From: Gemmata obscuriglobus
GTDB taxonomy: Bacteria; Planctomycetota; Planctomycetia; Gemmatales; Gemmataceae
Assembly: GCF_008065095.1 (NCBI RefSeq)
Contig: NZ_CP042911.1
Span: forward strand, 2,100,001 to 2,132,000
Length of the DNA: 32,000 nucleotides
Direction: 5' to 3'
Shown: positions 1 to 32,000 of the stretch, one piece after another
Layout of the letters: each line of letters begins with the position of its first letter
Numbering within the stretch: position 1 is the first letter of the stretch
The notes under the pieces: model-generated
What the model saw: the letters and a program-made list of their open reading frames with translations, nothing else
Database searches by the model: none
What the model was told of the DNA's origin: nothing
Program-made: the position numbers and the translations under genes

Positions 1-539
1 TGAAGCGGGGCCGGGCAGACGATCAGGATTTTCCGAGTCCGGTGGCGGATAATGAGTTCGAGCGCCACCATGCCCGCCTCAATGGTCTTGCCGAGGCCCA
101 CGTCGTCGGCCACCAGCAGGTTAACCCGTGGCATCTGGATGGCCCGCACCACCGGGTCGAGTTGGTAGTCCTCGATGTCGATGCCACTACGGAACGGGGC
201 CTGAATCGTGCGCACGTCCGCCGACGAGGAAGCGCCCCAACGGACGGCATCAAGGAAGGCGTCGAGTTGTTCGGGCGGATCGAACCCAGTGGGATCGGGC
301 AGGGCGACCTTCTCGACCACCCTGGCCCCCGGCTCAAGTTCCCAAACGACGTTCAGTTCTTCGCCCAGGCCGTCGTCCTCGACCGACGACAGGGTAACGA
401 GGTGCTGCGGCGAGTCCAACCCGGCGTGCAGTCGTTCGGACGGCAGGGTGCTGGCGGATACGTCCGTGACCATCCAGTTGCGGGACCGGACGCTGACCAT
501 CTGGCCCTGTTCGGGGTGTCGAGAGGTTATGGGCGTCAT
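1..539 (-). CDS. SNF2-family (SF2) helicase, N-terminal part; the gene runs off the left edge
   Basis: My own minus-strand translation; the frame is absent from the ORF track because it has no stop inside the window. It reads MTPITSRHPEQGQMVSVRSRNWMVTDV...QAPFRSGIDIEDYQLDPVVRAIQMPRVNLLVADDVGLGKTIEAGMVALELIIRHRTRKILIVCPAPL. 'LLVADDVGLGKT' is the SNF2 motif I context. The ATG at 539-537 is preceded by GGAAGG, and there is an in-frame stop upstream at 698-696. Confidence 0.85.
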   Translation of the reverse strand, partial: MTPITSRHPEQGQMVSVRSRNWMVTDVSASTLPSERLHAGLDSPQHLVTLSSVEDDGLGEELNVVWELEPGARVVEKVALPDPTGFDPPEQLDAFLDAVRWGASSSADVRTIQAPFRSGIDIEDYQLDPVVRAIQMPRVNLLVADDVGLGKTIEAGMVALELIIRHRTRKILIVCPAPL

Positions 540-640
540 CTCGGTCGTGCCTTCCGGTTCGGCGAAAGCGCCGGACTCCGCCGTGATCGGGCCGTTCCCC
601 GCAGCAATCTTTAAAGTGCTGTTCGTGAAGCCCAAGTATC

Positions 641-883
641 CTACGGTGACGAGGGACGCCTCGCCACCGGGAAAGTCGCCCTGTTGCGTCTGTCCTCACG
701 GCTGAAGTACGCCCGCATCCCCTCGATCTGCCCCGGAGCGAACAGCGCCCGCCGCTTGAACACCACGCCCGGCCCCGGCAAGTACCCCGAATCGACGGCG
801 TACCGCAACCGCCACACGGCCACCCCCAGCACCTCCGCCGCCCCTGCATATGTGTAGCACTCCCATTTGTTAACATTCGTCAT
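641..883 (-). CDS. Small helix-turn-helix DNA-binding protein (MerR/excisionase-like)
   Basis: 80-aa ORF. 'YTYAGAAEVLGVAVWRLRYAVDSGYLPGPGVVFKRRALFAPGQIEGMRAYF' has the HTH-plus-wing layout of excisionase/MerR-type binders. It lies directly upstream of the SNF2 gene on the same strand, and an AT-rich divergent promoter region follows at 884-940. Confidence 0.55.
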   Translation of the reverse strand: MTNVNKWECYTYAGAAEVLGVAVWRLRYAVDSGYLPGPGVVFKRRALFAPGQIEGMRAYFSREDRRNRATFPVARRPSSP

Positions 884-940
884 ATTTTCCTCAAAATATT
901 CTCAACTTAACACATATATAGTGGCAAAAGGAGAATTCCG

Positions 941-1303
941 ATGAACTGGTCAGATCATTTCCGTGAGTTGAAGCGTCAGCAGCCCCCCGCCGCCGCACCG
1001 AGGTCGGGGCCGACAAGTGTGCAGTCACTCAGCGACATCCCGCCCGAGGCCACGCCGTTGCAGGTGTTCCGCCTGCCCGTCGAAGTCCTCCGGGTGGACG
1101 AGCGAGTAACGAGGACCGGCGACCCGTGCTACTTCCTGCACGTCCGAGACGCCGACGGACAGAGATTCCCGATTGTCTGCTGGGACTGGCAATGGGCCAA
1201 ACTGAGCGGCAGAATCACGGTTGGTCGAGAAGTGACGCTGGACGTGAAAGTGCCGACAGGCGACTACTTGTCGTTTACGCTGGCCGGAACAGGCGCTTGC
1301 TGA
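941..1303 (+). CDS. Hypothetical protein, possible OB-fold
   Basis: The ATG is preceded by AAAGGAG. The C-terminal half (VFRLPVEVLRVDERVTRTGDPCYFLHVRDADGQRFPIVCWDWQWAKLSGRITVGREVTLDVKV) has a beta-strand periodicity typical of OB folds. The fold call is inference only. Confidence 0.6.
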   Translation: MNWSDHFRELKRQQPPAAAPRSGPTSVQSLSDIPPEATPLQVFRLPVEVLRVDERVTRTGDPCYFLHVRDADGQRFPIVCWDWQWAKLSGRITVGREVTLDVKVPTGDYLSFTLAGTGAC

Positions 1304-1594
1304 AAGTCATGCTGCCGAATTTCCGAAAACCGGAATTTGGCGAACGGGCACTCGATGGGAGCGGCGGGGTCGAAGAGGTGTGCAGAGGTGCGCAGCCCGC
1401 AGAATTAGACTGAAGCGTCCGAAGATCGGCGTCGTTGCGTACCGAACGGTAGAGCAGAGTCGGGCGAAGCAGGTGGCCTGGCAAAACATTAACGTCAATC
1501 AAATTCATTTGTCGATTATGCCCAAGCGATAAATTATTATATCGCCTACACAATTGACTGAGCATTGAGAAGGGATTCAGTAAATAAGATTCTC

Positions 1595-1626
1595 TTGAAA
1601 GATGAGTGATGAATATATAATATAAT
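1595..1626 (+). promoter_or_regulatory. AT-rich sigma70-like promoter candidate pointing into the ORF-free region
   Basis: TTGAAA at 1595-1600 is followed by overlapping TATAAT hexamers at 1616-1621 and 1621-1626. The spacers are 15 and 20 nt, so neither is the ideal 17. It sits in the most AT-rich island (about 1490-1650) of an otherwise GC-rich module. Confidence 0.3.
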
Positions 1627-1649
1627 CTAATTAAATAGCCCCTGAATGG

Positions 1650-2280
1650 CAAGCGAGTCGTGTGCTGTGTGCGACGTTAGCGGCTCTTGCGGGAGAAGCA
1701 AAACACGGTGAAGCCTACTACTGAAGGGCGTGCGAAATGGCTCAGTGCGGATACCGTGTGAACGTGCGACGAACAGACACGGGTTAAAGAATATGGCGAA
1801 CTGCCAAAGGTAAGCTCACTTGCGTGGAACTCAATAGCAAGGACGCCCCTATCCGCCGTGTTGTCGGGGTGAGACGCTACGAACACGTAAATCAACCAGT
1901 GGCGAACAATACGCTCCCGTGCTTCGGCACGGGGTCAATACGCCTTCACTCTGGACAGTTCGAGACGAGCGCAACAAGAGTTACCGGCACCTGCGGTGAA
2001 TCAATGCGGGCGTCCGCCAAAGCCCGGACACCCGCACCGATTGTCTGGTTCAGGTCGGGTTCGCTGGTGAATGTGACATGGTTAATGTTGAGTGTTCCAC
2101 CAGCACAACCCGAACGCAGCGCCGCTCGTGGCAGGCGTCCGGGCTTTGGCGGACGCCTGCCGTTGCTCTCGCCGGAGGCGAGCAAGTCACCCGGGTGACG
2201 CCCACTGACCGGCGCACACCCAGCACACCCAAGCTGAAACGCTGGCGGTGCAATGACCCGATGCGCAGTGCGGGTCACAA
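1650..2280 (+). ncRNA. Candidate large structured non-coding RNA, or an array of regulatory hairpins; family not recognised
   Basis: No protein-like ORF on either strand; the track ORFs here are Arg/Pro/Gly-rich junk. Hairpins: 1916-1933 (7 bp closed by a cUUCGg tetraloop, which is strand-specific for +), 2006-2035 (11 bp, one mismatch), 2130-2161 (12 bp perfect), 2168-2182 (6 bp), 2186-2199 (perfect 14-nt palindrome GTCACCCGGGTGAC) and 2254-2277 (7 bp). Confidence 0.3.
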
Positions 2281-2409
2281 GAGCGGGCTTCCTGCAAGAT
2301 GCACCCGGTACCGCCCGGTTAACAAGTCGGCCGGGGTGCGAACCGGCGCAACTCGACCCGACCGCTTGCTGTTACCGACCAGCGCACACCACCTTCCGAC
2401 CGGCGCACA
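2206..2409 (+). repeat. Three direct copies of CGACC(G/A)GCGCACA
   Basis: tGACCGGCGCACAcc at 2206-2220, CCGACCAGCGCACAcc at 2375-2390 and CCGACCGGCGCACA at 2396-2409. The last two start 21 nt apart, about two helical turns. Confidence 0.6.
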
Positions 2410-2472
2410 TTTTCTCCGTCCGTGACCGAGCCGGGCGGTATGGGCGGCGGTGGTGGGCGGCCGATCAGCAGA

Positions 2473-2682
2473 CTACCGGGGGAGGATGGCGTGAAGCCCC
2501 AGGCCGACCACGAACAGTGTGTAGGCGGCGTGGAACAACTGCTGATCCAGCCCGTCATCCCCGTCCCGCCGAGCCGCACGAGCGTCTGCCTCGATTAGCT
2601 CGGACAACAGGTGAAGGACAGACCCGACTGAGTAGGCCGCAAGCACCTCCCGCAGACGCTCTTTCGCTTCGTCGTCGGACAT
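2473..2682 (-). CDS. Hypothetical small protein (69 aa from the internal ATG)
   Basis: MSDDEAKERLREVLAAYSVGSVLHLLSELIEADARAARRDGDDGLDQQLFHAAYTLFVVGLGLHAILPR. The ATG is at 2682-2680. A GTGACCATAC motif copy lies 58 nt upstream. Confidence 0.45.
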   Translation of the reverse strand: MSDDEAKERLREVLAAYSVGSVLHLLSELIEADARAARRDGDDGLDQQLFHAAYTLFVVGLGLHAILPR

Positions 2683-2740
2683 TGGCGTGAACACCCATCT
2701 TGAGGGGCGTGCCCGAATGTGGGCCGCCACACCAACCGGG

Positions 2741-2753
2741 GTGTATGGTCACC
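2741..2753 (-). promoter_or_regulatory. Conserved upstream motif GGTGACCATACAC, copy 1
   Basis: The plus strand reads gtgtatggtcacc. Read in the sense of the downstream minus-strand ORF it lies 58 nt before the ATG at 2682. Confidence 0.6.
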
Positions 2754-2834
2754 AGGGGCGTAGTGTGCTGGCCAAAAACGTTCAGGACGGCCCGGCGTAA
2801 AGACCGTCCTTCGCCGAGCCGTCCATTGTCCGGG

Positions 2835-3689
2835 TTAAGAGTTAACCGGCACTTGCGTTTCGTCCTTCGCCGCTCCCGCTGCGGCGATCTCCTCCGCCGT
2901 ATCGAGGATCAGCCGCACCGCTTCGCACACCCGCTCCAGCACGGCGCAACACGCCGACACCACGTCCAACCGCTCCGAGAGTGCGTACCCGGCGATGTAC
3001 CGCCACGAGCCGCCCAAATCAGCATCTTCTTCGCTTCCGAGCAGCCGCAACAGAACGGCCGCACCCAACTGCGCCACGGTTTCCGAGCGCCAGTGTTGGC
3101 CCTTTTCCTTCAGGTTTCCGGCCCTGTCGTCGGCGGCATGGACGAGTTCGTGCGCCCACGTCGAGAGGTTCTTGACGCCCAGGCCGATGAGTTGCTTCCG
3201 GCGGTAGAAGCCGTGTCGCCCGCTCCCCTCGCCCTCGAAGACTTCGACCCGCAGCCCCCACTTTCGAGCGACTTCCACCAGCGGGAGCGACTCGACCCAG
3301 CGCTCCGCTTCCGGGTCGGCCGGGGGGAGCGGTGCGCCGTCGGTCTGCCCGATTCCGAACACCGGAATTCCACGAAAGCCGATCAGGATTTCTTTGTCTT
3401 GGCCCGTCTCCTCGTCCTTCACGTTTTTGATGATCGGTGCCAGGATCGTGAGCGATTTTTCGCCCTTCTTCACGAACCGCCCGACGCCCTGCCACTGTCG
3501 GAAGCCCCGTGCGTCGGTGTGCCCGGCCAGCGCCACGAGCAGTTGGTTGCGCCACGACCACTTGCGGCACGGGATGTCGTCGCCCGTCCTGACGAACAGT
3601 GTGGCGAGCGGAGCGGGTAACGCCGTCGGGTTCTCAAACGCCTTCACGATGCCCGCCGCCGCCTCTTCCGCACTGCCGAAGTACTTCAT
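2835..3689 (-). CDS. ardC: ArdC-like antirestriction protein (N-terminal ssDNA-binding ArdC-N domain plus C-terminal HExxH metalloprotease-like domain)
   Basis: 'ALAGHTDARGFRQWQGVGRFVKKGEKSLTILAPI' matches the ArdC-N/DUF1738 pattern. 'WAHELVHAADD' is the HExxH motif. I place the start at the ATG at 3689-3687 (MKYFGSAEEAAAGIV), preceded by GAGGGA; the longer track ORF (to 3932) has a non-protein-like N-terminus. Confidence 0.85.
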   Translation of the reverse strand: MKYFGSAEEAAAGIVKAFENPTALPAPLATLFVRTGDDIPCRKWSWRNQLLVALAGHTDARGFRQWQGVGRFVKKGEKSLTILAPIIKNVKDEETGQDKEILIGFRGIPVFGIGQTDGAPLPPADPEAERWVESLPLVEVARKWGLRVEVFEGEGSGRHGFYRRKQLIGLGVKNLSTWAHELVHAADDRAGNLKEKGQHWRSETVAQLGAAVLLRLLGSEEDADLGGSWRYIAGYALSERLDVVSACCAVLERVCEAVRLILDTAEEIAAAGAAKDETQVPVNS

Positions 3690-3755
3690 GGCCCGTCCCT
3701 CGTGGTCACGCCGCACACCGAACCGCCGGGTGCGAACTGCCTTCGAGGGATGGGG

Positions 3756-3768
3756 GTGTATGGTCACC
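3756..3768 (-). promoter_or_regulatory. Conserved upstream motif GGTGACCATACAC, copy 2
   Basis: The plus strand reads gtgtatggtcacc, 66 nt upstream of the ardC-like ATG at 3689. Confidence 0.6.
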
Positions 3769-3812
3769 CAGAACGGGGGAGGGTTGTTAACGTGCCGGGC
3801 GGAGATCAGCGG

Positions 3813-3825
3813 GCGTATGGTCACG
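3813..3825 (-). promoter_or_regulatory. Conserved upstream motif CGTGACCATACGC, copy 3 (variant)
   Basis: The plus strand reads gcgtatggtcacg, 123 nt upstream of the ardC-like ATG. It is a second tandem copy in the same orientation. Confidence 0.5.
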
Positions 3826-4141
3826 GCGCAAGGAAGAGGTCGAGCGTGCGGAGAACCACGAGGAAGACACGAGGCCATTGTCGCTTGAAGGGCCGGGATC
3901 AGGTTCCGTTCGGTGGAAACGGCTGTGGGCACCCGTCAGGCGCTCGACCGCAAAGTTCATTTGCTGACGAGACGGTTGGGCCGAGTCTGCTTCTCTCACG
4001 ACTTGAATCCGCTCCACTGAGATGGCTTAATGCAGACCGGATCGGAGGAGAGGCAGGCCGTTCGGAGCCAACCGACTCCGCCATCCCATGAGCGCCGGCT
4101 GTGATCCGGCGTCGGATCAAACACTTAACTTGGAGACGACG

Positions 4142-4480
4142 ATGACGAAGCATGAGATTCTAGCCCTGCTTCAGCAGAGCGCCGTGAGTCGGCTGGAGAT
4201 TTCTTACGATAGTTCGGACGATGAGGGCATGATCGACTCGGTGACTTGCTTCGGCCCGGATGGGGCACAGGTTAAACCCACACCCGAAATCAATTCCTTA
4301 GTCGAGGAATTGGTGTGTGAAATGCTCGATGAACAGCAGGGCGGTTGGGAACTGGACGACGGATCGTTCGGCGAGGTCGAGATTGATGTCGAAACAGGAT
4401 TAGCCAGTTTTTCGCACACGGTAAGGGTGATTGATTACTCGGACGAAGACTTTGTGGTGTCGATTCTGGAGGGCAACTAA
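4142..4480 (+). CDS. Hypothetical acidic protein
   Basis: MTKHEILALLQQSAVSRLEISYDSSDDEGMIDSV...; GGAGA lies upstream of the ATG at 4142. Its stop overlaps the next start (TAATG at 4478-4482). Confidence 0.6.
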   Translation: MTKHEILALLQQSAVSRLEISYDSSDDEGMIDSVTCFGPDGAQVKPTPEINSLVEELVCEMLDEQQGGWELDDGSFGEVEIDVETGLASFSHTVRVIDYSDEDFVVSILEGN

Positions 4481-4886
4481 TGGCGCACCCCTACCACCAC
4501 GCCCTCAGCAGCGTCAAGCGGTGGGGCGGGCGGGCCGAGGACTACCAGCCCGTCCACGACTGGTTTGACGCAACGAAGGCGTTCCCGACTTCCGTCACCG
4601 TGCCCTCCGCCACCACGCCGAAGGCATTTTTCAGACGGAAGCGACCTTCGGGCGGACCCTGACCAACTCGGACGGGCGTATCGTTCCGGTCCGCAGGGTC
4701 GGCGAGCAGCACGTCAAGGAAGACCTGGGCCGCATCCCGACGGCCGCCGACTGGCTGAGGGAGATCGCACCCCGGCCGTGGGTGGGCGCTTCTGCCGAGC
4801 GGCTGTCGGACCCGCTCCGGCCCCCTGTGAGACTACCGATCCGCCCACCACCGGCCGGATCGCTCGGGAGGTCCGCTCGTAAATGA
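4480..4886 (+). pseudogene. Frameshifted small conserved gene (N-terminus 'MAHPYHHALSSVKRWGG..DY..VHDWFD', remainder in the -1 frame)
   Basis: Frame 1 (4480-) gives MAHPYHHALSSVKRWGGRAEDYQPVHDWFDATKA and then junk ending at a stop at 4660. The frame opening at 4569 gives GVPDFRHRALRHHAEGIFQTEATFGRTLTNSDGRIVPVRRVGEQHVKEDLGRIPTAADWLREI... with a stop at 4884-4886. Together they read as one protein that I recall as a conserved phage/prophage small-protein family; the name is not certain. The shift must lie within 4569-4584. Confidence 0.65.
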
Positions 4887-5182
4887 CCATGAACCTCATC
4901 GACGCCAAGTGGCGGGCCGCCGAACTGGGGCTGGAAATCCGCTACCCCCGGCGCACGGGTGAGGTGCTGTTCGTGGCCCCCCCCCTGACCCGTGAGCGGG
5001 TGCGTCAGAACGACCGGCGAAAGGGCGCCACCCGAAAGGTCGAGCGGCTCCTCCGCCGGTCGGCCGGGGTTCGGTCCCTATCGCTGCCAGGCCCATCAGA
5101 GAACAGGGATATCGCCGAAAGGCGTCTGACCGGCAACACCGTACCGCACGCTTCCAGCCGGGCAACCGGGGTTAACTTGTAA
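4883..5182 (+). CDS. Hypothetical protein
   Basis: Its ATG overlaps the preceding stop (ATGA at 4883-4886). The N-terminal half is protein-like (MTMNLIDAKWRAAELGLEIRYPRRTGEVLFVAPPLTRERVRQNDRRKGATRKVERLLRR). The C-terminal third is low complexity. Confidence 0.5.
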   Translation: MTMNLIDAKWRAAELGLEIRYPRRTGEVLFVAPPLTRERVRQNDRRKGATRKVERLLRRSAGVRSLSLPGPSENRDIAERRLTGNTVPHASSRATGVNL

Positions 5183-5303
5183 CGAGATCGGCAAGGGCGA
5201 GAGAAAACGTATGAGGGAGGCGAGCCGCACGGTTCGCTCCCCTCAGCAGGTCCGCAAGTATGACAATTCCTCATTACTACCTACGATTGCGAGATGGTAA
5301 CCT

Positions 5304-6233
5304 ATGTCAGACTACATCCAAATTTATCTCGCCAATTTCGGAATACCCGGCTGGAAACCCCAGTTCGAGGTTGTGGGCGAACCGTTGGGCCATCGGGTCA
5401 CGAACGCCCCTCCGGGGTTGATCGCCGCCGCTCGCACCCTTCCGATCGACGCCGGCTACCACGTCTGTACGCACAGCGTCCTGACCGCCAGCCGGGCGCT
5501 TTCGGCCGGTGTGAAAGTGTTTCGACTGTCCCCCCACGAGGCCGACGTGTTGGCCAACTGCGACGCCGACATCAGTGCCGCCGACTACGTGCAGCCGTTT
5601 CCGACCATGTTTTACGCCCTGCCCGAAGAACTCCAGGCGGGCACCGACGGTGAGGGGGAGGGGCGCTGGCCGTTCGTGGCGGTGGACCGGCTCGCACCCG
5701 GCCGGGTGGTGGTGACCGGGTTTATCGCCCGCCCTCCCTACACGGGCGACAGTCGGGCCGTCACTGCCTTTCATATCTACCCGGACGACGAGCGCTCTGT
5801 GGCGGTTAACATTGGCGACACACTCGACCGGAAGACGGCCTCCGTGATCCACATCGCCCTCAACGCCGGTTTGTACCTGAGCGTCCGGGGCACGACCGAG
5901 CGGCACGCCAATCCCGGCCGGGTCAAGGCACTGAAGCGCCGGAAGCGGGAGCAGCACCACGAGTGGCGGGACATTCAGCGCCAGTTGAAGCGGGAGCCAG
6001 TGCTGGTCGAACCGGTGCGTCGGATCGAAATACGGCCCTCTTCTCTCGCCGCTCACGACACCGGGCCTCCGACGGGCCTGCGGCAGCGCCCGCACGAGCG
6101 CCGAGGGCACTTTCGGATGCAGGCGTGTGGGCCTCGGCGGGCGGAGCGCAAACTCGTGTTTATTGAACCGTACGCCGTCGGCGGGAGGCGGGACTTTGGG
6201 GGCACGCACACCGAGTACACGCTCGCCTATTGA
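5304..6233 (+). CDS. Hypothetical protein (309 aa)
   Basis: Its composition is protein-like, whereas the fully overlapping antisense ORF 5307-6305 is Arg/Pro/Gly-rich. It has a basic C-terminal tail (RQRPHERRGHFRMQACGPRRAERKLVFIEPYAVGG). Confidence 0.7.
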   Translation: MSDYIQIYLANFGIPGWKPQFEVVGEPLGHRVTNAPPGLIAAARTLPIDAGYHVCTHSVLTASRALSAGVKVFRLSPHEADVLANCDADISAADYVQPFPTMFYALPEELQAGTDGEGEGRWPFVAVDRLAPGRVVVTGFIARPPYTGDSRAVTAFHIYPDDERSVAVNIGDTLDRKTASVIHIALNAGLYLSVRGTTERHANPGRVKALKRRKREQHHEWRDIQRQLKREPVLVEPVRRIEIRPSSLAAHDTGPPTGLRQRPHERRGHFRMQACGPRRAERKLVFIEPYAVGGRRDFGGTHTEYTLAY

Positions 6234-6274
6234 TGCGCACGAACGGCGGATCGAAGGCCGGTCCGTCGGGTGCC

Positions 6275-6287
6275 GGTGACCATACAG
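6275..6287 (+). promoter_or_regulatory. Conserved upstream motif GGTGACCATACAG, copy 4
   Basis: 58 nt upstream of the ATG at 6346, and followed by the hairpin CACGGG-aggtg-CCCGTG. Confidence 0.6.
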
Positions 6288-6345
6288 CCCAGGGTTCGAC
6301 CGCACGGGAGGTGCCCGTGTCGGCGCAACATCTGGGGATCACAGC

Positions 6346-6690
6346 ATGTTCCTGAAAGCACCGTTCGGATTGCCCGCCGACTTCCTCCGCACGTTCGGCT
6401 ACCCCGGCCAGCGGCGCTACATCGGCCTGTATTGGAGTCCTATGGGCGACGAGGCGTGTTGGGACGACGGCCAGTCCTCGGCGTGCGGTCTGGCGGACAA
6501 CCACTACTATCTGGCCTTCATCCGGCGCAAGGAGGTGTTGGCGTGGCGGGACGAGAACGGCCTCCACCTGGGCAACTCCGAAGAAGAGGCGCAGCACTGG
6601 CTCGTGGTGGACGCCGAGACGTGCGAGGTCTACGCCGCCCACTGGCGGGAGGCACGTCAGGCCGTCATCCGGCAGGAGATTCCCAGTTGA
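6346..6690 (+). CDS. Hypothetical protein (114 aa)
   Basis: GGGGA lies upstream of the ATG. The sequence is protein-like (MFLKAPFGLPADFLRTFGYPGQRRYIGLYWSPMGDEACWDD...). Confidence 0.65.
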   Translation: MFLKAPFGLPADFLRTFGYPGQRRYIGLYWSPMGDEACWDDGQSSACGLADNHYYLAFIRRKEVLAWRDENGLHLGNSEEEAQHWLVVDAETCEVYAAHWREARQAVIRQEIPS

Positions 6691-6813
6691 CCATTCACGG
6701 TCGGATCGACGGCGAATTCCGAAATTCGGAAACCTCTGATGGAGCCGTCGGTCGGAGGCAAGGCAAATCCGTGTCACACGGCCGCCCCACCCAGGCCGCC
6801 GAACGGTTCCACG

Positions 6814-6826
6814 AGTGACCATACGC
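6814..6826 (+). promoter_or_regulatory. Conserved upstream motif AGTGACCATACGC, copy 5
   Basis: 52 nt upstream of the ATG at 6879. Confidence 0.55.
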
Positions 6827-6878
6827 ACTCCCGGTCGCCGAGCGCCTGACGGCTCTCGCTCACCACCGGGAGAGGCCG

Positions 6879-7643
6879 ATGATTCGCTACCTGACCGGCG
6901 TGCGCCACCCCGAACTCGATTCGGTCGCCGCACAGGACGGCGAGTACGGCGTTCGTCCGCCGCTGGGCGTTCTCGTTCAACCCCTCACCGCCTGGTACCT
7001 CCGAGACGCCAGCCAGTTTTACGATTACTGCGGGATCGACAACGGGTGCTTCACGGAAGCCGGTCGGGGCCGGTTCACGATGGCCGGGTACGAACGGCTC
7101 GTGAAGTCGGGGCTGGAGCAGTTCGGCCCGGACCTCCTGTTCGCCACCGCTCCCGACACGCCGTTCGATTGGTCCGCAACCCTGCGCTCGTCCCTGCCGA
7201 CCCTTCAAACCATCCGTCGGTGGCAGTGCCCCGCCGCCCTCGTGTGGCAGGACGGGGCCACGGCCGAGAACATGCCGTGGGATGCTTTCGATGTGGGCTT
7301 CATCGGCGGTTCGACGGAGTGGAAGCTCGGCCCCTACGCCAAGCGGTTAACCGCCGAGGCCCGCAGGCGGGGCAAGCTCGTTCACATGGGACGGGTGAAC
7401 TCGACACGACGGCTCCTCGTCGCCCAGCGGTTCGGGTGCGACACCGCCGACGGAACTTATCTCAAACACGAACTCGCCAAAGGAGTCGATCCGGCGGAAG
7501 CGGTCGGGCGGATGGTCGAGTGGCTGCGGGTGTGTTTCTCGACCGAACAGACCGAGGTCCGGGCCGAACTCGTTCGCTCGTGCCCGATGTTGGCCGACCC
7601 CGAACGGATGAAAGCGCTCCGTCTCGCCGGACTCATCTGGTGA
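6879..7643 (+). CDS. TGT-fold (tRNA-guanine transglycosylase / DpdA-like) TIM-barrel protein, putative nucleic-acid base-exchange enzyme
   Basis: The motif order resembles TGT/DpdA. 'GIDNGCFTE' corresponds to TGT 'TDSGGFQ' (first catalytic Asp). 'GFIGGSTEW' corresponds to 'GxAIGG'. 'LVHMGRVNSTRRLLVAQRFGCDTADGTY' corresponds to 'hLMGVGxP....GxDMFDC' (second catalytic Asp). GGGAGAGG lies before the ATG. Coding confidence is high; function confidence is about 0.4. Confidence 0.7.
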   Translation: MIRYLTGVRHPELDSVAAQDGEYGVRPPLGVLVQPLTAWYLRDASQFYDYCGIDNGCFTEAGRGRFTMAGYERLVKSGLEQFGPDLLFATAPDTPFDWSATLRSSLPTLQTIRRWQCPAALVWQDGATAENMPWDAFDVGFIGGSTEWKLGPYAKRLTAEARRRGKLVHMGRVNSTRRLLVAQRFGCDTADGTYLKHELAKGVDPAEAVGRMVEWLRVCFSTEQTEVRAELVRSCPMLADPERMKALRLAGLIW

Positions 7644-7753
7644 AGCCCGTTGCGCCCGGTTCCGCCCGTCGGAACCGCTCGGCGGCGAAAGTCGTTGCAC
7701 CGAATTGAGAAGTCATTTCCGGCGTGGCGCTCTCCGGCGTCCGCCCCCAGTCC

Positions 7754-7766
7754 GGTGACCATACAC
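7754..7766 (+). promoter_or_regulatory. Conserved upstream motif GGTGACCATACAC, copy 6
   Basis: 58 nt upstream of the ATG at 7825. Confidence 0.6.
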
Positions 7767-7824
7767 CCGGTTCGGCGTCGGCGCTGCCGAGCTTCTCCGC
7801 ATCCGACACCACGAGGGCAGTGAC

Positions 7825-8100
7825 ATGATTGCCAGATTCGGGCTGGGTGTACTGGTCGCCACGCCGGGTGCGCTGGCGGCGCTGCGTGATGCGGGGCAAT
7901 CTCCGGCCGACTTCCTCAAGCGCCACGCCAGAGGCGATTGGGGCGACCTCGACGGGCACGACACCAAACAGAACGAGATCGCCCTCCGGGACGGCGGGCG
8001 GCTCATGAGCAGCTACCAGACCACGAAGGGCGAAACGGTCTGGGTCATCACCGAGGCCGACCGCTCCTCGACTTGCATCCTCCTGCCGGGCGAGTACTGA
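7825..8100 (+). CDS. Conserved plasmid/ICE-associated small protein (GDWGDL...ITEADRS.T.ILLP.EY type)
   Basis: 'HARGDWGDLDGHDTKQNEIALRDGGRLMSSYQTTKGETVWVITEADRSSTCILLPGEY' is a pattern I recognise from small ORFs that accompany ardC-type genes on conjugative and integrative elements. Its function is unknown. Confidence 0.75.
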   Translation: MIARFGLGVLVATPGALAALRDAGQSPADFLKRHARGDWGDLDGHDTKQNEIALRDGGRLMSSYQTTKGETVWVITEADRSSTCILLPGEY

Positions 8101-8161
8101 GCTTCCGCCGCCCGAAGTTTCGAGCGATGATTCGACCGACTCGCCCGGAGAACACCGTCCG

Positions 8162-9118
8162 ATGTCCCAGCACCACGAGATCGGCGACGTGGCCCCGACC
8201 TCACTCGCCCACCTGATCGGCCAGCGGTCGGTGGTCGAGCAGGTCCGGGTCGCCCTCGACGCCGCCCACCAGGACGCCAAGAAGTTCGACCACGCCTTAT
8301 TGTGTGGGCCTCCGGGGTGTGGAAAGACGCAAACGGCGAAAGTCATCGCACAGGAAATGGCGGGCGAGTTTCAGGAGGTTCTGGGGCAGGCGATCCAGTC
8401 CCCCGCCGACCTCAACGCCTTGTTGCTCGGGGCGAAGGACCGGGACGTGATCCTTCTGGACGAGGCGCACGAACTCGACCGAGAGTACCAGACCGCCCTC
8501 TACCTCGCCATCGACCAGCGCCGGGTGCTGCTCCAGACGAAGGGCCGGACGCCGCAGGCCATACCGCTCGCCGACTTCACGCTCCTGCTCGCCACGACCG
8601 ACGAGTTCAAGCTGCTCCAACCCCTGCGGGACCGGATGCGGCTGTGCCTCCGGTTCGGGTTCTACTCGGCGGAGGAACTGGCCGAACTGATCCGGCAGCG
8701 GGCGGCGGCGCTGGCTTGGGACGTGGACGTTAATGTTTATCGCCCCATCGCCGCCCGCTCCCGTGGGACGCCACGCCTGGCGCTGCGGTTGCTCCAGGCC
8801 GCACGCCGGGTGTGCCGCTCGCAGGGCGACGAGCGGGTCACCGGAGTTCATCTCGAACGGGCGTGCCTGCTGGAAGGGATCGACGGCCTGGGCCTCGGCC
8901 CCACCGAGCAGCAGTACCTTGCCGTTCTGGGTGAGGGGGCGAACCGGCTGAACGTGATCGCATCTCGGCTCGGGCTGCCGACCCGCACCGTCGCCGAGGT
9001 GACCGAGCCGTTCTTGATCCGGGCGGGGCTGGTGGCAAAGGACGACCAGGGGCGACGGCAACTGACCGCCGAGGGGCGTGACCACTTCGTTTCCATTTGT
9101 CGGAAAAATGGCGTCTGA
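8162..9118 (+). CDS. ruvB: RuvB-family AAA+ ATPase (Holliday-junction branch-migration helicase paralogue)
   Basis: Full RuvB layout is present. It shows 'LIGQRSVVEQVRVALDAA', Walker A 'LLCGPPGCGKTQTA', Walker B 'VILLDEAHEL' and sensor 'LLLATTDEFKLLQPLRDRM'. It also shows 'SRGTPRLALRLLQAARR' and a C-terminal winged helix 'GLGPTEQQYLAVL...VTEPFLIRAGLV'. Confidence 0.9.
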   Translation: MSQHHEIGDVAPTSLAHLIGQRSVVEQVRVALDAAHQDAKKFDHALLCGPPGCGKTQTAKVIAQEMAGEFQEVLGQAIQSPADLNALLLGAKDRDVILLDEAHELDREYQTALYLAIDQRRVLLQTKGRTPQAIPLADFTLLLATTDEFKLLQPLRDRMRLCLRFGFYSAEELAELIRQRAAALAWDVDVNVYRPIAARSRGTPRLALRLLQAARRVCRSQGDERVTGVHLERACLLEGIDGLGLGPTEQQYLAVLGEGANRLNVIASRLGLPTRTVAEVTEPFLIRAGLVAKDDQGRRQLTAEGRDHFVSICRKNGV

Positions 9119-9132
9119 ATCGAGGAACGCTG

Positions 9133-9618
9133 ATGTCAAAAAGTGGTCAAGAACCGGCCGATGCGAAGAGCGGCGTGAGCGTCAGCGACATGGCCCGGAC
9201 GGTCGGACTGTCCCGCCAGCGATTCCACCAACTGATGAAGTCCGGCGTCTTCCCTCAGCCCCTCCGAGACGAGGCGACGGGACGCCCCTACTACGACGAG
9301 TCGGGTCAGGCGCAGTGTCTCGAAGTGCGCCGCCGGAACTGCGGGGTGAACGGGCGGGTCGTCCTCTTCTACGCACGGCGCCAGCCCGCCACCGCACCGC
9401 CGCCTCGACCGGCCAAGCCCCGACCAGCGCCGACTGAGAAGCACGATGAAATCCTTGACGGCATCCGGGCGCTCGGCCTGGTTCAAGCGACGGCATTACA
9501 AGTTAACGACGCCATCAAGGAATCGTTCCCGAAGGGCACGGGCGGGGTGGCGGTCGGCGAAGTGATCCGGGCCGTGTTCCTCCGGTTGCGACAGAACACG
9601 GCGGATAAGGTGGGGTGA
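9133..9618 (+). CDS. HTH DNA-binding protein, excisionase/regulator-like
   Basis: The ATG at 9133 is preceded by GAGGA. 'VSVSDMARTVGLSRQRFHQLMKSGVFPQP' is an HTH, followed by a Pro-rich linker and a C-terminal domain. It lies immediately upstream of the integrase. Confidence 0.65.
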   Translation: MSKSGQEPADAKSGVSVSDMARTVGLSRQRFHQLMKSGVFPQPLRDEATGRPYYDESGQAQCLEVRRRNCGVNGRVVLFYARRQPATAPPPRPAKPRPAPTEKHDEILDGIRALGLVQATALQVNDAIKESFPKGTGGVAVGEVIRAVFLRLRQNTADKVG

Positions 9619-9698
9619 TAAGGGACATTCTCCGCCCAATCCCGGACGGGTAGCGTCAGATTCGTGTCCCGATCCCGTCACATTCGGAGCATCAATCC

Positions 9699-10610
9699 GT
9701 GAAGAATTCGGCGAATAAGGTTTTCGGCACCACTCAGGTCGGAGAGGGAGAGGCAGCGCTCTTCACCACCTTCCTCGACGCCCACGACTTCGCTTCGGGA
9801 ACCCGGAAAGCGTTCACCCTCGACATCAAGAAGTTCGCCGTATGGTTCGCTGAAGTGAACCGGGAACCGTTCCGGGTCGGTCGGGTGACCATGAGGGACG
9901 TGACCGACTTCCGGGAGCACCTCCGCCGGGAAAAGGGTCAGGCCGTTTCCACCGTCAACCGGGCACTCGTGGCCGTACGGCGGTACTTCGGGTGGCTCGC
10001 CGAGCAGGGGCACGTTGCCTCGAACCCGGCGGTGGGCGTGAAGGAACTCCGGCGGGTGCAACTTGCGCCGAAGGGACTCCAACGGGATCAGGTGCGAAAA
10101 CTGTTGCGGGAGGTCGAGCTTCGCCAGGACGTGCGGGCCTCGGCGGTCTTTCACCTGCTTCTGTACACCGGCTGTCGGATCGGCGATCTCGTGAATCTTA
10201 AACTTCAAGACCTTATGCTGACCGAGCGGTCGGGAACAGTGGTATTCCGGCTCGGCAAGGGAGGGAAGCAACGGTCGGTTCCCCTCCCGCTGCCCGCCCG
10301 CAAGTCCATCCAGGCTTACCTCGACACCCGACCGCCGGTGAAGGAGCAGATTGTTTTCATCGGGGAACGTGGGCCGCTGACGGACCGGGGCGTCCGGGCG
10401 ATGTGCGACAAGTACAGCGCCTTGATCGGCGTGAAGCTGCACCCACACCTGTTTCGGCACACGATGGCGCACCAGTTCCTTGCGGACAACGAGAACGACC
10501 TCGTCGCCCTGGCCCAACTGCTCGGGCACGAGAACCTGAACACCACGGCCCGGTACGCCCGCCGGAGCCACGACCAACTGGCCGATGCCGCCGACAAGCT
10601 GACGTATTGA
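9699..10610 (+). CDS. Tyrosine recombinase / phage-type integrase (XerC/D-like)
   Basis: GTG start. It has an N-terminal SAM-like domain and the catalytic residues in '[11 protein letters not shown]', '[12 protein letters not shown]' and '[13 protein letters not shown]' (R..HxxR..H..Y). Confidence 0.92.
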
Positions 10611-10640
10611 CCGTGGCGCACGGGTAACGAGAGGATTGCC

Positions 10641-10754
10641 ATGAGCGAGTTCAAGCTCGGCACGCTGACCAACCAGCCCCACAAGACCGAGGGCCGGAGC
10701 GTGACCTGCACCGTGCCCGTGGACCGTCCTCCGGCGCTGATCGTCGGCGGCTAG
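10641..10754 (+). CDS. Possible 37-aa micro-ORF downstream of the integrase
   Basis: ATG preceded by GAGAGG. The peptide is MSEFKLGTLTNQPHKTEGRSVTCTVPVDRPPALIVGG. There is no other support. Confidence 0.25.
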   Translation: MSEFKLGTLTNQPHKTEGRSVTCTVPVDRPPALIVGG

Positions 10755-11242
10755 GCGTTCCGGTTCGAGACCGAAAGCGACCGGAGCAACGACCGATGCC
10801 CGGCAGCGCTCTACGGATTGAATGAAGGAGCTTGCGTGCGGTGCTGCTGCGACGACTGCCCGGCTGCGTGGCAAACAATGAAATTAATTAACTCCTGACC
10901 AAAACCTTCTCAGCAGTACCATGCCTCCCCCGTGCCTGACGGCTACGGCGACCACCTCGTTCTTCTAACCGAGTAACATTTTCGAACGGCGGGTGTGAAG
11001 CAGTGCCCCCGAAAAGTAGAAGAAGTGTCGATGGGGTCGGGTCGAAAAATCGGCGGGCGGAAAATTGGCGACGGGCCAGGATTTCGACCCTCAAAGAAAA
11101 GCGAACCACACCCTACTCACAGCCTTCGTAGGGGCTTTGGTCGTCTTCGTGGTCATTCGGGCAGCAGAAGGCATCGTAAGCGATTTGGCAGGCCGCCGAG
11201 TTCATCCTGCTTCGTGAGGAGCGTCGCCGGCTTCCTCATGCC

Positions 11243-12553
11243 TCAAAAATCGTCAGCAGGATTGTCGGGAAAGAAGAATGCCCGGAGGTGGAAATCAAGC
11301 CGGGCGGCTGACAGTTGCTTTGCTGCTTGCTCTTGCCACTCCGTGTGCTTTTGGAGCCGCTCCGCAAGCATCATTCCTTCGCCCGGCAGTTTTGGCTGCT
11401 GGACTAAGTCATTGAATAGTCGCATCACGAACCAGCGGTTGCTACCGTAACCGAGAGCGTACACGCAGGACAAGATTTCCGACCGCACCTCTACGTCACC
11501 GGATGCGTCGTAAAGCCTTCGGCACTGCTTCCCGATGGTATCCATGAAGTCGAAGCCGTGGTTCATGAAAGGATCAGCGACGACCTCAGCAAAGGTGCGA
11601 ATAATGGTGTGAAACGTGTCGGGGTAACGAGCCTCCATAAGCGCAACAGCTTGCACAGGAAGCTTCATCACGGCATCAAAAATCACCTTCTTGTCGTCAA
11701 TGTTTGATACCATCAGATCATGCAGCCGATCCGTTAATCCCGTCGCATCCGTCGTCTTTGCCAGCGAGGCAATCACGGCGTTCATCTGCTCGACAGCAGA
11801 CGCCGTGGTCCTCTGCCCTGAGACTGTCATCCACGCATCCTGCATTTCGGCAACGGTGGCATACCGTTGCTCCCGCTCCGGTCGGGTCGCCCGCCGAATG
11901 ACGGAGCGTAAGTGGGCGGGAATTTTGTGGTGGTTAACGTCTAAGTAAGCGATCGGTCCGACATAAAGAATGTAAATAATCACCCCTAGCGAATATACGT
12001 CCGCTCGAACGTCTGTATCCTTTGCATCAGCAAACTGCTCAGGCGCAGAGAACATCAGGGAACCCATTTTGTCCCCCGTCATCGTTTTTCGGGTTGTCTC
12101 TGCGTCGAGTTGCCGACCTAAGCCGAAATCGGAAACCACGCAATCTTCGTCCGTGTTCATCAAGACGTTTTGTGGTTTCAGATCACGGTGGATCACGCCA
12201 TGCTCGTGGGCGTGTCGGACGCCAGCGAGAATCCGGTTGAAGATCGGGACTGCCCTGCTGGGCTGAAACGAGATATCCCAAAGTTCTTTTTCAAGGGATG
12301 TCCGGTAAAGCGGCATGACGAAGTAGTAGGGCGCACTGCTGATGTGCGAACCCACCACCTTCACGACGTGTTCATTGTCCAAGAGGGACAGCAAACGCAC
12401 CTCCCGAACGAAGCGTTCGACTTCGCTCGGTGTGGCTCCGGGCAAAAGCTTCTTTTTGGCGTAATCTTGTCCCGTTGTCGAGTCGGTGCAAAGATACACC
12501 TGCCCAAACCCGCCTTCCCCGATCAGGCTTACGTCGAGATACCGCTGGCTCAT
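11243..12553 (-). CDS. Hanks-type Ser/Thr protein kinase with a ~220-aa alpha-helical C-terminal domain
   Basis: G-loop 'GEGGFGQVY', 'YAKKKL', catalytic loop 'HRDLKPQNVL', 'SDFGLG' and 'FSAPEQ' are all present. The C-terminal half has no recognisable domain. GC is visibly lower than in the flanking modules. Confidence 0.9.
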   Translation of the reverse strand: MSQRYLDVSLIGEGGFGQVYLCTDSTTGQDYAKKKLLPGATPSEVERFVREVRLLSLLDNEHVVKVVGSHISSAPYYFVMPLYRTSLEKELWDISFQPSRAVPIFNRILAGVRHAHEHGVIHRDLKPQNVLMNTDEDCVVSDFGLGRQLDAETTRKTMTGDKMGSLMFSAPEQFADAKDTDVRADVYSLGVIIYILYVGPIAYLDVNHHKIPAHLRSVIRRATRPEREQRYATVAEMQDAWMTVSGQRTTASAVEQMNAVIASLAKTTDATGLTDRLHDLMVSNIDDKKVIFDAVMKLPVQAVALMEARYPDTFHTIIRTFAEVVADPFMNHGFDFMDTIGKQCRRLYDASGDVEVRSEILSCVYALGYGSNRWFVMRLFNDLVQQPKLPGEGMMLAERLQKHTEWQEQAAKQLSAARLDFHLRAFFFPDNPADDF

Positions 12554-13167
12554 TGGGCAACTTCCAAAGATTGCGCTAGTCGGTGCGTCTGCCGCATTAT
12601 ACCCGCCGGGCGCCCCCCCACCCCGATTTCCGACCGCACGAGTTGCCGAATCAGGGTGCCGTGCTGCTGACCTTAACAGGCAAGGCGAAGCACGGGATAC
12701 CCATGCGAATGTTGAGAGTGGGCGAGCCGTGACCCTAAGGCTCGCCGCTTCGAGAAACGCAAAGCACTAGTAAGGCAGGATGCCGCCCTCGGATGCTCGG
12801 CTTACTCACGTCCCGGCTTCTCGTCGTCCGGCGGGTAAAGCCAGTCACGCACCGACATCGTTTCCAGCATCGCAGCCACCAGCAAGACCGTGAGGCTTCC
12901 TAGCGCCGCATCACGCCATTCACGACCTGTCAGATAGGTGACAAGAACGACCAGCGTAGCCGCTTGAGCCGGTGTCTCACGAAACCCATACCCGTGCCGA
13001 GCTTACGTCCGCTTCGCCATTTGGCGCCCTCCTGCCGTGGGGCCGAATCCACAGGAACACTTCCCCTCAAACGAGGCCGCTAACGAATGCTATACTCGTT
13101 CCGAGCACAATGATCCCTCCACCCTCGACTTCCGACCCGGAGCGGATCGGCGTGAGGCATCCGCCTT

Positions 13168-15939
13168 ATGGATCGCAAGCAACTCGCCGCCGAGGTCACC
13201 CGCATCCTCCGGTCCGCTCGTGCCCCGATGTTGTCGAAAGACATCCTCGACCGAGTGCGGGCCAAACCGGGCGGCGGGGTCGTCACCAAGTCCGAGGTCG
13301 CCGCCGTCCTGTCCGGCGACTTGACCGGGCAAGGGTCGGCGACAAGGGACGAGGAGTTCCGCTGGCGCTACACGGGGCTTGACGCCATTTGGGACACACC
13401 GGCTCCGGCTTCGCCGGGCTTAACGCCAAATTCTGTTCTGCCCGTTCCACGCCCGCCGATAGCACGGCCGGTGCGAACCTGCCCGCCGGTCCTTTCGCCC
13501 GACGACCTGGCCTCGGTGGAGGCCGCTGTGCGTGAGGAGATCGCCGCCGCCAAAGAGGACGTTCGTTCGTCGTGGCTCGACATCGACGGGATCGAACACC
13601 TCGCCGACGCACCGGGCGGGTTCATCTACCGTCTGGTTCTCTCTACGCCGGTCCATCTGACGCCCGATCAAGCGGTGACTTTCCAAACTCGGAATCCCAG
13701 AGAGACGATTTCGGCGGTGGTAGTGAAGTCGGACGACGAGGGCTTGGTGGTCGTGTGCCAGAATCCGCTCCCGGCGGACGCCAAGCTATTGCAGATGACG
13801 TTCGACCCGACGTTCATCCTGCGTGCGCTGGAAGGCTTCGTGTCCGAGTTGGCCCCGACCGGCGGCCAGATCGCCCGGCTCGTGCTGACCAAGACGGCCC
13901 CCGCACCGTCCCCGGTACAACCCCGCCCGCACCCGAAGCTGAACGAGGAGCAGTGTCTTGCCGTCGAGGAGATGGCGGCGACCCCGCTCCACCTCCTCTG
14001 GGGTCCGCCCGGAACGGGGAAGACGACCACGCTCGGCGCAGCCGTCGCCCGGTGGCTCAGGCAAGGTCAGCGGGTGTTGGTCGTCTCGACCTCGAACGCC
14101 GCCGTGGACGTGGCGCTGAAGGCGGTGCTGTCCCGGCTGCAGCCTGAAGAAAAGGACCGTGTGTTGCGGCTCGGCTCCTCACTCGATCCGGTCGTCCGGG
14201 AAGTAACCCTCGGCGGGAAGCTCGCCGCCCAGAACCCGAAAGCCGCCCGGCTCGTCGCCAAAGCCCAGAACCGTCTCGCCGACATTCAGGAGCAGCTTCG
14301 GAGCAGACCGTTAGACCCGGATCGGCTGCACGCCCTCCACAACGAGGCCCGTGAGTACGAGACACGGATCAGTGAGTTCCAGAAGCAAGCGGACGAAGCC
14401 GGCCCGGCGCTGGCGGATAGCGTACTTGTTACCGGCTGCACCCTGGCGAAGATGGTGCTCGACAAAACCCTTCGGGCGCAGACGTTCGACGTGGTCGTGG
14501 TGGACGAGGCTTCGATGGTGTCGCTGTTGTACGCCGTCGCCGCCTCGATGCTGGCCGGGGCGCATCTGGTTTACGCCGGTGACCCGCAGCAGCTACCGCC
14601 CATCGTGCAGGCCGACGGAAGAAACGCCGCACGGTGGTTCGGCCAGAACGTCTACGACTGGTTCGGGATCGCCGCCGACGGGAGTGCGCCGACCCGGCTC
14701 AGTCTGCTGCGCACGCAATACCGGATGACGACCGAGATCGGCGGCGTGGTCAGCCGACTGAGCTACAACGACCTCCTCCGACACGGGCGTGGGGCCACCG
14801 GCCCGACGGTCGAGTTCATCGACGTGGGGGGCGAGTGGGAGACACGCCCCTACTCCATTTCAGAGAAGTCCTACTACCACCTCGCCGCAGTTCCGATCAT
14901 TCACGCCCTGATCGAGCGGATTCCCGAAGACGAACTCCTGCTCCTGTCCCCGTTCCGCCCGCAGCGGTCGCTCCTCTCGGCGCTCGCATTCGACCTGCGG
15001 GAGCGGGGCGGGCGGAAGGCCACCGCCAGCACGATCCACCGGGCGCAGGGGTCGGAAGCGAAGGCGGTGGTCGTGGACCTGACCACGCACTCGCCCGACA
15101 AGCTCGCCGCCTTCTTCCGGGACGAGCACTGCGACAAGCTGTTCAACGTGGCGATCAGCCGGGCCAGGGACCGCCTGGTCGTCATCGGCAGTAAAGCGAT
15201 GCTCCGAGAACTGGCGAAGGCGATGCCGTTCTGGAAGCGTGTCGTGTCCGAGTTCGGGACCGGGATCACCCTGTTCAACGCCGCCGACGTGATCGAAAAG
15301 TTAACCTGGGCGGACAGCCCAGGCGCTCTCCCGGCGACCGAAGCCAAACACCTGCCCGCCCTCTACAGCCACGATCCGGCTTTGGGTGCGGCGAAGCCCG
15401 GCGTCGAGGCGCTGAAGCGGTTGACGGCGACACGGAAGCTGTTCGTCACCCACGACGTCGAACCGAAGATCGGGCAGAACGACATCATCGTCCGAACCGG
15501 CTCGAACTGTCCGCCGGTTTTCGCCGGAGGCGGGTACGTGTGCGTGCCGCTTGGGGGGCGGTGGGTGGCCGTGAACTCGCCGAACGTGACACGGGTGCTG
15601 TGGCGGATCGGCTTCTCACACCTGGCCGACGACGAGGTGGACCCGAACCAGGCCCGCCGGTTCTACTGCCCGGAGTGCCCGAACGGGGACTTGGTGTTGC
15701 GCCAGAGCCGGGGCGAGGGGTGGTTCCTGGTCTGCGTCAACCCTCAGGTGCGGGAGTGCTCGCACCGGAAACGGCTGTCGCTGGAGGACGCCAGGCTCAA
15801 GGTCCGGCTTCAGGGGATGCGGTGCCCGGCGGGGCACCCGCTCACCGCCCGGTCGAGCGGGCACGGCTTCTTCCTGGGCTGCGAGAACTACCCTCGTTGC
15901 GATTTCGCCCAGGGGTTGTCGATCCTGGAAGGCGTCTGA
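13168..15939 (+). CDS. SF1 helicase (Upf1/Dna2-like, AAA_11/AAA_12) with an N-terminal winged-helix-like domain and two C-terminal topoisomerase-type C4 zinc ribbons
   Basis: Motif I is 'LLWGPPGTGKTTT', motif II 'FDVVVVDEASMV' and motif III 'VYAGDPQQLPPIV'. Then come 'LRTQYRMTTEI', motif V 'TIHRAQGSEAKAVVVDL' and motif VI 'FNVAISRARDRLVVIG'. The C-terminus has 'FYCPECPNGDLVLRQSRGEGWFLVCVN...C' and 'MRCPAGHPLTARSSGHGFFLGCENYPRCDF'. Confidence 0.92.
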   Translation: MDRKQLAAEVTRILRSARAPMLSKDILDRVRAKPGGGVVTKSEVAAVLSGDLTGQGSATRDEEFRWRYTGLDAIWDTPAPASPGLTPNSVLPVPRPPIARPVRTCPPVLSPDDLASVEAAVREEIAAAKEDVRSSWLDIDGIEHLADAPGGFIYRLVLSTPVHLTPDQAVTFQTRNPRETISAVVVKSDDEGLVVVCQNPLPADAKLLQMTFDPTFILRALEGFVSELAPTGGQIARLVLTKTAPAPSPVQPRPHPKLNEEQCLAVEEMAATPLHLLWGPPGTGKTTTLGAAVARWLRQGQRVLVVSTSNAAVDVALKAVLSRLQPEEKDRVLRLGSSLDPVVREVTLGGKLAAQNPKAARLVAKAQNRLADIQEQLRSRPLDPDRLHALHNEAREYETRISEFQKQADEAGPALADSVLVTGCTLAKMVLDKTLRAQTFDVVVVDEASMVSLLYAVAASMLAGAHLVYAGDPQQLPPIVQADGRNAARWFGQNVYDWFGIAADGSAPTRLSLLRTQYRMTTEIGGVVSRLSYNDLLRHGRGATGPTVEFIDVGGEWETRPYSISEKSYYHLAAVPIIHALIERIPEDELLLLSPFRPQRSLLSALAFDLRERGGRKATASTIHRAQGSEAKAVVVDLTTHSPDKLAAFFRDEHCDKLFNVAISRARDRLVVIGSKAMLRELAKAMPFWKRVVSEFGTGITLFNAADVIEKLTWADSPGALPATEAKHLPALYSHDPALGAAKPGVEALKRLTATRKLFVTHDVEPKIGQNDIIVRTGSNCPPVFAGGGYVCVPLGGRWVAVNSPNVTRVLWRIGFSHLADDEVDPNQARRFYCPECPNGDLVLRQSRGEGWFLVCVNPQVRECSHRKRLSLEDARLKVRLQGMRCPAGHPLTARSSGHGFFLGCENYPRCDFAQGLSILEGV

Positions 15940-16227
15940 GCCGATCACTCGGTCGGCGAGTTACGCCCGCACGGTCACGACGCCACCTGCCCACGGTCGG
16001 CCTTCACGCCCACGACGGCGCTCAGAGCGGCTTCGGCTTCGGCGGAGGTGACGCAGCATCTCCTGGAAGTCCGTCACCCCCTGCTACTCCACCTCCGTCG
16101 TGGCTTGCCCGCCACCGCTTTCGCCCCATGATACCTGGCAACACGGCATGTCGAAACAGCCGTCACGCATCTGTGAGTTTATGTTATTTGGGTCACCTAG
16201 CAAGGGGTGCGGACGCATGACATCTGT

Positions 16228-16845
16228 CTAGGCGATAATCTTGTAGCAGGTTCGTTTCCAGTAGGAACCCAAGTCAACGAATTCGTCGGGAACGTACTCC
16301 AACTCCGGGTTCCCCAGGTTCTCCTTGAAGCCGTAAACGACGACGTATTTCCCCATACGTCGCACGGCCTTAATGACGGGAAGATAGTCGGCGTCAGACG
16401 TGAACAAGCCAACTATCTGGTAGTTGTCCAGTACGGCGTCTTCAATCATCCGAACGGCGAGAGCTATATCTGCCCCTTTCGGCTTCTCGATGACTCCTGC
16501 GTCGTTCGCCTTCGACCGTCGCCGATCCCTCAACCCTTTGTCTTCCTTGATGATGTACGGCTCGAAATGTAACGACCTGAGATAAACGTGGGCATCGTGT
16601 AGTACGTTGTCGTTTCCAGTGAAGGCGGTGAAGTAGACCTTTCTGTCGGGGTGAAGGTTGTTAAGGTATTCCGAATCCCAAAAAAAGTGGCAGTCGTCTC
16701 GAACCTTCACGTCCTGGCCTTGCGAGTTGCCAACCCGCTGAACCTTACCCAACGTCGTGAAGCCATCGAGTTTCTTGGCTTTGCCTTCGTTGCGGATGTA
16801 GTGGCTTTCGCCGTCAACGTAGACGTAGAATTTCTTTCCCATCAT
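16228..16845 (-). CDS. NYN/LabA-like (PIN-like) ribonuclease domain protein
   Basis: 'KKFYVYVDGESHY' and 'KGADIALAVRMIEDAVLDNYQIVGLFTSDADYLPVIKAVRRMGKYVVVYGF' match the NYN/LabA layout (DG.. then KGaDiaL..D.. then SgDsDf.P....GK.V). I place the start at the ATG at 16845, which overlaps the stop of the upstream gene (ATGA at 16845-16842). The longer track ORF has a junk N-terminus. Confidence 0.85.
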   Translation of the reverse strand: MMGKKFYVYVDGESHYIRNEGKAKKLDGFTTLGKVQRVGNSQGQDVKVRDDCHFFWDSEYLNNLHPDRKVYFTAFTGNDNVLHDAHVYLRSLHFEPYIIKEDKGLRDRRRSKANDAGVIEKPKGADIALAVRMIEDAVLDNYQIVGLFTSDADYLPVIKAVRRMGKYVVVYGFKENLGNPELEYVPDEFVDLGSYWKRTCYKIIA

Positions 16846-17516
16846 GAGCATGTGTTTACCCCAGCGGTTTCGGTTTGTTCCTGCGTTTGGTCCATGCATT
16901 GCTTGTCGGAAACTTCTGGGAACACCCTTGTGACGTTCTTGCCGTCGATGTTCACAACGGCGATGTTCGACATTGATCGGCTTGCGAACTCCGGGGCGTA
17001 GACACTGTGCCAGAATTGCCGAGGATTCGCTGCCCATTCCTTCCTTCTGTCCTTGAAGTTGTGGTTGTAGCTTCCTTTGCCCACCCATCGGCATTCCCAC
17101 CAACTCGATTCTTGCGGCAAGGTTGTGATGATGACGTAGGGCACGGTGCTGCCCATGTGGTCCCGCCAGTCGATGTAGCCGTCCACGTCCTTTTCGATGA
17201 CCCGGTAGTCAGACGAATTCGGGCTTTCGTAGTCCAAGATGAACATCGGCAGAAGGCTGTCCGTGTAGCCGATCACGTCCGGCTTGAACTTGACCCCAGC
17301 GCCTTCGTTCAGGGCCACGTCCAACCCGACATGCGACACACCTTCTACCCCCCAGGCGAACCGGGCCAGCAAGCCGAACACAATCGGATGCGTAAGCGCC
17401 TTCCCGGTGGCCGTGTACTCGAACGAATTGAAGAAGCCTTCGGGCAGGGGCGCAATCCCATCTTTCAGGAATTGCGCAAGCCGACCGGCCAGGTCTTCGA
17501 CGGCAAGAATCGTCAC
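16842..17516 (-). CDS. Hypothetical protein (224 aa as annotated; probably longer, see the next feature), weak PD-(D/E)xK-like signature
   Basis: GTG start at 17516 preceded by GGGGA. 'KFKPDVIGYTDSLLPMFILDYESPNSSDYRVIEKDV' loosely resembles a restriction-endonuclease-fold core, with low confidence. It is translationally coupled to the NYN gene. Confidence 0.7.
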   Translation of the reverse strand: MTILAVEDLAGRLAQFLKDGIAPLPEGFFNSFEYTATGKALTHPIVFGLLARFAWGVEGVSHVGLDVALNEGAGVKFKPDVIGYTDSLLPMFILDYESPNSSDYRVIEKDVDGYIDWRDHMGSTVPYVIITTLPQESSWWECRWVGKGSYNHNFKDRRKEWAANPRQFWHSVYAPEFASRSMSNIAVVNIDGKNVTRVFPEVSDKQCMDQTQEQTETAGVNTCS

Positions 17517-17700
17517 GGTCGTTCCCCTGAGTCCCGGCAGCCCACAAGCACTCTACTGAGACTCCAGACAGTTCTCCTTCCAGGACGATGTGCGTCGGGG
17601 ACGAGTCCATCCGGTCGTCTTCAAACAGGGTGACGTGAAGTTGCCCCCTCTTGCCACAACTGACGAGGAGCAGAAAGTGAACAGGACGGTACTCAGGCAT
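17517..17700 (-). other. Upstream reading frame, coupled to the preceding gene, that would fuse to the 224-aa ORF after a 1-nt change
   Basis: The ATG at 17700 overlaps the stop of the 263-aa gene (ATGCCTGA). It reads MPEYRPVHFLLLVSCGKRGQLHVTLFEDDRMDSSPTHIVLEGELSGVSVECLWAAGTQG and then becomes Arg-rich junk. Removing one C from the C4 run at 17524-17527 gives ...TQGTTVTILAVEDLAG..., in frame with 16842-17516. Confidence 0.4.
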
Positions 17701-18484
17701 TCACTTTCAGTTTCGCCATCAGTTCGTCAACGCTTTCCCAACTTTGGTTTCTGGGGTGGTCCTTCAAGTACAGCGTTGGTGTCTGCCAGAGGAAGGTGAG
17801 TTCCGGGTTTGCGACGAGGTAGACGGAGTGTCGCCCGAACAGCGGGTTGAAGAACTCGATGTCCTTCTTCCAGTTGTCGTCCCTGGCCGTCTCGTGATGG
17901 CTGTGGCCGATCATCGGCGGGTGGTAGTGGTCGGCGTCGAAAGTATCGGCGCACGACGAAGCGGAATTCGGTTGGAACGCATCGCCTAGCCGGTTGCGGC
18001 GGGTCGTCTTCGCCAGTCGGAGATCGGCGGGAAGTGCGTTCCAGAGAGCGGCAGCAGTCCGGTGAACTTGTTCGACTTGAGCAAGGTAGAACAGCCACGT
18101 CCGGCCACACAGCCGGGGGCTGGTGAAGCCCGCCAACCAGGAGCCGTTCCAGTCGCCGGGGTTCTTCTTCTCCGCTCGAATTTGGTGGGCACAAGTACAG
18201 AGCGTCAGACAACCGCCCTGGAAGTTCGGCCCCGATCCGTACTGTTGGTGCTGGCCCCGGTCGTCGGGGTGGACCGAAATCATTTTGTACGAACGAACCG
18301 TCCCCAGAACCCCGCCGATGCGGTCGTTCAGGCCGGGCTTCCGAAGGTCCAGATTTCTGAACAACTCGCCTTCGGTCGGGAACGGCTGGACCGCCTGGGC
18401 GTCCGGCACGCACGACTGGCGTTCGCCGCAAATGGGCTTCTTGGCCGGGGGACAAACCCGCTTCGGAGGTACAGCACCAGTCAT
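17693..18484 (-). CDS. Hypothetical Cys/His-rich protein (263 aa), family not recognised
   Basis: The ATG is preceded by GAGGGGG. Conspicuous motifs are 'QQYGSGPNFQGGCLTLCTCAHQIRAEKK' and 'DADHYHPPMIGHSHHETARDDNW'. It is the first gene of the coupled operon. Confidence 0.75.
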   Translation of the reverse strand: MTGAVPPKRVCPPAKKPICGERQSCVPDAQAVQPFPTEGELFRNLDLRKPGLNDRIGGVLGTVRSYKMISVHPDDRGQHQQYGSGPNFQGGCLTLCTCAHQIRAEKKNPGDWNGSWLAGFTSPRLCGRTWLFYLAQVEQVHRTAAALWNALPADLRLAKTTRRNRLGDAFQPNSASSCADTFDADHYHPPMIGHSHHETARDDNWKKDIEFFNPLFGRHSVYLVANPELTFLWQTPTLYLKDHPRNQSWESVDELMAKLKVNA

Positions 18485-18535
18485 CGGTTTCCCCCTCTTG
18501 TCGGGTCTTTTCTTCAGGCCGGATATTACCAGAAA

Positions 18536-18823
18536 ATGAACTTAAACACCAGGGTCGCATCCCCACCTCGGAACGTATTCGACGGCGTGATGTACTTTGA
18601 CGGCCGGACCCGGATCGTCACACCCCTGGAGAGGTTTAGCCCTTGCACGCTGGAGGCGTGGGTGTGGCCCGAGGAGTACACGACCACCGGCACTCAGGCG
18701 GTGAGCGGCGACCGCCGCCCCGCCCACGACGGACGAGATCGAGAGTATGCAGGCGACTGCGCCGGGTTACGGCATCCAGATGTTCATGCCGGGACATTGA
18801 CCGGCAAAGCCGCTGGGCTGTAA
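18536..18823 (+). pseudogene. LamG/concanavalin-like domain gene fragment
   Basis: 'VFDGVMYFDGRTRIVTPLERFSPCTLEAWVWPEEYTTTGTQAVSG' matches the start of LamG_3-type domains ('l.FDG.ddyv.vp......ftlEaWvkp'). The frame degenerates into Arg/Asp/Gly junk after about 50 aa. Confidence 0.35.
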
Positions 18824-19010
18824 ACGCCCCGGCCGGGGTTCGTGGAAGAGGGCCATCACAACCGGAACTGTCACTTCCAGAGAAGGCGGGCTTGGTACGG
18901 CGCTGCGGACTGGAAACAGGTGCGTGACTGCGACCTGAACCGAGCGTTCCCCGAAGCCCGGACGACCTGTTAAACTGAAACGTCCGACCAAGCTTTATCG
19001 GAGTGCTGAC

Positions 19011-19217
19011 ATGGAAAACACCCCCGACGACTTCACAGAACTGGCCAGAAAGCTGAACCGGGAACGGGCAATTGATGCCCCATTCCCCGATGACGCCGAA
19101 CTGCTGGAGTTCCTTCTACGCAACGGTTACCCGGACAAGGACACAGCCGAAGAAGTGCTTGACCAGTTCCAGCACGGGTTCACGCTGGTCTACCGCCCGA
19201 TGCCACCAAAACCCTAA
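19011..19217 (+). CDS. Hypothetical small acidic protein (68 aa)
   Basis: GGAG lies 9 nt before the ATG. The sequence is protein-like: MENTPDDFTELARKLNRERAIDAPFPDDAELLEFLLRNGYPDKDTAEEVLDQFQHGFTLVYRP. Confidence 0.5.
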   Translation: MENTPDDFTELARKLNRERAIDAPFPDDAELLEFLLRNGYPDKDTAEEVLDQFQHGFTLVYRPMPPKP

Positions 19218-19261
19218 AATCCCAGCACTGTTGACAATCTTTCACAAGTGTCTAGTCCCTG

Positions 19262-20083
19262 GTGATGGTGTGTGCAATCTGCGGCGGGATCGTGTTGCGG
19301 CGTCGGGTGATCCTGGCGAACGTACTCGCGTTCGCGTGGCTGGTGGTGATCGCGCTGAACCCCACCGACCCGTTCACCGCCGGCTGTCAGTTGTCGTTCC
19401 TGTGCGTGTTCGTGCTTCTCTTCGGTGCGGCGCGATGGCTCAAGCCGCGCGACCTCACGCCCATCGAACAACTCATTGATGAGACCCGCGGGCCGACCGA
19501 GAAGGCCGCCCGCGCGGCGCTGCGGTGGGCGTGGAACCTGTTCGCGGTGGGGTTCATCCTGACGGCGGTGAACGTGCCGCTGGTGCTGGCGTGGCAGAAC
19601 GTCGCCTCGCCGGTCGCCGTCCTCATCGGGCCGCCGCTGGTCGTGCTGACCGGTGTTGCGCTCATTGCCGGTTTTGTGCTCCTGGTGCTGTCGCCGCTGG
19701 CCGTGTGGGCCGCGTGGCCGTTCGCGCGCGTGACGGAAGCGTGTCTGGCGGGGTGCGAGTGGATCGTTCACCTGGCGGACCGCGTTCCGGGCGGCCACGT
19801 GTACGCCCCCGGGCCGCCGATGTGGTGGCTCGTCGGGTTCTACGTACTCGTCGCGGGGCTGGTGCTGCTCGACGGGCGCCGCTCGCGGCACCTCTTCGTC
19901 GCCCTCGTCGTGTTCTCGACCTTCGGCGCGGCTCTCGGGCTGTCGCCGCACACGTCCGACGAGATGCGGGTGACGTTCCTGGCGGTGGGTCACGGCGGGT
20001 GCGTGCAGTCGCCGTCACTTTTGGCAACTGCTGGGCATTATCGGGAGTGTCGGGAAAAATGCAATCGGAGCAGCGGGGCTTAA
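19262..20083 (+). pseudogene. comEC: Internal fragment of comEC/rec2 (DNA internalisation channel), truncated at both ends
   Basis: It contains the polytopic Competence-domain sequence 'LNPTDPFTAGCQLSFLCVFVLLFG...'. It ends in 'MRVTFLAVGHGGC', the first strand of the ComEC metallo-beta-lactamase domain ('vtflDVGqGda'). Homology stops around 19995-20030 and GC drops there. The N-terminal DUF4131 part and the rest of the lactamase domain are absent. Confidence 0.8.
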
Positions 20084-20127
20084 GTAAAATGGGGGTACGT
20101 AAGGCAGTGAACGAAAGGGGGCTACAC

Positions 20128-20313
20128 ATGACACGGGCTACGCACGAACTGGTATCGGCTGCGGTGGACCACGGGGACGGCAGCGAGCTTGTGCTGAATT
20201 TGGTTTTTAAGAATGCTGCTACGGGCGAACGGGTCTTTGTCGGACTAAAGACCACCGACCCGGCACTAGAGGCGATCGAAGGGGCGATCAACGAAGTGCG
20301 AGAGGCGGAGTGA
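20128..20313 (+). CDS. Hypothetical small protein (61 aa)
   Basis: AAAGGGGG lies before the ATG at 20128. The peptide is MTRATHELVSAAVDHGDGSELVLNLVFKNAATGERVFVGLKTTDPALEAIEGAINEVREAE. Confidence 0.45.
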   Translation: MTRATHELVSAAVDHGDGSELVLNLVFKNAATGERVFVGLKTTDPALEAIEGAINEVREAE

Positions 20314-20428
20314 ACGAAACACACTGCCAGTGCTGGAGGTGCTGGTGGAATGCTGCGAAGGAAAAAGATCGAGTAGCGTTCCACGCATTCGCCGGGCAAC
20401 TTCTGGTTGCGACAACAGCCGAATAACG

Positions 20429-20914
20429 ATGTCGATAAGAAGTGAGAAACGCCCAATGATCCAGATGCCAGAACTGACGCCCGGCCAAACATACTGCCGA
20501 GAAGAGGTTAAAAGGTATATCGCACTGCAAGGGGACGGTGGGGCCGACGATTACTTTCACGCCAGGAATAAGTTCCCACGCAAGAAAGATAAACCGGATA
20601 TGCATGATATTACCAGGATGAAATTGGGTCTCGGGCGGAGCGTCGTGATGGAGTATCAAGAGTTCCCACTAGAGCGGTACAGGACTTGGTTAAATGGCAG
20701 GCTGAAAAAGTTCAGTTCGAGTGACGATCTCAAACGCATCAAGACGATTCGGGGGCTGCTTGAGTCTGGTTCGCCCGCCTTCCCGATTTGGGAAGACAAG
20801 CATTTGGCAGAACTCGACCCGCCCCCGGTGCTTGAAGGCAACCACCGCCTGCTTGCGTTCTTTGAACTTGATATGCCAACCGTGCCCGTGTTCTTGATGA
20901 AGTATGAAGAGTGA
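20429..20914 (+). CDS. ParB N-terminal (ParB/Srx-like) domain protein, putative
   Basis: The C-terminal 'PPVLEGNHRLLAFFELDMPTVPVFLMKY' resembles the ParB-like 'dG.HR..Aa.elg...vPv' core. The start is uncertain: ATGs lie at 20429, 20456 and 20465. Confidence 0.55.
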   Translation: MSIRSEKRPMIQMPELTPGQTYCREEVKRYIALQGDGGADDYFHARNKFPRKKDKPDMHDITRMKLGLGRSVVMEYQEFPLERYRTWLNGRLKKFSSSDDLKRIKTIRGLLESGSPAFPIWEDKHLAELDPPPVLEGNHRLLAFFELDMPTVPVFLMKYEE

Positions 20915-20933
20915 TCGCCCGCACTGACGCCGT

Positions 20934-20945
20934 CCCCCCCCCCCC
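20934..20945 (+). repeat. Homopolymeric C12 tract in an intergenic position
   Basis: cgtCCCCCCCCCCCCag lies between the ParB-like stop (20914) and the next ORF (20989). Confidence 0.9.
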
Positions 20946-20988
20946 AGCAGCATAAAATATCTTGTCGGCAACAATATGGGGGTTTGAA

Positions 20989-21204
20989 ATGAACGGAAAG
21001 CAGCAAAGAAGAGTCAGGGCAATTGTGCAGGTGAAAGGTAAAAAGTGTCCGGGTTACTGCCCCGTTCACCCACAAAGCCGCTGTAGTCTTGGAGCCCCAC
21101 ACCCGGGCATGGGCCACCGGTGTGACGGCTGCGGGATGAGGCAGCAAGTTCCCGCCTGTGTCTCTGTGGCCCACACGACTGGGCAAAAACCGGGCTGGGA
21201 GTGA
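20989..21204 (+). CDS. Cys-rich small protein (71 aa), possible zinc binder
   Basis: GGGGG lies before the ATG. The peptide is MNGKQQRRVRAIVQVKGKKCPGYCPVHPQSRCSLGAPHPGMGHRCDGCGMRQQVPACV... Confidence 0.4.
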   Translation: MNGKQQRRVRAIVQVKGKKCPGYCPVHPQSRCSLGAPHPGMGHRCDGCGMRQQVPACVSVAHTTGQKPGWE

Positions 21205-21289
21205 GTGCGGGATCTTTCGTCAGAAGCGTTCGAATTTAAGTACAATGGATTCCGGTGTCGCCCAACGCTTAATGTTCTGGAGGATTAAA

Positions 21290-21523
21290 ATGGCTCGGAA
21301 AGGCAAAGTGTTTCGAATCAGTCGCATGCATGCAGGAGTTCGGCAGTATGAAAGCTACCACTTTATTCCACTTGGAGATCATGCTGTATGCGTGAATCCA
21401 CAACAAGGGGAGGCGGGCGGGCAAAACTACGATTCGTGGGAGAAGGCAATTAATGAGCTAAGCGGCCGCCATCCAGAAAATGACGGGTGGACGTGGCAAA
21501 TTAGCGATCCACCCATTGAGTAA
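21290..21523 (+). CDS. Hypothetical small protein (77 aa)
   Basis: GGAGGA lies before the ATG at 21290. The peptide begins MARKGKVFRISRMHAGVRQYESYHFIPLGDHAVCVNPQQ... It is followed by a strong terminator. Confidence 0.6.
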   Translation: MARKGKVFRISRMHAGVRQYESYHFIPLGDHAVCVNPQQGEAGGQNYDSWEKAINELSGRHPENDGWTWQISDPPIE

Positions 21524-21540
21524 GAGGGTGACTAGAGGAA

Positions 21541-21581
21541 CCCGACCAGTTTTTCCGGACGTTCCGGAAAAACTGGTCGGG
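21541..21581. terminator. Perfect 19-bp hairpin between convergent genes (bidirectional terminator candidate)
   Basis: CCCGACCAGTTTTTCCGGA-cgt-TCCGGAAAAACTGGTCGGG. Confidence 0.8.
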
Positions 21582-21608
21582 TCTGGTCCCGTCAAACTAA
21601 GTGTCCAA

Positions 21609-21899
21609 TCATGGCCGTTTCGGATCGTGGGCCTTCTCCAGTTCATAACGCAGACAGGCCACCAGGGATTTCACCACGTCGGACTCCGAGACACCGAGGC
21701 CCCACGGCACGCACGCTGCCACGGCACTCGGACCCCATGCCGTCATCGTGATCACCCGCCCCTCGATCATCTGACAACCGGCTTCCTCGATCACCACAGG
21801 GTCAGTGACGTACTGGACGCCAAGGGAGCAGATCGGCACCGGCACCCGGGCGGCGACTTTGCTACGAAGGACGGCCGTGTCGAGCTTCTTCAAGTTCAC
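21609..21899 (-). CDS. Hypothetical protein (96 aa)
   Basis: Its GTG start overlaps the upstream stop (GTGA at 21899-21896). Confidence 0.5.
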   Translation of the reverse strand: MNLKKLDTAVLRSKVAARVPVPICSLGVQYVTDPVVIEEAGCQMIEGRVITMTAWGPSAVAACVPWGLGVSESDVVKSLVACLRYELEKAHDPKRP

Positions 21900-22081
21900 T
21901 TGGCCCCCCTCTCCAACACAGCGGCGGCAAGTCTGCCTTCGAACTCACGGATCAGTTCCCGTTGATTCTGGAGCACTTCCGGAGGTGCAGCTTCCACAAA
22001 CCGAGGGTGCATCTTTGCGTTCAACTTCGCCAGTGTCTCCTCCAACCGGCGGACCTTCTGTTCTGCCGTCTCGATGATCAC
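21896..22081 (-). CDS. Hypothetical coiled-coil protein (61 aa)
   Basis: MIIETAEQKVRRLEETLAKLNAKMHPRFVEAAPPEVLQNQRELIREFEGRLAAAVLERGAK. It is coupled to the next gene. Confidence 0.55.
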   Translation of the reverse strand: MIIETAEQKVRRLEETLAKLNAKMHPRFVEAAPPEVLQNQRELIREFEGRLAAAVLERGAK

Positions 22082-22106
22082 TTGGCCCCCTTTCGGTACT
22101 CAATCG

Positions 22107-22292
22107 CTACCCTTTGCCATTTTGTTTCAGGACCGCCGCTTCGAACGTGTTCACGCCATCGCCGTGATATAGTCCTGATGAACCACCGATCACCGAGACG
22201 CCGTACCCGTTCTCGAAAAGCTCTACGGCCTGGACGCTATCAAATGGGGATGCTGGGTGTTGTCTGAACTGCAAATCGTTGAATGTTATCAT
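22107..22292 (-). CDS. Hypothetical protein (61 aa)
   Basis: ATG at 22292; the sequence is protein-like. Confidence 0.5.
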   Translation of the reverse strand: MITFNDLQFRQHPASPFDSVQAVELFENGYGVSVIGGSSGLYHGDGVNTFEAAVLKQNGKG

Positions 22293-22304
22293 CCCCTAAA
22301 AGAG

Positions 22305-22332
22305 AAAGGCCCCGGCGTTTGCCAGGGCCTTT
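22305..22332. terminator. Hairpin with flanking T/A runs
   Basis: AAAGGCCC-c-GGC-gttt-GCC-a-GGGCCTTT. It is followed by a T run on the plus strand and by a TTTCTCTTTT tract on the minus strand. Confidence 0.6.
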
Positions 22333-22453
22333 TCCGAAATTTGGTAACGATCAACCGGGCGGTGCCGGGGTCTCCTCTAGTGTGTCCCGAATCGGGTGCG
22401 TCCAACCGATGAACTCATATTGGTCGTAAAACAGGAGCATGATGTAAAAGGCG

Positions 22454-22747
22454 TTATGATTTTTTTTCCTCGATGCAGTACTTGTACCGGAAGACCTGCG
22501 GACCAATGGACACCACCGGCATCGTAAGTAAAAGTTCGACAAGCTCATTTAACAGGGTCCGGGACTTGTCGGAAGTTGCTTTGCCCACCTTCGGCAACAA
22601 GTGCCGGAACACTGTGTGATCCTTCGGGAGCGGCTGACCGGTGTGCTTGAAGAACAGTCCCCTGATCGTCTTTTCCACTGTGTTCAGAATGCGGCCGTAG
22701 TCGATACCAATCGTGGTGTGTTTGCCGAGGTACACCCCGCCCTCCAA
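22454..22747 (-). CDS. Hypothetical protein (97 aa, TTG start in the track)
   Basis: No ATG is available; the TTG is at 22747. The sequence is protein-like (GIDYGRILNTVEKTIRGLFFKHTGQPLPKDHTVFRHLLPKVG...). Confidence 0.45.
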   Translation of the reverse strand: MEGGVYLGKHTTIGIDYGRILNTVEKTIRGLFFKHTGQPLPKDHTVFRHLLPKVGKATSDKSRTLLNELVELLLTMPVVSIGPQVFRYKYCIEEKKS

Positions 22748-22760
22748 GCATACAGTTCGG

Positions 22761-22967
22761 TCAGTCCGAGGACTGAGCCAGCTTAATGACCTTTGGCTTG
22801 CCGATGGCGGTGCCGGAGAACATTATGTCACGGGAGTCACCGTCATAAAGGGAGATGCCGAAAGCCACATTTAGGCGAATCAAGACGCCGGTGTCCGGCT
22901 GACGGACGTAGAGGACGCCACGGTCTGGGTAGGTCTCGGCATCGAAAGGATCGGGGGTCAGTTTCAC
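22761..22967 (-). CDS. Hypothetical protein (68 aa)
   Basis: MKLTPDPFDAETYPDRGVLYVRQPDTGVLIRLNVAFGISLYDGDSRDIMFSGTAIGKPKV... Its start overlaps the upstream stop. Confidence 0.45.
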   Translation of the reverse strand: MKLTPDPFDAETYPDRGVLYVRQPDTGVLIRLNVAFGISLYDGDSRDIMFSGTAIGKPKVIKLAQSSD

Positions 22968-23437
22968 GCTTCTCCGTTCGGGTTAAGTTCGATCACGTCG
23001 TCCTCGTCGTCGTTCACGGCGGACAGCTTTTGTCGCATTCGGTGGAGTGCGGCCAGGTCGGTCGTGTCCAGGTTCAAAGCGACGGGCGGGGTCGATTGCG
23101 TCACGTCCATCTCGATGTGTTCTTTCGGTCGGCCGAGGTAGTACGAGTACAGCAACTCGATCAGACCTTTGGCGTCTTTTGGAGCGGCTTCGGCGATTAG
23201 CTGGAGGTGCCGTTCGACGACATCACGGAAACGGTCGGTGCCCACGGTTTCACGGAACTGACGCTGGAGCGAATGCTGGGTTGCGGCGGCGGGGTTCCTC
23301 ACGCCTTTGCTGAGCTTCGAACCGGGCAACAATCGGCCTTGTTCGTCCCGGATGACCAGCGGCTTTTCGTCTTTGCTCTCGTCCATGTTGGGTATGTACT
23401 GTTCCACTCGGCCTTTTTGATGCTGGCACTTTTTCAC
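22964..23437 (-). CDS. Hypothetical protein; the true start may be the ATG at 23386
   Basis: 'DEQGRLLPGSKLSKGVRNPAAAT' loosely resembles the Gly/Pro-rich N-terminal motif of some small phage DNA-binding or small-terminase-like proteins. The C-terminus is acidic. Confidence 0.55.
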   Translation of the reverse strand: MKKCQHQKGRVEQYIPNMDESKDEKPLVIRDEQGRLLPGSKLSKGVRNPAAATQHSLQRQFRETVGTDRFRDVVERHLQLIAEAAPKDAKGLIELLYSYYLGRPKEHIEMDVTQSTPPVALNLDTTDLAALHRMRQKLSAVNDDEDDVIELNPNGEA

Positions 23438-23661
23438 CGTTGTACATACTGATCTTGGATGTGCCTGATTGCGGCGGCCTCAAAGTTCACCGGCGTATTC
23501 TTGATGGTGTCGGCCTCGATCTTTTGGACAGCCTGGCCCACGTTCGCCAGGAGTTTGACCAGCGTGTGTATTTGGTCAGCCAGGGCCAGGGTTGCGGCCG
23601 TCTGCCGATCCGTCTGGTGATCGTGAAGAATCTGTTGGTACGTTTGGATCGGGGTTTTCAT
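23434..23661 (-). CDS. Hypothetical protein (75 aa)
   Basis: GAGGAAG lies before the ATG at 23661. Its stop overlaps the next start. Confidence 0.55.
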   Translation of the reverse strand: MKTPIQTYQQILHDHQTDRQTAATLALADQIHTLVKLLANVGQAVQKIEADTIKNTPVNFEAAAIRHIQDQYVQR

Positions 23662-24049
23662 CTTCCTCGTATGGTCGGGCTACTGTTTGGATGGTCGGCG
23701 TGTGGATCAGTGCCGTGTACAGGATGTTGCCGATGTCATCGAGTATTTCCCGGATGTCGGAGAGCACCTCGCACTGGACCAGCGTGGCCAGCGTGTGGTT
23801 GTCGAGTCCGAGGTGCTGCTGCTGCACGAATCGGGAGTACGGCGGCGGGTAGTATTTTGCCATGTACTGAAAGAGTACGGCCGGTACGAAATGGAGTGGG
23901 CCACGGGCGGATAACACTTCCGCTCCGTGACCCGCATCGGTGGGACACCAGCAATTCCCGGCAAGTGGAATTCGGCTTGAAAAGCTCGAATTTGTAGTCT
24001 TTTCAGGCTGTTCCGGCATCTCAAGTCGGCCATACAGCCCGGTTAGCAT
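23576..24049 (-). CDS. Hypothetical protein; alternative start at 23863
   Basis: The C-terminal two thirds are protein-like (MAKYYPPPYSRFVQQQHLGLDNHTLATLVQCEVLSDIREILDDIGNILYTALIH...). The first ~60 aa are doubtful, and the 3' end overlaps the next ORF by 86 nt. Confidence 0.45.
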   Translation of the reverse strand: MLTGLYGRLEMPEQPEKTTNSSFSSRIPLAGNCWCPTDAGHGAEVLSARGPLHFVPAVLFQYMAKYYPPPYSRFVQQQHLGLDNHTLATLVQCEVLSDIREILDDIGNILYTALIHTPTIQTVARPYEEDENPDPNVPTDSSRSPDGSADGRNPGPG

Positions 24050-24225
24050 ATAAATATTATTTCAAATTTTAGAATGAAAACAGGCTGATTTCCCAGGCGT
24101 GGGGGTAGATACTTAACAGGCGTCCACTGTAATTGTATATTCAATCATATATTTGATTTACGAGCCCGAAACGACTGAAGTCCTTTTCTAATATCGATTT
24201 ACGAACTGGCCGGGAATTGCTGGTG
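23947..24225. repeat. 17-nt perfect inverted repeat pair flanking a 245-bp AT-rich segment
   Basis: CACCAGCAATTCCCGGC at 23947-23963 is the exact reverse complement of GCCGGGAATTGCTGGTG at 24209-24225. Each arm is itself an imperfect palindrome around AATT. GTGGGACAC is present next to both arms in direct orientation. Confidence 0.9.
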
Positions 24226-24249
24226 GGACACTATCTTACTGCTGTACTT

Positions 24250-24606
24250 TTAGGCCACGCCACGGCCATGAATGCTGTGGTAGCCGATACTTGCCAAGGC
24301 TTCGACGCCTTTAACGAGGTTGCCAAGGTCTTCGGCGGTGATCCAGTTCTTTTCGTTCAGGTGGAGCAACCAGTCGCCCAGTTTGGCGGTGCTGTCGATT
24401 CGGGTAAGGACAATCTCGTACTGTTGTGGCTTGTAGTCGATGGAGGGCGGTTCAGCGGGATTGTAGACCCAGTTTCCCCAGTGTTGTGTACCGGAGTCAA
24501 CCAGCGTCTTCAGCTTGGCGTCCTCCAGTTCGCCCAATTCGATTAGCTCCTCGGCGGTGAATGACGTTTGGGCCTGGAGCTTGTTCAGGCGGGTGTCATC
24601 GCTCAT
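24250..24606 (-). CDS. Hypothetical protein (118 aa)
   Basis: The sequence is protein-like: MSDDTRLNKLQAQTSFTAEELIELGELEDAKLKTLVDSGTQHWGNWVYNP... Confidence 0.6.
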   Translation of the reverse strand: MSDDTRLNKLQAQTSFTAEELIELGELEDAKLKTLVDSGTQHWGNWVYNPAEPPSIDYKPQQYEIVLTRIDSTAKLGDWLLHLNEKNWITAEDLGNLVKGVEALASIGYHSIHGRGVA

Positions 24607-24616
24607 TGAACACTCC

Positions 24617-25084
24617 TTAGTTTCGGGGTGAAGATGCCGTCACCGGATCGGACGGGCTGACGGCGTTGCCGGCGAGTATCCAGAGTCGCCTGTGGTCCGG
24701 CACCCAGAAATCAACGCTGTCTTCACCACCACCGGCACCGTGGGCCATTTCCCAGTACGTCACGTCGGTGTTGATGCCGAAGGCCGCACCCGCATCGGCC
24801 GGGATGGTGTCTTCGGAATCATCTCGGCCATAGGGGTAATCCAGGCACGGGTGCCCTTTGAAGTCGCCGAGCGAAAAAGTCGGCAGGACGGTGACCAGCA
24901 GCGAGTGGTTGCCGTTGCACTCGGAATGTCCGCACGACCACGACACCAGGAAGTCCGGCGACCACCCGACGAGTTCGAGCGGCTGGTACGCCCACTTCCA
25001 GTTCGCCAGGTCGAAGAACGCTGCCCACCGTGCGTGGAGGCGTGATTTGAACGTCACCCCGGCGTACTGTGCTTCAACGAACAT
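24617..25084 (-). CDS. Phage nuclease-like protein (TnsA/PD-(D/E)xK-type N-terminal motif)
   Basis: The ATG at 25084 is preceded by AAGGAAG. 'FKSRLHARWAAFFDLANWKWAYQPLELVGWSPDFLV' matches a recurrent phage pattern (S.LE.RWA.FFD..g..W.YEP....y.PDF). The downstream E-x-K is not obvious, so activity is uncertain. Confidence 0.65.
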   Translation of the reverse strand: MFVEAQYAGVTFKSRLHARWAAFFDLANWKWAYQPLELVGWSPDFLVSWSCGHSECNGNHSLLVTVLPTFSLGDFKGHPCLDYPYGRDDSEDTIPADAGAAFGINTDVTYWEMAHGAGGGEDSVDFWVPDHRRLWILAGNAVSPSDPVTASSPRN

Positions 25085-25139
25085 GATCTTCCTTTCGTGT
25101 GGTTCGACCCGCCGCATTTTCATTACCAACGGGTAGATA

Positions 25140-25384
25140 GTTCTGGACCCGACCGCAATACCGCTTGGTCGGGTGGATCATCATTTTGGACCGTGACGAC
25201 GGTGATGATGATCGGGTCGGGTTGTTGCTTTTTCAAAACCGGGTACAGGGTTGGGGGCCATCTGTCATCATCATCACACCCGACTGTAAGGAGGGATGAT
25301 GATGATGATGATGACCACAATCACCCCTAGACATGATGATTCCTATTATCCTTGCCAACCCGATAATCGTTCTTATCGGCCCGA
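25140..25384. repeat. Repeat-dense intergenic region ((GAT)6 tract, GTCATCATCATCA/TGATGATGATGAC hairpin, four ACCCGAC/GTCGGGT heptamers)
   Basis: ACCCGACC at 25147-25154 pairs with GGTCGGGT at 25167-25174. GTCGGGT lies at 25216-25222 and ACCCGAC at 25278-25284. The (GAT)6 tract is at 25295-25312, and the 13-bp stem pairs 25264-25276 with 25303-25315. A small hairpin CGATAA-tcgttc-TTATCG lies at 25361-25378. Confidence 0.85.
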
Positions 25385-27058
25385 TCACGCTTCCTTGCCG
25401 GGGGTCCAATTTGTGGCCTTTAACCCGAGCTTCGCCTTAAACGGCCCCCACAGATCGGCGTAGCCGGTGACCAACCCGTACTTTTTCTTCTTAGCGTCGT
25501 TCTCGACGATCTTCTCGGCCTCCAGTGCCCGGAGAGCATCGTACAGCTTGGCCGAGGACAGGTTCAGCTTGTCGGCTTTGAAACTCCGAAGCATGGCGGC
25601 ACCCGACTCCGGCCCTGACGATTCGAGGTGTCGGACGACGTGGGCCATTGCGTTCGCTAGGTTCTCTTCGCTGAGTGCGGCAGCGGCATCCTCACCCGCT
25701 CCGAGGTACCGGTACACACCGTCGTCGAATTCGAGCGTGTGCGGCGGGGTGTGGTCGATACGGCCACCGATTTTGACACGTCGCTGGGTGGTATCCTGAC
25801 CGGTTCCAGGGGCCTTGACAACTTCAAAATCGATCAGAACGTCCGGGACCGCCAGGATGTCGGTGCTACCGCTGGCCCGTCCTTCGTGATTCGCATGGTG
25901 AATGAACCCGACGGTATGACCGGTTTTGTGGGACCACTCGGAAAAGGGGTCCAAAAGTCCGCTGATACAGTTTGCGTCCCATTCCCAGTTTGACTTCAAG
26001 CCGGGCTTTCGCCCGAAAGAACGGCGAAGCGAATCGATCAGGAAAAAGCCGGGCTGGGTCATCCGCTTGGCGATTTGGTCCAGGAAGTCGGTGGTGACGT
26101 GGGGCGGGAGTTTGTACGCCTTGTTGTCCACCTGGCGGTTGCTGACCCTAAACCACTTTTTTAGGTCGGTCCAGTCCCGGCCTTCCATGACCGGGTTCAG
26201 AATGCAGTGCTTCAGGTACGCCGTATCGTTTTCGTAGTCCACGTAATAAAAGGGGAACGGGTCGGCGGCTTCTCCCCAGAACGACCCGGTGTACACGAGG
26301 TCGATAAACGACTGGATGATACACGTCGTTTTCCCCTTTTTGGCGGGGCCGGGAATGACCATCAGCTTCCCTTGCGGGATACGCCGGGGGACGAGGTACT
26401 TGTACTCGGAGGACGTTTCGGCGAAGAAGGTGTCCAGGTCGCACAGGTCGGCGTCTTCGGAACCGGCCAGGTTACGCTCCCGGTTCTCGATCATCGTCTT
26501 GAGGAACTGGGTTTGCTCCTCGTAACTGACCTTTTTGTTGTTGCGGGCGTCCATAAACCGCAACAGGTCCACTTTGCTCTGCTGCTCGAAAACGAAGTGT
26601 CGAAGGTGGTCGTCGATTTGTTCGGGGACGGGGTGGTCGGTGTGATACTCCAGGAGTGTATTTAGCTCGCCGAGGTGCCACAGCTTTACGGCCTCGTCCT
26701 TGCCGTCAAGCTCTTGAGTCAGGACGTTTTCGAGGTACGCTTTGGTCGGGAGCTTTTTGTACTTCTCGACGTGACGGGCCAGGGTCTTAAAAATCAGTTT
26801 ATGGTGCTCGGCCACCCAGTGCTCGGTGGTCAGCTTGTCGTGATATTTGACAGCCAGGTCGGTCTCGGTCAGCAGCGTGCCGAGAATCTCCCGCAGGAAG
26901 CTCTCGGTACCGGTGATGGTGATGTCGAGCGGCTGGCGGTCGGGGTCTTGCTTCGCCAGTTCTTCGATCAGCTTCCGCTTCTCTTCTTCCGTCCTTTTCT
27001 TAATTTCCGCTTGTGCTGTTTGGTCCATTGAACGATATATTCCATAAGACGGTTCCAT
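25385..27058 (-). CDS. Replicative helicase-like ATPase (DnaB-N-like helical N-terminus plus RecA-fold AAA_25/RepA-type core)
   Basis: Walker A is 'VIPGPAKKGKTT' and Walker B-like is 'GFFLIDSLRRSFG', followed by 'VGFIHHANHEGRASGSTD'. The N-terminus 'FLREILGTLLTETDLAVKYHDKLTTEHWVAEHHKLIFKTLARHV' resembles DnaB N-domains. I place the start at the ATG at 27058 (or 27028), because the track start at 27118 would put a 15-bp terminator hairpin inside the ORF. Confidence 0.85.
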   Translation of the reverse strand: MEPSYGIYRSMDQTAQAEIKKRTEEEKRKLIEELAKQDPDRQPLDITITGTESFLREILGTLLTETDLAVKYHDKLTTEHWVAEHHKLIFKTLARHVEKYKKLPTKAYLENVLTQELDGKDEAVKLWHLGELNTLLEYHTDHPVPEQIDDHLRHFVFEQQSKVDLLRFMDARNNKKVSYEEQTQFLKTMIENRERNLAGSEDADLCDLDTFFAETSSEYKYLVPRRIPQGKLMVIPGPAKKGKTTCIIQSFIDLVYTGSFWGEAADPFPFYYVDYENDTAYLKHCILNPVMEGRDWTDLKKWFRVSNRQVDNKAYKLPPHVTTDFLDQIAKRMTQPGFFLIDSLRRSFGRKPGLKSNWEWDANCISGLLDPFSEWSHKTGHTVGFIHHANHEGRASGSTDILAVPDVLIDFEVVKAPGTGQDTTQRRVKIGGRIDHTPPHTLEFDDGVYRYLGAGEDAAAALSEENLANAMAHVVRHLESSGPESGAAMLRSFKADKLNLSSAKLYDALRALEAEKIVENDAKKKKYGLVTGYADLWGPFKAKLGLKATNWTPGKEA

Positions 27059-27065
27059 TGAATTT

Positions 27066-27105
27066 GACCACGGGCCGGTTCGTAACCGGCCCGTGGTCTT
27101 TTTTT
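27066..27105 (+). terminator. Canonical intrinsic terminator in plus orientation (15-bp stem plus T7)
   Basis: GACCACGGGCCGGTT-cgt-AACCGGCCCGTGGTC followed by TTTTTTT. Confidence 0.75.
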
Positions 27106-27139
27106 GTACCAGCAACAAGCCGGTACAAGCTATTGGTGG

Positions 27140-27373
27140 TTAGGCCACCGGTTGCTCGGCCTTTTGCCGAAGGTAACGTTTGACCCCCGACTGTTTCAGC
27201 CAATAGGCACGCACAAAATCGATTTGTGTGGCCGAATAAAACGGCCACCCGCCGTAGGTCTGATCGGGCTGCGGCATCCGGGCCTTGTGGTAGTGCCAGG
27301 TGCCATCTGGAATACCGAACTGCTCGCAGAGTAGCTGGCGGACATGATCGACGGTGAAGGCTTCTCTGTCCAT
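27140..27373 (-). CDS. Small DNA-binding-like protein (77 aa)
   Basis: AAAGGA lies before the ATG at 27373. The peptide is MDREAFTVDHVRQLLCEQFGIPDGTWHYHKARMPQPDQTYGGWPFYSATQIDFVRAYWLKQSG. The longer track ORF (to 27820) is antisense to the HNH gene and is junk. Confidence 0.6.
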   Translation of the reverse strand: MDREAFTVDHVRQLLCEQFGIPDGTWHYHKARMPQPDQTYGGWPFYSATQIDFVRAYWLKQSGVKRYLRQKAEQPVA

Positions 27374-27466
27374 TTTTTTGGTTCCTTTCGATTGAGGCGA
27401 CAGACTAGTAGAGTGCGGCTGCCGAATTTCAATCTCAATTTTGAAATTACCTCCATATCTAGGAGG

Positions 27467-27769
27467 ATGACACCAAAACAAAAAAGGCACCAGGAGCACC
27501 TTCGCAGCCCGTACTGGGCCACGGTCCGCCGTGCCGTCGAAGAGCGGGATCACGGCCGTTGCATCCAATGTGGTGCAACGGCCGTTGACGGCCCTCTTCA
27601 TGTTCACCACCTGAGCTACAATTTTTGGCTCCGTGAACTGGACGGCCTGCACACGGTGATTCTGCTGTGTGAGTGCTGTCACGCTATACGGCACGGGAAA
27701 ATACCGACCCAGCGAGTACTGAGTGATTACGATTTGCTGATGCACGTTGAGATTTTTTTGAAGGACTAA
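27467..27769 (+). CDS. HNH endonuclease
   Basis: 'ERDHGRCIQCGATAVDGPLHVHHLSY...LLCECCHAIRHG' is the phage HNH zinc-finger/His-Me layout. The ATG at 27467 lies directly after AGGAGG. Confidence 0.85.
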   Translation: MTPKQKRHQEHLRSPYWATVRRAVEERDHGRCIQCGATAVDGPLHVHHLSYNFWLRELDGLHTVILLCECCHAIRHGKIPTQRVLSDYDLLMHVEIFLKD

Positions 27770-27866
27770 CACTCTGATAGGCGAAGCACGCCAGCGGTGT
27801 AGGCTTGCCGTCCGTTTCAATAGGAGACCCGGGAGTCGCCCGCTGCGGCCTCGGACTTTCTTAATT

Positions 27867-28268
27867 ATGGGGCCGACACCAGAGACTGAACCCGCCGCTG
27901 TCCGCCGAGCTGTACTCGATTCGCTCGAAATCGGTACGATTTCCGAAAAATTGGTTCTTTTAGTACACCAAATTGCACGTCGCAGGTGCTGTCCCGGTAT
28001 GGCCGAAGATATTGCCCAGACCGTACTTTGCAGCCTTGTCCGAAATCTTCAGAAACTCGACCCGGACAAGGACTTGTATGCTTATATTTGCAGCGGCGTG
28101 GTCAATACTTGGCGGCGAATTATGCGGGGGCGTCGAGCCGAGCGTAAATACCTTTTGGCTCAGGTGGAAGTGATCTTGGCCGGCTTGCCTCCGGCGTATC
28201 GAAGTACTGCTAGGGGGCAAGCGATTGCGTCATGGGAGCAGGTGTCGGGGTTAAAGTACTATGCTTAA
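27867..28268 (+). CDS. ECF-type sigma-70-like protein (region 2 clear, region 4 short or incomplete)
   Basis: 'AEDIAQTVLCSLVRNLQKLDPDKDLYAYICSGVVNTWRRIMRGRRAERK' fits sigma region 2.1-2.4 ('AEDl.Q..fl.l......f.......WL..i..N...d..R'). 'ILAGLPPAYRS' resembles the start of region 4, but the ORF ends about 25 aa later. Confidence 0.55.
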   Translation: MGPTPETEPAAVRRAVLDSLEIGTISEKLVLLVHQIARRRCCPGMAEDIAQTVLCSLVRNLQKLDPDKDLYAYICSGVVNTWRRIMRGRRAERKYLLAQVEVILAGLPPAYRSTARGQAIASWEQVSGLKYYA

Positions 28269-28330
28269 TGCGATCTCCCAGCACCTCCACTATGACAAGG
28301 CTACGTCATGCGGAGGGCTGCAATAAATTC

Positions 28331-28966
28331 CTAGTTAATCGCTAGGATCACGTAGTCTGCTGTAGGATTGCTTTGCACCTGTGGCTGCGGTGTAGAGCAA
28401 GGCGTTGGCATTGGTGGCCGGTCGCCCCTGGCGAGAATATAAGCCACAAAATTCATCAAGATTGCGAGACTGTAATGAATCAGAACGACGGTTCCGTGTC
28501 CGCAGCGACCGCCACCACCGAACGGCTGTAATATCACCGGCTGAAGAATATCCATGACCATTCGGGTGGATACACCGACAAATCCAGCCCAAAGCACTAG
28601 GCCGGGTGCGAAAGCGGCAAGGAGTTTCGTGGAATTGAGCGTTTTGAACGGCCCTGGATCATCTCCCCAGTTCTTCCGAACATGGCAGTAGGCGAGTTCA
28701 CAGAACAAGGCGGACCACATCAAAAACAGCAGCGGTTGGTAGAGGAAGCGGTGGAACGGCGTGTCTGGCCCCTCGCCCGGCCCTCCATTGTTGAGGATCA
28801 GTGTCGTGGCCACTGCCAGAAGCAGGATGGTGATCGAGCCACGGCGGGCCACTTTTTTCCGAACAGGGCGAATCTGTTCAACCTTGCGTGTCAGTGCGGC
28901 ATCGAAACGGGAAATGAGACCGGAGAGCATGGGAGATCGCCTCCTGGGGACAGAGGTGGGCGACAA
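28331..28966 (-). CDS. Polytopic membrane protein (about 5 TM segments), unknown function
   Basis: Hydrophobic segments include ITILLLAVATTLIL, LLFLMWSALFCELAY, LLAAFAPGLVLWAGFVGV and VVLIHYSLAILMNFVAYIL. An alternative start lies at 28930. Confidence 0.6.
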   Translation of the reverse strand: MSPTSVPRRRSPMLSGLISRFDAALTRKVEQIRPVRKKVARRGSITILLLAVATTLILNNGGPGEGPDTPFHRFLYQPLLFLMWSALFCELAYCHVRKNWGDDPGPFKTLNSTKLLAAFAPGLVLWAGFVGVSTRMVMDILQPVILQPFGGGGRCGHGTVVLIHYSLAILMNFVAYILARGDRPPMPTPCSTPQPQVQSNPTADYVILAIN

Positions 28967-29005
28967 ATCCAGTAAACTCGATCAACCTTCGCTTGGTCAA
29001 GAAGA

Positions 29006-29025
29006 AATTAGTGAGGAATTAGTGA
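29006..29025 (+). repeat. Tandem AATTAGTGA 9-mers spaced 11 nt
   Basis: gaAATTAGTGAggAATTAGTGAag. The copies lie at 29006-29014 and 29017-29025, in the ORF-poor region upstream of the terminase gene. Confidence 0.8.
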
Positions 29026-29204
29026 AGATTCAGTCTCCAAAATCTCTCCTTGAAATCCGAAAGAGAAAACCCAGCAACGCAGGCGGAGTTTCGCAAATTT
29101 GTCTAAAAATCGCAGATGCCCCAACCTCGTCGAAGAGTACGCTTGCCACCCATCTGCCATTTCAGCTTTTCTTCGGGTGGCTCTCCCACCTGTTTGCCCG
29201 CTAA

Positions 29205-29453
29205 TTATTCCGTCGGCTCGACTATCTCTGCTTCACGAGGTGTTGAGTGCAGTGGCCTGGTGGCCCTTTGAGTAGAGCCGCACCTCTTGCAAATTTCAAT
29301 AGTGATGCAAACCGACTCTCGATGGCGATCTTTTCCTGCCCGTGTCTCCTTGACCTCCCATTTGTGGTAGCAGCGGTGGCTGTAGCGAGCGAATACGTAC
29401 ATGTAAAAACCTCGGCGATGGTACGGGTTGATACGTTTAATATACGACCCCAT
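29205..29453 (-). CDS. Possible small zinc-ribbon protein (82 aa)
   Basis: 'HRCYHKWEV...VCITIEICKRCGS' offers a C/H..C..C arrangement. It looks more protein-like than the overlapping plus-strand ORFs. Confidence 0.4.
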   Translation of the reverse strand: MGSYIKRINPYHRRGFYMYVFARYSHRCYHKWEVKETRAGKDRHRESVCITIEICKRCGSTQRATRPLHSTPREAEIVEPTE

Positions 29454-29501
29454 CAGATGGGGTCATTATGTGATTTATGATTTTGTGGCCTAGATACGGC
29501 C

Positions 29502-31040
29502 GTGAAATCCGCTCCAACACTCGTCGAGATCGACCGCCTTTTGGCCGCAAACCGGTTCCGCCACTTCTGCGAACTCGTTTGGCCTGCCGTCCGCCCAGAA
29601 CCATTTGTCGGCGGATACTTCGTAGACGCCTTATGCGAGCACCTGGAAGCCGTCCACAAAGGTCAGATCAAGCGGCTAGCTCTCGTTTGCCCCGTCCGGC
29701 ACGGCAAAAGCGTATTCACCTCCGTACTGTGGCCCGCTTGGTGCTGGATCACCGACCCGTCGATACGGTTCCTTTCGGCATCCGCCACACAAGACCTTGT
29801 TCTTCGTGACAGCGACAAGACCCGGGACATCATCAGCCACACGGTCTTTCAAAAGCACTTCGCCGGTCTCTTCAATCTCTCCGAAAAGCAAGACTCGAAG
29901 GGGTGGTACAAGAACGATCGGGGCGGCGAACGAAAGGCCGTCGGTGCCGGCACCCGATCCACAGGTCTCGATGCCGAATATCTGATCGTCGACGACCTTC
30001 TGGACTACGACAAGGCCCGACACGAAGGCGAGCGAAAAGCCGTTCTGGACTTCTACGCCAACACGTTGACCAACCGGTTGGTGTACGCTGCGAACAAGGA
30101 CCGTATCGTCCTATGCGGGCACCGGGTTCACGAAGACGACGTATTCAACCACGTCTGGACCACGTTCGGCAACGACGGCAGTTGGACGTATTTGTACCTC
30201 CCGGCAGAAGCGAATCCGGACCTGAGTAACAGCTACCACAACGCTCTCGGTTGGAAGGACACCCGGAAGGTCGGCCAGTTGCTCCACCCCGGCGTTGTGC
30301 CGCTGGCAAAGATCAATGAGGCGAAGAAGGGAGGGAAGCACAAGTACCACTGTCTTTACAACCAGGATGTTACTCCGGCGGACGGTGACATCTTCTCCGC
30401 TTCGATGTTCCGGTACTTCACGGCGGCAGACGGCTTTTACAATCTGGCCGGGAAGCAGGTTGATGCGAAAGCGGCTTGGCGGTTCGTGGCGGTTGATACT
30501 GCCGTCAGCACCGAGAGCACTGCCGACTATTCAGTGATTCAGGTCTGGGACTGCATCGGTGGTCACCTCGTCCTAGTCCATCAGATACGAAAACGACTCG
30601 ACGGCACGAAACTGGTGCCGGCCATCGCCAGCGTCCACCGAACCTACAACCCTCAGTTCGTGTGCGTGGAGGAGCAGTTCGTCGGGCGGTTCGTCATCGA
30701 TCAGTTGCGGGCCGAGAGTGTACCGGTCAAGCGGTTCAACGCAAAAGGTCACGGTGACAAAGAGACGAGGGCGGTAGCGGCACAGATCAGAATGGAAGCC
30801 GGGAGTGTGTGGTTCCCGGCAGATCAGGACTGGGTGTCGGACCTTCAAAAAGAACTCCTAGCGTTCCCGGCGAGCACCCACGACGACCAAGTGGATGCGT
30901 TGTCGATGGCGTGCATTTTGGCGGACAAGTACACCGGGAAGATCGAGATCGAACTGACCCCGGAGGAAGCCGAAGCAAAAGCAAAAAAGGACGCTGAGGG
31001 GCGTTTCCAAAAGATGCTTTGGCAGGGTGCTCCGTTCTGA
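29502..31040 (+). CDS. terL: Phage terminase large subunit
   Basis: GTG start. Walker A is 'LVCPVRHGKSVF' and Walker B 'YLIVDDLLDYD'. The nuclease domain shows 'FVAVDTAVSTESTADYSVIQVW' and 'HDDQVDALSMA'. Confidence 0.92.
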   Translation: MKSAPTLVEIDRLLAANRFRHFCELVWPAVRPEPFVGGYFVDALCEHLEAVHKGQIKRLALVCPVRHGKSVFTSVLWPAWCWITDPSIRFLSASATQDLVLRDSDKTRDIISHTVFQKHFAGLFNLSEKQDSKGWYKNDRGGERKAVGAGTRSTGLDAEYLIVDDLLDYDKARHEGERKAVLDFYANTLTNRLVYAANKDRIVLCGHRVHEDDVFNHVWTTFGNDGSWTYLYLPAEANPDLSNSYHNALGWKDTRKVGQLLHPGVVPLAKINEAKKGGKHKYHCLYNQDVTPADGDIFSASMFRYFTAADGFYNLAGKQVDAKAAWRFVAVDTAVSTESTADYSVIQVWDCIGGHLVLVHQIRKRLDGTKLVPAIASVHRTYNPQFVCVEEQFVGRFVIDQLRAESVPVKRFNAKGHGDKETRAVAAQIRMEAGSVWFPADQDWVSDLQKELLAFPASTHDDQVDALSMACILADKYTGKIEIELTPEEAEAKAKKDAEGRFQKMLWQGAPF

Positions 31041-31063
31041 TGGGCAGGCCACTAGATATCTGC

Positions 31064-32000
31064 ATGCCGAAAAACGAGGGTCAGAAGTCGAAGAAAAAGG
31101 CGGTCACCAAGAAGAAGACCGCTCCGAAGAAGCCGACCACCAAAAAGCGGGTGGCAAAGAAAGGGTACGCCGGGTCCGGGAACATCTGGACCCCGATCAG
31201 CGGGGGCACGTTCGGCGGTGGGTTCGATCCCACGCAGCAAGAGGTTCCCACGCCGGTCGACCTTCTGTGTGCCTACGAAGACGTGGTTTTTGCTTGCACA
31301 AACCGCATCGCACAGGGCGTTGCTGAGGCCGCCACGTCGTTCAAGCTCGTCGTTGCCACCGGCCACGCCGACTCCCGGCCGAACTCCACCACGAAAGCAC
31401 TTCGCACCACTGACCGGAAGTGGATCGAGAAGAACCATAAGAATCGGGTGCGGAAGGCCGTGAGTGTTGAGGAAGTGGTGGACCACCCGGCCCTCGATCT
31501 TCTTGACACGCCGAACCCGCTGTATTCCTGGTCGAAGCTCGTCGAGCTGACGACCGAGTATATGTGCTTGGTCGGGTCTGCCTTCATCTTCAAGGGCCGA
31601 AACGATCTCGGCCAGGTTCGGGAACTGTGGGTTCTTCCGAGTCACTTGGTACAGATCGAGCCGGATGAGAAGACCGGGGCCATTGCGGGGTACAAGTTCA
31701 AGTCCGGCACTACCGAAGAACTGCACAAGCCGTCCGACGTAATCCACATCCGGTACACGGCCGACCCGCTGGACCCACACACCTCGTTTGGCATCTCGCC
31801 ACTTCGCTCCATCTGGCAGCGGTTCAGCTTACTCCGGCAGGAACAAGGAAGCTGGCTGTCGGTGCTTAGAAACATGGCGTTTCCGAGTCTTTTGGCGTCA
31901 CCGCCGGACAACGAGACATGGACCCCGCAACAGGCCGAGAGGATCGAAAAGCAACTGAACGAGCGGTTTCGATGGGGCAACCAGGGCGGCGTTTGGGCGG
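31064..32000 (+). CDS. Phage portal protein (HK97-type), partial; it runs off the right edge
   Basis: My own translation from the ATG at 31064 gives a Lys-rich N-terminus and then 'VVDHPALDLLDTPNPLYSWSKLVELTTEYMCLVGSAFIFKGRNDLGQVRELWVLPSHLVQIEPDEKTGAIAGYKF...IHIRY', the Phage_portal pattern ('HP...LL..PNP...........l.G.a.......g....L..l.p..v'). There is no stop before position 32000. Confidence 0.9.
   Translation, partial: MPKNEGQKSKKKAVTKKKTAPKKPTTKKRVAKKGYAGSGNIWTPISGGTFGGGFDPTQQEVPTPVDLLCAYEDVVFACTNRIAQGVAEAATSFKLVVATGHADSRPNSTTKALRTTDRKWIEKNHKNRVRKAVSVEEVVDHPALDLLDTPNPLYSWSKLVELTTEYMCLVGSAFIFKGRNDLGQVRELWVLPSHLVQIEPDEKTGAIAGYKFKSGTTEELHKPSDVIHIRYTADPLDPHTSFGISPLRSIWQRFSLLRQEQGSWLSVLRNMAFPSLLASPPDNETWTPQQAERIEKQLNERFRWGNQGGVWA

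Follow-up and report, generated by a model that had tools for sequence, protein, structure and literature searches.

The region between p120 and p85, at positions 1304-2472 of the 32-kb stretch of DNA analysed here (the window), represents the longest stretch without codon periodicity in that window. It is truly noncoding and contains no recognisable decayed gene. We tentatively read it as an accessory, lineage-specific noncoding cassette, a transcription unit ending at a large palindrome, which would occupy a hypervariable cargo slot of an integrative element. With the same tentativeness, the two genes that frame the slot, encoding an OB-fold protein and an ArdC-like protein, may belong to the establishment module of that element. 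The flanks of the region are organised as follows.

941-1303, plus strand: p120, the conserved OB-fold (SSB/RPA-like) gene of the left flank, with codon periodicity.
1314-1341, plus strand: hairpin 3' of the p120 stop, 10 bp including two G-U pairs, loop CGAAAACC.
2473-2730, minus strand: p85, the small gene of the right flank, with codon periodicity and a probable start at ATG 2682.
2810-2784: hairpin and T-run terminator of ArdC (terminator scan).
2835-3692, minus strand: ArdC-like antirestriction gene (Pfam ArdcN, 4.6e-05).

Both p120 and p85/ArdC end facing the region. The p120 family is small (13 clusters), and its product is an OB-fold, SSB-like protein as judged from an AF2 model (pLDDT 81.6) whose top Foldseek matches are Teb1 OB-A, RPA, SSB and PriB. 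The hairpin at 1314-1341 is likely the p120 terminator, of a kind without a U-tract. A p85 homologue, 68% identical, is found in the related loci L055 and L056. In a GC-frame plot of the whole window, codon periodicity is absent over 1125 bp (about 1350-2475), the next-longest such stretch being 510 bp, and the periodicity spread in the flanking genes is 0.3-0.5. Ten stop-to-stop ORF pieces of the region, taken in six frames, gave no Pfam match, a concatenated six-frame query against 5.8e9 proteins returned nothing at E<=0.01, and tblastx against the related loci found no match. The small ORFs 3' of the predicted promoter, of 21, 16 and 6 aa, do not convince, and the type B cassette described below does not conserve them. 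An earlier note on this DNA had reported about 1 kb free of ORFs, and had named a decayed protein gene shown by BLASTX as one outcome that would refute its RNA or ssDNA-element reading; the GC-frame plot, Pfam and the 5.8e9 proteins bear out the former, and the six-frame Pfam and protein searches revealed no recognisable decayed gene. Since neither residual periodicity nor protein similarity is seen in any frame, the region is not a recent pseudogene.

As a convergent pair, the OB-fold gene and ArdC are conserved, and the gap that separates them ranges from 4 bp to about 1.5 kb, with a cargo that differs per relative. The p120-ArdC spacing is 4 bp in L133 and L134 and 400 bp in L048, and protein genes occupy the slot in L054-56 and L142. 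The content of the slot turns over quickly, differing in nearly every relative. Two parts of the slot are distinguished.

About 1435-2373, no strand: lineage-specific segment, an indel relative to the closest relative, L048.
2374-2455, no strand: conserved noncoding block, the right border of the cargo slot.

L048 keeps positions 1280-1434 and 2374-2455 of the window with only about 22-49 bp between them, and the segment, being absent from this closest relative, is therefore dispensable. The p120-side hairpin flank is kept in L048 (1315-1335 of the window, 90% identical). The block at 2374-2455 is 83-92% identical to L048 1237-1314 and 68% identical to L052 1377-1453; RNAalifold of three sequences of this block gave a weak, uninformative structure.

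Relatives of the segment were sought with nhmmer, blastn and tblastx in 44 genome loci, 80 metagenome loci and about 15 p120-family loci. Besides the conserved flanks in L048 and L052, these roughly 140 loci yielded same-strain copies only. The contig of a near-identical protein, P0001, is 100% identical over 1697 bp and belongs to the same strain, so no micro-variation was gained from it. Blastn of 1400-2470 (word size 11) against 72,556 plasmids (PLSDB) gave no match, blastn against phages gave none, and exact-pattern scans of IMG/VR gave zero matches or chance ones with unrelated flanks. The check by BLASTN for homologous intergenic regions that the earlier note proposed thus came back empty in plasmids, phages, IMG/VR and the 140 related loci. 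Antisense targets in trans were sought with blastn-short, and complementarity to the rest of the window reached 13-14 nt, which is chance level.

Two relatives, L052 and L049, have a different ORF-free cassette, type B, at this position; it runs in the same direction and brings a predicted promoter (TTGAAA/CTGAAA-17-TATTAT) of its own. The part of it that would be transcribed is 93-98% identical between the two loci, against 70-87% for the flanking genes, and 7 of 7 variable predicted pairs still pair in the plus sense. From this comparison, type B is probably a conserved RNA. As its folding z is +0.25, an unremarkable z-score is not enough to dismiss an RNA. Type B was also considered as a diverged homologue of the segment and rejected: covariance models R1 and R2, made from two type B domains, gave only chance matches (best E 0.5-0.9), the local alignment score lay within the shuffled range, the global alignment z was 1.4, and motif similarities seen by eye did not hold. 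Because type B is unrelated by sequence and by covariance model, it represents an analogy to the segment and not a homology.

The left part of the segment carries the candidate start of transcription.

1480-1640, no strand: AT-rich island, GC 0.34-0.44.
1526-1545, no strand: palindrome GCGATA-AATTATTA-TATCGC, 50-70 bp upstream of the -35 hexamer.
1595-1623, plus strand: predicted sigma-70-like promoter TTGAAA-17-TAATAT (promoter scanner), with a predicted transcription start near 1630.

An AT-rich island with TATAAT hexamers at 1616-1626, pointing inward, had been described before; it is confirmed (TATAAT at 1616-1621 and 1621-1626), and a good sigma-70-like promoter is predicted within it. 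Promoter-like sites number 5 in the 3.4 kb scanned versus 0.5 in shuffles, the other matches being in the AT-poorer divergent intergenic region of p80/p120. The palindrome at 1526-1545 is a possible operator, to judge from its sequence and place. AT-rich DNA readily matches a promoter consensus, a general caution that weighs against the cassette.

Further downstream, hairpins and repeats are concentrated.

1916-1933, plus strand: hairpin with a 7-bp stem and a cUUCGg tetraloop.
2005-2161, no strand: compound palindrome of 155 nt, outer arms 2006-2040/2126-2160, 86% complementary.
2168-2182: hairpin with a 6-bp stem, CTCGCC-GGA-GGCGAG.
2186-2199: perfect 14-nt palindrome GTCACCCGGGTGAC.
2204-2220, 2374-2390 and 2395-2411, plus strand: three direct repeats ACYGACCRGCGCACA.

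Every motif listed in the earlier note is present, namely the 7-bp cUUCGg stem, a 12-bp perfect stem (2130-2141/2150-2161), the 6-bp stem and the 14-nt palindrome. The cUUCGg hairpin, present in the plus sense only, is the sole UUCG loop among 8 perfect tetraloop hairpins (stem at least 6 bp) per strand in the 32 kb. The hairpin at 2130-2161 has an inverted twin at 2006-2035, which had been overlooked, and 2005-2161 is consequently one compound palindrome; its inner stem lies at about 2054-2068/2098-2113, and each outer arm is itself a hairpin (2006-2035 and 2130-2161). The hairpin unit pattern (GGCGTCCG-N8-CGGACRCC) occurs 4 times versus 0.2 expected, and CCRGCGCACA 3 times versus 0.33 expected. 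The palindrome cluster alone folds better than shuffled sequence, with a z of -5.58 for 1990-2210 as single-stranded DNA; folded as RNA, the palindrome at 2005-2161 has a z of -2.5 to -3.8 on either strand. The earlier wording, hairpin-dense, is right for 2005-2250 (MFE z -2.3 to -3.8 on both strands, 150-nt windows) and wrong elsewhere in 1576-2475 (-1.5 to +1.0). Stems at 2005-2200 are followed by no T-run on either strand, and the terminator scanner reports nothing there. An intrinsic (Rho-independent) terminator at the cluster was thus rejected, as the GC-rich stems are present and the U-tract is not.

In the cassette reading, which we put forward tentatively, the sigma-70-type promoter would start a plus-strand noncoding transcript near 1630, which would extend for about 0.4-0.57 kb and reach into the palindrome cluster (2005-2199), which is GC-rich. 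This cluster, folding equally on either strand, would serve as a U-tract-less stop and 3' stabiliser of the RNA, and additionally as an insulator against converging p85-ArdC transcription. The transcript itself, of small to medium size, would have a regulatory or anti-defence role; the cUUCGg stem would be one of its local hairpins, and it would not adopt a global fold as a large RNA. Consistent with this are the ideal 17-bp spacing of the predicted promoter inside the AT-rich island, a uniquely stable block 375-570 nt 3' of it, the lack of coding signal or protein relatives, the plus-sense cUUCGg, the use of the slot as a cargo site and the type B analogue. Weighing against it, no homologue occurs in the data searched, and conservation or covariation is accordingly not seen; the 5' 377 nt do not fold differently from shuffled controls, the palindrome has no U-tract and was not called as a plus-strand terminator by the scanner, type B is unrelated, and L048 is without the segment. 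As p120 and ArdC have hairpins of their own, the need for an insulator is not obvious.

Two known systems are instructive for the cassette. Like cargo ncRNA genes in ICEs and prophages, the segment appears as a promoter-equipped, ORF-free unit between conserved module genes, present or absent among close relatives, the slot being taken in other relatives by another noncoding cassette of unrelated sequence; unlike them, it matched no family, no homologue and, within the window, no target beyond chance-level complementarity. The palindrome resembles the bidirectional, U-tract-less "I-shaped" terminators of GC-rich bacteria in having perfect GC-rich stems, as stable on one strand as on the other, between convergent units, but it is much larger, compound and 270 nt from the nearest stop codon, and the flanking genes bring their own hairpins.

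It is rather unlikely, though conceivable, that the segment is an inert relic, spacer left over or cargo decayed in a slot prone to recombination, with a promoter-like island and a palindrome that are functionless now. The segment is missing from L048 and all other relatives, only identical same-strain copies being known, its folding outside the palindrome is ordinary, and cargo in the slot turns over fast, all of which a relic would explain. The absence of residual periodicity or protein similarity in any frame speaks against a recent pseudogene, chance would hardly preserve a 155-nt compound palindrome with 86% complementarity (z -5.6), and the region is by far the longest noncoding stretch of the window. 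Going beyond the cassette reading, we regard as unlikely the broader proposal that the slot is a hotspot at which a family of Planctomycete-type integrative elements exchanges promoter-equipped noncoding-RNA cassettes (the segment and type B), which would act in establishment or anti-defence, for example as decoys or as antisense to the ArdC operon, the segment then being a new single-lineage RNA gene.

We give a small chance to an oriT-like site for single-stranded DNA processing, in which a relaxase acting in trans would bind the hairpin at 2006-2035 and the plus strand would be nicked after ATTGTCT (2046/2047). In that event, p85 and ArdC would enter the recipient first, oriented for transcription off the transferred strand. 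One further feature is at issue.

2040-2047, plus strand: ATTGTCT/G, 4 nt 3' of the hairpin 2006-2035, the 7 nt ATTGTCT being those that precede the nic site of R388.

The nic region of R388 reads GCGCACCGAAAGGTGCGT-ATTGTCT/A, the nic oligonucleotide is GCGCACCGAAAGGTGCGTATTGTCT/ATAG, and positions 17-18 (GT) are reported to be near-invariant (PMC4176350). The segment mirrors this order of inverted repeat, short spacer and ATTGTCT/purine, its hairpin (11 bp with one mismatch) standing next to the nic-like string. Both neighbours are ssDNA-binding and of leading-region type (OB fold, ArdC), as in R388 (IncW, MOBF), whose oriT lies next to an ArdC-encoding leading region; both genes point to the site, and the AT-rich island and direct repeats are near. 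Against the MOBF core GTATTGTCT/R, the sequence here, CGATTGTCT/G, matches at 7 of 9 positions plus the purine, but the spacer is 4 nt and not 2, positions 17-18 are CG and not GT, and the proximal arm differs in sequence. Relaxase and T4SS genes were not found in the window or in the 10 kb upstream, and for the 923-aa SF1 helicase Pfam gave no relaxase match, nor was an HUH-type motif seen in its N-terminal sequence. The setting differs from R388 as well, this being an integrative element of Planctomycete type (Gemmataceae-like), and the site is not conserved in relatives. The ATTGTCT 7-mer occurs at chance frequency in the window without enrichment, 18-mer matches in IMG/VR have unrelated flanks, and the relatives with the 4-bp gap are without the site. 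The sole other case of a hairpin with ATTGTCT among the loci, in L011 (hairpin plus ATTGTCTGGTT), lies inside a 436-aa ORF and was discarded as chance. The resemblance to R388 was spotted after the fact, and we treat this sequence likeness as a lead only.

A smaller chance attaches to a new large structured RNA of about 0.75-0.85 kb, running from 1630 to about 2470 and folded as a whole. The predicted promoter, the long noncoding span, the plus-sense UUCG tetraloop, the purine-rich plus strand at 1600-1900 and the whole-region MFE z of -4.9 are in its favour, and the relatives' type B cassette is a probable RNA even with a z near 0. The whole-region values (-4.9 on one strand, -4.2 on the other) are, however, due to the strand-symmetric palindrome: the 377 nt behind the promoter (1628-2004) fold like shuffles (z +0.69), and local folding is significant only at 2026-2250 (150-nt windows). 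Rfam 15, which includes GOLLD, ROOL, HEARO, OLE, RNase P, tmRNA, riboswitches and the group II intron, gave no match at the gathering threshold in the whole window; at E<10 only junk appeared, MIR918 at 34 of 268 bits being the palindrome itself, and ARAGORN found no tRNA or tmRNA. Homologues were not found in the data searched. The earlier note's failure to match known RNA families is thereby borne out, and its large structured RNA goes unsupported; the folding energy it wished to see compared with shuffled controls stands out in the palindrome cluster and not in the 377 nt behind the promoter.

Less probable again is the insertion into a spacer of a mobile doublet of REPIN or MITE-like kind, made of two inverted REP-type hairpins. 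The geometry agrees, as two inverted imperfect palindromes of 30-32 nt, 93 nt apart, form one long hairpin of about 155 nt; typical REPINs have a shorter spacer. Across 42 kb of this genome, comprising the window and the 10 kb upstream of it, no further copy exists, leaving a single known copy, and no RAYT-like gene was seen. None of the 43 pattern matches in IMG/VR, by our estimate about the chance number for 16 specified bases, has matching flanks, and nhmmer found no extended similarity.

An Frpo/ssi-type single-strand promoter or priming site, the alternative offered in the earlier note, is highly improbable and fails in the features that were tested. In an Frpo/ssi promoter, the -35 and -10 hexamers lie inside a long imperfect single-strand hairpin. 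The neighbourhood is of leading-region, anti-restriction type (ArdC, OB-fold protein) and a long ssDNA hairpin is possible, as in the Frpo/ssi promoters of plasmid leading regions (Masai & Arai 1997; PMC11541004). Such elements share the orientation of a leading-region ORF and precede it by 50-350 bp (PMC11541004). Here, however, the hexamers lie outside the hairpin, in the AT-rich island, which is unfolded as ssDNA (1440-1700, z +1.29); they are unpaired in the centroid structure, where the palindrome at 1526-1545 is the only pairing retained. The hairpin at 2005-2161 contains no -35/-10 pair, a sense ORF 3' of the promoter island or palindrome is absent on either strand (p120 ends at 1303, p85 at 2473), and BLASTN found no similarity in PLSDB plasmids. 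An Frpo-type ssDNA promoter is disfavoured.

Hardly credible, finally, are a decayed protein-coding gene, at which the gene-sized length could hint, and an origin of replication (oriV), which the AT-rich island and the repeats could suggest: a gene is opposed by the periodicity, Pfam, protein and tblastx results above, and a plasmid-type oriV, which needs DnaA boxes and an iteron array by an AT-rich unwinding element, was rejected because DnaA-box-like sites do not exceed chance (37 versus 44 expected) and no iteron arrays or tandem repeats were found, only three dispersed 15-17-nt repeats.

Should the segment be a relic, the finding would be an ordinary one. Establishment and anti-defence modules of mobile elements have so far been described almost wholly as proteins (ArdC, SSB, anti-CRISPRs), and the biology of Planctomycete mobile elements has barely been studied. 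A segment that proved to be transcribed and functional would bring an RNA component into such modules. The comparative result on the slot holds independently of the nature of the segment: the convergent OB-fold/ArdC pair frames a defined place in which to seek new accessory functions, including the better-supported RNA that type B probably represents.

The noncoding stretch lies in a window of about 65% GC content, where the genes for ArdC, p120, DUF6878, DUF6915, an AcrVA2-like protein, a RuvB-like ATPase and a tyrosine integrase together suggest the establishment module of an integrative element. Neither a relaxase nor a T4SS gene was found in the window or in the 10 kb upstream.

Genes and related features (window position, strand)
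3-539, minus: SNF2 helicase N-terminus
641-883, minus: 80-aa gene
941-1303, plus: p120, a 120-aa gene
1304-2472: noncoding stretch
2473-2730, minus: p85, an 85-aa gene
2784-2810, minus: classical hairpin and T-run terminator, directly after the ArdC stop
2835-3692, minus: ArdC-like antirestriction gene (Pfam ArdcN)
4088-4480, plus: DUF6878 gene
9699-10610: tyrosine integrase
25385-27118, minus: DnaB-like/AAA_25 helicase
29502-31040, plus: large terminase

The p120 protein has no Pfam match and is confidently modelled as an OB fold (AF2 pLDDT 81.6), whose best structural matches are the ssDNA-binding OB domains of Teb1, RPA, SSB, PriB and the plasmid protein PrgE. Because a terminator directly follows ArdC, p85 probably has its own promoter, with a GTGACCATAC motif at 2743-2752. 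This 10-mer (GTATGGTCAC; GTGACCATAC in gene sense) occurs in six exact copies, each just upstream of an ArdC-module gene (2743-2752, 3758-3767 and 3815-3824, plus; 6276-6285, 6815-6824 and 7755-7764, minus). Allowing one mismatch raises the count to 7, where 1.3 would be expected, and the motif is also found beside ArdC in the related loci L004, L048, L051-L056, L060 and L133. It is probably a promoter or operator of the element family. A second variable slot, bearing defence systems, lies left of the 80-aa gene (window 1-883 and L001 1-9560; L051 378-3987). In the window strain its genes encode the SNF2 helicase, an MmeI-like methyltransferase of 1503 aa and a protein of 671 aa (DISARM- or BREX-like), and in L051 an OLD-family ATPase and UvrD (Gabija-like). 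The far end of the window, 24600-32000, looks phage-like; it lies beyond the integrase, apart from the ArdC module.

Codon periodicity in the GC-frame plot has a spread of 0.3-0.5 in all listed genes from SNF2 to DUF6878 and does not reach 0.2 between about 1350 and 2475. This aperiodic stretch of 1125 bp is unusual for the window, where the next longest measures 510 bp. Ten stop-to-stop ORF pieces of the region matched no Pfam family, a concatenated six-frame query had no match at E<=0.01 among 5.8 billion proteins, and tblastx against related loci returned nothing. On these results the region is truly noncoding, and no decayed gene can be recognised in it; the earlier note's observation of about 1 kb free of ORFs is real.

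The sequence motifs on which that note relied were all recovered.

Features inside the noncoding stretch (window position)
1480-1640: AT-rich island with overlapping TATAAT hexamers
1595-1623, plus: promoter-like site TTGAAA-17-TAATAT (promoter scanner)
1916-1933: cUUCGg hairpin with a 7-bp stem
2130-2161: 12-bp perfect stem
2168-2182: 6-bp stem
2186-2199: 14-nt palindrome

Each strand of the window carries eight perfect tetraloop hairpins, and the one at 1916-1933 is alone in having a UUCG loop. An inverted twin of hairpin 2130-2161, previously overlooked, lies at 2006-2035. The two arms (2006-2040 and 2126-2160) show 86% complementarity and enclose an inner stem, which makes 2005-2161 a single compound palindrome some 155 nt long. 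Within the region, two short-read contigs from the same strain come to an end: L138 stops at 1697, and L003 at 2011. The latter is exactly the palindrome start, which fits the idea that palindromes break assemblies.

The proposal of hairpin density beyond chance holds in part. Relative to shuffled sequence, the folding energy of the whole 841-nt region has z -4.9 on the plus and -4.2 on the minus strand, and the 377 nt immediately 3' of the promoter have z +0.69. Among 150-nt windows, scored against dinucleotide shuffles, only 2026-2250 stands out (z -2.3 to -3.8, both strands), whereas 1576-2025 and 2176-2475 are no different from the flanking genes (z -1.5 to +1.0). As ssDNA, the palindrome block reaches z -5.58. 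Since stability is limited to the palindrome and present on both strands, the signal is that of a strand-symmetric DNA palindrome and not of an extended RNA fold.

The comparison with relatives places this DNA in a cargo hotspot. The p120 family is tiny (13 clusters). On contigs that encode its members, the convergent pairing of p120 with ArdC is conserved, and the gap between the two genes varies, its content depending on the relative.

Content of the p120-ArdC gap
4 bp: L133, L134 and one JGI contig
About 400 bp: L048
Protein genes, an XRE-type regulator and a zinc-ribbon membrane protein: L054-L056
Protein gene of 86 aa: L142
About 850 bp of other noncoding DNA: L052, L049 and L050
About 1.5 kb, noncoding segment and p85 (1304-2834): window

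In L048, whose genes share about 79% nucleotide identity with the window, 1280-1434 and 2374-2455 are conserved and 1435-2373 is replaced by about 22-49 bp. On its right the slot is bordered by the noncoding block 2374-2455, which L048 and L052 also conserve. Two of the three CCRGCGCACA direct repeats lie in this block, which may serve protein binding or recombination; a consensus fold from three sequences was uninformative. The ArdC-like protein has relatives across many phyla, and at none of those 124 loci does the DNA resemble the region. In IMG/VR, exact-pattern scans returned either no match or chance matches with unrelated flanks. The sole further copies of the segment lie on contigs from the same strain and are 100% identical. 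The picture that emerges is of orphan noncoding cargo, specific to one lineage, in which a promoter-like island is joined by a remarkable palindrome.

Our preferred, still tentative, explanation is an accessory noncoding transcription unit. From the promoter at 1595-1623, a plus-strand RNA beginning near 1630 would extend as far as the palindrome cluster (2005-2199); the cluster would stop and stabilise this RNA and insulate it from converging p85-ArdC transcription. Less probably, the segment is an inert relic. An oriT-like site for a relaxase acting in trans is unlikely. Hairpin 2006-2035 is followed by ACCG and ATTGTCT|G, resembling the published R388 nic oligonucleotide GCGCACCGAAAGGTGCGT-ATTGTCT|A (PMC4176350) in ATTGTCT plus a purine, and both flanking genes are oriented toward it, as would suit transcription from an entering strand; however, the match departs from R388 in its spacing and at two near-invariant positions, the 7-mer shows no enrichment, no relaxase is encoded nearby, and the resemblance was noticed after the fact. 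Still more doubtful is the large structured RNA first proposed, folded over the whole length, a claim that found no support: beyond the folding results, Rfam 15 gave no match at gathering score. Matches at E<10 were artefacts, such as a plant miRNA model on the palindrome (34 of 268 bits). Neither tRNA nor tmRNA was found, and a replication origin was rejected (DnaA boxes at chance level, no iteron arrays). A REPIN-like insertion is more improbable again, and the Frpo/ssi element offered as an alternative is very improbable, as its promoter hexamers lie outside any hairpin (AT island as ssDNA z +1.29), no sense gene follows and no similarity to plasmid sequences was found (features as defined in PMC11541004).

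An analogous noncoding cassette, type B, unrelated to the window segment, occupies the same slot in the same orientation, directly after the p120 stop, in L052 (692-1377) and L049 (1300-1709, contig end), and likewise in L050. It has its own TTGAAA/CTGAAA-17-TATTAT promoter and two cUUCGg-type loops. Between L052 and L049 its transcribed part is 93-98% identical, against 70-87% for adjacent genes and about 65-70% for the promoter spacer. Pairing is kept in all seven variable predicted base pairs, two by double changes and five by changes compatible with wobble pairing in plus sense only. Type B, without a match in Rfam, is thus a reasonable candidate for a new, conserved structured RNA. Its folding z is only +0.25, so a normal z-score does not exclude an RNA. 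Homology to the window segment was rejected: two type B-domain covariance models gave only chance matches in the window, and alignment scores fell within the shuffled range. As leads, the type B cassette of the relatives and the cargo slot as such are more promising than the window segment.

Follow-up and report, generated by a model that had tools for sequence, protein, structure and literature searches.

The 10-mer GTGACCATAC most likely serves as a promoter core that is specific to its mobile element, of the -10-region type and without a -35 partner; on the sequence evidence we give this reading a probability of roughly 55%. Six exact copies lie within 5 kb of the window, the whole 32,000-nucleotide stretch of Gemmata obscuriglobus DNA that was analysed, and each is oriented to the gene downstream of it (Table 1); the consensus around the 10-mer is GGTGACCATACACCC. 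Through it, several genes of the element would each have a transcription start of their own, under common control. Transcription would begin just 3' of the box and produce a leader of 20-60 nt with a ribosome-binding site, and a dedicated specificity factor (an element protein that has escaped recognition, a helper element's factor or a sigma factor of the host) would read the box, its preference having presumably diverged together with the boxes.

The element around the box is integrative, spans 8 kb and has no visible transfer genes. One strand carries ArdC and a small ORF. On the other, accessory and anti-defence genes come first, and the genes of the RuvB paralogue, the AlpA/Xis-like protein and the tyrosine integrase follow. 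The start of ardC was corrected to ATG 3689, giving a product of 284 aa, and lies no farther upstream. The 309-aa product is 57% identical to a relative's protein that bears a precomputed AcrVA2-like Pfam match. Homologues of the 254-aa protein were absent from 400 genomes of the phylum and from a pattern scan of genome contigs, and one distant metagenome locus was found. A search of IMG/VR with the RuvB-like protein gave no match.

Table 1. Box copies and element genes in the window; distances to start codons are counted from the end of the 10-mer.
Feature	Position	Strand	Remarks
Box copy 1	2743..2752	-	GTGACCATAC then ACCCC; 60 nt 5' of ATG 2682 of the 69-aa ORF
Box copy 2, ardC-proximal	3758..3767	-	68 nt 5' of ATG 3689; exact match
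Box copy 3, distal tandem copy	3815..3824	-	57 nt upstream of copy 2
Box copy 4	6276..6285	+	60 nt 5' of ATG 6346; same box at the orthologous gene of L098
Box copy 5	6815..6824	+	54 nt 5' of ATG 6879
Box copy 6	7755..7764	+	60 nt 5' of ATG 7825; only invariant block of five-way alignment A1
Terminator-like hairpin	2784..2810	-	10-bp stem then T run; after ardC, before box copy 1
Putative small ORF, 69 aa	2473..2682	-	no family match; gene status uncertain
ArdC-type anti-restriction gene, 284 aa	2835..3689	-	Pfam ArdcN; PHROG anti-restriction protein
DUF6878 gene	4142..4480	+	lower G+C; no upstream box
309-aa gene	5304..6233	+	no box; own AT-rich sigma-70-like promoter at 5260-5287
114-aa gene	6346..6690	+	no assigned function; paralogue at genome position 3,096,687
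254-aa gene	6879..7643	+	phrog_15826, no assigned function
91-aa gene	7825..8100	+	found in 6/6 elements compared
RuvB paralogue, element-borne	8162..9118	+	canonical ruvB sits elsewhere in the genome
AlpA/Xis-like HTH protein	9133..9618	+	conserved among elements with differing boxes
Tyrosine integrase	9699..10610	+	right end of the element

The initial annotation had described six oriented motif copies at 2741-7766, and GTGACCATAC was found exactly at all six of these sites. The gaps of 54-68 nt between the end of the 10-mer and the start codon agree with the 52-66 nt given earlier, which had been measured from 13-mers, and the proposed tie to gene starts was confirmed in that all six copies are intergenic and aimed at the downstream ORF. 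A scan of the window allowing at most one mismatch gave 7 matches to GTGACCATAC against 1.13 expected, a count attained in 0/100 shuffles. Directly 3' of the 10-mer, five copies continue with R-S-C and the copy at 6815 with R-C-A. The intergenic spacers are 42-124 nt long, and within the element the flanks around the copies are unrelated, so that conservation has sharp edges. A KOPS-like translocase guide, iterons and primase sites were rejected as readings because every copy is intergenic and linked to a start codon.

In the 8,999,201-base genome there are 12 exact copies of GTGACCATAC, compared with a composition-based estimate of about 9: the six in the window, five in 5S rRNA genes and one at 3,096,333, with none at ordinary host genes. 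The five 5S-associated copies are the 5' ends of the genes, the 10-mer and its flank being identical to the 5' end of the host 5S rRNA, and the copy at 3,096,333 is followed after 67 nt by paralogues of ORF7825 and ORF6346 (3.096 Mb). With at most one mismatch 171 matches were obtained genome-wide, among which the cluster in the window is the only cluster, bearing out the suggestion that the motif is restricted to the element. The GCGCGTCGTAC repeats at a second locus are coding RHS/YD-type repeats and are irrelevant to the box. In 60 related genomes GTGACCATACRSC gave scattered single matches and no clusters, and the window's box was absent upstream of all 30 ORF7825-like genes examined from other genomes.

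Three independent metagenomic relatives (L094, L095 and L098), whose RuvB-like proteins are 80-88% identical to that of the window, carry the same 10-mer before their ORF7825-like and ORF6346-like genes. In these relatives it also stands before ArdC, again as two tandem copies (the pair being kept in L098, whose ArdC is 78% identical), and before a post-integrase ORF. Mean column identity in alignment A1 is 62%. Across four independent sequences the 10-mer thus stays the same at orthologous sites while the flanks have diverged, which indicates that the box is under purifying selection. The repeats might instead be a functionless by-product of recent duplication, or of chance, since copied promoter-gene modules could spread short boxes. 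This is extremely improbable given the invariance at orthologous sites, the sharp-edged conservation between unrelated flanks inside one element and the failure of any shuffle to reach the observed count.

Nine further genomes of this bacterial family contain more distant elements, and each of these has a box of its own that differs from the others and is nearly invariant within the element (for example AATGAAACACCCC, GACACTCGCAAC and CGGACACCGGC). These boxes lie 18-73 nt 5' of most gene starts and are nearly confined to their elements, which hold 11/14 of the genome-wide copies in G546, 6/6 in G471 and 3/4 in G588. Because relatives carry boxes of their own, the earlier idea of an element-specific signal is strengthened. 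Common to the boxes is a -10-like hexamer, nAYACY (CATACA, GATACC, GATACT, GACACC, GACACT, AACACC), several variants of which are G+C-rich. Among 80 box copies from 13 elements, including the window and the three metagenomic relatives that share its box, an SD-like sequence and start codon followed 8-85 nt downstream in 65/80 cases on the sense strand versus 22/80 on the antisense strand, the latter being a weak control because spurious ORFs abound in G+C-rich DNA.

From the position of the box only, we infer a promoter rather than a 5'-UTR signal. The distance from box start to ATG is as short as 33 nt, an interval that includes a good ribosome-binding site (G546, G535 and G543); this excludes a -35 role for the box, which must sit at about -20 to -7 or within the transcript. 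In G546 two divergent copies stand back to back 23 nt apart and leave no room for separate upstream promoters. The absence of a sigma-70 -35/-10 pair, as noted in the initial annotation, was upheld by a consensus scan that was empty at every box copy: no TTGACA-like -35 lies 16-18 bp upstream of a -10 at any copy, the aligned upstream flanks share nothing, and the best hexamer, CATAC(A/G), has A2 and lacks T6 (the -7 position). The relatives' hexamers GATACT and GACACT do have both A2 and T6. On inspection of the six copies and the relatives' boxes, the sigma-54 pattern (TGGCAC-N5-TTGC, with GG and GC 10 bp apart) fitted neither in spacing nor in bases. For an ECF sigma promoter (a GGAAC-like -35 located 16-17 bp before a CGT-containing -10) no second conserved element was found after the box. 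Upstream hexamers gave no informative consensus for host promoters.

The box could alternatively be an operator, bound at each promoter by an element-encoded repressor or activator in the manner of the global regulators of IncP, IncW and IncN plasmids, so that establishment genes fire together on entry and are later shut down. Host RNA polymerase would then use poorly conserved promoter elements overlapping the box. The motif had been called not palindromic, and the consensus GGTG-ACCATA-CACC qualifies this by having weak 4-bp dyad arms, as do partly palindromic boxes of several relatives (CGGaTAcCCG, GGA-TAC-TCC and TGCAATTGTA). The right arm is nevertheless the least conserved part (CACC, CGCC, CAGC, CGCA) and the left arm and centre are invariant, a pattern contrary to that of a symmetric dimer site. 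An XRE-family HTH gene adjoins ArdC in L098, a copy with 77% identity occurs at another place in the same G000 island, and private specificity is typical of immunity-type repressors; the XRE gene was however not seen in the more distant elements or in L094 and L095, whose short contigs do not cover the region. Given also the strictly maintained orientation to the gene and the missing sigma-70-like pair around any copy, an operator is unlikely.

Global operators of broad-host-range plasmids include those of KorA and KorB of RK2 and of ArdK, StbA and KorA of R388. Such operators resemble the box in that one short sequence recurs at many promoters and switches transfer and establishment genes jointly, and differ from it in being palindromes or iterons with identified binders, whereas the window box is asymmetric and strictly oriented. 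The control of the establishment genes of pLS20 (PMC6294495) provides another comparison of this kind.

Action of the box in RNA, as a mark of cistron leaders on long polycistronic RNAs that are processed, stabilised or translationally controlled by an element- or host-encoded RNA-binding factor, is distinctly unlikely. Boxes do lie close behind the preceding stop codon in G478, G471 and G546, and no terminators occur between the genes there; for G546 and G471 this would allow co-transcription and an RNA-level role. The box is on the sense strand in every case, and its identity to the 5' end of the host 5S rRNA could hint at mimicry of a processing or protein site. Against this, the other elements' boxes are unlike the G000 5S sequence (the 5S pattern had no match in five related genomes, where 5S is probably unassembled), box copy 1 is directly downstream of a strong intrinsic-terminator-like hairpin with a fold z-score of -4.0, and the close divergent pair in G546 leaves upstream promoters no place. 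Rfam 15 gave 0 covariance-model matches at E-values up to 1 for window positions 1300-11000, no antisense partner of the box exists in the window or genome, and no conserved structure includes the box, which is unpaired or inconsistently paired.

Frpo-type single-stranded DNA promoters belong to the anti-defence leading regions of conjugative plasmids (PMC11541004), and the cluster of ArdC and anti-defence genes, for which early expression would matter on entry, is similar to these. They are hairpins of about 300 nt, and no such hairpin is found at the box, where the short spacers gave inconsistent z-scores (-4.0 to +1.3); the element is moreover small and integrative.

The remaining interpretation is that the box is a cassette-boundary recombination site of the tyrosine integrase, perhaps aided by the RuvB paralogue, through which box and gene cassettes are exchanged on an integron-like platform. 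Genes between boxes turn over quickly, the same gene bears the local box in each element, and a Holliday-junction motor gene is fixed beside the integrase. The window and L098 differ by one swapped cassette whose right breakpoint is just 5' of the next box, although the left breakpoint is at a stop codon and not at a box. The species-specific homogeneous attC sites of chromosomal integrons provide a precedent. Like the boxes, attC repeats are homogeneous in each array and border exchangeable single-gene cassettes near a tyrosine recombinase. In contrast to the box, which has 10-15 bases, is unpaired and lies 5' of the gene, they are imperfect palindromes of 60-140 bases at the 3' end of the cassette that are recognised as folded single strands. 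Neither an inverted copy nearby (with at most 2 mismatches) nor a common hairpin containing the box was detected, both orientations occur within one element, the position is linked to the start codon rather than the gene end, and the integrase has generic Pfam phage-integrase and SAM-like domains only. Invariance at orthologous sites is equally expected of a promoter. Recombination is very unlikely to explain the box.

Returning to the promoter reading, the 8-10-kb elements encode neither a sigma factor nor an RNA polymerase nor any protein that is evidently a DNA-binding specificity factor, and the alternative sigma factor or activator that had been proposed was not found in the element of the window. 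The AlpA/Xis-like protein was rejected as the reader, the same HTH occurring in elements with differing boxes, and the RuvB-like winged helix was rejected on the same basis. The universal 91-aa protein has a confident AlphaFold model (pLDDT 96.8) with no significant PDB match and no match to a DNA-binding fold. An ECF sigma lead came from G478 and G535, and in G478 the local box stands 18 nt upstream of the ATG of one such gene, whose nearest homologue in G000 has no box.

Promoters of the T7, T3 and SP6 type resemble the boxes in being contiguous, near-invariant, private to the element, adjacent to the start site and divergent between related elements, and SP6 ATTTAGGTGACACTATAG has GGTGACAC in common with the boxes of G543 and G549. 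The window boxes differ from this class in being shorter and in lacking a TATA-G initiation region. For a gene of this polymerase type, Pfam RNA_pol (PF00940) gave 0 matches in G000, the element included, but likewise 0 in control genomes, which makes the search a weak test of absence.

CUP (conserved upstream) repeats were reportedly described by Delver and Belogurov in 1997 in the leading region of the IncN plasmid pKM101/R46. As in a CUP-like regulon, one oriented sequence is repeated before several anti-restriction and establishment genes, is near-absent from the host genome and probably provides them with a promoter under common regulation. The window box differs in that it is conserved over 10-15 bases only, without a -35/-10 pair or known regulator, whereas CUP repeats extend over hundreds of bases and contain ordinary sigma-70 promoters controlled by known plasmid repressors.

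The promoter-early stem-loop (PeSL) cassettes of T4-type phages, said to have been reported by Arbiol, Comeau and Krisch in 2010, likewise give each small accessory gene its own promoter and border rapidly exchanged genes with repeated promoter modules. PeSLs rely on a stem-loop and on an early promoter consensus for the host's sigma-70, while the window box has neither a -35 nor a constant hairpin. Their layout is very similar to that of two metagenomic arrays, L023 and L024, in which the 254-aa gene stands behind a promoter type unlike the window's. Every intergenic spacer of these arrays is a terminator followed by TTGCTT, 16 nt and TGGCATAGT, giving one promoter per gene, and the extended -10 box resembles GTGACCATAC.

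Tentatively, and with considerable doubt, these 8-10-kb elements of probably planctomycete bacteria may have private, rapidly diversifying expression codes or integron-like exchange sites. In the first case each lineage would use one box of 10-18 bases before nearly every gene, with a reader that could be recognised neither as a sigma factor or RNA polymerase nor as an HTH regulator of the classical type, which would amount to orthogonal transcription in very small elements. In the second, the conserved integrase-RuvB pair would exchange cassettes at the boxes in a new, integron-like manner. Were the box a private promoter, it would let a mobile element of very small size turn on its anti-defence and establishment genes together, shielded from the host's regulation and from related elements that share the cell. 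To our knowledge, planctomycete promoters are hardly characterised. At least 10 naturally diverged box variants with their cognate elements form a ready series for finding the reading factor and could also yield parts for orthogonal expression in planctomycetes. In practical terms the box is a marker as well, as clusters of a lineage's box reveal the element and its cargo genes, which include many small proteins without assigned function beside known anti-restriction and anti-CRISPR-like genes.

The box, the 10-mer GTGACCATAC, was found in exactly six copies when both strands of the window were searched by pattern. All six are intergenic and oriented towards the next ORF, in agreement with the initial annotation, which described six same-orientation copies upstream of genes on both strands. 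The fixed distance that it claimed was also borne out, with gaps of 54–68 nt between 10-mer and start codon, the sixth copy being the tandem one before ardC. Allowing one mismatch added a single unrelated site at 466, giving a total of 7 compared to 1.13 expected from shuffled sequence, and 0 of 100 shuffles reached 7. The flanks of the copies show no kinship beyond a weakly conserved R-S-C (consensus ACCCC) that follows the 10-mer in five of them.

The window occupies positions 2,100,001–2,132,000 of the single source contig, which contains 8,999,201 bases with 67% G+C. Genome size and G+C, a homologue named in Paludisphaera and a neighbouring gene with an N_methyl domain point to a planctomycete as the probable host. 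The genome-wide search that had been proposed gave 12 exact copies: six in the window, five at the 5' ends of 5S rRNA genes and one at 3,096,333. A simple base-composition estimate predicts ~9 exact copies per genome, indicating no enrichment of the box in the DNA of the host. With up to one mismatch 171 sites were obtained, the sole cluster being that of the window, and a pattern search of 60 related genomes revealed no box clusters. A lone one-mismatch copy, GTGACCGTACAGCC, lies in the same island 27 kb to the left, 65 nt upstream of a 199-aa ORF, and could be due to chance.

The five 5S rRNA genes (genome positions 1037603, 2023929, 2944633, 4795566 and 6678157) begin ccgGTGACCATACcc and account for five of the six exact copies outside the window cluster. 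Some of the box copies, such as tgccgGTGACCATAC at 6271–6285, have 13–15 bases in common with their 5' end. The boxes of other elements do not resemble this 5' end, and a search for 5S genes in five related genomes returned none. The identity between the box and the 5S rRNA 5' end, though striking, is probably a coincidence.

The boxes belong to a small integrative element at about 2473–10,900, the features of which are listed in the table together with the boxes of related elements.

Features of the box-bearing element (window coordinates) and boxes of related elements in other genomes of the family
Feature	Position	Strand	Remarks
Box copy 1	2743	minus	exact GTGACCATAC
Box copy 2	3758	minus	exact
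Box copy 3	3815	minus	exact; second, tandem copy upstream of ardC
Box copy 4	6276	plus	exact
Box copy 5	6815	plus	exact
Box copy 6	7755	plus	exact
ArdC gene	2835–3689	minus	annotated by family match
69-aa ORF		minus	second minus-strand ORF of the element
DUF6878 gene		plus	
phrog_8143-like gene	4480–4662 + 4565–4882 (stretch 4480–4882)	plus	apparently frameshifted
Two small genes		plus	
309-aa gene	5260–6233 including promoter	plus	own AT-rich sigma-70-like promoter ATGACA-16-TACGAT; no box
ORF6346	starts 6346	plus	box-preceded
254-aa gene	6879–7643	plus	box-preceded
ORF7825 (91 aa)	7825–8100	plus	box-preceded
RuvB paralogue, then AlpA/Xis-like HTH protein, tyrosine integrase		plus	after the box-preceded genes
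G546 box			AATGAAACACCCC; 13 copies
G535 box			AACTGCAATTGTACC; 7 copies
G478 box			CGGACACCGGC; 14–16 copies
G563 box			cTGACGGATACCCGCTAC; 4 copies
G588 box			aaCGGATACTCCCT; 7 copies
G543, G549 box			TGACACCGGCTGG; 4 copies in G543, seen once in G549
G471 box			taACTGACACTCGCAAC; 9 copies
G534 box			CCCGTCAAAATGCGTAG; 4 copies
G556 box			TAAGTCGTACTAGAA; 4 copies

The phrog_8143-like stretch has relatives in many members of the bacterial family. The 309-aa gene may be cargo of the anti-CRISPR type, as its homologue on the metagenome contig L098 (57% identical) has a precomputed AcrVA2-like Pfam hit. The RuvB paralogue is 32% identical to the canonical ruvB located elsewhere in the genome, and the RuvB-like/AlpA-like/integrase module is found again at 66–73% nucleotide identity in over 15 genomes of the family, with ArdC, DUF932, fragments of MutS domain I and many small ORFs alongside. 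The element is nested in a larger island with a large serine recombinase. A comEC-like gene appears to be split by an insert of ~52 kb, its C-terminal part lying at 19256–20083 and its N-terminal part adjoining the 567-aa recombinase (genome 2,066,031–2,068,837), indicating that the whole region is a composite island. A homologue of the 254-aa gene (76% identical) is held by two metagenomic gene arrays, L023 (1–11800) and L024 (1–4964). These consist of 10–20 small same-strand genes, among them one for an ADP-ribosyltransferase-like protein and one for a DUF5710 protein, in an unusually regular one-gene-one-transcription-unit layout.

Homologues of the 91-aa ORF7825 product with 82–89% identity were identified on three independent metagenome contigs (L094, L095 and L098) with the gene order kept. 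The same 10-mer is present there upstream of the ORF7825-like gene, the ORF6346-like gene and ArdC, in the last case again as two tandem copies. The small post-integrase ORF of L095 has its own GTGACCATAC box with a gap of 24 nt from the 10-mer end; the corresponding ORF of the window (10641–10850) contains an interrupting TAG near 10753. The source genome has a paralogous locus (L081 6333–7033; genome 3,096,333–3,097,033) in which an exact box lies 67 nt before an ORF7825 paralogue of 67% amino acid identity that contains one in-frame TAA; an ORF6346 paralogue comes next, and the locus adjoins a very large RHS/YD-repeat gene. An alignment of the sequences preceding the ORF7825-like gene in the window, in L094, L095 and L098 and at this locus gave G-T-G-A-C-C-A-T-A-C as the only invariant block, with a mean column identity of 62%, and upstream of ArdC both tandem boxes were kept while the spacer between them had diverged. 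This conservation within otherwise diverging regions argues that the box sequence itself is under purifying selection and was not recently copied. The spacer at 8101–8161, which separates the RuvB paralogue from the ORF7825-like gene, contains another conserved box in the lineage of the window, TTCG(A/G)AGCGATGAT, also found in the same spacer of the three contigs; more distant elements have their general box upstream of the RuvB paralogue instead.

Counting of k-mers revealed that each related element has a different over-represented oriented sequence. An SD-like sequence and start codon follow 18–84 nt after the box in the sense direction for 65 of 80 copies from 13 elements, at ≤73 nt in all of the 65 but one, compared to 22 of 80 in an antisense control that is inflated by spurious ORFs of G+C-rich DNA. 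The element holds 11 of the 14 genome-wide box copies in G546, all six in G471 and three of four in G588. The ORF7825-like genes of the window, G543, G471, G478 and G563 each carry the box of their own element, so that one gene family in different elements has the local box each time. A loose core, nAYACY, is common to the boxes (CATACA, GATACC, GATACT, GACACC, GACACT, AACACC) and often follows TGA. The box is, with high confidence, an element-specific cis-signal under selection. A perfect hairpin, CGGACACCGGTgcctGCCGGTGTCCG, is formed by two box copies that point at each other in G478 (L079 11080–11105); no other copies are arranged in this way.

In each of the elements of G546, G535 and G543 one box begins at a distance of only 33 nt from an ATG, and this interval includes a good ribosome-binding site; the box is therefore not a -35 element and must be located at roughly -20 to -7 or within the transcript. 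Two divergent back-to-back boxes in G546 are 23 nt apart, leaving no room for separate upstream promoters, and box copy 1 of the window directly follows a terminator-like hairpin, which consists of a 10-bp stem and a T run. Almost all spacers of L023 and L024 contain a terminator hairpin, TTGCTT, 16 nt, (G)TGGCATAGTTGAGTG, a leader hairpin and an RBS, a clear one-promoter-per-gene layout with an extended -10 box resembling GTGACCATAC. Taken together, the 33-nt distance, the divergent pair, the terminator before copy 1 and this layout suggest that the box is best read as a promoter core, with a probability of roughly 0.55. An RNA leader in which the box acts within the transcript is improbable; no Rfam match was obtained, and folding of the spacers gave no common secondary structure that includes the box.

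The core had been described as unlike a sigma70 pair, and a consensus scan led to the same view: a sigma-70 promoter was rejected, with the -35 element absent and no T at -7 at the box copies. A sigma-54 promoter was rejected by its spacing and an ECF promoter was excluded by the position of the box. The source genome contained no match to T7-type polymerase (PF00940), a search in which the control genomes gave no match either.

The window and L098 differ in one cassette, which contains the 254-aa gene in the former and a DUF6900 gene in the latter. The right breakpoint of this swap lies just 5' of the next box, as would suit a cassette-boundary exchange site, but the left breakpoint is the stop codon of the preceding gene, and recombination at the box is less probable again than an RNA leader. 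The swap is consistent with movable box-plus-gene modules, without marking the box as the crossover site.

As regards a reader of a promoter core, the AlpA/Xis-like HTH (MARMVGLSRxRFYQL) is the same in elements with quite different boxes, and this constancy ruled the protein out. The RuvB-like winged-helix domain, likewise conserved across elements with different boxes, was also ruled out. The ORF7825-like gene is the only other universal gene. Its product is confidently predicted to form an alpha/beta domain (pLDDT 96.8), and comparison of the model with solved structures gave neither a significant match nor a DNA-binding fold. The family comprises 6307 database proteins (E-value ≤0.001); of 151 genomes of the bacterial family 53 encode a member, often more than one, and some members are fused to a longer N-terminal part. 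An ECF sigma gene of G478 (L079 14607–15220) is preceded by the local box, 18 nt from its ATG, and G535 has a homologue with 51% identity (L078 14043–14622), both about 10 kb beyond the integrase. These genes may encode the missing reader or may belong to the neighbouring host DNA, and are a lead only, because the closest homologue in the source genome is without a box. An XRE-family gene common to the island and L098 is a candidate for the regulator that would bind the box if it were an operator, which is unlikely, though less so than either of the preceding alternatives.

The nearest known systems are the CUP repeats found in the leading region of pKM101, the PeSL promoter cassettes in T4-type phages, the private promoters used by T7/SP6-type phages, the global operators on IncP and IncW plasmids and the attC sites of integrons. 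The anti-defence leading regions of plasmids are also close (PMC11541004). The box works like the first four of these systems and is a member of none; it is short and asymmetric, with no -35 element and no cognate factor found, and it diversifies among closely related small integrative elements.

Follow-up and report, generated by a model that had tools for sequence, protein, structure and literature searches.

Three co-directional, predicted nucleic-acid-targeting genes in a lower-GC island of Gemmata obscuriglobus: a probable local accretion

The locus and its gene structure

A genomic island of the Gemmata obscuriglobus chromosome carries three small, co-directional genes, here called A, B and C (Table 1), which lie in the 32,000-nucleotide stretch that was analysed as a whole (the window; contig NZ_CP042911.1, positions 2,100,001 to 2,132,000). 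A preliminary description had reported these three minus-strand reading frames from the sequence, and all of them are present. The surroundings that it described, with an integrase, a kinase, an SF1 helicase and a prophage, were likewise recovered, and its proposal of a lower-GC island is borne out by the composition, which is 0.54-0.58 across the locus versus about 0.66 in the flanking helicase gene. Taken gene by gene, overall GC changes stepwise, from 0.61 in A to 0.57 in B and 0.52 in C, with 0.67 in the host helicase gene.

Table 1. Features of the locus and its surroundings, numbered from the first letter of the window
Feature	Position	Strand	Remarks
Integrase	9699-10610		
Ser/Thr kinase	11243-12553		
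SF1 helicase	13168-15939		
Gene C (QEG27072.1, adjoins GobsT_18260)	16228-16845	-	205 aa, predicted NYN RNase
Gene B (GobsT_18260)	16842-17516	-	224 aa, GTG start, predicted nuclease fold
A-B spacer	17517-17692	-	176 nt; contains 5' part of an unsupported 163-aa ORF
Gene A (GobsT_18270)	17693-18484	-	263 aa, ATG start, Nmad2-like
Truncated ComEC ORF	19262-20083		
Prophage (DnaB-like helicase and terminase)	25-31 kb		

The stop codon of B overlaps the start of C by 4 nt in the ATGA at 16845-16842, as had been described, although GenBank starts C at the ATG at 16851, which yields 207 aa. A second overlap, ATGCCTGA at 17700-17693, had been read as chaining A to the next gene. The stop codon of A is indeed overlapped there by an ATG, but the reading frame that this ATG opens is unsupported, and with 176 nt between them A and B are therefore not coupled by overlap. 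The 263-aa start of A is itself backed by an N-terminus conserved among its relatives.

The unsupported frame (ATG 17700, 163 aa) runs out of frame through B, and is what the preliminary description took for the N-terminal piece of a split middle protein that could be repaired to 285 aa. This reading had to be abandoned: all 20 homologs of B, which are 195-221 aa long, align from the GTG at 17516, and B is thus intact. The B frame is moreover interrupted by a stop codon at 17555-17553, after which that same GTG is the first in-frame start. No homolog of the 163-aa product was found in Pfam, PHROGs, PADLOC or any locus searched, the protein collection does not contain the exact ORF, and GenBank has no annotation in the A-B interval. 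Its first ~50-60 codons nevertheless have a coding-like composition, so it may be the remnant of a gene.

Scans of the locus for Rfam families, tRNAs, promoters or terminators, and repeats returned nothing informative apart from a 14-nt motif pair; the promoter and terminator scan was of the sigma-70 type, which may not suit Planctomycetes, and detected none. A phage origin of A and B was also considered and rejected. Gene A has no match among 50,697 phage records (INPHARED) or in IMG/VR, the viral matches of B come down to one IMG/VR contig, and neither gene is matched in PHROGs. Judged from these searches, A and B appear to be cellular genes and not phage-borne ones.

The three protein families

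Gene A had been considered unassignable to any family, a view overturned by profile and hhalign comparisons, by which it appears to belong, as a divergent member, to the Nmad2 family of Pfam (PF18753, “nucleotide modification associated domain 2”) and, within it, to a solo Gemmataceae clade. Taken alone, it reaches the Nmad2 model with E=4e-4 (20.4 bits for a gathering score of 26.1) over profile positions 12-73 of 200. The model is matched by 26 of its 29 aligned relatives, with a best E of 7.6e-9, and no other family is matched. The UniRef name of the protein is already that of an Nmad-domain-containing one; Iyer et al. are said to have introduced the Nmad domains in 2013. Both motifs quoted for A in the preliminary description are present, each with residues invariant across the family: G83, P86, N87, Q89, G90, L95, C98 and R103 in the first, and Y187, P190, H194 and H196 in the second. 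Among the conserved stretches are a core, GSGPNFQGGxLTLCTCxHQxR, and a GHSH segment, and the protein is predicted to bind metal through Cys and His residues and to bind or process modified nucleotides or DNA.

The closest point of comparison with a characterized system is E. coli DS-4 (“NTTI”), which is made up of a thymidylate-synthase-like protein, a dNMP kinase, a 5-hmdU DNA kinase, a TIR protein and Nmad2, and is a validated system of the DefensePredictor study (PMC13092281). The A-family profile aligns with its Nmad2 protein (WP_047174762.1) at an hhalign probability of 79% (E=1.6e-5) over 84 columns, which include the PN…TLxTC…IR core. Both proteins have a G-x-x-PN-x-x-G-x-x-TL-x-TC-x-x-x-IR core, followed by LGD and by His-rich HxH/SHH segments, but A exceeds the DS-4 protein in length, having an additional N-terminus that contains Cys, and its clade lacks the thymidylate-synthase, kinase and TIR genes of DS-4. 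In the literature found, Nmad2 is mentioned only in the DefensePredictor supplements (PMC13092281), and none of the papers found gives it a biochemical function. The AlphaFold2 model of A has a pLDDT of 87.7, and a Foldseek search of it against PDB and BFVD gave nothing significant and nothing better than E=0.04; the best structural matches, with E of 0.2-1 and likewise not significant, are all PUA-like readers (THYN1/EVE, YTH, ASCH). Searching by sequence, no relative with a solved structure was found for A or for B.

In Planctomycetota and Chloroflexota genomes, Nmad2 is widespread as the first gene of a two-gene Nmad2-Nmad3 module (PF18753 and PF18754). Gene A is homologous to this first gene (32-50% identity, with all invariant residues in common), but the Nmad3 partner is missing beside it and beside all of its close relatives: Nmad3 lies downstream of the A-family gene in 0 of 7 close relatives versus 44 of 62 distant ones, and the window itself contains none (best tblastn E=0.35). 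Nor is A itself related to Nmad3 (hhalign probability 0.2%), and the clustering of the two in an ORF graph was traced to ORFs spanning both genes. Nmad2 is found mostly in a tight pair, from which the Gemmataceae clade has shed Nmad3. The domain belongs to a validated defence system, and no activity of it is known, so that comparing its paired and solo forms would be a natural way to find out what it does.

Gene B is predicted, on its modelled structure, to represent a rare unannotated family with the PD-(D/E)xK restriction-endonuclease fold. The preliminary description had seen a weak nuclease-fold resemblance in this protein, and the structural search agrees. The AlphaFold2 model (pLDDT 86.2) has the core topology alpha-beta-beta-beta-alpha-beta, with helices at 42-56 and 105-121 and strands at 62-65, 81-84, 90-97 and 127-132. 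The top 12 Foldseek matches, all of them PD-(D/E)xK nucleases, reach a probability of 0.99 and an E of 2.7e-3. The best of them is the nuclease domain of DrdV (7lvv/7lo5; probability 0.95-0.99, E=3e-3), and others include BstEII (9ibq), R2 endonuclease, NucS/EndoMS, McrC and Can2. At the sequence level there is no match to any PDB chain, and none in four libraries (Pfam, NCBIfam, PADLOC and PHROG). The family numbers 212 clusters among 1.84 billion (1.84e9) representatives.

The invariant residues of B are D66, P79-D80, D95-Y-E97-SPN, K109-D110 and T132-L-P134. Among these, P79-D80, D95-x-E97 and K109 hold without exception across 21 sequences, the Lys lying outside its classical position, and together they would be compatible with a “PD…DxE…K” site. 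As in known PD-(D/E)xK nucleases, the “PD” stands where the second strand begins, with acidic residues on the third; contrary to the classical (D/E)xK arrangement, the PD…DxE of B is followed by an invariant Lys on the next helix (K109). A scan of the 10 longest family members found one case, P0184, with an N-terminal EVE domain (PF01878; 24.7 bits for a cut-off of 23), a reader domain that B itself lacks. Such EVE-nuclease fusions reportedly mark modification-dependent (type IV) restriction systems, a point attributed to Bell, Wolf and Koonin in 2020. The neighbourhoods of the B family are heterogeneous, and no methyltransferase or modified-base reader recurs as its partner in them. With about 200 aa, an invariant site that is clear and a single EVE fusion, the family is a candidate addition to catalogues of nucleases and defence candidates.

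Gene C had been called a NYN RNase, and this call is upheld by a match to PF01936 (E=2e-13, 51.3 bits for a cut-off of 24.2). The protein is a predicted NYN/LabA-like RNase of the PIN type that stands alone and whose acidic site is complete, D11, E13, D126, D136, S150-D151 and D153 being invariant among 23 relatives. In PADLOC it matches HEC-09 weakly (E=3e-7, 28 bits) and the generic NYN model with E=3e-5. Like HEC-09 and other stand-alone NYN proteins, it is a single domain of about 200 aa with conserved aspartates. HEC-09 failed to protect against the phages used in an E. coli screen (bioRxiv 10.1101/2024.01.29.577857), and a stand-alone “NYND” carries no DS number, meaning no protection in E. 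coli, in another (PMC13092281). Given a weak match to a candidate that did not protect in that test, C cannot be claimed as a member of a validated defence family.

Neighbourhoods across genomes

The preliminary description had put forward a dedicated three-gene module and named synteny in other genomes as its own test; the trio occurs in no other locus searched. Genes A, B and C were compared by tblastn with at least 121 loci that hold relatives, and the set as a whole comprised about 75 loci for A, 51 for B and 6 for C. Most of the relatives stem from short metagenome contigs, where the chance of detecting neighbours is reduced. Gene C lies beside A or B in none of these loci. Among the loci of the A or B family, which number about 120, A and B are adjacent in a single one, the 1-kb contig L078, where the order is A-x-B and B is 77% identical to that of Gemmata. 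Downstream sequence of 800 nt or more is present for 7 close A relatives, and L078 is the only one of them to have B there; it is also the only close B relative with upstream sequence to have A. Its A-B spacer is non-homologous to the Gemmata one and carries a different, 114-aa ORF. A tblastn match of A near a NYN gene, in L126/L127, was set aside as due to chance, since the ORF found there is unrelated (hhalign probability 0.3%).

Elsewhere, close relatives of each gene (77-87% identity) stand alone in unrelated neighbourhoods. Next after the A relative at 87% identity (L116) comes an unrelated gene of 181 aa, whose possible identity as an EVE domain was rejected (no Pfam match, and a non-significant BLASTP comparison with EVE); another, at 78%, has a kinase on one side and a WGR protein on the other, and that of Fimbriiglobus ruber adjoins uvrB. 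The B relatives at 85% and 77% identity adjoin a methyltransferase or a DDE transposase with SAVED and BrxR genes, while others lie between purH and an IS200-like transposase or metK, or in R-M or McrBC-like islands. The C relative at 79% identity is flanked by hemA and nfeD, and C relatives generally occur singly, next to hemA/NfeD, to HNH, or to HTH together with type I R-M genes. In PADLOC-DB v2, no system has all of its components matched here: A and B match nothing, and C only weakly.

How the three genes may have come together

The reading that we hold to be reasonably probable is that the locus is an accretion, in a horizontally acquired lower-GC island, of three independently mobile single-gene functions that target nucleic acids. 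Because its members are almost never found together in other genomes, the trio looks like a local pile-up rather than a new defence system of three genes, and it is unfit for entry as one. On this accretion account, the genes would have come to rest between the SF1 helicase gene and the truncated comEC, near the prophage. The solo-clade Nmad2 protein A would bind or process modified nucleotides or DNA, B would act as a Mg2+-dependent PD-(D/E)xK-type DNA endonuclease, and C as a metal-dependent RNase of the NYN (PIN-like) type. Each would work alone and require neither of the others, their likely arena being conflict with phages or mobile elements; a role in defence or conflict is plausible for the individual genes. 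Signs of a recent junction are a non-conserved B tail, a non-homologous L078 spacer and the stepwise GC. The last 22 aa of B are found only in Gemmata and are missing from all 20 homologs, and since it is this tail that creates the ATGA overlap, a recent junction fits better than an old coupled operon. Against accretion stand the tight packing, the common orientation and the 4-nt overlap, which have the look of true operons. The packing would certainly allow one transcript for B and C, and probably for A as well.

These same features would also suit more integrated schemes. If A, B and C formed one defence or abortive-infection system, with A as sensor or modifier, B as DNase and C as RNase, the co-directional packing, the B/C overlap, the island position beside a prophage and the weak match of C to the PADLOC candidate HEC-09 would all be accounted for. 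We think this very unlikely, with the trio recurring in no other locus, C never accompanying A or B, no PADLOC model for A or B, an overlap that needs the Gemmata-specific tail, and stand-alone NYN candidates that were unprotective in E. coli. Least probable of all is a toxin-antitoxin-like pair of the NYN/PIN-like toxin C and an antitoxin encoded by B, a scheme suited to the geometry, in which an upstream gene and that of a PIN-like RNase share 4 nt. The overlap comes from the non-conserved tail, C relatives at 45-87% identity lack B or any conserved upstream partner, and B, found alone in about 50 loci, has the conserved, enzyme-like character of a PD-(D/E)xK protein. It is also unlikely that the genes have ordinary cellular roles in RNA turnover, DNA repair or nucleotide metabolism, their island position being incidental. 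Housekeeping neighbours (uvrB for A, hemA/nfeD for C, purH/metK for B) and the absence of A from phage collections speak for such roles. The patchy distribution, with only 212 clusters of B in the representative library, the low GC here, as in acquired DNA, the frequent proximity of relatives to transposases, R-M, McrBC-like and SAVED/BrxR genes, and the lack of a conserved neighbour pointing to a pathway speak against them.

Could A and B nevertheless belong together, with C a bystander? The recurrence of the A-x-B order in one independent contig, L078, counts against accretion, and some linkage between them may exist. One would then have a type-IV-like two-gene restriction system, in which Nmad2 reads or processes modified DNA, B cuts it, and B takes the place of Nmad3. 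The A-x-B order, the loss of Nmad3 from the Gemmataceae A clade, the EVE reader domain fused to a B-family member, the PUA-like character of the weak structural matches of A, and the presence of Nmad2 in the validated E. coli DS-4 (PMC13092281) all favour it. We nonetheless rate it as rather unlikely, given that the other close A relatives have different neighbours, that A is beside close B relatives in L078 alone, that the spacer is unconserved, that the Foldseek matches of A are non-significant and that the EVE fusion stands alone. The notion that B is a diverged Nmad3 standing in for the lost partner was also rejected, the two being unrelated (hhalign probability 0.4%). Casting A as a reader for B by likeness to EVE-nuclease fusions is conjecture, and it is quite unlikely that the Nmad3-less Gemmataceae Nmad2 is a PUA-like reader or processor which makes up, with B, a new two-gene modification-dependent restriction module. 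If true, an A and B restriction module would provide the first mechanistic role for Nmad2.

Synteny and boundaries of the three genes

Every locus collected around relatives of the Nmad2-like gene A (66 genome and 9 contig loci), the nuclease-fold gene B (39 metagenome, 1 viral and 11 contig loci) and the NYN gene C (6 loci) was searched with all three proteins. A and B were co-present in a single one, L078, a 1,024-bp contig on which a different 114-aa ORF separates them, and C was never seen with either. The dedicated trio proposed in the preliminary description, which itself named absence of synteny in other genomes as refuting it, is therefore not borne out. The closest relatives of the three genes have neighbours unrelated to one another. 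The gene after one A relative (87% identity) encodes an unrelated protein of 181 aa, another relative (78%) is flanked by a kinase and a WGR protein, and the one in Fimbriiglobus ruber adjoins uvrB. B relatives adjoin a methyltransferase (85%), a DDE transposase, SAVED and BrxR (77%), or a membrane protein and a transposase (73%); B is also placed between purH and IS200-like/metK genes, and in R-M or McrBC-like islands. C relatives are found near an HNH gene (87%), between hemA and nfeD (79%), and in an integrase/type I R-M element (45%).

The window is part of the Gemmata obscuriglobus chromosome. Its arrangement of the three genes shows signs of a recent junction, since the tail of B is unique, the A-B spacer is not conserved and GC changes in steps. 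The last 22 residues of B (203-224, SDKQCMDQTQEQTETAGVNTCS) have low pLDDT, occur in 0 of 20 homologs and read through to a TGA overlapping the ATG of C, the pattern that a recent deletion or junction would leave. The A-B spacer has no conservation with that of L078, and overall GC falls from 0.61 in A through 0.57 in B to 0.52 in C, with 0.67 in the neighbouring helicase gene. The overlap of B's TGA (16844-16842) with C's ATG (16845-16843) is present in the sequence as first described; GenBank starts C at an ATG at 16851, giving 207 aa.

The middle gene had also been described as split, with the ORF from ATG 17700 as its N-terminal piece. However, 20 B homologs (195-221 aa) all begin at the position matching GTG 17516 ('MT-ILAVEDLAG…' against 'MA--ISVEDLAG…'), a TAG at 17555-17553 closes the B frame, and a Shine-Dalgarno-like AGGGGAA lies ahead of the GTG. 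The ATG at 17700-17698 does overlap A's last codons, but the ORF it opens does not belong to B, which leaves A and B 176 nt apart. This 163-aa ORF has no relatives in Pfam, NCBIfam, PADLOC, PHROGs or 130 fetched loci, and is missing from both the protein collection and the GenBank annotation. Because its first 50-60 codons are coding-like (codon-position GC 0.67/0.37/0.63; positive codon log-odds), it may be a tiny gene or what is left of a displaced one; beyond them it runs through B, out of frame. A 14-nt motif just upstream of A's ATG recurs within the spacer; either a ribosome-binding-type element or coincidence could explain it.

Features of the A/B/C locus and its surroundings (window coordinates)
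Feature	Position	Strand	Details
ArdC-like gene	2835-3932
DUF6878 gene	within window
RuvB-like ATPase	within window
Tyrosine integrase	9699-10610
Ser/Thr kinase	within window
SF1 helicase (AAA_11/AAA_12)	13168-15939	+	923 aa; C-terminal topoisomerase-type (Top1-type) C4 zinc ribbon
C	16228-16845	-	205 aa; QEG27072, 100% match
B	16842-17516	-	224 aa; GTG start; GobsT_18260/QEG27073, 100% match
B C-terminal tail	16842-16910	-	residues 203-224
ATG 17700 ORF, coding-like part	17554-17700	-
14-nt motif, spacer copy	17640-17653	-	CAAGAGGGGG[A/C]AAC
A	17693-18484	-	263 aa; ATG start; GobsT_18270/QEG27074, 100% match
14-nt motif, upstream of A	18487-18500	-	CAAGAGGGGG[A/C]AAC
ComEC 'Competence' domain ORF	19262-20083	+	profile positions 84-268 of 270 only
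DnaB-like helicase gene	25385-27118		prophage-like block
Large terminase	29502-31040		prophage-like block

Protein families

Gene A, previously considered unassignable, is predicted from its relatives to be a divergent Nmad2 protein. Alone it scores below threshold against Pfam PF18753 (Nmad2; E=4e-4), 26 of 29 aligned relatives match this model and no other (best E=7.6e-9), and the family profile aligns with 79% probability to the Nmad2 protein of DS-4, an experimentally validated E. coli system whose Nmad2 sequence and composition are those in the supplements of the source (PMC13092281). The two motifs singled out earlier do hold family-invariant residues: G83, P86, N87, Q89, G90, L95, C98 and R103 in the first, where C96 is nearly invariant, and Y187, P190, H194 and H196 in the second. 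AlphaFold2 models A with confidence (pLDDT 87.7, pTM 0.83), and the model has no significant structural neighbour in PDB or BFVD; its best, non-significant matches are PUA-like modified-base readers (THYN1/EVE, YTH, ASCH; E 0.04-1), an apparent resemblance to be taken as a lead only.

Nmad3 (PF18754) lies on the same strand 3' of the A homolog in 44 of 62 loci with identity below 55% to Gemmata A, mostly no more than about 36 nt from the Nmad2 stop. For the Gemmataceae clade (identity of 55% or higher) the count is 0/7 loci, which makes it a solo clade of a normally paired family. Elsewhere Nmad2 and Nmad3 are a tightly linked unit of two genes, seen in Planctomycetota, Chloroflexota and other phyla (loci L002-L005 and L013-L070; e.g. 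L013:5923-7454); a PRiA4_ORF3-domain gene is just upstream in seven such loci, and HNH or NOV_C genes are sometimes nearby. The 181-aa protein (L116:1923-2468, +; MKYWCANFEQ…) encoded 15 nt after the closest A relative has no Pfam match; judged by eye alone, its pattern faintly recalls EVE/ASCH.

Gene B is, judging from its model, a predicted PD-(D/E)xK-fold protein, rare and unannotated. It matched nothing in Pfam, NCBIfam, PADLOC or PHROGs, and no sequence relatives were found in PDB. The model (pLDDT 86.2) has an alpha-beta-beta-beta-alpha-beta core, and Foldseek places restriction-type nucleases on top, with the DrdV nuclease domain at probability 0.95-0.99 and further matches to BstEII, R2 endonuclease, NucS/EndoMS, McrC and Can2. 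Invariant residues lie at the predicted active site: P79-D80 where strand 2 begins, D95-x-E97 in strand 3 and K109-D110 in the next helix. B is unrelated to Nmad3. Among 1.84 billion cluster representatives, a profile search recovered 212 members of the B family, mostly of about 200 aa. One, P0184 (342 aa), fuses an EVE domain (a PUA-like modified-base reader) to the B-family nuclease domain (145-338), which hints that the family could serve as effector of modification-dependent restriction. In a subfamily of about 310 aa (P0258, P0271, P0272, P0278, P0286) the C-terminus is extended by a conserved stretch of about 100 aa ('…EYWxKEQAAWG…') without a Pfam match; the C-terminal extension of P0193 looks VWA-like by eye.

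The last gene had been recognised as an NYN RNase, and C indeed matches PF01936 (51 bits) with all acidic site residues invariant; it appears to be an ordinary stand-alone NYN RNase. The PADLOC candidate HEC-09, which resembles C weakly, was not protective when first tested (bioRxiv 10.1101/2024.01.29.577857). In PMC13092281, a tested single NYN gene, 'NYND', carries no DS number.

Competing readings and island context

The components are of known kinds (Nmad2, PD-(D/E)xK and NYN), and each could plausibly act in defence or conflict; the modest novelty lies in a nuclease family that had no annotation and an Nmad2 clade lacking its partner. We lean towards seeing the locus as three single-gene functions, each mobile on its own, that have accreted here: an Nmad2 protein (A), a predicted DNA endonuclease (B) and a predicted RNase (C). 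Their packing into one probable transcription unit would be a happenstance of this genome. A two-gene module of A and B is unlikely; in its favour are their co-presence in L078, the loss of Nmad3 in the Gemmataceae clade, the EVE fusion and A's weak resemblance to PUA-like readers. Plain housekeeping roles, with some relatives beside uvrB, purH or hemA and others in restriction islands, rank next and are doubtful as well. One three-gene system, given a C that never accompanied A or B in the other loci searched, is improbable, and a toxin-antitoxin pair of B and C, whose stop and start codons overlap, is the most improbable of all.

A and B are cellular island genes rather than phage genes, since neither cultured-phage records nor IMG/VR contain a match to A, and B is all but absent from both. 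The island context first described stands, with integrase, kinase, SF1 helicase, host-gene debris and prophage all present in the window. The SF1 helicase gene directly adjoins the A/B/C locus on the opposite strand, and is probably outside the acquired block because its GC is at host level. The ComEC ORF, a host gene missing its 5' end, lies at the island edge and adjoins the lower-GC prophage-like block (20-32 kb).
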